From a virus (lineage: Duplodnaviria; Heunggongvirae; Uroviricota; Caudoviricetes), in IMG/VR virus record IMGVR_UViG_2923296884_000001: a stretch of DNA of 39,382 nucleotides. The stretch is one strand, 5' to 3'. Position 1 is the stretch's first letter, and every line of letters starts with the position of its first letter. This document shows, piece after piece, positions 1 to 39,382 of this stretch. A program made the position numbers and the translations under genes. The notes under the pieces were generated by a model. That model had not been told where the DNA came from, did no database searches, and saw only the letters and a program-made list of their open reading frames with translations.

Positions 1-1293
<1,293 letters not shown>

Positions 1294-1315
1294 TACCCAA
1301 TTTTTCTGAATCTAA

Positions 1316-1335
1316 AAAGCGCCTGCGGGCGCTTT
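1316..1335 (+). terminator. stem-loop AAAGCGCC-tgcg-GGCGCTTT directly after serS; possibly a truncated native terminator
   Basis: Perfect 8-bp inverted repeat 23 nt after the serS stop, but followed by aagtagagg rather than a T-run. Confidence 0.4.
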
Positions 1336-1414
1336 AAGTAGAGGTTTAATCATTTGAAAATAAATGGATTTTATTTTTAAGTGTCCATATAACGTCCATC
1401 TTTGAATGCAAAAA

Positions 1415-1448
1415 GCCCACAGCTTCTATGCTGTGGGCTTTGTTTTTT
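1415..1448 (+). terminator. rho-independent terminator (plus strand)
   Basis: GCCCACAGC-ttctat-GCTGTGGGC stem-loop followed by TTTGTTTTTT. Confidence 0.6.
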
Positions 1449-1470
1449 GGTGTCCTCATGAGTGAGGGAA

Positions 1471-1504
1471 CCAAAAAGAAAACCCGCAGTTTTTACGCTG
1501 CGGG
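1471..1504 (-). terminator. rho-independent terminator (minus strand), downstream of the hok-like gene
   Basis: On the minus strand CCCGCAG-cgtaaaaa-CTGCGGG followed by TTTTCTTTTT; back-to-back with the plus-strand terminator at 1415-1448. Confidence 0.5.
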
Positions 1505-1598
1505 CTTGTTGTTCACGTCAACTGGAAATAGGGTGCCTTTTCGACCTTTACCCTGGCAACCGATTGACGGGGAAGTTGCCTTCCCCGTCGCGGTTTCC

Positions 1599-1739
1599 TT
1601 ACTGCTTACACTGTAAGAACGCCGCAAACTCCGCTCCCCAGAAGCTCATCCGTATTTCACACAGCGAACCGTGTAGCATCCAGATGATGAGGATTACCGT
1701 CACGCAGAACGTGATGGCCGTAAGCGATTTTTGCGACAT
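1599..1739 (-). CDS. Hok/Gef-family type I toxin homologue (46 aa; below the ORF-track size cut-off)
   Basis: Minus-strand ORF with SD AAAGGAG ~8 nt before the ATG at 1739; translation MSQKSLTAITFCVTVILIIWMLHGSLCEIRMSFWGAEFAAFLQCKQ has an N-terminal TM helix plus the SLCEIR and VAAF-type motifs conserved in Hok/Gef; a perfect palindrome (GACGGGGAAG-ttgc-CTTCCCCGTC, 1566-1589) follows the stop. Confidence 0.55.
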   Translation of the reverse strand: MSQKSLTAITFCVTVILIIWMLHGSLCEIRMSFWGAEFAAFLQCKQ

Positions 1740-1930
1740 AGCGCTTGCTCCTTTGTTGGAGAGGCGCTAACCTATCACTTGCTTAAGGTAGATATGTTAG
1801 GGCCTCGGTTAAACAGAAATGTTTTCCGGGGCCTTTCCACATCTGGCCTTCGGGTATTCCCTCCGACCATCAGCCGAAAGGCACCCGCGCGTAATCTATC
1901 GCTTTTTTGTTACTCCGGCAATTCTGCCTG

Positions 1931-2191
1931 TTAATTCTGAGGTAAAGGCAAACTCATCTGATTGTTTCCCCTGTGTGAAGCTGGCAGCTCATGCCACGGG
2001 ATACCTTCTGAAGAGTGAACGCCGGAGGTGTGTTTTGATGTGAATTTATGGAAAGCTTCCAGTGTTGAGAAGCATACGCCGCATTCCAGGTTGTTACACT
2101 GGTAATACTTTTGCCGCACGGTGTTTGAATCATTTTCCGGACGACTGGTGCGGATACGGGCAGATGCGCCACAAAGCGGACAACGGAACAT
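1931..2191 (-). CDS. ogr: Ogr/Delta-family zinc-finger late-gene activator
   Basis: N-terminus MFRCPLCGASARIRTSR...YYQCNNLECGVCF matches the Ogr C-x2-C...C-x4-C zinc finger; SD AAGGGAGG upstream of the ATG at 2191; sits immediately after D as in P2. Confidence 0.8.
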   Translation of the reverse strand: MFRCPLCGASARIRTSRPENDSNTVRQKYYQCNNLECGVCFSTLEAFHKFTSKHTSGVHSSEGIPWHELPASHRGNNQMSLPLPQN

Positions 2192-2233
2192 AGCGACCTC
2201 CCTTAACGTGGTGCTGCTGCTATTCTAAGTTGC

Positions 2234-3343
2234 TCACTCTGTTTCTGCTATCCATTCCGGGATTTTTGCCTCAAGCTCAAGCTGCGTGGTAAAGCCGCTG
2301 TTATCGATGGTGTGCTCGGCTTTTGCAATAATCCAGTCCTGATTATCAATCTCGCTTTTAAATCCTGTTACCGTGCCATGCATTTCGGGGTAGAGTTCTG
2401 CACGTCCACGCGCCAGCGTGATGGAGAATGATGCGGCTCCGCGTTGTAGTTGCTGCCACTTTGCCGCCGCTGCGCGTCTTGCTGCCTGCTCGTTCTGATA
2501 AGTCTTGCGTAACACAAACACATTGCCTTCCGCGCCTTCCATATAATCACCTTCACGGCTGCTGCTTTTCTCCTTTTTGGGTTTTGGCGGTTTACGGCGT
2601 TTCACGCTGACTTTTTTCTTTTTCCCGTAATTAAGATCAAGCCAGTAAGCGCGTACCCCCGTATACGCTTCGCGGTCAGCAATGCGGAACTGATGGCGAT
2701 CGCCGCTGCTGCGTGTGATGGCAAACGATGGCAACGGCTGGCCCTGTGCGTTCACGCCACCGCCGGGCATGATGAATAACAGATTACCGCTTTTTACCGT
2801 GGTGATTGCGCCCAGCATTTCTGCCATGCGCGTAAGGAAGGACATGTCGCTTTCTTCGGTCTGGTCGGCGTGGTCGATTTCGATATCCATCAGCATTTCG
2901 CTGATTTGCGGTTTCAGACCATACCGATGAGCGATGGCGGATACCACACGCTCAACGGTCACATCATGCCAGGACACCTCACGTTTAACGTTAAATTCAT
3001 CCCGAAAATCTGCGCTTCTGGCTGAAACAGTCAGCCTGTCCGGCGGTCCTTCGTGAGCGATTTCATCAACAATGTAAGTGCCTTTTTCTGTCAGCGGTTC
3101 TCCTTTCCAGCCAATGAGAACCGTCAGGCGCGCGCCCCGTGGCGGTAGCTGCAACTGACCATCCGCATCATCCAGCGTGATGGTGAGCTGGTCCGCGTCA
3201 AATCCCCGGTTGTCGGTCAGTGACAGGCTCATCAGGCGCTCTGCCACGCCTGACAGCGTTTTACCCTCCGCGAGAATATCAAAATCCGGCATTTTTACGG
3301 GGTCTGTGCCCTGACTGAGCAATTGCATGGTGGTGTCGGTCAT
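2234..3343 (-). CDS. D: tail protein D (late control gene D)
   Basis: ORF 2234..3475 matches P2 gpD along its length; start refined to the ATG at 3343 (MTDTTMQLL...) preceded by a GGGAGGGAG SD. Confidence 0.9.
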   Translation of the reverse strand: MTDTTMQLLSQGTDPVKMPDFDILAEGKTLSGVAERLMSLSLTDNRGFDADQLTITLDDADGQLQLPPRGARLTVLIGWKGEPLTEKGTYIVDEIAHEGPPDRLTVSARSADFRDEFNVKREVSWHDVTVERVVSAIAHRYGLKPQISEMLMDIEIDHADQTEESDMSFLTRMAEMLGAITTVKSGNLLFIMPGGGVNAQGQPLPSFAITRSSGDRHQFRIADREAYTGVRAYWLDLNYGKKKKVSVKRRKPPKPKKEKSSSREGDYMEGAEGNVFVLRKTYQNEQAARRAAAAKWQQLQRGAASFSITLARGRAELYPEMHGTVTGFKSEIDNQDWIIAKAEHTIDNSGFTTQLELEAKIPEWIAETE

Positions 3344-3500
3344 CTGCTCCCTCCCTGTGCGGCATGGTCGCATGTGCGTGCGGAGGGGGTTACTGCTTTT
3401 TGTTGTCGCCGTGGCGGGAGAACGGCGCAGGGGTGAGATTACGCGCGTGGTGGGTGATGATTGTTGCTGAATCATTTAACGGATACAAGGGGCTAAAGCT
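3344..3500. promoter_or_regulatory. divergent intergenic region between D and FI; candidate late promoter(s)
   Basis: 157-bp gap between divergent D and FI starts; contains TTGTTGT-N-AGAACGG, a motif also present upstream of P at 22975-23004. Confidence 0.4.
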
Positions 3501-4685
3501 ATGAGTGAAACTCGTTTTCATGGTGCCCGTGTTACGGAAAGTACCGACCTGGTAACAGCGATTAACGATGTTGATTCCAGCGTTATCGGTATCGTGGCAA
3601 CGGCGGATGATGCGGACGCGAAGCTGTTCCCGCTGAACAAGCCCACACTGCTGACCCGCGTCAATGACGTGCTGGGAAAATGCGGGACAACGGGGACGCT
3701 TTATCGTGCGCTTAAGGCCATCGCAGACCAGGTGAGCACAAAGGTGATCGTCGTTCGCGTGGCTGAACACAAAGAAGAAAACGGAAAGACGCAGGATCAA
3801 CTGGTTATCGGTGGTTCTGAATCTGACGGCAGCTATACGGGGATGTATGCGCTGCTTGTTGCAGAGCAGGATGAAAGCATCGGATACCGTCCGCGTATTC
3901 TGGCCGCGCCGGAGCTGGACACGGAGGCGGTGACAAAATCCCTGTGCGTGATTGCGGGTAAAGTGCGCGCGTTTGTGTATGCCACATGTCATGGTTGTAA
4001 CACGATGGCTGAGGCGATTACCTACCGCCAGAAATTCAACGAACGTGAGGTGATGCTCTTATGGCCTGACTTCATCGCCTACAACCCGAAAAGTGGCAAA
4101 AACGAAACGTTCCCCGCGCCTGCTTATGCGTGCGGCCTTCGTGCGTACATTGACCATGAGCAGGGCTGGCACAAATCGCTGTCCAACGTTCCGGTTAAAA
4201 ATGTGCTGGGGATGTCCAGGCATGTGTTCTGGTCGTTACAGGCCGAAGACAGTGATGCCAACAGCCTCAACAACAAAGAAATCACGACCATTATTCGTCG
4301 TAACGGGTTCCGCTTCTGGGGCAACCGCACACCGGAAACGAACGCCTACATCTTTGAGGTGTATACCCGAACCGCACAGGTGCTGGCTGATTCAATTGCG
4401 GAAGCGCAGTTTGAAACCATCGACAGTCCACTGACACCTGCGAACGTGAAGGATGTTATCAGCGCCATCAGAGCAAAACTGGATTCGCTGGTTACTGTCG
4501 GGAAACTGATTGGTGCGGAGTGCTGGTATGACGTGGTGGATAACAGCACCACGGGTTTACGTCAGGGGCGTGTGCGTATTCGCTACAAATATACGCCTGT
4601 TCCCCCGCTGGAAGACATGGAGCTTTACCAGTCGTTTACTGATGAATTCTTTGGTCCCGCATTTGCGGTGCTGGGAGGTGCCTGA
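3501..4685 (+). CDS. FI: tail sheath protein
   Basis: 394-aa ORF with sheath-protein features and P2 gpFI similarity; followed by the tube gene with ATGA overlap. Confidence 0.93.
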   Translation: MSETRFHGARVTESTDLVTAINDVDSSVIGIVATADDADAKLFPLNKPTLLTRVNDVLGKCGTTGTLYRALKAIADQVSTKVIVVRVAEHKEENGKTQDQLVIGGSESDGSYTGMYALLVAEQDESIGYRPRILAAPELDTEAVTKSLCVIAGKVRAFVYATCHGCNTMAEAITYRQKFNEREVMLLWPDFIAYNPKSGKNETFPAPAYACGLRAYIDHEQGWHKSLSNVPVKNVLGMSRHVFWSLQAEDSDANSLNNKEITTIIRRNGFRFWGNRTPETNAYIFEVYTRTAQVLADSIAEAQFETIDSPLTPANVKDVISAIRAKLDSLVTVGKLIGAECWYDVVDNSTTGLRQGRVRIRYKYTPVPPLEDMELYQSFTDEFFGPAFAVLGGA

Positions 4686-5197
4686 TGGCTGTACCAAAAC
4701 ATCTTCGCTTTTTTACGTTGTTTGTGGATGGTGAAAACGAAGTGGGTAAAGTGACATCCGTCACGCCACCCAAACTGACGCGCAAAACCGACAGCTATCG
4801 TGGTGGTGGCATGATGGGGGCGGTAAGTATTGATCTCGGTCTGGACGACTCCGCGCTTGATGCGAGTTTTGTCATGGGGGGAGCTGTTCGTGCGCTGTTC
4901 CTTAAATATGGCGGCACGATTGACGGCACGCTGCTGCGTTTTGCGGGTGAATACTACACCGATGCAGAAAGCGATCTGTATGAAATCGAGATGCGCGGGC
5001 GTGTGACGGAAATTGATATGGGGGAGGCCAAACAGGGCGAAGCCACATCACACACTTACGCTGTCAAAAACACCTACTACAAGCTGAGCGTTAACGATCG
5101 CCCGCTGTGGGAAATCGACCTGTTGAACCACATCTACCGGAAGGACGGCAAGGACATTGTGCCTGACCGCATTCGTTCCGCGCTTGGGCTTGGCTGA
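4685..5197 (+). CDS. FII: tail tube protein
   Basis: 170-aa ORF matching P2 gpFII, in the conserved position after the sheath gene. Confidence 0.93.
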   Translation: MAVPKHLRFFTLFVDGENEVGKVTSVTPPKLTRKTDSYRGGGMMGAVSIDLGLDDSALDASFVMGGAVRALFLKYGGTIDGTLLRFAGEYYTDAESDLYEIEMRGRVTEIDMGEAKQGEATSHTYAVKNTYYKLSVNDRPLWEIDLLNHIYRKDGKDIVPDRIRSALGLG

Positions 5198-5252
5198 TAA
5201 GTAATATGCAGGCGGCGCAGTGCGTCGCCTCTGACTGAAAAGGAGACAACTG

Positions 5253-5627
5253 ATGAAAGATATCGATACTGAAACCCGGAATAACACCGTAGCGGATGAT
5301 GTGACGGCAGGTGAGGATATGGCTGTCGAACGTGGTGTAAAACTTTCCCGGCCAATTGAGCGTGGTGGCGAAAAAATCACATATGTGGAGATCACCGGGG
5401 CTATTGAGCAGGCGGGATCCCTGCGTGGTCTGTCGCTGTCTGATGTGCTGAATCTGAAAGCGGATACCATGTTCACGCTGTTGCCTCGCGTGACCTCGCC
5501 ACGACTGGATGAAGTGATGATTAAAAAAATGTCGTCACGCGATTTTATTCGGTTGTGCGCTGTGGCTGTAAATTTTATGAGCGAGCCAGACTCTGGCGCG
5601 AAGAGCGTGCAGGAGACGGCAGCGTAA
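5253..5627 (+). CDS. E: tail assembly chaperone E
   Basis: 124-aa ORF in the conserved position between tube and tape-measure genes, with an overlapping -1 frame ORF as in P2 E/E'. Confidence 0.85.
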   Translation: MKDIDTETRNNTVADDVTAGEDMAVERGVKLSRPIERGGEKITYVEITGAIEQAGSLRGLSLSDVLNLKADTMFTLLPRVTSPRLDEVMIKKMSSRDFIRLCAVAVNFMSEPDSGAKSVQETAA

Positions 5628-5791
5628 TCACCCTGGTGTGCTTTGAGCACATCGAAGATCTGGTGGCGGATATTGCCGCCATTTTTAACTGGTCGCCCGC
5701 CGAAATCTTCATGATGACGCCCGGCGAAGTGGTTAGCTGGCGTGAGCGGGCGGCACTTCGCAGCGGGAATGCAGATAATGAAGACTCTTGA
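5555..5791 (+). CDS. E': E' extension (-1 frame) of the E+E' frameshift product; true junction lies upstream, about 5525-5555
   Basis: -1 frame ORF overlapping the 3' end of E and the 5' end of T; an A7 run at 5523-5529 sits where the -1 frame opens (stop at 5522-5524 in that frame). Confidence 0.65.
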   Translation: MRCGCKFYERARLWREERAGDGSVITLVCFEHIEDLVADIAAIFNWSPAEIFMMTPGEVVSWRERAALRSGNADNEDS

Positions 5792-8585
5792 CATCCGGGT
5801 CGCTTTCAGCGCCGTTGACAGGCTGACCCGGCCTGCCGAAAACGCCCGCCGCCTGATGGGGCAGTTTGGTGACTCCATCCAGCGAACGCAGGGGGCGATC
5901 AAAAATCTCGAGCGTCAGGCGCGTTCATTTGAGCGCGCCCGTGACGCTGTCAGTAAAGCGGATGCGGGTATCGTGAAAGCACGACGCCAGCTTAACGCCC
6001 TTAATCAGTTACAACGCACGGGTACAGTGCTCAGCGAAAAACAACAAAAGCTGATGCAGCAGTTAAGCACCCGGCTTGAACGCCTGAATGAATCGCGCAC
6101 ACGGGAAATTCAGAAAATGCGGGAACTTGGCGGAGAGCTGAAACGCCACGGCATTTCCCTGACAGGCAGCGATAACACCATCCAGCAGGCCATCAGACGC
6201 ACCGAACAGTACAACAACCAGCTTGAACGCGAACGGCAGGCGCTTGCGCGTGTAACGCGGGCGCGTGAGCGGTATTCGCGCGCGCAGGAAACCGCGGGAA
6301 AACTGAAAACAGGTGGTGCGCTGGCAATTGGTGCTGCAGCGGCTGGCGGCTATGCTGCCGGGCGTTTTTTGCAGCCTGCGATCGGGTTCGGCAAAGAGAT
6401 GTCCCGCGTTCAGGCACTGACGCGAATCGACAAAAACAGCCCGCAGTTTAAGGCGCTGCGTGAGCAGGCGTTAAAACTTGGTTCTGAAACACAGTTTACT
6501 GCGAGTGATGCCGCCAGTGGGCAGAGCTTTCTGGCAATGGCTGGTTTTACTCCGCAGGCCATTCAGGCCGCATTGCCCGGTGTTCTTAATATGGCGCTGG
6601 CAGGTGGCGTCGAACTCGGCGAGACGGCTGATATAGGCTCCAATATCCTCACACAGTTCAACCTGACAGCCGATCAAATGGACCGGGTTGGCGATACGCT
6701 GACAGCAGCATTCACCCGGACCAATACTGATTTACGCGCGCTGGGCGAAACCATGAAGTATACCGGTCCGGTTGCCGCAAAACTTGGTATCAGTCTTGAA
6801 GAAGCGGCGGCCATGGCCGGGATGCTTGCCAATAATGGTCTTCGCGGAAGCGATGCTGGTACGGCCATGCGCGCAAGTCTGTCCCGCCTTGCATCACCGC
6901 CAAAAGCTGCGGCTGATGCACTGAAAGAGCTGGGGGTGTCAGTTGCTGACGCCAGAGGCAAAATGCGCCCGATGGAGGATGTGCTGCTTGATCTCTATAA
7001 GGCGACACAAAAATACGGACAGGTGGACCAGGTTTCCTTCTTCAAGGACATCGCCGGAGAAGAGGCGTTCGTTGGTTTACAGACGCTTGTTGCGGCGGCT
7101 GGTTCAGGAGAGCTGCAAAAACTGACCAGAGAATTGCAGGGGGCAAGGGGAGAGGCCGATCGCGTTGCAAAAGTAATGGCCGATAATCTTGATGGGGACC
7201 TGAAAAATCTCGACAGCGCATGGGAAGGTCTTCGTATTCGCATCAGTGATCTGGTTGACGGTCCGCTGCGTTCTGTCACGCAGTGGCTCACGCGGGTGCT
7301 TGAAAAAATCACCTCGCTGGCGCAGGCCCATCCGGTACTGACGCGCCAGCTACTGATAGCAGGCGGTGCGTTGCTGGCAATGACTGCAACGATTGGCTCG
7401 TTGTCGCTGGTTATTGGGGTGCTTTACGGAAAGCTGGCCACCCTGCGTCTTGGTTTTGACATTCTTACCCGGTCAATGAATGTCGTCCGGGTGTTGCCTG
7501 CGCTGTGGGGAATGCTGACGGGTTCTGTTTCTTTGCTGGGAGGCGCTATCGGGGCGCTGTTCAGTCCGGTTGGATTGATTGCTGCTGCGTTTGTGGCTGC
7601 GGCGGTTCTCATCTGGAAATACTGGGAACCCATTAAGGCGTTTTATGCCGGGGTGTTCAACGGGATTATGGAAAGGCTGACCCCGTTGCGCGAAACCTTT
7701 GAACGGTTTGGTCCTGTTTTTGACGCAATCGGAAGCGGGATCAGCCAGGTGTTTAACTGGTTTAAATCGCTGCTGTCACCGATGGAGTCCAGCAAGGAAA
7801 CGCTGGATAAATGTACCAGTGCTGGCGAGATATTCGGTAACGTTCTTGGTGGCGCGTTACAGCTTGTTCTGACGCCTGCAAAAATGTTGCTGGATACGCT
7901 GGCGTGGATACTTGAAAAACTCGGTGTTCTTCCGGATGAAGCGGAAAGGGCGAGAAAGAAAATCGAAGACGCACAGCGTGCGGCCATTCTTCAGGACAAG
8001 GTTACCTTGCTTCAGGGGGACCTGGCGAAAATCAATCCGCCGAAGCCTGTGGAAAATGGCAATGGCACCGGAGGTGATAACCCCAAAGACAATAAACCGC
8101 TCACAGACAGCAATACCGGGACGCTGCGCAGACTCAGCAAAATTGCTGATAACACAGGTAAGCTGGTTGAGGAGACGAAAAAACGCATTGGCCCCGGCGA
8201 TATTGTCTTTAAAAACCTGCCCCGAGCACTTGCTGTTCGTGGGGAGTGGCAGGAGCGGAAGATTGCGCAGGTCAGTAAGCCTGCCCCCGCAATTAATATC
8301 ACACCCGTGGTCCCGGCTCCGCTGCCTCCGGCGCTGGTCCCTGTTGTTGCGGCCAGCTCCCGCCCGGTGGCGGAGGCCATACGATCTCCAGTGGCATCAG
8401 TTCCTGTAACTTCCCGTAACCGGGAGCCTGTTGCCTCCGGATTTGGTGGTGAAATTCATGTTCATCTGCATAACGTTGTTACGCAGAATCCCCGCGAACT
8501 GGCGAAACTGGTCGGTGAAATGGTCAGGGCAGAAATGGAACGGCGTGCCCGTGCCGGGCGTGGCAGTTTTTACGATAAAGATTGA
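5769..8585 (+). CDS. T: tail tape-measure protein
   Basis: About 940-aa ORF with coiled-coil N-terminal half, Gly/Ala-rich hydrophobic segments and a Pro-rich C-terminus, in the P2 gpT position; start (5742, 5769 or 5778) overlaps E'. Confidence 0.9.
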   Translation: MQIMKTLDIRVAFSAVDRLTRPAENARRLMGQFGDSIQRTQGAIKNLERQARSFERARDAVSKADAGIVKARRQLNALNQLQRTGTVLSEKQQKLMQQLSTRLERLNESRTREIQKMRELGGELKRHGISLTGSDNTIQQAIRRTEQYNNQLERERQALARVTRARERYSRAQETAGKLKTGGALAIGAAAAGGYAAGRFLQPAIGFGKEMSRVQALTRIDKNSPQFKALREQALKLGSETQFTASDAASGQSFLAMAGFTPQAIQAALPGVLNMALAGGVELGETADIGSNILTQFNLTADQMDRVGDTLTAAFTRTNTDLRALGETMKYTGPVAAKLGISLEEAAAMAGMLANNGLRGSDAGTAMRASLSRLASPPKAAADALKELGVSVADARGKMRPMEDVLLDLYKATQKYGQVDQVSFFKDIAGEEAFVGLQTLVAAAGSGELQKLTRELQGARGEADRVAKVMADNLDGDLKNLDSAWEGLRIRISDLVDGPLRSVTQWLTRVLEKITSLAQAHPVLTRQLLIAGGALLAMTATIGSLSLVIGVLYGKLATLRLGFDILTRSMNVVRVLPALWGMLTGSVSLLGGAIGALFSPVGLIAAAFVAAAVLIWKYWEPIKAFYAGVFNGIMERLTPLRETFERFGPVFDAIGSGISQVFNWFKSLLSPMESSKETLDKCTSAGEIFGNVLGGALQLVLTPAKMLLDTLAWILEKLGVLPDEAERARKKIEDAQRAAILQDKVTLLQGDLAKINPPKPVENGNGTGGDNPKDNKPLTDSNTGTLRRLSKIADNTGKLVEETKKRIGPGDIVFKNLPRALAVRGEWQERKIAQVSKPAPAINITPVVPAPLPPALVPVVAASSRPVAEAIRSPVASVPVTSRNREPVASGFGGEIHVHLHNVVTQNPRELAKLVGEMVRAEMERRARAGRGSFYDKD

Positions 8586-8591
8586 GGAGTC

Positions 8592-9086
8592 ATGGCCATG
8601 ATGATGATCTATGGCATGTTTGTTTTTGAGCTGCGCACATTGCCGCATCAGCAGTTACAGCAAAACAAAAGCTGGCGGCATGTGAAAAATGAACGCGTTA
8701 ATCGTTCAGCAAGCTGGCAGTATATCGGCGCAGGTGATGATCGCATCGTGCTTTCCGGCGTGCTTTATCCTGAAATTACAGGTGGCGAAGTGTCGCTTTC
8801 GTTGCTGACCACGCAGGCATATACAGGACGCCCCTGGCCTCTGATTGATGGTGTCGGGCAGATTTACGGCATGTATGTACTGACTGAAACGAATACGACC
8901 CGTTCCGAGTTTGATCGCTACGGTAAGGCGAAAAAGATAGAATTTTCACTGACTCTTGAACGCTGTGATGAGGATTTGCGGGAGCGCCTGCAATCCTCAT
9001 CGTTCAGTGATATGCTGTCCGGCTTCAAAGATAAGGTCACATCATCCCTTAACAGCGCGGCCAGCTCCGTTAAAGGGCTGTTTTGA
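8592..9086 (+). CDS. U: tail protein U
   Basis: 164-aa ORF immediately after T with similarity to P2 gpU (MFVFELRTLPHQ... vs P2 MFVFMRQTLPHQ...). Confidence 0.9.
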   Translation: MAMMMIYGMFVFELRTLPHQQLQQNKSWRHVKNERVNRSASWQYIGAGDDRIVLSGVLYPEITGGEVSLSLLTTQAYTGRPWPLIDGVGQIYGMYVLTETNTTRSEFDRYGKAKKIEFSLTLERCDEDLRERLQSSSFSDMLSGFKDKVTSSLNSAASSVKGLF

Positions 9087-9093
9087 TTAACGC

Positions 9094-9123
9094 AAAACCG
9101 CTAATGGTCAGATTAGCGGTTTT
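9094..9123. terminator. palindromic hairpin between convergent U and invertase genes (bidirectional terminator candidate)
   Basis: AAAACCGCTAAT-ggtcag-ATTAGCGGTTTT perfect 12-bp inverted repeat, A-run on one side and T-run on the other; overlaps the invertase stop codon. Confidence 0.5.
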
Positions 9124-9712
9124 CATTTTCCTGAGTCTGCCTGGTTGTTTCTTCAGCCTGTATATCGCCTACAGGGTGATAACGATAAATCGTCGATATG
9201 CCGATGTCGTAAATGATCGCCAGTTGTTTCCTGTCATGACCGTTTTTAATCAGCCTCGCTATTTGCTCGTGTTGTTCTTTTGTCAACTTCGGGCGACGTC
9301 CGCCAATGCGTCCTTGTGCGCGTGCTGCTGCCAGCCCGGCCAGTGTACGCTCTACAATTAATTCACGTTCCATTTCGGCTAAAGCCCCCATGACGTGAAA
9401 AAAGAAACGCCCCATGGGTGTTGATGTGTCAATGCTGTCCGTCAGACTACGGAAATTAACACCTTTTTCCCGCAATTCCTCAATAAGCGTGATCAGGTGT
9501 TTCATACTTCTGCCCAGTCTGTCCAGCTTCCAGACAACCAGCGTATCTCCTTCTGATAGCGTTCTGAGCAGTTTTTTCAATCCCGGTCTGGTTGATTTCG
9601 TTCCGCTGATTTTATCTTCAAAAATCAGTTCACATCCTGCGCAGTTCAGTGCATTGCGTTGTAAATCCGTGTTCTGGTCGTTTGTTGACACACGAATATA
9701 GCCAATTTGCAT
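9113..9712 (-). CDS. serine-recombinase DNA invertase (Hin/Gin/Cin/Pin family)
   Basis: Translation from the ATG at 9712, MQIGYIRVSTNDQNTDLQRNAL..., carries the catalytic serine (GYIRVSTNDQ) and a C-terminal HTH; lies right next to an inverted-repeat-flanked tail-fibre segment. Confidence 0.93.
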   Translation of the reverse strand: MQIGYIRVSTNDQNTDLQRNALNCAGCELIFEDKISGTKSTRPGLKKLLRTLSEGDTLVVWKLDRLGRSMKHLITLIEELREKGVNFRSLTDSIDTSTPMGRFFFHVMGALAEMERELIVERTLAGLAAARAQGRIGGRRPKLTKEQHEQIARLIKNGHDRKQLAIIYDIGISTIYRYHPVGDIQAEETTRQTQENENR

Positions 9713-9726
9713 AAAAAACATCCTCT

Positions 9727-10245
9727 TTGTTTCGTGAAAAATACAGAGTTGGTATAGGTAGGGATAAAAACGAAAACGTTGGTTTAGGAGAAGGCTCGGC
9801 GCTACCCGTTGGTGTGCCTGTTCCGTGGCCCACTGCCACACCGCCAGCAGGCTGGTTACAGTGCAACGGAGCTACGTTCACCAAAGAACAATATCCTGTT
9901 CTGGCCAGAGTCTACCCGACCCTCCGTCTTCCCGATTTGCGCGGTGAGTTTATCCGTGGATGGGACGGTGGTCGCAAGGTTGATACCGGGCGTACGGTAC
10001 TTTCATTTCAGGAAGGGACTATCGTATCCGGTTTTGATGATAATAATACCGGAGATATCAGTTCGCTCGGCTCTACACAATACGGATTTGGTGACGCTTT
10101 AACCTCTAATCAACTGGGGGTCATAAATGGCAAAAAGTGGATATTTGATGCATCCTCTAAAGGTGCACAAAGATATGACTGGTGGGCTTATGTATCAGCT
10201 CGCCCCCGCAATATCGCATTTAACTATATCGTGAGGGCGGCGTGA
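9727..10245 (+). CDS. alternative tail-fibre C-terminal cassette (Hv'), promoterless in the current orientation
   Basis: Opens inside the left inverted repeat with no plausible start of its own (ORF-track start is a TTG); ends ...RPRNIAFNYIVRAA, matching the conserved P2-type fibre C-terminus. Confidence 0.8.
   Translation: MFREKYRVGIGRDKNENVGLGEGSALPVGVPVPWPTATPPAGWLQCNGATFTKEQYPVLARVYPTLRLPDLRGEFIRGWDGGRKVDTGRTVLSFQEGTIVSGFDDNNTGDISSLGSTQYGFGDALTSNQLGVINGKKWIFDASSKGAQRYDWWAYVSARPRNIAFNYIVRAA
9765..9790. other. gix/hix-like crossover site (left)
   Basis: Reverse complement TTCTCCTAAACCAACGTTTTCGTTTT shares its first 17 nt with the right-hand site; resembles the 26-bp gix architecture with AAACC half-sites. 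Confidence 0.5.
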
Positions 10246-10251
10246 TACCGT

Positions 10252-10866
10252 TCAACTGGCAAGTGCCAGTGGTGCTTCCGGCCAGATGATTTCAGGTGCC
10301 GTGCTGATATCCAGTGCGTTCAGCTCGTCGATATAATCCAGCACGGCGTTCAGTTTTGCCGTTTCTTCTGGTGTCAGACTGCGACCAGCACGCAGTTTGA
10401 GGTTGATAAGATCGACGGACGCCATCGCCTGTTTCACCCGTTGCTGGCGTTGCTGTCTGGCAACCTCCAGTTCTGCGGTTCGCTGCCGTTCAGTATCGGT
10501 TACCCACGCCTCACCGTTCCAGGTATCCCATGGCGTGGCTGGCTGTTTTGTGGTGGTGTCCGCCGGGTAATCACCCGGTTGGGTAATCAGAACGGGGTTA
10601 CCGTTCTCCGTGCTGTATACCGTCTCGCCGCGGTGATCAGGCACATGCTCCCACCCGTTCAGCGTGGCAGTCCGGCAAACCACGTAACCCGAAATTGCCT
10701 CCGGCGGTGCATCGGCGCACGAATGTGCCGGAGTACCCACCCCAAGGGCGAGATACTCCACAGAGGATGAGGTGTATTCCCGGGTTTCCTCGTCATAGTG
10801 ATATACAGTGATATCGCCCGCTACAGTGGCGATACCGTTTTCATCCAGAACTGCAGTGTTACTCAT
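10252..10866 (-). CDS. tail fibre assembly chaperone (Tfa / P2 gpG-like)
   Basis: 204-aa ORF translationally coupled (TAATG) to the upstream fibre C-terminal ORF; variable N-terminal half and conserved C-terminal half typical of Tfa proteins. Confidence 0.85.
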   Translation of the reverse strand: MSNTAVLDENGIATVAGDITVYHYDEETREYTSSSVEYLALGVGTPAHSCADAPPEAISGYVVCRTATLNGWEHVPDHRGETVYSTENGNPVLITQPGDYPADTTTKQPATPWDTWNGEAWVTDTERQRTAELEVARQQRQQRVKQAMASVDLINLKLRAGRSLTPEETAKLNAVLDYIDELNALDISTAPEIIWPEAPLALAS

Positions 10867-11108
10867 TAAACTGCCCTCACAATGTAATTAAGTGCAATGC
10901 TACGGGGTCTGACAGTGATACCCTTCGCATACCCGCTTCTGATAGAGGTCAGAATAGTAGCCTGCATACCATTGTCTGACATTGCTATGACAGGATCGCT
11001 GAATGTTGTCCCGTCCGGCATTTTAAAGCTGCCCTCACGAAGGTCTGTAATGGAATCTTCATTGTTGAATCCCATGCCGACTATCCCGAGGTTCCCGTAG
11101 TGTCCTGG
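10866..11108 (-). pseudogene. distal part of the currently fused fibre C-terminus, in a different frame from H (frameshifted end)
   Basis: This frame is open from 11108 and ends ...RPRSIALNYIVRAV, the conserved fibre terminus, while the H frame stops at 11081; the two frames overlap at 11081-11108. Confidence 0.5.
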
Positions 11109-12688
11109 TTATAATAATCCAGCATTGCTGTTCTTAACAGCGTTGCCCCTTGTGCGGACAGCAACTTACGTCCTGTATCAACTTTGCGCCCGTCGTCCCA
11201 TCCACGGATAAACTCACCGCGTAAATCGGGAAGACGGAGGGTCGGGTAGGCTCTGGCCAGAACAGGATATTGTTCTTTTGTAAAGGCGCGCCCGTCGCAC
11301 TTTAACCAGCCTGCTGGCGGTGTGGCGGTGGGCCACGGAACAGGCACACCAACGGGTAGCGCCGAGCCTTCTCCTAAACCAAGGTAATTGAGGACATCTT
11401 TTATACTGCCCTTAGCGATAATAGCGCGACCAATAGCTGTAAGGGTTGCCAGCGCTGCGCGGTCTGCTCCGGTAAAATAAGGCAACCGATCTGCTGCAGT
11501 GGCAAGTCCTGCCAGAGCAGTGAGCGTGGCATCTGCCGGTTGTTTTCCGTTTGCCAGATCGTATGCAGCCTTGACCGCTTTCGGTGTGGCGGCCAGTATT
11601 TCAGACGTGCTGTTGGTGGCGCTACTGAGTTGAACAAGGCCTTTTCGTGCCGTAGTCGCATCCTGAGCGGTATATTTCCCGTTAGCCAGGTCATATGCAG
11701 CCTTAACCGCTTTCGGTGTTGCGGCCAGCGTTTCAGAGGTGCTGTTGGTGGCGCTACTGAGTTGAACAAGGCCTTTTCGTGCCGTAGTCGCATCCTGAGC
11801 GGTATATTTCCCGTTAGCCAGGTCATATGCAGCCTTAACCGCTTTCGGTGTTGCGGCCAGCGTTTCAGAGGTGCTGTTGGTGGCGCTACTGAGTTGAACA
11901 AGGCCTTTTCGTGCCGTAGTCGCATCCTGAGCGGTATATTTCCCGTTAGCCAGGTCATATGCAGCCTTAACCGCTTTCGGTGTGGCGGCCAGCGTTTCAG
12001 AGGTGCTGTTGGTGGCGCTACTGAGTTGAACAAGGCCTTTTCGTGCCGTAGTCGCATCCTGAGCGGTATATTTCCCGTTAGCCAGGTCATATGCATCCTT
12101 AACCGCTTTCGGTGTTGCGGCCAGCGTTTCAGAGGTGCTGTTGGTGGCGCTGCTAAGTTGAACAAAGCCTTTTGCGGTCAGCGAGGCGTCCGGGTGACGT
12201 CGTGACTGCTCGTGCTCTGATATTTTATCATCCACATATTTGCGGGTTGCCAGAACCACAGACGGGTCGATTTTCAGCGTGATGGCTTCGGTGTTCGTGA
12301 CAACCAGAATCATGCGGATAGTCTGGGTGCGTCCACTGCCTTCCTGCAACTGCGGTTTGTACGTTTCCGGGCAGTTTGCCACCGCAATGAGTACACCTTT
12401 ATCATCATAAAGACCAATCTCACGGATCCAGAATCCTCCCTCGCTTTCAGGGATGATTTGCTCCGCAATAATCTGGCTCTGATTGTTAGGGTCAACACTC
12501 AGAAGATTCAGCGGTGCAATGCGTTTCTGGTTAATCAGTTTTGTTTGTGCAGGGTCTGGTGTTGGTAACACACCATTTGCATCACCAACGGCCATTCGCG
12601 TCAGATTCAGCTTACTGCCGAGCATCGTCGCGTTAGCCAGTCGTGCCGCGCCCTGATTAGTCAGAATGGCGTAGTATTTCACTGTCAT
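11081..12688 (-). CDS. H: tail fibre protein H (constant part plus currently fused variable end)
   Basis: 535-aa ORF with a P2 gpH-like N-terminus, five tandem 44-aa repeats, and a C-terminal region that enters the right inverted repeat. Confidence 0.9.
   Translation of the reverse strand: MTVKYYAILTNQGAARLANATMLGSKLNLTRMAVGDANGVLPTPDPAQTKLINQKRIAPLNLLSVDPNNQSQIIAEQIIPESEGGFWIREIGLYDDKGVLIAVANCPETYKPQLQEGSGRTQTIRMILVVTNTEAITLKIDPSVVLATRKYVDDKISEHEQSRRHPDASLTAKGFVQLSSATNSTSETLAATPKAVKDAYDLANGKYTAQDATTARKGLVQLSSATNSTSETLAATPKAVKAAYDLANGKYTAQDATTARKGLVQLSSATNSTSETLAATPKAVKAAYDLANGKYTAQDATTARKGLVQLSSATNSTSETLAATPKAVKAAYDLANGKYTAQDATTARKGLVQLSSATNSTSEILAATPKAVKAAYDLANGKQPADATLTALAGLATAADRLPYFTGADRAALATLTAIGRAIIAKGSIKDVLNYLGLGEGSALPVGVPVPWPTATPPAGWLKCDGRAFTKEQYPVLARAYPTLRLPDLRGEFIRGWDDGRKVDTGRKLLSAQGATLLRTAMLDYYNQDTTGTSG
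11369..11394. other. gix/hix-like crossover site (right)
   Basis: TTCTCCTAAACCAAGGTAATTGAGGA: imperfect dyad of 12-bp half-sites around a central AA, at the outer edge of the right inverted repeat. Confidence 0.5.
11510..12170 (-). repeat. five tandem copies of a 132-bp (44-aa) coding repeat inside H
   Basis: Near-identical 132-bp units at about 11640, 11772, 11904 and 12036 plus a more diverged flanking copy; encode LVQLSSATNSTSETLAATPKAVKAAYDLANGKYTAQDATTARKG. Confidence 0.85.
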
Positions 12689-13293
12689 GCGTTTACTCTC
12701 AGATTATCAATTAAATGAATGGCCGGGGCAGGGAAATAATCCCCTTCGACAATAATGGACTCCGGGGTGTAGGGATAAACCGTCAGGGCGTCGCCGTAAT
12801 AGCATCCCGTACCAACGAAAATCTTTCCGTTCACACTCAGGCTGATCGCCAGCCCCGTCAGATGGCGACTTACTGGTTTTGCATCCGCAATAAGGCGCTC
12901 AAGTTCCTGATACATTTCATCGGTGATGCCCTGATCAAGTACTCCGACAACAATGCGAAATGTCCCAGGCTCCTCATTGAGTTGCCACCACTCCTTTACT
13001 TCAATCAGGTAGCCGAGAGGCTCCACGGCTCTTCGCAGTGCGCTGATGGTCCCTTTGTGTCGGTGTATCAGCCATGCATCACGAATTACCTGTCGCTTTG
13101 TCTCTTCCGGCCAGTTGCGATCCCAGCGGTCAACGGAAAACGCCCAGGCGAGATAAGGCAGCAGATGCACCGGGCAGGTGTCCGGCGACCACAACGTGTT
13201 GAGGTCTACCGGAATGTCTGTAATGCGTGTTCCGACGGCTTCGGCACAACGCATGAAATTGCTGGCTGATGGTGGTAACAACGAATTACTCAT
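12685..13293 (-). CDS. I: baseplate protein I
   Basis: P2 gpI-like ORF; start taken as the ATG at 13293 (MSNSLL..., SD AAGGTGGA); overlaps the J stop and the H start as in P2. Confidence 0.85.
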   Translation of the reverse strand: MSNSLLPPSASNFMRCAEAVGTRITDIPVDLNTLWSPDTCPVHLLPYLAWAFSVDRWDRNWPEETKRQVIRDAWLIHRHKGTISALRRAVEPLGYLIEVKEWWQLNEEPGTFRIVVGVLDQGITDEMYQELERLIADAKPVSRHLTGLAISLSVNGKIFVGTGCYYGDALTVYPYTPESIIVEGDYFPAPAIHLIDNLRVNA

Positions 13294-14182
13294 TGCGTCC
13301 ACCTTCGCTGATGGTGAATGACTCACAGCGCGCCGCCTGTATGTCGCTGATGGCCATATTCTGTGTGGGTTCGATTATCTCCACGCGTTGCACACCGTGC
13401 ACATGCAGTGCGGCAGCAATGGCGGACAACGCCACGTCCTGACCGATAAGCCCCTGCTCAGCCAGCCACTTCCTGAACGACGATTCAGCCGCCGCCAGAA
13501 TAGGTTCGGATTCCGGGCCGGGGTAAAAGTACAGTTTTGCATTCAGCCGCCATGTCACGATTCTGGCGCTCTGTACAGTAAGGCGGTCGGCCACCGGGCG
13601 GGTATCCTCTGCATTCAGAACGGCGCGAACGGTATTAAGCAACGCCTCCGTTGCTGTGCCGTCGCCTTCAGTGGACAGGATGGAAACCGTCACATTTGCC
13701 GGAGACGGACTGATAGCCCGCGCATCACGCACCAGACCGCTGGCGCTGCGGGCAAAATACTCGTATGCACCTGACGGGCCAGCAACACTCAGGCCATCGT
13801 ACGCCCGCTGCGCCCGCAGTCTCAGCGAGGTGTCACTTTCCATCACTGCGTCGGTGGTATCTGTTGCCGGAGTGATGGTCAGGCGCTTTGTGTTCATATT
13901 GCCCGCGAGGTTGTCCAGGTCTGTCCCGGCGCTGTGGCTTAACATGCAGGCGCGTGCCCCCTCATTGACCCGCTGGCGTAACAGCATTTCACGAAAAGAC
14001 ATGGTTTGAGCGATAACGTTCAGGGGTTCCGATTCCAGCTCCAGCGCGGCGGAGACGGCTTCACGCTGTTCGGCAGGATAGGACGCAATCATCATGGCCT
14101 TTGTGTCAGCCAGAATTGCCTCAAAATCAGGCTTCGCGATGATGGCGGGTTCCGGTAACTGGGAAAGGTCAACAGCAGGCAT
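13286..14182 (-). CDS. J: baseplate wedge protein J
   Basis: 298-aa ORF with P2 gpJ similarity and conserved position. Confidence 0.9.
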   Translation of the reverse strand: MPAVDLSQLPEPAIIAKPDFEAILADTKAMMIASYPAEQREAVSAALELESEPLNVIAQTMSFREMLLRQRVNEGARACMLSHSAGTDLDNLAGNMNTKRLTITPATDTTDAVMESDTSLRLRAQRAYDGLSVAGPSGAYEYFARSASGLVRDARAISPSPANVTVSILSTEGDGTATEALLNTVRAVLNAEDTRPVADRLTVQSARIVTWRLNAKLYFYPGPESEPILAAAESSFRKWLAEQGLIGQDVALSAIAAALHVHGVQRVEIIEPTQNMAISDIQAARCESFTISEGGRNE

Positions 14183-14185
14183 GAT

Positions 14186-14536
14186 TTACTCCCTCAGCGT
14201 GATGGTTAACTCAACATTCTGCATGGTCTGCATGACAGTGCCCGACAGCGTCACCCCGGCGCGGCCTCCTGCCTTCCAGACAACGTCGATGGCGTCCAGG
14301 GCAATGCGGGGTTCCCATCGTGTCAGCGCAATCACGGCAGCACTCATGCATTGCAGACGCGTGGTGTTATTCATGGGTTCGTCAATCAAATCAGGTACAA
14401 GGCTGCCATATTCCCGTCGCATAACCCGGCTGGCCAGCGGGGTGGTCAGGATGTCCCTGACTGACTGTTTCAGGTGCTCCGTATCGTTCAGGTTTCCCGT
14501 CCCGTCCGGATTCATTCCTGTGTAGCGGGTTGTCAC
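14186..14536 (-). CDS. W: baseplate protein W (gp25-like)
   Basis: 116-aa ORF between V and J with P2 gpW similarity. Confidence 0.88.
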   Translation of the reverse strand: MTTRYTGMNPDGTGNLNDTEHLKQSVRDILTTPLASRVMRREYGSLVPDLIDEPMNNTTRLQCMSAAVIALTRWEPRIALDAIDVVWKAGGRAGVTLSGTVMQTMQNVELTITLRE

Positions 14537-15114
14537 TGCGGGCCTCCTGTCGAATCGCTGCCACCTTTAACGCCACCGTGTTTATGCGTATGCACTGTGA
14601 TACCGTTTGAGGTGAAATTGCCGCCGCTGTGCGTGATATTGCCGCTCATCTTTCCCCCTTTTGTGACGTCAAGCGTCTCCGTTCTCAGAAGGTTTGTGCA
14701 TTCCACGACGGGCGTGTCCAGTTTCACGCTGACGGATGCCTGTAAAGTGGCCGTTTTCATGCCGCTGGCGCTCAGTGCGCCTGCGTCCGCGTCGTAGCGG
14801 AACACCGCGCCGTCCGGCGCGCTGATCACGATTTCTTTCAGGCTTTTGCCGGGGGCCGGACTGGCATCACTCCACAGGCTGCCAATTATCATGGCGGTTT
14901 CCGGGTTGCCGCCAATGCAGGCAATTACTACCTGTTCGCCTGGTGATGGCGGCAGCCACACATTGAAGGCTCCCGCGCGCGTGGTGTTCCAGCGCAGCCA
15001 GCCTGTTTCCAGTTCGCCGCTGCGAACGCGCACGCGCCAGGACTTCTCATCAACTTCAGAGATGATCCCGGTGCGGATGATATTGCTCAGCAGTCGCATG
15101 AGTTCTGCGCTCAC
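14533..15114 (-). CDS. V: baseplate spike protein V
   Basis: 193-aa ORF with P2 gpV-like spike features; start is the GTG at 15114 or the ATG at 15099. Confidence 0.88.
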   Translation of the reverse strand: MSAELMRLLSNIIRTGIISEVDEKSWRVRVRSGELETGWLRWNTTRAGAFNVWLPPSPGEQVVIACIGGNPETAMIIGSLWSDASPAPGKSLKEIVISAPDGAVFRYDADAGALSASGMKTATLQASVSVKLDTPVVECTNLLRTETLDVTKGGKMSGNITHSGGNFTSNGITVHTHKHGGVKGGSDSTGGPQ

Positions 15115-15746
15115 CGTACAGCCTCCGCAATCCGGCCCAGCACCGTGTTATAAATCAGGCGCTCATCTGCCTGGCTGATACCCAACAGCTCACGTACCGG
15201 GTAATCGGTGAAAATGCCCGGCGCAACCTGATCGCGCTCACCGAACTGATGAACGCGTGCAATACGTGCGGCCACGCCGCTGTAACCTACCGTCACACCG
15301 GAGGCATCTGCACGGGCTTTCAGGTAGCGGGCGGTGCGCAGTTTTACGAACATGGGGACGCGCTTTGTGCTGTCCTGGTTGATGCGCCGGGTGCGTATTT
15401 CCAGAAAACGGTCGATGTCATCCCGGTAAAACGTGCGGATATTGTTTTTATCCTCATCCCACCCGGTGATGGTTCGCCCGTATTTCCCCGTGTCGTGATG
15501 CCAGTTTTTCAGCGTGCGTGCTTCGTTATTCCAGATAAAGCGAATGCGTTCCTGTATCCGGGTTACGCGGCGTCTGCGTGGTGTCCACGCGGTCCCGTCC
15601 GGCGCTTTCTGTGACCGGATACGCGCCTGCTGGGCGCGGCGTAAATCCTGTGCCAGCTTTCTGGCGATGTTATTGATGGCCTGCTGATTCAGGCTGTCGC
15701 GGATGGCCTCAAAGGTTTCATCCACGCGGGTGAATGCCTTATCCAT
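15111..15746 (-). CDS. S: tail completion / virion morphogenesis protein S-like
   Basis: ORF in the P2 gpS position between R and V; longer (about 211 aa) than P2 gpS. Confidence 0.75.
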   Translation of the reverse strand: MDKAFTRVDETFEAIRDSLNQQAINNIARKLAQDLRRAQQARIRSQKAPDGTAWTPRRRRVTRIQERIRFIWNNEARTLKNWHHDTGKYGRTITGWDEDKNNIRTFYRDDIDRFLEIRTRRINQDSTKRVPMFVKLRTARYLKARADASGVTVGYSGVAARIARVHQFGERDQVAPGIFTDYPVRELLGISQADERLIYNTVLGRIAEAVR

Positions 15747-16206
15747 CGCTTTCACCCCACGTCACATCCTGGAATACATGCGACCAGTCGCCTTCGGAAG
15801 ATGGCAGGCGGGGTTTTGGCTCCGGCAGGTGTTCTGCCTGCGGTGTGCCCTGACTGTTGCGCGTGATGCGAACGCGTTCCCGCAGGGGGAGCGTAAACAG
15901 GAGATCGGCGCTGTCATCGTCATTGATAACGGCGGAGAATTTGATGTCCTGATTACGCTCAGGGTTGAGCAACAACTGTGGCTGATTTTCGGATAACCAC
16001 GCCAGCAGCGGCAGCGTGAGGTCGTCCAGCTCTCCGGCGTAATCCATGACAAACATCACCATCTGATAGCGGTAAACAAACGAGGGCGTTTCCCCGGTCG
16101 TTTCAATGTTGCCGCTCTCCACGAAAATGGTGAATTTCTCGGGATTAGCCTGGCACCACCGACACCCATGAAGCATGGACTCTCGCAGACTGTTTGTCTT
16201 AAACAT
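15739..16206 (-). CDS. R: tail completion protein R
   Basis: 155-aa ORF, same length and position as P2 gpR. Confidence 0.85.
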   Translation of the reverse strand: MFKTNSLRESMLHGCRWCQANPEKFTIFVESGNIETTGETPSFVYRYQMVMFVMDYAGELDDLTLPLLAWLSENQPQLLLNPERNQDIKFSAVINDDDSADLLFTLPLRERVRITRNSQGTPQAEHLPEPKPRLPSSEGDWSHVFQDVTWGESDG

Positions 16207-16229
16207 CTGTTTTGCTCTCCTGCTCTTCC

Positions 16230-18107
16230 TTATGCTGCGGGATTATTGATTTCCAGCACCAGGCTGCCGATATCGACGCCATACGTTGCATTTTTGGTAA
16301 TATCCGTCAGCGTCAGTGCATTCAGCCCCAGTGTCAGACTGTCTTTTATGACCTGGAATGCCGGGCCAACCAGTCCATTCAGTTTCGGAGTAACCGTGGC
16401 ACTGCCGGCGGTGAACACCAGCTCCAGCGTCTGCCAGTCGTTACTGTAATTCCCGAACTCGCCCAACTTTGTGTTTCCGGCTTTCTTGTGATGCATCAGA
16501 TTCAGTTTGCCGTCTGTGGTCTGGGTGAAGAACGACATCAGGAACGGGTTACCAGTCCCGGTCATCGCCACGACGTCAGGTAACGCTACATCGGTATACA
16601 GATAAATTCCCAGACCGAACTGGTTGTTGGTCAGTGCGCCTGACAGTCGAAACTTACAGCTCAGTCTGCCACCCCGTGTCAGCAGGGAGACTGCGTCATC
16701 CACCGGGCGCGTCAGGGACCAGGCTTTATTGCTCTGCTTGGCGATCTTAAATACACCATCTGACAACTGAATTCCGCCATTCTTAATGCTCCAGCCCTGC
16801 GCAGCAGCATCTCCGGCTGTCGGCAACAGGGAGATTGTGCGTACGGATGCATCTTCAGACGGCCCCGATGGCGTGTCGCCGCCGGGCGAGGGTTTGATTT
16901 CCGGTGCCTTACCACTGATGAAGGCTGAGGTGCGCCCGGCTGCGTTCAGAATAGCGGTTGCCATACGATCCGGAATAATGCTCCTGCGCGCCCATGAACT
17001 GAAATGTGTCGGGCGGTTTGATGATACCCAATTACCATTACTACGGGATTGCGCGCCGTAATAACCTGCATCAGCAATATCCGGGTCTTCTGCCGGTAAG
17101 TTGGTGGGCGTGTTGTTGCCGTTACCGTCGGTCATGAACGGCACAAAGAAAACGTTGTCGCTCTCCCTGTTTTTGTACGCGCCGTAGACGGAGTCATACT
17201 GTGTGCCGTATGTGTTTTTCCAGTAATACGTCGTGTCGCCACAAATCCACGGTACAACTGCAGCACTGCCGCCATGGCACTGCGCGTTAAATCCGGAAAG
17301 GTCAGTACGGAACTGCTTCAGCATGGCCGTGAACAGGTCCGGTTGCTGTGCGTAGGTGGCAGCGCTCATGTCAAATTCGCCCTGCATCCAGCACACCGCC
17401 AGCAACACATTTTTCGGGTTCTTCTGTAATGCCGCTTTGGTGCGTGCGATCAGGTCCTGATATAACGGTTTACCCACACCCCAGCGTGCCGAATCCTGGC
17501 TGGCCCCCGTGTCCGCACTGAATGTCCCCTCCGCGCCCTGGGTGAATGCCGAACCACCACGACAGCATGGTACCAGCAGGATCCCCGCGTTATTCGGGAT
17601 ATACGGAAGCAGTTTTTTGGCAATATGTAAGCCCTGGCCGACACAGCCGTACTGCCCTTTGCTCAGGTCTGCCTTCGGATGATTCAGTGCGCTCATATCC
17701 TGAACATCATGCAGGCAGTGGTCTGCCGGAATGATGTCGTTAAATGCGCATGCTTTACCACCGGGAGTCACTGTGTTGCGACGGGCCAGTTGCTTAATGC
17801 GTGGGTGGGGCGCATCGTAAGAATCCGGCAGCGGCATTCCCTCACCATATGACATGGCATTGGATTGACCAGCAAGTACCACCACGTAATACCACTCCGG
17901 CACGCTGCCGTGCTGGGGGGAATCAGGTGAGATGTCTGTAGTGCCATCGGCCACCATTGCCTGCATTAGATACCACGGGGTGCCGGGTTCGTAGGCAACC
18001 CGCGTCTCCCCCTGAAGATGCCACCCTTTCGCAAGATGTTCATTCACCTTTTGAGTCAGTTCAGCCTGTGTCATGGCTGTAATCAGTGCAAAGTTCTTAC
18101 TGGTCAT
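16230..18107 (-). CDS. SASA-domain carbohydrate esterase (sialate O-acetylesterase-like, NanS-p-like), 625 aa
   Basis: Contains VVVLAGQSNAMSYGEG (GQSN motif) and WMQGEFD, typical of the SASA esterase family, plus a ~300-aa C-terminal domain; start overlaps the o-spanin stop (ATGA). Confidence 0.75.
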   Translation of the reverse strand: MTSKNFALITAMTQAELTQKVNEHLAKGWHLQGETRVAYEPGTPWYLMQAMVADGTTDISPDSPQHGSVPEWYYVVVLAGQSNAMSYGEGMPLPDSYDAPHPRIKQLARRNTVTPGGKACAFNDIIPADHCLHDVQDMSALNHPKADLSKGQYGCVGQGLHIAKKLLPYIPNNAGILLVPCCRGGSAFTQGAEGTFSADTGASQDSARWGVGKPLYQDLIARTKAALQKNPKNVLLAVCWMQGEFDMSAATYAQQPDLFTAMLKQFRTDLSGFNAQCHGGSAAVVPWICGDTTYYWKNTYGTQYDSVYGAYKNRESDNVFFVPFMTDGNGNNTPTNLPAEDPDIADAGYYGAQSRSNGNWVSSNRPTHFSSWARRSIIPDRMATAILNAAGRTSAFISGKAPEIKPSPGGDTPSGPSEDASVRTISLLPTAGDAAAQGWSIKNGGIQLSDGVFKIAKQSNKAWSLTRPVDDAVSLLTRGGRLSCKFRLSGALTNNQFGLGIYLYTDVALPDVVAMTGTGNPFLMSFFTQTTDGKLNLMHHKKAGNTKLGEFGNYSNDWQTLELVFTAGSATVTPKLNGLVGPAFQVIKDSLTLGLNALTLTDITKNATYGVDIGSLVLEINNPAA

Positions 18108-18415
18108 TGTGTTACTCCCGTCTGGTGTGTCAGTTCGGCTATTCTCTTATCCAGTTCAGCAATGGCCCGTTTATCCGCGTTACAGGTTTCCAGTGCATCC
18201 AGAAGGCGGTCGCCCCATATTCCGAGGTTTCCCCATGTGGGTGGGTCAGGGAAGGGGGGAGGCGTTACCGGCATGGTCAGCGTCTGCGGTATAAGCCGGA
18301 CTGACGGCGCTGGCCCTGGCGCGTTCTGCGTGCCTGCGCAACCTGTCAGTAAAACGAGCGTCAGGCAAAGCGTGGGCGCATTCATCTTTTGCAATATCGT
18401 TGCGTAGCTGTTCAC
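18104..18415 (-). CDS. o-spanin (Rz1/LysC-like outer-membrane lipoprotein)
   Basis: Signal peptide with lipobox LLTGC, proline-rich mature part (PVTPPPFPDPPTW); ORF lies in another frame overlapping the 3' half of the i-spanin gene; start at 18415 or 18385. Confidence 0.65.
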   Translation of the reverse strand: MNSYATILQKMNAPTLCLTLVLLTGCAGTQNAPGPAPSVRLIPQTLTMPVTPPPFPDPPTWGNLGIWGDRLLDALETCNADKRAIAELDKRIAELTHQTGVTQ

Positions 18416-18641
18416 GTCTTACCTCTCCGTCCTGATTGCGTTGCTGATTTTCCGCGCGGAGCTGAGCCAGCACCTGCTGCATATCCTGTACCCCGGCGCT
18501 GATGATATTCAGTGTGTCGACGGTACTTTTCAGGGTGCTGGCCTGCGCTTCGTTTCTGGCGTTCTCCCGGCCCAGCGACCACGACAGACGCATGGATGTA
18601 ATCAGAAGGAAAGCGACGCCAAGCGTGGGCCAGAGCTTCAT
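18246..18641 (-). CDS. i-spanin (Rz/LysB-like)
   Basis: From the ATG at 18641 (MKLWPTLGVAFLLITS...): N-terminal TM helix then coiled-coil; ATGA overlap with the endolysin stop. Confidence 0.7.
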   Translation of the reverse strand: MKLWPTLGVAFLLITSMRLSWSLGRENARNEAQASTLKSTVDTLNIISAGVQDMQQVLAQLRAENQQRNQDGEVRREQLRNDIAKDECAHALPDARFTDRLRRHAERARASAVSPAYTADADHAGNASPLP

Positions 18642-19030
18642 GCCGGATAGGCTCCGTGTGGTAACTGAAAATGCGGTCCGTCTTTCAGGGTCTTCCAGTC
18701 GCCGCCCCATTCCACCGGAATATTCAGTTCCTGGCTGGCCTGTCTGAATGCTGCTGCGATTTTTTCGTACAGCGGCCATTCCCATGACACCTGGTTGCCG
18801 ACATAAGCCACAACATCCACGGCATGCCCTGTGAGATGGCGACTGTTCATGGTCTGGCTCTTGCCTGTGGTCACGAGCTGCTTCTGACGATAACGACTGC
18901 GCAATCCTTCGGTGATACCAAAATCCACTTCCGAGATTTCCAGCGCCCGTCGGGTCACTTTCACCAGATCAGGATTTACACCCTGCAAATTCTTTTCGCT
19001 CCGGCTGCTGAATTTAAATGTGTTGCTCAT
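18638..19030 (-). CDS. endolysin, peptidase M15 (VanY/L-Ala-D-Glu endopeptidase-like)
   Basis: 130-aa ORF with SRHLTGHAVD and DGPHFQL zinc-peptidase motifs; sits between holin and spanins. Confidence 0.8.
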   Translation of the reverse strand: MSNTFKFSSRSEKNLQGVNPDLVKVTRRALEISEVDFGITEGLRSRYRQKQLVTTGKSQTMNSRHLTGHAVDVVAYVGNQVSWEWPLYEKIAAAFRQASQELNIPVEWGGDWKTLKDGPHFQLPHGAYPA

Positions 19031-19350
19031 TCGTTCCTCTCCTTCACCCTGCGATCAAATATTGCAATAACCTTGTCGCGTGCTTTCTCTGCGCCCATAA
19101 AACCGATTGAGGCACCAAAAAACGTCACTGCATCCTCAGGGATCCCGAAGAAGCGCAGCGACCCGGCCACGGCCATGGCAAGAACGCCGCACGCCAGCGA
19201 TCCCGTTACGGTCTGAACCAGTGTTCGTCCGTCATAAAGACTCATCAGCGCGGAAATGCTGACCGCCGCGCCTACTGCATACACCGTTGGCAGGTGGTCA
19301 AAGAGCCACGCAATAACCTGCTCTGTGATCCCTGTTTGAATGGTGCTCAC
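19027..19350 (-). CDS. putative holin
   Basis: About 107-aa product from the GTG at 19350 (SD GGGGGAG upstream) with several hydrophobic helices and a charged C-terminus; lies between X and the endolysin. Confidence 0.55.
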   Translation of the reverse strand: MSTIQTGITEQVIAWLFDHLPTVYAVGAAVSISALMSLYDGRTLVQTVTGSLACGVLAMAVAGSLRFFGIPEDAVTFFGASIGFMGAEKARDKVIAIFDRRVKERNE

Positions 19351-19352
19351 TG

Positions 19353-19559
19353 CTACTCCCCCCACAACTGAATCATTTCTCGTTTCTTCTTCTCCGGCTC
19401 CGGCATCTCCACTTCCTGCCCGGCGTCCAGAAATACCTGCTGACAGAGTCCGGGGTTGGCATCCAGCACCTTTTCGGTGACGCCCTGTGTCGTGCCGTAG
19501 TACCGGAAACAGAGCGAATCCACGGTGTCGCCTTCCAGTGCCTTCACTTTCATCAGCAC
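19353..19559 (-). CDS. X: tail protein X
   Basis: 68-aa ORF with P2 gpX similarity (...FRYYGTT.GV.E.VL.ANPGL...). Confidence 0.85.
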   Translation of the reverse strand: MLMKVKALEGDTVDSLCFRYYGTTQGVTEKVLDANPGLCQQVFLDAGQEVEMPEPEKKKREMIQLWGE

Positions 19560-20056
19560 AGCTCCGCAAACATTCGCGGTCGTCCCAGAATGTCAGAGAT
19601 GGCCCAGCTCACATCGCGCCACAAATCCGATGTCTGTATATCCAGTGCGTCCGCCCGGCGATCGCCCTTGTCCGTTGTGTCCGCATCGCGGTAACGCTCC
19701 AGAATCAGGGCACGTGTGGCGGTATAAACAGCATTGCGCCAGTGCCAGAGATTGACGCTTTCTCCGTTAATTACGGGTGCCGGAACATCGGCCAGCGTCT
19801 GATGGCCAGCCGCCTGCTGTTCCTGCTGCCACGCTTCCAGCTCGCGGGTAACGTGTGCTATGGCCCCGGTGGCGGTATGCAGCAGGCGGGAGGTGGTCAC
19901 GCGGCCCGGCAGTCGTACCGCCAGACGCAGCTCACGCAGCACAATATCCGGCCAGAATGCACCCGCTGAAATACGGGTATCACCATCATCGGTATCGGTG
20001 ATGTCGTCCTCTGCGGGGCCGGGGTTGGTTCTGGCAACCATACTCATGGGGTTCAC
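19553..20056 (-). CDS. L: head completion protein L
   Basis: 167-aa ORF in the P2 gpL position and size. Confidence 0.88.
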   Translation of the reverse strand: MNPMSMVARTNPGPAEDDITDTDDGDTRISAGAFWPDIVLRELRLAVRLPGRVTTSRLLHTATGAIAHVTRELEAWQQEQQAAGHQTLADVPAPVINGESVNLWHWRNAVYTATRALILERYRDADTTDKGDRRADALDIQTSDLWRDVSWAISDILGRPRMFAELC

Positions 20057-20148
20057 TCCTGAAAAAATCGGGCGGTGGGTGTGCGGTGTAAACGGTCACG
20101 GAGTCAAACCGGAACACCGCGCACGCCGCCCGCTGACGGGGTCAGTCG

Positions 20149-20949
20149 TTAACCGCGCTTTGCCTTCTGCGTCGCGGTGGTTTTTCGTGTTGCAGGCTTC
20201 CGCGTTGTCTTTTTACTTTTGCTGCTTTCGTCCTGCGCCTGCGGTGTGCTGGCATCTTCTGGTGCGGCTCCGGAATCAGCTTTTTTCAGGGCGCGGGAAA
20301 GGGTTGCAATCTCGCGTTTCACACCTGCGTTCGGGTTCAGATGCATCGCTTCGCGCAGCAGCTTCAGTGATGAGGCCATGCTGTCCGCATCGCTCAGGCC
20401 ACGGCGGGCAAAGGCGCACGCCTTGCATAATTTGGCGCGCACTTCGTCCGGCATATCCTGGTTGGCGACAATTTCCCAAAGTGTGTCCAGTGGTTCGATA
20501 AAGGCGGATAAATCCGCGTCGGCATCCGTCCCGGCCTGCGTCAGTACCGGGTTGCAGATTTCTTCGGTCAGTACCGTGGCGGCAGTACGTCCAAAGTTAT
20601 CCGGCATGATGAGGTTGTGACGGACCACATATGCACCAATACGCAGCGCCAGCGGAAGATCGCCGCAGTCAATCGCCCACACCATCAGCGTGGCAATCAC
20701 TTCGTCCTGCTGCCCGCCGTCAGCCTCCAGCGTTCCCTCAATCCAGCCGGAAAAGTCCGGCAACAACTCTTTTTTGATGGCGGCTTTCGAGCTTCTGGCC
20801 TGTACGCCCTTAAGCCGGGCCTGTGCCAGACGCAGACGATACAGCACCTCTTCATGCGCGGTACGCGCGGCGTGGTCCACACCTTCATTCGCCCGGCCTG
20901 CGCGCTGTGCCATCACGTTCTGCCAGTGTTGTTGTGCAGGAGTAATCAT
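20149..20949 (-). CDS. M: terminase small (endonuclease) subunit M
   Basis: 266-aa ORF with P2 gpM similarity and a basic C-terminal tail. Confidence 0.88.
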   Translation of the reverse strand: MITPAQQHWQNVMAQRAGRANEGVDHAARTAHEEVLYRLRLAQARLKGVQARSSKAAIKKELLPDFSGWIEGTLEADGGQQDEVIATLMVWAIDCGDLPLALRIGAYVVRHNLIMPDNFGRTAATVLTEEICNPVLTQAGTDADADLSAFIEPLDTLWEIVANQDMPDEVRAKLCKACAFARRGLSDADSMASSLKLLREAMHLNPNAGVKREIATLSRALKKADSGAAPEDASTPQAQDESSKSKKTTRKPATRKTTATQKAKRG

Positions 20950-20994
20950 TTTTTCTCTCCGTTACAGGCGGGCATGATGCCCGCCGTGAGTTGA

Positions 20995-22047
20995 TTAGCT
21001 GTCGGCGAACTTCAGGCCAGTGATCATCGCGCACTTGCCATAGTCTTCAACGACATAAGCGTCATTGATGGACTGGTAGGTGGCGATGCGGTTGTATTCC
21101 GGCTCGTCTTTCATCAGGCGACGCATTGAACCTTTCTGCCAGTAAATCGACAGGTTGTTGAACGAGGTGATCAGCATCGTTGAATCCGGGAAGAACGGCG
21201 CAAGGAATACATCCAGTCCGCCAATGGCGCGCGATGACAGGATGAGCTGTCCGGCAAGTAATTCCGCATTGGGATTCTGGCCGCTGATGCTGTTCAGCAC
21301 GGGCAGACGCAGCGAGTTAAACAGGTTGCGCCCCATAATCACCACGAGGTCGTCAGCTTCCTTGTGCCATTCATCCAGCAGGGATGAGCGCGCATCCTGT
21401 ACCAGAGCATCGGCATTCGCATACTTACCCGCGTGCGCCACAGTGTTGTCCATGTTGCGGGAGGTCAGCGTCACGTCATTCATTACGCGCTCGCTGGCAT
21501 CGGTTCTGATGTGCTCCAGCCAGCCCACGTTTACGTCCTGAAGCAGCTTGTTGGTGTGAAAATCAGACTCGTAGGCGTGGGATGTGCCGTTAAAGCCAAT
21601 CATGATGCGATCAAGCGCTACCTGCCGGGCGATCTGTGTACTGATACGGGACTGAAAATCGCTGTGGGCCGCCCAGGTATCAAGCTGTGGGTACGAAATA
21701 AAGGTATCGTAGTTCACCTGTTCGCACTGGTACTGACGAGACTTCATATCGATCACGTTATTCGGGTTACGGCGTTTGATGCCGTCATAACTGCTATTCG
21801 TGCGCGCAATTGGCCCGGTGGTGTCCAGGAGGATTTTTTCGCCTTTCTGGTCGGTCACGCCGATCACGTTAATTCTTTTCGTAAATTCGGTACTTTCCTT
21901 TGAGGCGTTTTCAAAACGTTGCTGCACCGCGGGTTCCACGGTAAATCGCGATACCAGTGCGGAAACCGGGATATTGTTAAGCGACGCCTGCTGCGCCATA
22001 TAGCAACCCAGCTTGTTGCGGGTAATATCTGACATCACCAGATTCAT
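20995..22047 (-). CDS. N: major capsid protein N
   Basis: 350-aa ORF with P2 gpN similarity; AAGGAG SD before the ATG at 22047. Confidence 0.92.
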   Translation of the reverse strand: MNLVMSDITRNKLGCYMAQQASLNNIPVSALVSRFTVEPAVQQRFENASKESTEFTKRINVIGVTDQKGEKILLDTTGPIARTNSSYDGIKRRNPNNVIDMKSRQYQCEQVNYDTFISYPQLDTWAAHSDFQSRISTQIARQVALDRIMIGFNGTSHAYESDFHTNKLLQDVNVGWLEHIRTDASERVMNDVTLTSRNMDNTVAHAGKYANADALVQDARSSLLDEWHKEADDLVVIMGRNLFNSLRLPVLNSISGQNPNAELLAGQLILSSRAIGGLDVFLAPFFPDSTMLITSFNNLSIYWQKGSMRRLMKDEPEYNRIATYQSINDAYVVEDYGKCAMITGLKFADS

Positions 22048-22070
22048 AAAAAATTTGCTCCTTTGTCTTA

Positions 22071-22907
22071 TCAGAAGTCAGCCAGTTGATCGGAGGCTGC
22101 GCCCGTTGCGGTGAACCGGTTCTGCGGATCGCCGTCCTGCGTGCGCAGTTTTTCCTTCAGTGCTGTCAGCTCTGTGGTCAGTAAAGTGATTTTCTGGCTG
22201 TCCTGCTGATGGCGGGTTTCCAGCGCATTAAAACGGTCGATAATGTCGGCCTGTGACGTTGCGACGCCTTCCACCGCTTCCTGAATACGGGAGAAACTGG
22301 CGTCATCCGCTTTGCGGCCACGGCCAATAATCCCCATTACGCGGTTAAACCACTGGGTGCCTTCTTCCTGGCGTTGTTCTGCCATTTCGATGATTTCAGA
22401 CTCGATGGCTTCGGAGATAAGCGGTGCTTCACCCTGGACACTGTTGAACGTCATCACCGCCTGACGTTGCTGTGCCGTGAATTTCAGGCGTTCAGTGCCC
22501 AGGCTTGCCGGGGTGTCGGTCATCGCCAGCCCGACCAGATAGGCGCGCCCGTTAACGGAGAACTGCGGGTGCAATTCGATACTGGAATAGATTTTCTTGC
22601 CGTCCGCGACAAGCTGCTTCATGCGCTCGGTCGGTTCGATTTCTGCATACAGCGCAGTACGTCCGGCCAGCGGACCTTCCGTAATGTCTTCCGTACTCAG
22701 CGCGGTGACATCGCCCATTGCGGAAAATTCGCTTGACGGGCATGGCGAGAGATAGTGCTCAACGTTCACGCGGGCGGCGTAAACATCCGGGTTGAAGTTC
22801 TCGGCGGCTTCACGCAGATGCACCGGACTGATTTCGCGGCCATCAACAGTTGATCCGGAGACAGCCACGCGAAACTTTTTGCGGGATGTCTTTTTTTCAT
22901 TAGCCAT
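22071..22907 (-). CDS. O: capsid scaffolding protein O
   Basis: P2 gpO-like ORF; start refined to the ATG at 22907 (MANEKK..., SD GAGGGG). Confidence 0.88.
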   Translation of the reverse strand: MANEKKTSRKKFRVAVSGSTVDGREISPVHLREAAENFNPDVYAARVNVEHYLSPCPSSEFSAMGDVTALSTEDITEGPLAGRTALYAEIEPTERMKQLVADGKKIYSSIELHPQFSVNGRAYLVGLAMTDTPASLGTERLKFTAQQRQAVMTFNSVQGEAPLISEAIESEIIEMAEQRQEEGTQWFNRVMGIIGRGRKADDASFSRIQEAVEGVATSQADIIDRFNALETRHQQDSQKITLLTTELTALKEKLRTQDGDPQNRFTATGAASDQLADF

Positions 22908-23061
22908 AGTTTTTGCCCCTCTGACTGGTTCTTCAGTCATGATGGCAAAGCGTAACAGGCTGATACAAAGGGCTTTTGTTGTAAGAAAACGGCCAGAACA
23001 GGGGGTTAAGGAGAACGGTTTCGCGCGCGGGTAATCTTCCTGTAATTACTCAGGGGGAGCA
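22908..23061. promoter_or_regulatory. divergent late promoter region between O and P
   Basis: 154-bp gap between divergent O and P starts, as in P2; contains TTGTTGT-N-AGAACAGG (22975-23004), similar to the motif upstream of FI. Confidence 0.45.
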
Positions 23062-24813
23062 ATGATTCAGGACGCTTTTGTGCGCCAGCGTGCGCGGCAA
23101 CTTTACTGGCAGGGTTATCCGCCCGCAGAAATCTCACGTCTGATGGGAATAAACCCGAACACGATTTATGCGTGGAAAAAACGCGACCAGTGGGATGAAA
23201 CGCCACCCGTGCAGCGTGTCACGCAGTCCATCGATGCGCGCCTCATCCAGCTTACTGAAAAACAGAATAAAACAGGTGGTGACTTCAAGGAAATAGACCT
23301 GCTGACCCGGCAGCTTAAAAAACTGCATGATGGCCAGCCAGATGCGACGGCCACAGGAAAGAAAGGCCGGGCGAAAAAACTTAAAAATCATTTCACGCCG
23401 GAACAGATTGCTGCACTGCGGGAAAAAATCATCAGCAGGCTGGAGTGGCATCAGCGGGGCTGGTTTGACTCCCTGACTCTTTGCAGGGAAGCCGGGATAC
23501 GTAACAGGATGATCCTGAAATCCCGACAGATTGGGGCGACCTGGTATTTTGCACAGGAAGCACTGCTGATGGCGCTGCGTGACGATGTGGCGCAACCTTA
23601 CCAGCGTAACCAGATTTTTTTGTCTGCGTCGCGTCGTCAGGCGTTCCAGTTTAAAAGCATTATTCAGAAGGTCGCATCTGAAGTTGATGTGGAGCTGAAA
23701 GGGGGCGATAAAATCATCCTCTCCAACGGCGCAGAGCTGCATTTTCTTGGTACTTCTGCTGCGACGGCACAGTCCTACACGGGCAATTTTTATTTTGATG
23801 AATTTTTCTGGGTCAGTCGCTTTGCTGAACTGCGCAAGGTGGCTGGCGCTATGGCAACCCTCAGCGGACTGCGGCGCACCTACTTCTCCACGCCATCCAC
23901 CGAAACGCACGAGGCATACGCCTACTGGAACGGCGACCGCTGGAACGAGAAAAAGGCCTCGCATAAACGCCAGCGTTTTTCTGTGGACTGGAAAACGCTG
24001 CATAACGGGCTTATCTGCCCCGACCGGACGTGGCGGCAAATTGTCACGCTGGAAGATGTGGTTAATCACGGCTGGAAACACACCGATATTGATGAAATTC
24101 GTGATGAAAACACCGAAGACGAGTTCCTCAATCTCTATATGTGTGAGTTTGTCCGCGAAGGGGAATCGGCATTTAACCTGAATATCCTGATTGGCTGTGG
24201 TGTTGACGGATACGACGACTGGAAAGACTGGAAACCTTTTGCTCCCCGCCCGATGGGGAATCGTCCGGTATGGATTGGGTATGACGCAAACGGCAGCAGT
24301 GGAAACGGCGACAGCGGCGCTGTGTCCGTGGTGGTTCCTCCGGCTGTTCCTGGCGGCCGTTTTCGAACGGTGGAGACGCGACGCGTTCAGGGGCTGGAGT
24401 TTGAAGAACAGGCCAGAGTCATTGAAGAGTTCACGTGTCGCTACAACGTGGAACACATCGGCATTGATGTGACAGGCGGGAACGGGGAGGCTGTTTATCA
24501 GATAGTGAAACGGTTTTTCCCTGCTGCTATTCCGTACACCTTCACGCTGTCATCAAAACGGTCGCTGGTACTGAAAATGCTGCAAATAATGCGTGCCGGG
24601 CGGTGGGAATACGATCGCGCCGAACGCGAGCTGGTCGCGGCCTTTAACGCCGTGCGTAAGGTGAAAACACCGGGCGGCTTTATCACTTACGAAACGGACC
24701 GCGCGAGGGGGATCAGCCACGGCGACCTTGCGTGGGCAACCATGCTTGCTGTCATTAACGAACCAATTGGCGGCGAAGGAGAAAACGAGCGTTTCACGGT
24801 TATGGAGTTCTGA
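23062..24813 (+). CDS. P: terminase large (ATPase) subunit P
   Basis: 583-aa ORF with P2 gpP similarity. Confidence 0.95.
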   Translation: MIQDAFVRQRARQLYWQGYPPAEISRLMGINPNTIYAWKKRDQWDETPPVQRVTQSIDARLIQLTEKQNKTGGDFKEIDLLTRQLKKLHDGQPDATATGKKGRAKKLKNHFTPEQIAALREKIISRLEWHQRGWFDSLTLCREAGIRNRMILKSRQIGATWYFAQEALLMALRDDVAQPYQRNQIFLSASRRQAFQFKSIIQKVASEVDVELKGGDKIILSNGAELHFLGTSAATAQSYTGNFYFDEFFWVSRFAELRKVAGAMATLSGLRRTYFSTPSTETHEAYAYWNGDRWNEKKASHKRQRFSVDWKTLHNGLICPDRTWRQIVTLEDVVNHGWKHTDIDEIRDENTEDEFLNLYMCEFVREGESAFNLNILIGCGVDGYDDWKDWKPFAPRPMGNRPVWIGYDANGSSGNGDSGAVSVVVPPAVPGGRFRTVETRRVQGLEFEEQARVIEEFTCRYNVEHIGIDVTGGNGEAVYQIVKRFFPAAIPYTFTLSSKRSLVLKMLQIMRAGRWEYDRAERELVAAFNAVRKVKTPGGFITYETDRARGISHGDLAWATMLAVINEPIGGEGENERFTVMEF

Positions 24814-25859
24814 TGAGCAGAAAAAATAAAAAAGTGCGCATGAGTTCACGCATTGATCTCGCTGATGCGCTCAGGAAAGAATCATCGCTCAGTGCATTCA
24901 CATTTGATGGTCCTTATCGCCTGACCGGGCATGACCTGCTGGACAATATGTACTGTGCTGATAACGGGCGGTGGTATGAAACCCCGGTGGACTGGTACGG
25001 TCTGGCAAGAGCAGCCCGGCAAACGTCCTGGCATCAGTCTGCGCTTTACTTTAAGCGCAATGTATTACTCGGTTGCTACATCCCGCACCCGCTGCTTTCC
25101 CGGCAGGATTTCTCGGCGCTGGCGCTGGACTGGTTTGTGTTCGGTAACGCATTCCTTGAGCTTCGAAGCAATATGCTCGGCGAACCGCTTAAATTACGGC
25201 ACGCCCTGGCGAAATATATGCGACGCGGAAGCGATCTTGAATCATGGTGGTATGTGCAGGATGGCAAGGACGCGTTTCAGTTTCGTCCTGGCAAAGTGTG
25301 CCACCTGATGAATCCGGATATTAACCAGGAAATCTACGGCATGCCGGAATATCTTGGCGCATTACTCTCGGCCAGCCTTTCTCATTCGGCGGACATGTTC
25401 AGAAAACTGTACTACGACAACGGATCCCACGCCGGGTGCATCATCTACATCGGTGCAGCGCAGGTAAACCGCGAAAGCATGGACTCCCTGAAAGAAACGC
25501 TACAGGGGGCACGTGGTGGTGGTGCGTTTAAAAACGTGCTCATTCATGCGCCCAACGGGGGCAAAGAGGGGGTGCAAATTTTGCCGTTCCAGCAGATCAC
25601 CGCAAAAGATGAATTCATGAATGTTAAGGCGGCATCCCGTGATGATGTGCTGGCTGCGCACCGCGTTCCGCCGCAACTGATGGGGGCGATGCCGGGCGAA
25701 AAAAGTGCGTTTGGCGATGTGGAGAAGGCAGCGCGGGTTTACGCAATTAACGAGCTGATGCCCGTCATGGAGGCTATGAAGCACATCAATGACTGGCTTG
25801 GCGAAGAGGTGATCCGTTTTAACTCTTATGCTCTTCTTGATGAAAAAACAGCCCCGTGA
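24813..25859 (+). CDS. Q: portal protein Q
   Basis: 348-aa ORF with P2 gpQ similarity; start overlaps the P stop (TGATGA). Confidence 0.93.
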   Translation: MSRKNKKVRMSSRIDLADALRKESSLSAFTFDGPYRLTGHDLLDNMYCADNGRWYETPVDWYGLARAARQTSWHQSALYFKRNVLLGCYIPHPLLSRQDFSALALDWFVFGNAFLELRSNMLGEPLKLRHALAKYMRRGSDLESWWYVQDGKDAFQFRPGKVCHLMNPDINQEIYGMPEYLGALLSASLSHSADMFRKLYYDNGSHAGCIIYIGAAQVNRESMDSLKETLQGARGGGAFKNVLIHAPNGGKEGVQILPFQQITAKDEFMNVKAASRDDVLAAHRVPPQLMGAMPGEKSAFGDVEKAARVYAINELMPVMEAMKHINDWLGEEVIRFNSYALLDEKTAP

Positions 25860-25876
25860 TGGGGCTGTCCTTTTTA
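25848..25876. terminator. bidirectional rho-independent terminator between convergent Q and the 174-aa gene
   Basis: ACAGCCCC-gtgat-GGGGCTGT stem-loop with an A-run upstream and T-run downstream. Confidence 0.65.
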
Positions 25877-26398
25877 CCAGAGTTGAACCATTTTCTGGGT
25901 GCCGTCAGGCTTGAGATTATCAATTTCAGAGAGAACGTAATATTGAATGGCTTCACAAACGGTGGTGTAGGGTGAATTACCTTCTTTAAGTGGCACGATA
26001 TTATTATTAACGCGAACCTGTATTTCATCGTTATACATTGCGATCGAAACAGGCGTGTGCACGAACGCGACTTCGCCAGGTGTGTCGTCAACCACCGTTT
26101 CAATACTAAAAGTCAGTTTTCGCTCATCATTGCTGCCCCGTGCTTTGGGGGTAGCGGCAGGGATCTGGGATAAAGGCATTCTGCGAAATCCTTCGGCTGC
26201 TTCCAGTCCGCATGAAACGTAATGCTGGCGATTACCGTCGCTATCTGTCCAGGTCTGTGATGGCAGCTCCAGCGAGATTTCATAAGCATCAACAATGCCC
26301 TGGGCAAGGCGTACAAGCGGGGTCAGATCTTCATTGCGGCGAAAGCTCTCCTTTACCTGCTCCCGTTTTTCTCTTAACTGCTTGTAATTAATGACCAT
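25874..26398 (-). CDS. hypothetical protein (about 174 aa), orphan gene between Q and the early-operon terminator
   Basis: ORF 25874..26437 with start refined to the ATG about 26398 (MVINYKQLREK...) preceded by a GGAGG SD; lower GC than neighbours; no family recognised. Confidence 0.6.
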   Translation of the reverse strand: MVINYKQLREKREQVKESFRRNEDLTPLVRLAQGIVDAYEISLELPSQTWTDSDGNRQHYVSCGLEAAEGFRRMPLSQIPAATPKARGSNDERKLTFSIETVVDDTPGEVAFVHTPVSIAMYNDEIQVRVNNNIVPLKEGNSPYTTVCEAIQYYVLSEIDNLKPDGTQKMVQLW

Positions 26399-26495
26399 AA
26401 GACAGCCTCCATTGATTTCTTTGCTCGTATTTTGCACTTATGAAGTATGGTCGGCAAGGTGCCGTATCGCTGACGCGCTTCGCTTGTCTGCTGCT

Positions 26496-26524
26496 TCGCC
26501 GGGGCATAAAAAATTTATGCCCCG
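26496..26524. repeat. 29-bp perfect palindrome GCCGGGGCATAAA-aaa-TTTATGCCCCGGC
   Basis: Read directly from the sequence; lies in the ~500-bp noncoding stretch upstream of the 174-aa gene. Confidence 0.7.
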
Positions 26525-26930
26525 GCTCTCCAGCTCCTGTATCAATCAGATAATTTCACGACGCCTTCCAGTTTATCGCCACCATCGACGGTCAGACTCT
26601 TACGCAATTCCACCGCGTTGACTGCATGTTCTCGCTGCCTCAGTGCGATTTTGACGGCCTTACCTTTCACCCCATCAAATCAAAAGCCCTCACGCCTTTT
26701 TCATGCTCAGCGTGAGAAATATGGCCATTCTGTTGTGTCTCTGCGACATCGTTCAGGGAATGCTATTTACCCCCTGAAACGCGGGCTGTTCCCCCGTCAC
26801 CTGCGCGCAGAAAAAGCGCGTTTTTTTGTGCACGCACGGATCCTTGACGGATCCAGCCGCCATGCGGGCCGGAAGGGTAAAAAGTCGTTCAAAAAAATTG
26901 TGCAAATTTGTGCACTTTTGTGCAAACAAA

Positions 26931-26956
26931 AAGCGCCCCTGAGGCGCTTTAGTGTT
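26931..26956. terminator. terminator of the leftward early/accessory operon (bidirectional stem-loop)
   Basis: AAGCGCC-cctga-GGCGCTT flanked by A/T runs, about 30 bp after the last minus-strand gene; preceded by three TTGTGCA direct repeats (26899-26930). Confidence 0.6.
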
Positions 26957-26984
26957 TTATAGGTTGTGTATATTTGCTGGGTCC

Positions 26985-27248
26985 TTATCCTGCTGTGCTT
27001 TCAACTGATGAGGGGAACAAAATCTTTTCATCAAACCCTGCATTCATATCATGGACAGCAACACACCAATCCATTGACGAACGATTATCAAGAGCCTCCA
27101 TGATTTCATCCATGCGGCGTAGGTCATACAGGTAAATGCTTTTATCGCCAATGGTGTAAAAACCAATTTTTTTCGGTGATGGACAGCGATCAAGAACGTC
27201 CTGTAATTCGCTCAACCATGCTTGTTCTTTTTTTGTCAAAGTTGCCAT
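26985..27248 (-). CDS. hypothetical protein (87 aa)
   Basis: Start ATG at 27248 with strong SD GAAAGGAG; packed TGAtATG against the upstream gene. Confidence 0.6.
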   Translation of the reverse strand: MATLTKKEQAWLSELQDVLDRCPSPKKIGFYTIGDKSIYLYDLRRMDEIMEALDNRSSMDWCVAVHDMNAGFDEKILFPSSVESTAG

Positions 27249-27249
27249 A

Positions 27250-27690
27250 TCACTCTCCTTTCCCATGAAGCATAGCGGCGCGGCAGGCGTTCCATATTTC
27301 GGCAGCAATATAGCGCTCGCTATCGGTTAATTTGTACGTGGAAACATAGCCAGAGAGCATTTCTACGTTTTCCGGAGTTGCTTCTTCCGGCACTACCGGC
27401 GCTGGCAAGGCAGCGTGATAGTAGAGTGGCATAGTTTTGTACAGTGGTTCGCCAGGACTTCCGTCAGCCTGATTCCATTCTTCAACCCAGGCATCAACAA
27501 CCGCTTTGCTGGTTGATACATGTTCTTCTGAATCTACATTTTGTCCTGATATACAGAACATAACTGCCTCTGCTTCCAGCGATGCCAGAGCAATTTCATA
27601 AGCCCGACGCTCAATATTGTCTCGGACGTCCAGGCTGCCTATGCGCTCTTTGATTTCTTTAATCAGTTCTTTGTCGGTAAAAGTGGTCAT
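27250..27690 (-). CDS. hypothetical acidic protein (146 aa)
   Basis: Start ATG at 27690 (MTTFTDKEL...) with SD AAAGGAG. Confidence 0.6.
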   Translation of the reverse strand: MTTFTDKELIKEIKERIGSLDVRDNIERRAYEIALASLEAEAVMFCISGQNVDSEEHVSTSKAVVDAWVEEWNQADGSPGEPLYKTMPLYYHAALPAPVVPEEATPENVEMLSGYVSTYKLTDSERYIAAEIWNACRAAMLHGKGE

Positions 27691-27691
27691 A

Positions 27692-28006
27692 TCAATCTCC
27701 TTTGGTACCAATGTTTACAGCCTGGTAAGCCTCTTTGAGCACCCAGTCAACAGCGTCTTTCCATGCTCCGGTTTCGACTGGCGGATTCTCACGCTTTACC
27801 TGTTCATAGAAACGCACCGCTCTAACCAGTCCATCTGACGGTTTTGCCTGTAGTGCAGCCTGAGCTATGCGGTATGCCTGGAGCATACGGGCGTCGTTGA
27901 TATCCATTCCGAACGGAATTTCTGATGATTGTGACTCTGCATCTTCAAGCCTGGCAATTTCTTTACGTAAGAAGTATTTCAACTCTTGTTTCTGTTTTCT
28001 GTTCAT
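27692..28006 (-). CDS. hypothetical protein (104 aa)
   Basis: ATG at 28006 overlaps the upstream stop (ATGA). Confidence 0.6.
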
Positions 28007-28335
28007 GCGTTTTTTTCCTTTTTGTCTGTCACTTCTTTCCTGATAATTTCATTGCACAAATCCACGCACTCATTGCAGATGTAAACAGACGGTCCGGCAA
28101 TCACCTTTGTGACTTCGTACTGGGATTTATTGCAGAAGCTGCAATAAACCGTCTTCTCGCCTGAAGTCCATGTTTTGCTGGTTTCGCCAGACATCAGTTG
28201 TTTGAGGTCTTTTTCACGACGAAGAACTATCTGGCCACATTCAGCTATTTTTTGGATGTTGACATTTTCTTCTTTCGCCAGCGCTTCCATCCGCTCAATC
28301 AGTCGCTGCGCTTTTTCTCTGTCAATGTGTTGCAT
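28003..28335 (-). CDS. small protein with a C-terminal ClpX-type C4 zinc finger
   Basis: C-terminus [36 protein letters not shown] closely matches the ClpX N-terminal zinc-binding domain (CSFCGK...[15 protein letters not shown]); strong SD AAGGGGGA. Confidence 0.7.
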
Positions 28336-28398
28336 TGTGTCCCCCTTGTTTATGCTCCCGGGTTAAAGTCATCAGGGCGGATGCGCCCTGATGTTGTG

Positions 28399-28710
28399 TT
28401 ATTCGGGAAATAACGCCCGGATATTTCCGGCCATCTGACTGGTTATCTGTGCGGCTGATACTGGCTGTGACGCGGGGCGTTCTGTCCTGGTTTGTGTCAT
28501 TGATAACGCCTCATCATCAGCCCATGCAGCCAGTCGGTAAGCCTCTGCCGGATTCATTTTCAGTAGTGCCAGCCCGGCCAGAAAAGCCACGCGTTGACCA
28601 CTTTTGCGGGCTTCTGGTGTAAGGCTGTCCAGCCAGGCGCATGCTTCGCCTTCGTTCTTGACGGCGGCGGGCTTCAGATAGAAACTTATCCGTCTGGTTG
28701 GTGTCGTCAT
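28399..28710 (-). CDS. parR: ParR-like partition adaptor (103 aa)
   Basis: ATG at 28710 four nt after the parM stop, SD AAGGAG; N-terminus ISFYLKPAAVKN...VAFLAGLALL resembles plasmid R1 ParR (IAFKLNPDVN...AALTAGLALY). Confidence 0.7.
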   Translation of the reverse strand: MTTPTRRISFYLKPAAVKNEGEACAWLDSLTPEARKSGQRVAFLAGLALLKMNPAEAYRLAAWADDEALSMTQTRTERPASQPVSAAQITSQMAGNIRALFPE

Positions 28711-28714
28711 TGGT

Positions 28715-29674
28715 TTACTCCTTGTCCATTGCGTACAGCCCATTAACCAGAGCAAACTGTGGCACCCCGTCCGCGATGAAAGTCGCATTAACTCCGCAGG
28801 CTTCGCGGATAGCGGGTGCCACAATCTCTGCCCCGCCACCGACAACCATCACCCGCCCGTAACCCGAAAAACCCGCCAGCGCGCGGATCACGCGTTGTTT
28901 CAGTGTTTCTTCCTTTTCACGAATAACCGCCATCAGGCTGGCGTAATGCGCGTCATTGTGGATGTGCTGGCGCAGCCAGGCTTCATCATGGCGATGTTCG
29001 ATAATGGTATTGGCGATGTGGTGACTGGTACGCATACCGTTAGTGGCCATCACCGACAGTACGGCATCGGCCATCAGGGAAACGCCTACGTGTGGATCGC
29101 AAAACACCTGGCTGATACCTGCCAGTTGTCCCTGAACCTTTGCCACATCCAGCGTGGTTCCGCCTAAATCCACAATCAGCAGGGATTCAAACGGACTCAT
29201 GTCAGCCAGTGCCTTAAAGCCAGCCGGAATGGATTCAGGCATAACCCGCACGTTACGGATAGTGAATGCTTCGCCGTTCTGGTACTCCACCGGGCGCATA
29301 ACGTTCGCTTTTTTGCGGTTGATGTTGGCCATGTCCGGCTGTGCGTTTGTGTCGAAATACTCGCTCAGTGGCAGGGTGACAACCACATCCACCTCCTGTG
29401 GCGTGATGCCTGATTTGACCAGCGCGTGATGAATGGCGATTACATTCACATCGCTGTACTGGTATTGCGTGTCGGTCGTCTGGACAAAGCGATCGCTAAC
29501 CGGATCAAAACCATAGCGCACGCCATCAAGCATGTAGTTCGCGGGCTGCATGCCACCGAACGGCGCAGACCATTCCGACTTGAAGCTGTTCGGGCTGATG
29601 GCGTTGCGGCGTTCGCCATTCTCAGTCCATGCCAGCTTGATGTTGGTGGAGCCGTCGTCGATACAAATTTTCAT
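28715..29674 (-). CDS. parM: ParM/StbA actin-like segregation ATPase
   Basis: 319 aa; MKICIDDGSTNIKLAW... with full-length similarity to plasmid R1 ParM (phosphate-1 motif DDGSTNIKL, VMPESIPAG, LIVDLGGTTLD, VVGGGAE). Confidence 0.9.
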   Translation of the reverse strand: MKICIDDGSTNIKLAWTENGERRNAISPNSFKSEWSAPFGGMQPANYMLDGVRYGFDPVSDRFVQTTDTQYQYSDVNVIAIHHALVKSGITPQEVDVVVTLPLSEYFDTNAQPDMANINRKKANVMRPVEYQNGEAFTIRNVRVMPESIPAGFKALADMSPFESLLIVDLGGTTLDVAKVQGQLAGISQVFCDPHVGVSLMADAVLSVMATNGMRTSHHIANTIIEHRHDEAWLRQHIHNDAHYASLMAVIREKEETLKQRVIRALAGFSGYGRVMVVGGGAEIVAPAIREACGVNATFIADGVPQFALVNGLYAMDKE

Positions 29675-29705
29675 GTCGCTTTTCCTTATGTTGATTAATT
29701 AATCG

Positions 29706-29816
29706 TTTACGGGATTCTGAAATCCCGTTTTTGCCTGTTTTGTGTGCGCTTCATATATCGCGGCGCGTTTTTTGCTCATTTACGGGATTTGTGAATCCCG
29801 TTTCTGTCTGTTTTTT
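29706..29816. repeat. two ~39-bp direct repeats, each with an ACGGGATT-nnnn-AATCCCGT palindrome; parC-like centromere or replication origin candidate
   Basis: Copies at 29706-29744 (in the A-parM gap) and 29779-29816 (within the last codons of A), 73 bp apart. Confidence 0.7.
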
Positions 29817-32573
29817 GTTTCCACTGGTCAGGCCACCCCGCAGCAGGTCTGCTTTGCGGCGGGCACGTTCAGTGGTTTCACTGATTCTCTGTGCGTGCTC
29901 TGCGTCGCGGATGGCGCGCAGCATGTCAGAAAGCACGGTAACGGGGGGGGTCATGGTGTTCTGGTCCTGCTGAAGTGTGGATGCCAGACGTGCGGCGGCT
30001 TCGGGGTCTGATGCCCCCAGCTGTTCCAGATAGCTGGCGACCGGGTTATGGCGGATCTCCGTGCTGCTTACGCCGTGATTACGGCTCAGGCGCTGCCAGA
30101 GCTGCGTGATTCGGCTGTCCGGGCGGGTATCCGGTTTGCGTACAATTTCAAATCCCTGCGGTGCAATGATGCTGCCGTCAACGTACAGGCTGCCGCCCCG
30201 TAACAGGTGCTGCATCTGCTGTTCACCGATATGCAGGCCGAGAGATTCGGCAGATTCCCGCCATTCTTTAGCGAGTAATTCGTGGTTATCAGGCAAAGGC
30301 CGCTGCTGTTTGCGGCTCTGTGTCCAGCTCTGCATTTCATCACTGCTGTTTTTTGCCTGTTTGTCACGCAGCGAACGCATCAGCGCCCGGCGTTCGTGCC
30401 GTTTCAGTGAGCGCATCCATTCGTTCACGTCAACGCCGTCAGGAAGCTGCGGCCACGGTGCTGGCCGTTCTTCCGGCTGTTCTGTCCCGTTGTTGTCCGT
30501 TTCCTGTACACGGGGACAGTTATTGCCACGAGTCCAAGGGGCGGCAGGGCCGCCCTGAAGGTCAAAACCATTTTCGCGGGCGCTGTCTTCCGCTTCCGGT
30601 TTACGTCTTACCAGCTTCCAGTTATCCGGATGCGTGCACACACGGGAGGATTCCCCGATGAGTGGTGACCAGATCCCGTAAATCTGTACGCTCTGTTCGC
30701 CGTAATCGTTCAGCTCATCTGCGAGGTCGTAGGCGGTGCGAATCAGGTAGTCTTTGCGTGGAACAAGTACGCCGCCCTGTTTTTCAATGTAGGTGGCAAA
30801 ACACCCGGCATCGGCGGCAGCGAGTACCGCATCCATTGCGTCATCTTTCAGTCGTTGCGGGCCTTCCGGGTTGCGTGCCATCTGGCTGGCAAGGCGGCGC
30901 AGTTCACGCCACACCTGACGGGAGGGGATGCCAAAGAACTGGAACTGGCGGACCCGATGAAGGCGCGCCCAGCCGATGGCGCGCTCCACACTCTCGGCCA
31001 TTGATTTTCCGGTTTCGTGGTCAACGCGTGGCTTGCCCGTTTTCGGGTCGATGCCATCCACGGCGCGGCTGTCCAGGTTCTTTCCGATGTAGGTCGCGAT
31101 ATAGCTGGTTGGTGTGCCTTTTGAGCCGTCGACATACTCCGCCTTAAAGCGCGGAGTAATATCATTGCCCAGCTCGTGGCGGTCTTCCTGAATGGCAATA
31201 TCGCGGGTATGGGACACAATGGTGTCGATTTCTTCCGGATGAGCAAAGACCATCATATGCCAGTGCACGGTGCCGTCATGGTGAGGCTCCACCGTGCGGA
31301 TGCCATACCAGCGAAGACCGTCGCGGTTCAGTTTTTTGCGGACCGCCGCAAAAAACGTGTTAACCAGGTAATAGCTGGAGTCGCGCATGGTGGCCCCGTT
31401 CCATTTGGGATTCGGATGACCGTTCTCTGTTGTGGCGTGGTATTTTGACGGGCAGGTGACAGTCAGAAACACCGCTTTGTCGCCACGGGCTTCGGCCAGA
31501 AGTTCCAGCCCCTTCATGGTGGCCATCATTTCTGCCTTACGGTGAACCGGGTTACTTACTCCCGCGTAATACACTGTCTCGAGATCAATCGTGAACCCGT
31601 CTTCGTTTTCCAGCATGAAACTTTTCAGGAAATCGCGTGTTTTCTCGCGCTGTGCGCGAAACTCGCTTAACGCGTCCTGGCTCAGATAGGGTGATGTTTT
31701 TCTGGAAACCAGACAGGCGGCGCGGAGTTGTTCTTCTCTCCACTCGCAACGTAACAGCCACAGTTTGCGTTTCCACCATTCCGCACAGGTCAGGCGAAGG
31801 ACTGCGCCCGGCAGCAGCTCCGTGTCCGGTTCGTTCCTCCGGTTTTTATCTGTTGTCAGTGCGTCATAATGTGGAGGCATGATGTGCAGGTGTAACGCCA
31901 TGCGGGCCAGCATCTGATACGCCTTCAGCGTTACATCCATGGTCAGCTCGCCATCTCTGGCACCAAAGCCATCACAGAGTTTTTCGAAGGTGCTGCTGAA
32001 CATCGCCGCCGTCATGGTGGCCAGCGTCTGTATCTGGTGTTTGTTGAGCTGCGGCAGGTAAAGCAAATCGTCCAGGCGTTCGCGTCCGGCAAGGGAGCGA
32101 TAACCCGGTGTCAGCCAGTGTCCGTCAGTGCGATCCAGACGTTCGAATATTTTGCGCAGGGTTCCGCGTGCATAGCGTTCCGCCTGCCAGCTCTTTTTGC
32201 CTTTCCGGCGATCGGCTTCCTGTTTTTTGCGCAGGAAGGAGAGGTGGCGAATAAGCGGATCGCGCAGATAGGACGGCAGCAGGCGCAGCGAGGCCATGGC
32301 TTCATCCACCGCGCCACGTGCCTGTTTTCTGGCTTCTCTGGCCAGTGTGATGGTTTTGTCCTGTTTTTCCTGTGCGTCCAGGCTTTTATTAATCAGGTTG
32401 CCCAGCGGCGTGGCGGAGAACGCCGCATCAGCCATTTCCTGGCGGCGCTCGTTCTCTGCCCGGTAGGCATCCAGCCAGGAGGAAAGCTCGGATTCAGGAG
32501 CGGGGATTCCCGTTCCTTCACGACCCACTGCGTGGCGCGGTTGTTGCCAGTCCCTGATGTACTCTGCCGTCAT
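29751..32573 (-). CDS. A: replication initiation protein A (rolling-circle endonuclease)
   Basis: 940-aa ORF with P2 gpA-type features; longer than P2 gpA (761 aa). Confidence 0.92.
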   Translation of the reverse strand: MTAEYIRDWQQPRHAVGREGTGIPAPESELSSWLDAYRAENERRQEMADAAFSATPLGNLINKSLDAQEKQDKTITLAREARKQARGAVDEAMASLRLLPSYLRDPLIRHLSFLRKKQEADRRKGKKSWQAERYARGTLRKIFERLDRTDGHWLTPGYRSLAGRERLDDLLYLPQLNKHQIQTLATMTAAMFSSTFEKLCDGFGARDGELTMDVTLKAYQMLARMALHLHIMPPHYDALTTDKNRRNEPDTELLPGAVLRLTCAEWWKRKLWLLRCEWREEQLRAACLVSRKTSPYLSQDALSEFRAQREKTRDFLKSFMLENEDGFTIDLETVYYAGVSNPVHRKAEMMATMKGLELLAEARGDKAVFLTVTCPSKYHATTENGHPNPKWNGATMRDSSYYLVNTFFAAVRKKLNRDGLRWYGIRTVEPHHDGTVHWHMMVFAHPEEIDTIVSHTRDIAIQEDRHELGNDITPRFKAEYVDGSKGTPTSYIATYIGKNLDSRAVDGIDPKTGKPRVDHETGKSMAESVERAIGWARLHRVRQFQFFGIPSRQVWRELRRLASQMARNPEGPQRLKDDAMDAVLAAADAGCFATYIEKQGGVLVPRKDYLIRTAYDLADELNDYGEQSVQIYGIWSPLIGESSRVCTHPDNWKLVRRKPEAEDSARENGFDLQGGPAAPWTRGNNCPRVQETDNNGTEQPEERPAPWPQLPDGVDVNEWMRSLKRHERRALMRSLRDKQAKNSSDEMQSWTQSRKQQRPLPDNHELLAKEWRESAESLGLHIGEQQMQHLLRGGSLYVDGSIIAPQGFEIVRKPDTRPDSRITQLWQRLSRNHGVSSTEIRHNPVASYLEQLGASDPEAAARLASTLQQDQNTMTPPVTVLSDMLRAIRDAEHAQRISETTERARRKADLLRGGLTSGNKKQTETGFTNPVNEQKTRRDI

Positions 32574-32579
32574 AGTGAT

Positions 32580-32945
32580 TTACTTCGTCATGCCATTCAG
32601 GGTGTCGCGGCAGACTGTAGCCAGCCGCTGAATTTCCAGCACGGTGTCTTCTGTGTCGGCATGGCGATGTGTGATGCGGATGCTGTCGGCAATCACATCG
32701 ACGATTGCAGAGGATGGGCGCTGGTAAATGCCAATAACGGACGGGGTGCCACCTTCAATGCGGTAAAGCCTGTAATTTTCCTCATGGCTGTCAATCATGT
32801 AGCGACCATCAATAACAATCTTTCCGTCAGCGAGCTGCGGTACAGGCAGGGATTTCAGGTACATGTCATAACGATCACGCACGCGAGCGGCAAGATCACG
32901 TTCTGTGTTGAGCAGGTATTCAAGAAAGTCGTTGGCGAGAATCAT
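32580..32945 (-). CDS. hypothetical early protein (121 aa)
   Basis: ATG at 32945 with SD AAGAGGA; ends 6 nt before the A start. Confidence 0.6.
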   Translation of the reverse strand: MILANDFLEYLLNTERDLAARVRDRYDMYLKSLPVPQLADGKIVIDGRYMIDSHEENYRLYRIEGGTPSVIGIYQRPSSAIVDVIADSIRITHRHADTEDTVLEIQRLATVCRDTLNGMTK

Positions 32946-33017
32946 TGCGGCAATCCTCTTGCTACAGATGTGCGAAGGCCTCCCGCCGCAAGGTGCAGGA
33001 AAGGCCTGGAACAGGAA

Positions 33018-33248
33018 TTAATGGAGTTTGTTTTGCTGCTGGATGAGCTGCTGAAGCTCGCGCAGATCATCCGCCAGATAGCTGAAAACAGAGGCGGAAT
33101 AAATGTTTGATAGTGCGTGGCTGCGCTCATGCAGCATATTGATGTGCATGATTTGCGCGACGCGTGATGCGCGGAAAAGTCTGCGGTTGATTTCAGTCTG
33201 GATGTGACGACGCTCCGCGATAGCGCGGTGCTGTTTGCGGTTTGCCAT
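33018..33248 (-). CDS. hypothetical small basic protein (76 aa)
   Basis: ATG at 33248 with SD GAGAGG. Confidence 0.5.
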   Translation of the reverse strand: MANRKQHRAIAERRHIQTEINRRLFRASRVAQIMHINMLHERSHALSNIYSASVFSYLADDLRELQQLIQQQNKLH

Positions 33249-33426
33249 GATGTGGCCTCTCTGTTAGTTAGTTTTGAAAACTCACCATCCAGAGGTTCCA
33301 AGCTCGGGGTGGTGAGACGTACAGGGTTGGAACTACCGGCTAACAGAGGACCCGGCCCAGCTGATGCTGGCCCTGTACGCCCCACCATAATTCTGACGCG
33401 AAAAAGACGTGGCGATACGGCACGCA

Positions 33427-33448
33427 CAAAAAAACCGCTGGCGCGGTT
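33427..33448 (-). terminator. rho-independent terminator candidate (minus strand) between the SPFH module and the replication module
   Basis: Minus-strand AACCGC-gcca-GCGGTT followed by TTTTTTTG. Confidence 0.45.
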
Positions 33449-33615
33449 GTGCGCTCTGTTAGTCTGCGGGGTTCCAATCCCGGCACCCGTTTTATGAGGT
33501 GCAGCGGAAATGTAACCTGACTGATTGCGGCATGGCAAGCGGTTTTTTTGTGAGAACGGCATACTAAAAAATCCTGATACTGCTCCGGCCAGCGGTTTTC
33601 ACTGGCCGGGTTTAA

Positions 33616-34446
33616 TTACTTCACCGGAACAAACGGAACAGCGGTGTTACTGGTCATGTATTGCGGTAGCGTGCCGTTCCATTTGTTAATCGCTTCCAGC
33701 TCCATAACGCCGGGATTCTGGCGCAGAGCTTCACCGCGTAAACGAATGGCGTCGGCTTCAGCCTGGGCTTTTGTGCGAATGGCATCGGCTTGTCCGGCAG
33801 CTTCTGCGCGCAGCATGTTGGCTTCAGCTTCGCGTTGCTTGACTTCCTGTTCACGTTGCAGGGTTTTCTGGTTTGCCGTGACTTTGGCATTAATGCTGTC
33901 GATAACGGTTGGCGGGTATTCCGGCTTACCCACATAAGAGAGGCTCATTACCTGAATGCCGATAGGTGTCATTTCTGCCTGAATGTCTTTAAGTGCTGAA
34001 TCCAGCAGTTCAGACTTGCCACCGTCGATAAATTTATCGGTGGTCATTTTGCTGGCCAGTCGGTTGAGTGCGTCGGCGATCTTCTGGCGCAGGTCAGTGT
34101 CGGTAATGTCGTCCACGCCTTTGCGGTAGGTCTGAAACACCGTGGTAACTTTGGATGGATCAACTTTGTAGGCCACGCCGATGTGATAGCCGATGGTTGT
34201 GCCGTCACTCATCTGGAAGTTGAACGGCTCATCGTAAGTCTTCATTTGTTTGAAAGTCGGGAAGATGTAAACCTCTGTATTCCAGCCTGTCCAGTAGCGG
34301 CCAACGCCAACTACTTCGCCGACGCCTTTGTCGTCGCCCAGTTTGTTGACTTTGATTCCCACATTACCTGGCTCAACGCGATCGCAACCAACCAGCAGGA
34401 TGGCGGCAAAAAGCGGGAGAATCTGAAAGAGTTTGAATTTCTTCAT
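33616..34446 (-). CDS. SPFH/band-7 domain lipoprotein (276 aa)
   Basis: Signal peptide with lipobox LLVGC, then a region reading as an SPFH/band-7 domain, then a coiled-coil Ala/Glu/Gln-rich C-terminus; SD AAGGAA; overlaps the upstream gene (ATGA). Confidence 0.85.
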   Translation of the reverse strand: MKKFKLFQILPLFAAILLVGCDRVEPGNVGIKVNKLGDDKGVGEVVGVGRYWTGWNTEVYIFPTFKQMKTYDEPFNFQMSDGTTIGYHIGVAYKVDPSKVTTVFQTYRKGVDDITDTDLRQKIADALNRLASKMTTDKFIDGGKSELLDSALKDIQAEMTPIGIQVMSLSYVGKPEYPPTVIDSINAKVTANQKTLQREQEVKQREAEANMLRAEAAGQADAIRTKAQAEADAIRLRGEALRQNPGVMELEAINKWNGTLPQYMTSNTAVPFVPVK

Positions 34447-34646
34447 TGCTTGATTTCCTTGATGTACTTACTGAAAAGGCGAACAACGCCTGCCGGGTAC
34501 AGCATGGCAATGAAAATGCCCAGCAATACCAGGAAGGAGCTGTCTGATGAAATCATTCGGGGGAGTAGTCCTGCATACAGAATGAAAGAGACGAGGACGC
34601 ATACCAGCGCCCACATGTATGCGCGAAACCAGGTCTTTTTGTTCAT
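34443..34646 (-). CDS. small two-helix membrane protein (67 aa), partner of the SPFH gene
   Basis: Two hydrophobic helices (WALVCVLVSFILYAGLL, FLVLLGIFIAMLYPAGVV); translationally coupled on both sides. Confidence 0.65.
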   Translation of the reverse strand: MNKKTWFRAYMWALVCVLVSFILYAGLLPRMISSDSSFLVLLGIFIAMLYPAGVVRLFSKYIKEIKQ

Positions 34647-34861
34647 GTTGATTGCTCTCTTTTGTTATTCAGGAAAAAGTCAAAAACGTTATCGATGCGC
34701 ATCATGAGTTCGCGCTGCATCGCTTCTGGTGTTTCCGGTTCACCAGGCGACCCCAGCGTTGCGCAGAAATCAGCGATCTCGTGTTGAATGAGTTCTTTCA
34801 GCGTCGGTAAGGAATTCATGTGTGTGCGGCGATGCCTGCGTGTGATTCGCCTTCTGCTCAT
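34643..34861 (-). CDS. hypothetical protein (72 aa)
   Basis: Overlaps neighbours by ATGA at both ends; Arg-rich N-terminus. Confidence 0.5.
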   Translation of the reverse strand: MSRRRITRRHRRTHMNSLPTLKELIQHEIADFCATLGSPGEPETPEAMQRELMMRIDNVFDFFLNNKREQST

Positions 34862-35061
34862 TTACGCTGCTCCTGTACCTGTCGGATAAGGTTTACCCGC
34901 GCCACATTAGTGGCGCAGAAGTAAGTGCCGTCAGTGAGGTAGATGTGGTGTGCATCCTTTTCCGAACGATGTTTGTCGATAGTGGTAATCAGGCGTTCGT
35001 CGACCTCGTATTCGCGCCCTCTGGAGGTAAAGCGAACGACGGGAAAATGCTTAATTGCCAT
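34858..35061 (-). CDS. hypothetical protein (67 aa)
   Basis: Translationally coupled in the same operon. Confidence 0.5.
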   Translation of the reverse strand: MAIKHFPVVRFTSRGREYEVDERLITTIDKHRSEKDAHHIYLTDGTYFCATNVARVNLIRQVQEQRK

Positions 35062-35084
35062 TGCGCCCCCTTTGCCCAGTAACC

Positions 35085-35495
35085 CTATGCGTTAAATACG
35101 GTGCACTGTGCGTCATCAATGAATGCGACTTGAGAGCGCTCTATCAGGCGGAGATTTGTCAGAATTTCTGATTCCCTTATGGGGTGAGGAGTGATCAGGT
35201 ATTTATCCTGTAACCCGGCGATAATGGTGTATCGCTGTAGCTCCGAGCCAATTGTGTAAATAAGGCGTCCGGTGTTAGACAAATCCAGTCCGGTGACGGG
35301 TTGTGTTCTGAGAACCGCCAGTTCAGCATCCTGTTTTGCGATAATTTCGGCTGCTTCTGCCGTGACTCTTGCGACTATCAGTGTGTGGGTTGCGACGTCC
35401 ATATGATTATTTGCTATGGCTTTTTTCGCTACTACGTTTTCTGTCTTTGAAATTTCTTTCAGTGCTCTGATGATACCTTCTTCTTTTGCGTGCAT
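35085..35495 (-). CDS. hypothetical protein (136 aa)
   Basis: ATG at 35495 with SD GGAG; first gene of the coupled block ending with the SPFH gene. Confidence 0.6.
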   Translation of the reverse strand: MHAKEEGIIRALKEISKTENVVAKKAIANNHMDVATHTLIVARVTAEAAEIIAKQDAELAVLRTQPVTGLDLSNTGRLIYTIGSELQRYTIIAGLQDKYLITPHPIRESEILTNLRLIERSQVAFIDDAQCTVFNA

Positions 35496-35560
35496 TTTTG
35501 TATCTCCGTTATTTGCGTGTGCGAATACCTCCGTTAATACGGATGGTTTTCTCGTTTTCT

Positions 35561-35701
35561 TATTTAATTTGATGTTTTATTTGTATCGTTATTCACCAGT
35601 GAAAAACGTTCAATCTTTTTTACTGAATGAATAATTCGCATAATTCCAATAGCGCAGGCCACCGAAATAATCAGAACAAGCCATGAGATAAATATACTCA
35701 T
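35561..35701 (-). CDS. small hydrophobic single-TM protein (46 aa; not in ORF track)
   Basis: ATG at 35701 overlaps the upstream stop (ATGA); translation MSIFISWLVLIISVACAIGIMRIIHSVKKIERFSLVNNDTNKTSN. Confidence 0.45.
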
Positions 35702-35940
35702 GCGATATTCCCCAGCTTATACGGTTCAATATGTTCCCCGCATTCTGCGGCACAGATCAGCTCGGAAAGTTCGTTAAGTGCATCCAGATCATCAGCGTAA
35801 AAAGCCACGTCATACAGACTCCGGATTGCCCTGGTCAATGAGTCACGGGCTGCACGTTCAGCATGAGCGCCTGATGCACTTAAGCGAAAATAAAAACGCT
35901 CAAGTGCTTTGTTAATGAGAGTTTTATATTCTTTGCCCAT
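35698..35940 (-). CDS. hypothetical protein (80 aa)
   Basis: Start refined to the ATG at 35940 (MGKEYKTLINK...), SD AAAGGG. Confidence 0.5.
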   Translation of the reverse strand: MGKEYKTLINKALERFYFRLSASGAHAERAARDSLTRAIRSLYDVAFYADDLDALNELSELICAAECGEHIEPYKLGNIA

Positions 35941-35951
35941 CGCAACGCCCT

Positions 35952-36230
35952 TTAATCTGCTTTCTGAATTTCTGCTTCTGAATCCATACAAATAATTTCG
36001 ATATAGGGTTCATCGCCATTAGTCTTACGTGCTTTTTCCGCTTCGCTAATGATTTCGTGTACAGTCTGGTACGGAAGTTCTACGGTCAGGCGCGTGCCGT
36101 TCAGATAAACGTAAGTAGCTGCATTTTTTTCGGATGGAACGACTCCATCAATAGCTGATGCGCGTAATAACAGTTCACCGCGAAAATCAATAAAACGAAT
36201 AAATACACCTTGTGCATGCTCTTTGGTCAT
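35952..36230 (-). CDS. hypothetical protein (about 92 aa)
   Basis: Start refined to the ATG at 36230 (MTKEHAQGV...), 10 nt after the upstream stop. Confidence 0.5.
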   Translation of the reverse strand: MTKEHAQGVFIRFIDFRGELLLRASAIDGVVPSEKNAATYVYLNGTRLTVELPYQTVHEIISEAEKARKTNGDEPYIEIICMDSEAEIQKAD

Positions 36231-36240
36231 AAAGCACCTG

Positions 36241-36591
36241 TTATAAATCAGCCTGTTTAATAAAACTTTGTCCGCGAAGCAGACGATCAACTGTGCGAAG
36301 TGCTTCGTACAATGTGAAATCCTGCCCGAACTGATTGTCGCCGTTGCTCAGTGCAAAAATGCGGTTTCCGGTAAATGGGTTGCGCTGGCATCTGTGAACC
36401 ACGATTCCTGCTTTTTCAATCAGCCAAGTGTGTTCACCAATTTGTTTTACTGGGTAGCCATCCGGCGTTGCGTGTGTTTCGCTCAGGCTGTAGCGAGAGT
36501 TGCTACGTGATGCACTGGTAGCGAAACGGTTAGCATGGCGTTCCGCACCGTTGCGGAAGCGCTGCTGTGAAGAATTGCGCTGTAGTTTCAT
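36241..36591 (-). CDS. hypothetical protein (116 aa)
   Basis: ORF with ATG at 36591; SD weak; first gene after the low-GC insert. Confidence 0.5.
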   Translation of the reverse strand: MKLQRNSSQQRFRNGAERHANRFATSASRSNSRYSLSETHATPDGYPVKQIGEHTWLIEKAGIVVHRCQRNPFTGNRIFALSNGDNQFGQDFTLYEALRTVDRLLRGQSFIKQADL

Positions 36592-36728
36592 ATTAAAACT
36601 CTGTACCTTCGGTAAGGTGTACTCGTGTCACCTTGTATTGATTTGTGGTATTTTTTTTGTGTGTCTAGGACTTGGACTGGCCGGTTCAGGTCCTGGCTTA
36701 TGTTTAATTAAATTGTTAAGAGGTTTTC

Positions 36729-36920
36729 ATGTCAGAAGATAAAAAAGTTGTTAATTTGTTGAGTGAACTTAGTGCTGCTCTGGATAACATTAACCCTCCC
36801 AGGGTAAAAACGACGGGTGATAAAGACGCATTAAACACAGAGATTCATATATTACTGGCGTTAGTAACTGACAAAATTCAGCGTAAATACCCACCTGTCA
36901 CACAACTGGTTGATTTTTAA
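36729..36920 (+). CDS. hypothetical small protein (63 aa), opposite strand to the early operon
   Basis: ATG at 36729 preceded by AAGAGG and an AT-rich promoter-like stretch; low GC; convergent with the 139-aa gene. Confidence 0.5.
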   Translation: MSEDKKVVNLLSELSAALDNINPPRVKTTGDKDALNTEIHILLALVTDKIQRKYPPVTQLVDF

Positions 36921-36926
36921 TTTGAT

Positions 36927-37349
36927 TTATGCCGGGCTGCTCCCGGCATCTTCTAGCTGCCATAATGTCTCGTCACCTGATAGAGCAAAACGAAATGAGT
37001 GAAGTATATCCCCCCGAGAGAAGCTCACGGCTACAGCTGCGGGAAAGTCAAATATAATCCCACCTTCATTTTTAAAACGATTACGCAATTGATAGGCTAT
37101 CGGTTTGATTTGTGCAGGAAGAGTATCTATATCTCTTCCATTGACAACAGAATCTTTGTTTTCAAGTACTGATTTAGCGATTAGATATAGATGCCAGTAA
37201 CTGGTTACAATTGTTACTCCTGTGATGTGTCGTAAATTAATTGCAATTCGTCCGTTATTATGTTTTTCCGCAAGGTATTTCAGGTTATCAATTAATGCTT
37301 GGTCATTTTTTGAAATAGTTATTGTGAAATCTGACGTGTTTGTTTTCAT
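36927..37349 (-). CDS. hypothetical protein (about 140 aa), low-GC insert
   Basis: Start refined to the ATG at 37349 (MKTNTSDF...), 4 nt after the cox-like stop, SD AGAGG; the longer ORF-track version overlaps cox-like. Confidence 0.55.
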   Translation of the reverse strand: MKTNTSDFTITISKNDQALIDNLKYLAEKHNNGRIAINLRHITGVTIVTSYWHLYLIAKSVLENKDSVVNGRDIDTLPAQIKPIAYQLRNRFKNEGGIIFDFPAAVAVSFSRGDILHSFRFALSGDETLWQLEDAGSSPA

Positions 37350-37353
37350 ACGA

Positions 37354-37875
37354 TTAGTTGCCTCTGTTGTTTCTGAGTTGGTCCAGTTTTGAGCTTCTGC
37401 CTGTATAAACTCGCTTACCGTTAATGGTCTGGCAGTCTTCTTTATTAGCTGGAGAGAACTTCCTTTTCTGGCGGTCATACGTCCAGTAACTTTTCCAGTT
37501 GTGCCATTCTGGGGGCTCGTGCTCTGGTAGCTCATCAGCCAACTTGTCCCACTCTTTGGCGTTAAACCACCATACTCCGTCTGAGTTTTCATCTTCCGGG
37601 TTTGTGCGCGTCTTGTGTCCCGGCATTTGACCGCGATGAATGGCTACGCGCAGTGCAGATTTTGTTAGCCCAATATATGCCGCGCCTTTTTCCAGAGAGC
37701 AAAGCCCGGCGATCGGACCATCCAGCCGCAAAGTCGCTCCTTTTTTGTAGGAACGCTTTTTCTTGTTTTCTTCGTGCTCGTCGTCGTTGGCGGCATCAAT
37801 GGATCCGCTGAGTGCGTTACTTTCCTGAAGTGGTTGGTGGTCAGATAACTCTTTATCGGCAATGAAGTCCCGCAT
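37354..37875 (-). CDS. Cox/Apl-like HTH regulator-excisionase with N- and C-terminal extensions (173 aa)
   Basis: Central segment AAYIGLTKSALRVAIHRGQMP resembles P2 Cox (AKLIGKSTGAVRRMIDKGKLP); first gene of the leftward early operon, divergent from C; ATG at 37875 with SD AAGAGGA. Confidence 0.65.
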   Translation of the reverse strand: MRDFIADKELSDHQPLQESNALSGSIDAANDDEHEENKKKRSYKKGATLRLDGPIAGLCSLEKGAAYIGLTKSALRVAIHRGQMPGHKTRTNPEDENSDGVWWFNAKEWDKLADELPEHEPPEWHNWKSYWTYDRQKRKFSPANKEDCQTINGKRVYTGRSSKLDQLRNNRGN

Positions 37876-37917
37876 TTGTTATCCTCTTGCGTTGGTGCGC
37901 TTGTCGCGCCTTGTGAT

Positions 37918-37937
37918 GGTTTGTTTTGGTTTGTTTT
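37918..37937. promoter_or_regulatory. tandem direct repeat GGTTTGTTTT x2 in the C/cox switch region; candidate operator
   Basis: Two adjacent 10-bp direct repeats in the 103-bp region between divergent cox-like and C starts. Confidence 0.4.
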
Positions 37938-37978
37938 CTTCACCCTGTGGTGAAGACCGAAAAGAGGATACTCATCGT

Positions 37979-38320
37979 ATGGTGAACATGTCAAGAGATT
38001 ACGCCAAAAAACTAAAGGCGATCAGAAATGCGGAAAAACTTACACAATCTCAGTTTTCGCAAGTAACGGGGGTTTCTGTAGGGACTATAGGAAATTATGA
38101 GTCTGGATATAAACCTGCGCGAATTGAGGTTGTAGAAAAAGTAATCCAAGTCGAGCGATTCGAAAAATACACTATGTGGATACTTCACGACAAAACATTT
38201 CCCGCTGCCGGGCAGGTTGCACCGGCTCTCTCTCTTGATGGCTCTATTCAGTCGGAGGGCGATCAGGTTTCAATCGGCATTACCCAAAAATCACCCCGAT
38301 CAGGCCGCAATGTTGGCTGA
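37979..38320 (+). CDS. C: immunity repressor C (HTH, XRE-like)
   Basis: About 113 aa from the ATG at 37979 (SD AAGAGGA); HTH segment LTQSQFSQVTGVSVGTIGNYESG; lies immediately before int on the same strand. Confidence 0.75.
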   Translation: MVNMSRDYAKKLKAIRNAEKLTQSQFSQVTGVSVGTIGNYESGYKPARIEVVEKVIQVERFEKYTMWILHDKTFPAAGQVAPALSLDGSIQSEGDQVSIGITQKSPRSGRNVG

Positions 38321-38389
38321 CTCTACACATTGAGCGAATTACATATCGCAAGGAGTGTTTAGTTAATTTATCCGTTGGAGGGGCTAATC

Positions 38390-39382
38390 ATGTCGATTAA
38401 GCAACTCAAAGACGGACGTTATCAGGTCGATGTCAGACCGCAGGGGGCGGAAGGAAAGCGGATTCGAAAAATCTTTGCCCTGAAATCAAAGGCTCAGGAG
38501 TTTGAGAAGTATGTGTTACAGAACTTTCATGACAAGCCATGGCAGGCTAAGCCAGCTGATCAGCGGCGATTATCAGAGCTGCTTGATGCGTGGTGGATGC
38601 TTGATGGTCGTAATCAGGCTTACGGGGATAGCTACAGGGTTAGGCTAGGGAAGGTTGTTCGTGAAATGGGAGATCCTCGCGCCAGTCAGATGACGCGAAA
38701 ATTTATGCTTGAATATCGGTCAGAGAAATTACAGGCCGGATTAATGCCGTCCAGTATTAATCGTGACTTATGCGTACTGTCTACCATGTTCACGGTGCTG
38801 ATTGAAGCTGAGGTCTTTCACAACGCGAACCCTGTACGCGGTATACGAAAACTGAAAGTTCAGAACACAGAGATGGCCTTTCTTTCTGATGATGAGATTG
38901 AACGGCTTCTTGAGCGACTGGAGGGTGATGCGCGTCGTGTTGCCATTCTGTGTCTTTCTACTGGTGCCCGATGGAGTGAAGCATCGGAACTACGTGGAGA
39001 GCATATCGTTGGCAACCGGGTGACGTTCTTTAACACCAAAAACGGAAAATCCCGTTCGGTTCCTGTGGCGGATTCGGTCGTGCCTCTGATTAAAACCCGT
39101 CGAACGGGGTTATTGTATCAGGTTGATTATCTGAAGTTCCGGGAGATTCTTCAGGAGGTGAAACCGGATTTGCCGAAGGGGCAGGCTACGCATGTCATGC
39201 GTCATACATTTGCCACACACTTTATGATGAATGGCGGAAATATTGTTACGTTGCAACGAATCCTGGGGCACGCAACGATTCAGCAAACAATGACGTACGC
39301 TCATTTTTCGCCGGACTTCTTACAGGACGCGATCAACTTTAATCCGCTGGCTGAAAGTGTCCATAAACTGTCCATCGATTAG
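38390..39382 (+). CDS. int: tyrosine integrase (P2 Int family)
   Basis: Start refined to the ATG at 38390 (SD GGAGG); C-terminal catalytic region with ...HVMRHTFATHF...LGHATIQQTMTYAH; stop TAG at 39380-39382 is the last triplet of the window. Confidence 0.92.
   Translation: MSIKQLKDGRYQVDVRPQGAEGKRIRKIFALKSKAQEFEKYVLQNFHDKPWQAKPADQRRLSELLDAWWMLDGRNQAYGDSYRVRLGKVVREMGDPRASQMTRKFMLEYRSEKLQAGLMPSSINRDLCVLSTMFTVLIEAEVFHNANPVRGIRKLKVQNTEMAFLSDDEIERLLERLEGDARRVAILCLSTGARWSEASELRGEHIVGNRVTFFNTKNGKSRSVPVADSVVPLIKTRRTGLLYQVDYLKFREILQEVKPDLPKGQATHVMRHTFATHFMMNGGNIVTLQRILGHATIQQTMTYAHFSPDFLQDAINFNPLAESVHKLSID

What the first reader, a model, noticed from the sequence alone, without database searches (positions are those of the whole stretch)
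37354..37978. Extended Cox-like regulator and direct-repeat operator candidates in the immunity switch
The first early gene encodes 173 aa, roughly twice the length of P2 Cox, with the Cox-like HTH in the middle. The C/cox intergenic region contains two adjacent GGTTTGTTTT repeats, and both divergent genes use the same AAGAGGATA ribosome-binding sequence. Direct-repeat operators are characteristic of P2-type C repressors.
Basis: partly seen in the sequence, partly recalled or inferred. Interest (0 to 1): 0.35.

Follow-up and report, generated by a model that had tools for sequence, protein, structure and literature searches.

The report
Long Cox regulator in P2-type switch
This is the lysis/lysogeny switch of a common P2-like E. 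coli prophage: its unusually long first early protein is a genuine Cox homologue, but the two adjacent GGTTTGTTTT repeats go with Cox, not with the C repressor, whose likely operators are a different repeat pair 32 bp apart.

Summary
All three observations hold: a 173-aa ORF (37875-37354, minus strand), a tandem GGTTTGTTTT pair (37918-37937), and AAGAGGATA before both divergent genes.

The ORF is a true Cox homologue. It passes the Pfam Phage_Cox threshold, its family profile hits P2 Cox (PDB 4LHF) at E=4.5e-7, and 4LHF is the top fold match. About 54 N-terminal residues are predicted disordered; about 45 conserved residues extend the C-terminus.

The operator interpretation is mislocated. The same Cox gene is linked to at least five different C repressors. 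The GGTTTGTTTT pair stays with Cox and lies just outside the swapped immunity cassette (~37935-38200). Each C type instead carries its own direct repeat 31-33 bp apart, flanking the -10 of the early promoter Pe. In the window these are 37940-37954 and 37972-37986, the same geometry as P2 O1/O2.

The GGTTTGTTTT pair is the best-conserved half of four yTTGT boxes spaced exactly 10 bp apart. They are most plausibly Cox boxes, though this is inferred and not shown.

The prophage is 100% identical to E. coli U15A and carries the UTI89 PhiECO5 switch ("immunity class IX", 2011). RefSeq already annotates the protein as a Cox family DNA-binding protein. It is ordinary, with a few testable details.

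The parts
37354..37875 (-). Long Cox gene (173 aa), first gene of the early operon
   Evidence: ORF. Pfam Phage_Cox 31.2 bits, above the 27.5 cut-off. phrog_23196 matched full length, E=6e-116. RefSeq names it 'Cox family DNA-binding protein'.
37714..37875 (-). N-terminal extension, residues 1-54: conserved MxxFIADKELSD, a variable acidic linker with in-frame indels, and a basic KKKRSYKKG patch
   Evidence: Alignment A1. pLDDT below 50 for residues 1-48.
37492..37713 (-). Cox winged-HTH core, residues 55-128, ending in the W124/W127 pair that aligns with P2 Cox W81/W84
   Evidence: 4LHF is the top fold hit: probability 1.00, target TM-score 0.67, rmsd 2.6 A.
37354..37491 (-). C-terminal extension, residues 129-173 (YWTYDRxKRKF..KEDC..GKRVY..RKSKLEQ), strongly conserved, predicted beta-rich at low confidence
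37841..37863 (.). DNA block inside cox codons 5-12 (TCAGATAACTCTTTATCGGCAAT), nearly invariant even at synonymous sites. It includes the candidate Pc -35, TCGGCA at 37856-37861.
   Evidence: Consensus of 32 unique sequences. Synonymous codon identity is 0.89 here against about 0.5 elsewhere in the gene.
37877..37888 (.). cox Shine-Dalgarno sequence (AAGAGGATA, minus strand, 37880-37888). On the plus strand the same bases read TGT-TATCCT, a candidate extended -10 of Pc (37877-37885).
   Evidence: Sequence. Invariant across the family. The Pc assignment is my inference; the scan did not call it.
37900..37937 (+). Four yTTGT boxes at an exact 10-bp period (37900, 37910, 37920, 37930). The GGTTTGTTTT pair (37918-37937) forms boxes 3 and 4. 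Candidate Cox-box array.
   Evidence: It is the only chain of 4 in the window, and 0 of 300 simulated sequences reach 4. It is kept with Cox across all C types and genera. L013 has three copies.
37938..37955 (.). Distal C-operator candidate, CTTCACC-CTGT-GGTGAAG. It is palindromic and lies at about +3 to +20 of Pe. It also forms a 5' hairpin in the predicted Pe transcript.
   Evidence: (D1, I10).
37962..37970 (.). C Shine-Dalgarno sequence (AAGAGGATA, plus strand). Its complement, TATCCT at 37970-37965, is the predicted Pe -10.
   Evidence: TTGACA-18-TATCCT, 10 of 12 matches.
37972..37986 (.). Proximal C-operator candidate, TCATCGTATGGTGAA. It lies in the Pe spacer and overlaps the C start codon.
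37989..37994 (-). Pe -35 (TTGACA), inside C codons 4-6, as in P2
   Evidence: TGTCAA is conserved in the C types (TTGACG in type D). P2 layout.
37979..38320 (+). P2-type C immunity repressor (113 aa)
   Evidence: Pfam HTH_3. 35% identity to P2 C, E=1e-22.
37935..38200 (.). Exchangeable immunity cassette: both operator candidates, Pe, and the N-terminal two-thirds of C
   Evidence: Window versus L003: 100% identity on both sides, 55-67% inside.

Best explanation
This is a P2-type bistable switch with face-to-face promoters in a PhiECO5-class prophage, inserted between serS and dmsA.

1. Pe and C (layout predicted; binding inferred). Pe (-35 at 37994-37989, -10 at 37970-37965) drives the early operon, whose first gene is a long-form Cox. 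The C repressor shuts Pe by binding two immunity-specific direct repeats 32 bp (three helical turns) apart. One lies in the Pe spacer over C's own ATG (37972-37986). The other lies at the Pe start (37938-37955).

2. Long Cox (homology shown; function inferred). The protein is a Cox/Xis-type winged-HTH that retains the tryptophan pair P2 Cox uses to form filaments. By analogy with P2 Cox and 186 Apl, it should bind phased direct repeats. The best candidates are the four yTTGT boxes at a 10-bp period (37900-37937), half of which are the GGTTTGTTTT pair. From there it would repress the lysogenic promoter Pc, which lies in the Cox-linked left half of the spacer. It would also bind similar phased TTTGT boxes in the att arm next to int and direct excision.

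3. Cassette structure (shown). Each repressor gene is physically linked to the promoter it represses. C, its operators and Pe are therefore exchanged as one cassette, and the Cox boxes stay behind.

4. Extensions (function unknown). The acidic, disordered N-terminal stretch and the conserved basic/aromatic C-terminal stretch have no assigned function. My guess is that they modulate oligomerisation on DNA or contact Int.
For: Cox homology:
- Pfam match above the gathering score.
- Family profile versus 4LHF, E=4.5e-7.
- 4LHF is the top Foldseek hit.
- W124/W127 align with P2 Cox W81/W84, the oligomerisation residues (PMC3936717).

Gene order and promoter layout mirror annotated P2.

C operators:
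- In five C types the best direct repeat always falls at an offset of 31-33 bp, at the same place, with a different sequence.
- Shuffles reaching the observed match: A 10/500, B 1/500, C 22/500, D 0/500, E 121/500. The chance that the best offset falls in 31-33 is about 0.08 per type.
- The motif occurs nowhere else in the window.

Cox boxes:
- The 4-box phased chain is unique in the window and reached by 0 of 300 simulations.
- The TTTGT cores are conserved while their spacers vary in Salmonella, Serratia and Yersinia relatives.
- The switch left half shares k-mers with the att P' arm on the same strand only: TGTTTTGGCTT p=0.001 in L003; shared 6-mers p=0.002 in L044; GTAATTTGT p=0.006 in L048.
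- RDF sites are typically direct repeats one helical turn apart (PMC7498355, PMC3936717).
Against: - There is no binding or transcript data. All promoter, operator and Cox-box assignments are computational.
- The yTTGT core is short. Box 2 is poorly conserved.
- The switch/att k-mer sharing is not significant in three of seven loci: L049, L025 and L046.
- Two of the four boxes could stem from a single 10-bp duplication.
- The Pc position is uncertain. The scan did not call it. A second weak candidate is TTGGTG-17-GATGGT, with its -10 at 37915-37920.
- The type-E repeat is not significant on its own.
- The distal operator is also a strong RNA hairpin (z = -3.7), so its palindromy may serve RNA rather than protein binding.
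- The C-terminal model is low confidence (pLDDT 52-69).
Confidence: 0.6

Rival explanations
1. One reading: the two adjacent GGTTTGTTTT repeats are the direct-repeat operator of the C repressor.
For: P2-type C repressors do bind direct repeats (PMC1904268). The pair lies in the C/cox spacer.
Against: - The repeats are retained with four other, heteroimmune C types.
- They lie outside the exchanged cassette.
- They are 10 bp apart rather than 22-34 bp (PMC1904268).
- They lie 21-40 nt downstream of the predicted Pe start and do not flank its hexamers.
Confidence: 0.04
2. The GGTTTGTTTT pair is a slippage duplication that binds no specific protein. It would act only as a spacer or a modest intrinsic bend (phased A4 tracts on the opposite strand) between the two promoters.
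For: Copy number varies: three copies in L013, and the second copy is truncated in type B loci. The motif is low-complexity and T-rich.
Against: - The TTTGT cores of both boxes persist in diverged Salmonella, Serratia and Yersinia relatives whose flanking bases differ. The pair is therefore old and conserved.
- It is in phase with two more yTTGT boxes.
- Related k-mers recur in the att arm on the same strand.
Confidence: 0.22
3. The cassette-specific palindromes (window 37937-37956) act mainly as 5'-terminal RNA hairpins that stabilise or regulate the Pe and Pc transcripts, and are not repressor sites.
For: The hairpin has 8 bp. The predicted Pe 5' UTR folds at -18.7 kcal/mol, z = -3.7. Type B variants keep complementarity through paired changes: AAAGATAACC..GGTTATCTTT versus AAAGATACTCG..CGAGTATCTTT.
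Against: - A second, non-palindromic copy sits 31-33 bp away in the Pe spacer in every type. An RNA hairpin role does not explain that copy.
- Type D has only a weak palindrome but the strongest direct repeat, 14 of 16.
- The two roles are not mutually exclusive.
Confidence: 0.12

Closest known systems
Bacteriophage P2 Cox (91 aa, PDB 4LHF) and the P2 Pe/Pc switch
   Same: - Winged-HTH core, with profile and fold matches.
- A P..E-W..W C-terminal motif aligned with the oligomerisation tryptophans.
- First gene of the early operon, divergent from C-int.
- Pe -35 inside the first C codons, with operators flanking the Pe -10.
   Different: - 173 aa against 91 aa.
- About 54 extra N-terminal residues (acidic, predicted disordered) and about 45 extra C-terminal residues (conserved, basic/aromatic).
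- About 21% identity to P2 Cox in the core.
- No TTAAAG/CNCA cox-boxes. The candidate boxes are yTTGT, all in one orientation.
- Operator spacing is 32 bp, against 22 bp in P2.
PhiECO5 prophage of E. coli UTI89, 'immunity class IX' and the larger 'group 2' Cox proteins (Nilsson & Haggard-Ljungquist 2011, PMC3448106)
   Same: Same locus (serS-dmsA), same 173-aa Cox, an identical C protein and a near-identical spacer.
   Different: That paper defined the class by sequence only. Operators, Cox sites and the extensions were not analysed. I could not confirm from the text which named prophages make up 'group 2'.
Coliphage WPhi C repressor and operator
   Same: Direct-repeat half-sites about three helical turns apart (34 bp) flanking the Pe -10 (PMC1904268). 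The window has 32 bp.
   Different: Different half-site sequences. Here the distal copy is also a perfect palindrome.
Phage 186 Apl
   Same: A dual regulator and excisionase that binds direct repeats one helical turn apart, both between the face-to-face promoters and at att (PMC7498355). The yTTGT array sits in the equivalent position.
   Different: Apl belongs to a different Cox/Apl subgroup and pairs with a CI-type repressor. No sequence relationship was tested here.

Membership tests
Cox family (Pfam PF10743, P2 Cox type) | Sequence match to the family model above the curated threshold | tested here: met
   31.2 bits against a gathering score of 27.5, E=2e-7, residues 58-129 matching profile positions 11-86 of 87.
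Cox family (Pfam PF10743, P2 Cox type) | Winged-HTH fold like P2 Cox and lambda Xis | tested here: met
   AF2 core pLDDT 74-89. Foldseek top hit is 4LHF, with probability 1.00, target TM-score 0.67 and rmsd 2.6 A over 70 columns, followed by the Xis and RdfS excisionases. The family profile hits 4LHF at E=4.5e-7.
Cox family (Pfam PF10743, P2 Cox type) | C-terminal tryptophan pair used for filament formation (P2 W81/W84) | tested here: met
   W124 and W127 are invariant and align with P2 W81/W84 in the MAFFT alignment A2. The role of these residues is from PMC3936717. The alignment is remote in this stretch, so this is moderately secure.
Cox family (Pfam PF10743, P2 Cox type) | First gene of the early operon, divergent from C-int across a spacer of about 100 nt with face-to-face promoters | tested here: met
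   compared with the P2 annotation.
Cox family (Pfam PF10743, P2 Cox type) | Binds arrays of repeated boxes both at Pc and in attP | tested here: inconclusive
   A phased yTTGT array is present in the switch. Similar phased TTTGT boxes lie in the P' arm, which is outside the window (L001 5785-5866). K-mer sharing is significant in four of seven loci. There is no binding data.
Cox family (Pfam PF10743, P2 Cox type) | Represses Pc, promotes excision and inhibits integration | not testable with these tools
   Needs reporter, footprint and excision assays.
P2-type C repressor with direct-repeat operator | Repressor homologous to P2 C | tested here: met
   35% identity over the full length, E=1e-22. 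phrog_147 E=3e-28.
P2-type C repressor with direct-repeat operator | Two direct-repeat half-sites 2-3 helical turns apart flanking a Pe hexamer. Tested on the repeat pair 37940-37954 / 37972-37986. | tested here: met
   32-bp spacing flanking the Pe -10. The equivalent pair is found in five C types, with shuffle controls.
   The copies are adjacent (10 bp), do not flank a Pe hexamer, do not change with C type and lie outside the cassette.
P2-type C repressor with direct-repeat operator | C protein binds the half-sites and confers immunity | not testable with these tools
   Needs EMSA or footprinting and superinfection immunity tests.

The most novel reading that the evidence does not exclude
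The long Cox form would be more than a decorated Cox. Its conserved C-terminal 45 residues (YWTYDR..KRKF..KEDC..GKRVY..RKSKLE) and its acidic N-terminal tail would form new functional modules. Examples are an Int-contacting or DNA-clamping domain, and an autoinhibitory DNA mimic. Such modules would change how the protein polymerises on its one-orientation, 10-bp-phased yTTGT boxes. In addition, the first 12 cox codons would double as part of the lysogenic promoter Pc, which would explain their synonymous-site invariance.
Probability: 0.25. Interest if true: 0.45.

Novelty: new member of a known kind. Interest (0 to 1): 0.25.

Why it matters
- It corrects the operator assignment and gives a concrete, testable map of an unstudied P2-family immunity class: Pe, the two C half-sites, the candidate Cox boxes and the cassette boundaries. 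This class is present in about 6% of complete E. coli genomes (322 of 5,426), including ST131 and UTI89 lineages.
- It shows how linking each repressor gene to the promoter it represses lets immunity be swapped as a roughly 270-bp cassette.
- The long Cox offers a natural variant for asking what the regions outside the winged-HTH contribute to filament formation and excision control.
- None of this overturns current understanding of P2-like switches.

Tried and rejected
- Single-sequence phmmer against the PDB found no Cox hit. The family profile was needed.
- hhalign of A1 against P2 Cox gave only 3% probability, E=0.014. I treated this as uninformative.
- The first AF2 model, from 29 close homologues, was unusable at pLDDT 45. 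Adding six distant homologues raised the core to 74-89.
- NCBIfam has no model that the protein passes.
- The genome-contig scan returned a single locus, in E. albertii.
- Terminator reading of the palindrome was rejected. The T-rich tract precedes the stem on the plus strand, an A-rich tract follows it on the minus strand, and the scan found no terminator there.
- The 152-aa in-frame upstream extension of C (ATG at 37862) was rejected. It is open only in some type A loci and closed in L010-L012.
- An alternative Pc (TTGGTG-17-GATGGT, -10 at 37915-37920) was considered. Its -10 loses the conserved A in Salmonella L044 (GTGCGT), so I rank it second. It is not excluded.
- An exact shared RBS as a family feature was rejected. 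Only type A has AAGAGGATA on the C side.

Full report
**1. What is there**

The right end of the window carries int (38390-39382, +), a 113-aa HTH_3 protein (37979-38320, +) and, divergently, a 173-aa ORF (37875-37354, -). More minus-strand early genes follow. The window begins in serS and ends at the int stop codon. The element is 100% identical to E. coli U15A over the cox-C segment queried (37354-38320), and 322 of 5,426 complete E. coli genomes have a match to that segment. The same arrangement, with an identical C protein and a near-identical spacer, is the UTI89 prophage PhiECO5. That prophage was called "immunity class IX" in PMC3448106. Three deposited phage genomes are about 98% identical here and annotate the ORF as a Cox-family regulatory protein.

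**2. The observations**

All three are correct.
- GGTTTGTTTT occurs exactly twice in the window, in tandem at 37918-37937.
- AAGAGGATA precedes the C ATG at 37962-37970. Its reverse complement precedes the cox ATG at 37880-37888.
- The ORF is 1.9 times the length of P2 Cox.

**3. The protein is a genuine, long-form Cox**

- Pfam Phage_Cox matches residues 58-129 above the gathering score.
- PHROG 23196, a 174-position profile, is matched end to end.
- A profile of the family hits P2 Cox (PDB 4LHF) at E=4.5e-7.
- An AlphaFold model built on a widened alignment has a confident core: pLDDT 74-89, with helices at 61-68 and 72-80, a two-strand wing and a helix at 106-119.
- The best PDB match to that model is 4LHF, with probability 1.00, target TM-score 0.67 and rmsd 2.6 A. 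Other excisionases follow.
- In a multiple alignment, W124 and W127 are invariant and line up with P2 Cox W81 and W84. Those are the residues that drive P2 Cox filament formation (PMC3936717).

The extra length has two parts.
- About 54 N-terminal residues are predicted to be disordered. They comprise a conserved MxxFIADKELSD motif, an acidic linker that varies in length by in-frame indels, and a basic patch.
- About 45 C-terminal residues are highly conserved, basic and aromatic, and predicted to be beta-rich at low confidence.

The start codon at 37875 is supported by an invariant M1, the RBS, and in-frame conservation across Escherichia, Shigella, Salmonella, Yersinia and Serratia homologues of 170-192 aa.

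The family is narrow. There are only 23 cluster representatives among 1.84 billion proteins. Intermediate forms of 112-130 aa exist, including in the phages pro483, P88 and D8. A 2011 survey already noted a subgroup of larger Cox proteins.

**4. A natural experiment separates C sites from Cox sites**

Thirty-nine IMG/VR loci, one E. albertii locus and four further loci from Salmonella, Serratia and Yersinia carry this Cox. It is linked to at least five different C repressors.

Against L003 (type B), the window is 100% identical through cox and the left part of the spacer. Identity falls to 55-67% between about 37935 and 38200, then returns to 98-100% for the C-terminal third of C and for int. 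The exchanged cassette therefore holds the right part of the spacer and the DNA-binding part of C. The GGTTTGTTTT pair ends at 37937, just outside it, and is retained with every C type.

**5. The likely C operators**

The promoter scan finds one strong early promoter on the minus strand: TTGACA (37994-37989), 18 nt, TATCCT (37970-37965). Its -35 lies inside the first C codons, as in annotated P2. Its -10 is the complement of the C Shine-Dalgarno sequence.

A direct repeat flanks this -10: TCACCCTGTGGTGAA at 37940-37954 and TCATCGTATGGTGAA at 37972-37986, 32 bp apart.

In each of the five C types, the best direct repeat found when scanning offsets of 18-40 bp lies at 31-33 bp. One copy is over the C start codon and the other is about 32 bp upstream. 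The sequence differs in each type.

| C type | Example locus | Best match (of 16) | Offset (bp) | Shuffles reaching it (of 500) |
|---|---|---|---|---|
| A | window | 12 | 32 | 10 |
| B | L003 | 13 | 33 | 1 |
| C | L022 | 12 | 33 | 22 |
| D | L044 | 14 | 32 | 0 |
| E | L046 | 11 | 33 | 121 |

A best offset of 31-33 arises in about 8% of shuffles per type. The motif is found nowhere else in the window.

This matches the published P2-family rule: two direct half-sites 22, 26 or 34 bp apart flanking a Pe hexamer (PMC1904268).

The distal copy is also a palindrome, and it folds as a stable hairpin at the 5' end of the predicted Pe transcript. An RNA role cannot be excluded.

**6. What the GGTTTGTTTT pair probably is**

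The pair forms boxes 3 and 4 of four yTTGT motifs at an exact 10-bp period (37900, 37910, 37920, 37930).
- No other chain of four exists in the window on either strand, and none of 300 first-order Markov simulations reached four.
- Across 32 distinct spacers the TTTGT cores of boxes 3 and 4 are at least 90% conserved, while the bases between them vary. Boxes 1 and 2 are weaker.
- One locus, L013, has three copies of the 10-mer.

Direct repeats one helical turn apart are the typical targets of Cox, Apl and other excisionase-type proteins (PMC3936717, PMC7498355).

Such proteins also bind the att arm. The P' arm lies just beyond the window end, at L001 5785-5866, between the int stop and the AAGCGCCTGCGGGCGCTTT core. 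It reads TAATTTGTGTTAATTTGTTCCCCCTGTTTTGGCTTAT, with TTTGT motifs 10 bp apart.

K-mer sharing between the Cox-linked half of the switch and this arm occurs only on the same strand. It is significant in four of seven loci: for the longest shared word p=0.001, 0.006 and 0.04 in L003, L048 and the window, and for shared 6-mers p=0.002 in L044. It is not significant in the other three. I rate the Cox-box reading at about 50%. The main rival is a functionless or merely structural duplication.

**7. Pc**

Pc should lie in the Cox-linked left half of the spacer. The best candidate is an extended -10, TGT-TATCCT (37877-37885), which is the complement of the cox RBS, with a weak -35, TCGGCA (37856-37861), inside cox.

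One observation is consistent with this. Cox codons 1-12 show synonymous codon identity of 0.89, against about 0.5 for the rest of the gene, across 14 diverged homologues. This rests on only eight degenerate codon columns, and it could instead reflect mRNA constraints or recombination.

**8. Verdict**

The Cox assignment is confirmed. The operator assignment is moved to a different repeat pair. The feature is a member of a known and already annotated kind, and its regulatory sites have not been studied experimentally.

Noticed in passing
window 1-1336; L001 5866-5893: The window starts with serS (1-1293). The prophage sits between serS and dmsA. The att core appears to be the serS terminator, AAGCGCCTGCGGGCGCTTT: window about 1317-1336 at the left junction, and L001 5868-5886 at the right junction. 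The right junction lies beyond the window end.
   Followed up: partly
window 39355-39375 and about 1382-1400: Probable Int arm-type sites. Tandem GTCCAT repeats (TGTCCATAAACTGTCCAT) lie inside the 3' end of int, and GTGTCCATATAACGTCCAT lies in the opposite arm. Both fit the P2-type arm-site consensus tgTGGaCa cited in PMC3448106.
   Followed up: no
L001 5805-5855 (att P' arm, outside the window): A conserved inverted repeat, TCCCCCT...AGGGGGA, encloses an A/T-rich TTGAAAAATAAGTAAA stretch. It is present in the E. coli, Salmonella, Serratia and Yersinia relatives. Its function is unknown; it could be an IHF site or an int terminator.
   Followed up: no
window 33616-34446 (-) and 34443-34646 (-): A 276-aa SPFH/Band_7 protein with a lipoprotein-like signal (LVGC) and a 67-aa hydrophobic protein sit inside the early region. 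The near-identical phage PV468777 instead annotates a derepression protein and an ash-like remnant around the corresponding positions. This looks like a cargo or moron swap.
   Followed up: partly
window 37841-37863: A block inside cox codons 5-12 is nearly invariant at synonymous sites across genera. It contains a small palindrome, GATAA-CTCT-TTATC, which resembles the half-sites of the type B operator (AGATAAC..GTTATCT).
   Followed up: partly
window 36927-37349 (-) and 36729-36920 (+): The 140-aa gene directly after cox and a 63-aa plus-strand ORF have no Pfam, PHROG or NCBIfam family. The 63-aa ORF is antisense to the direction of the early operon.
   Followed up: no
window-wide: All ten matches to GGTTTGTTTT with at most one mismatch lie on the plus strand. 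This probably reflects strand composition bias in a prophage whose genes here are mostly on the minus strand.
   Followed up: no
P0075: A 3,021-aa protein matched the Cox-family profile in 15 separate stretches. It may be a repetitive protein with W-rich repeats. I did not examine it.
   Followed up: no
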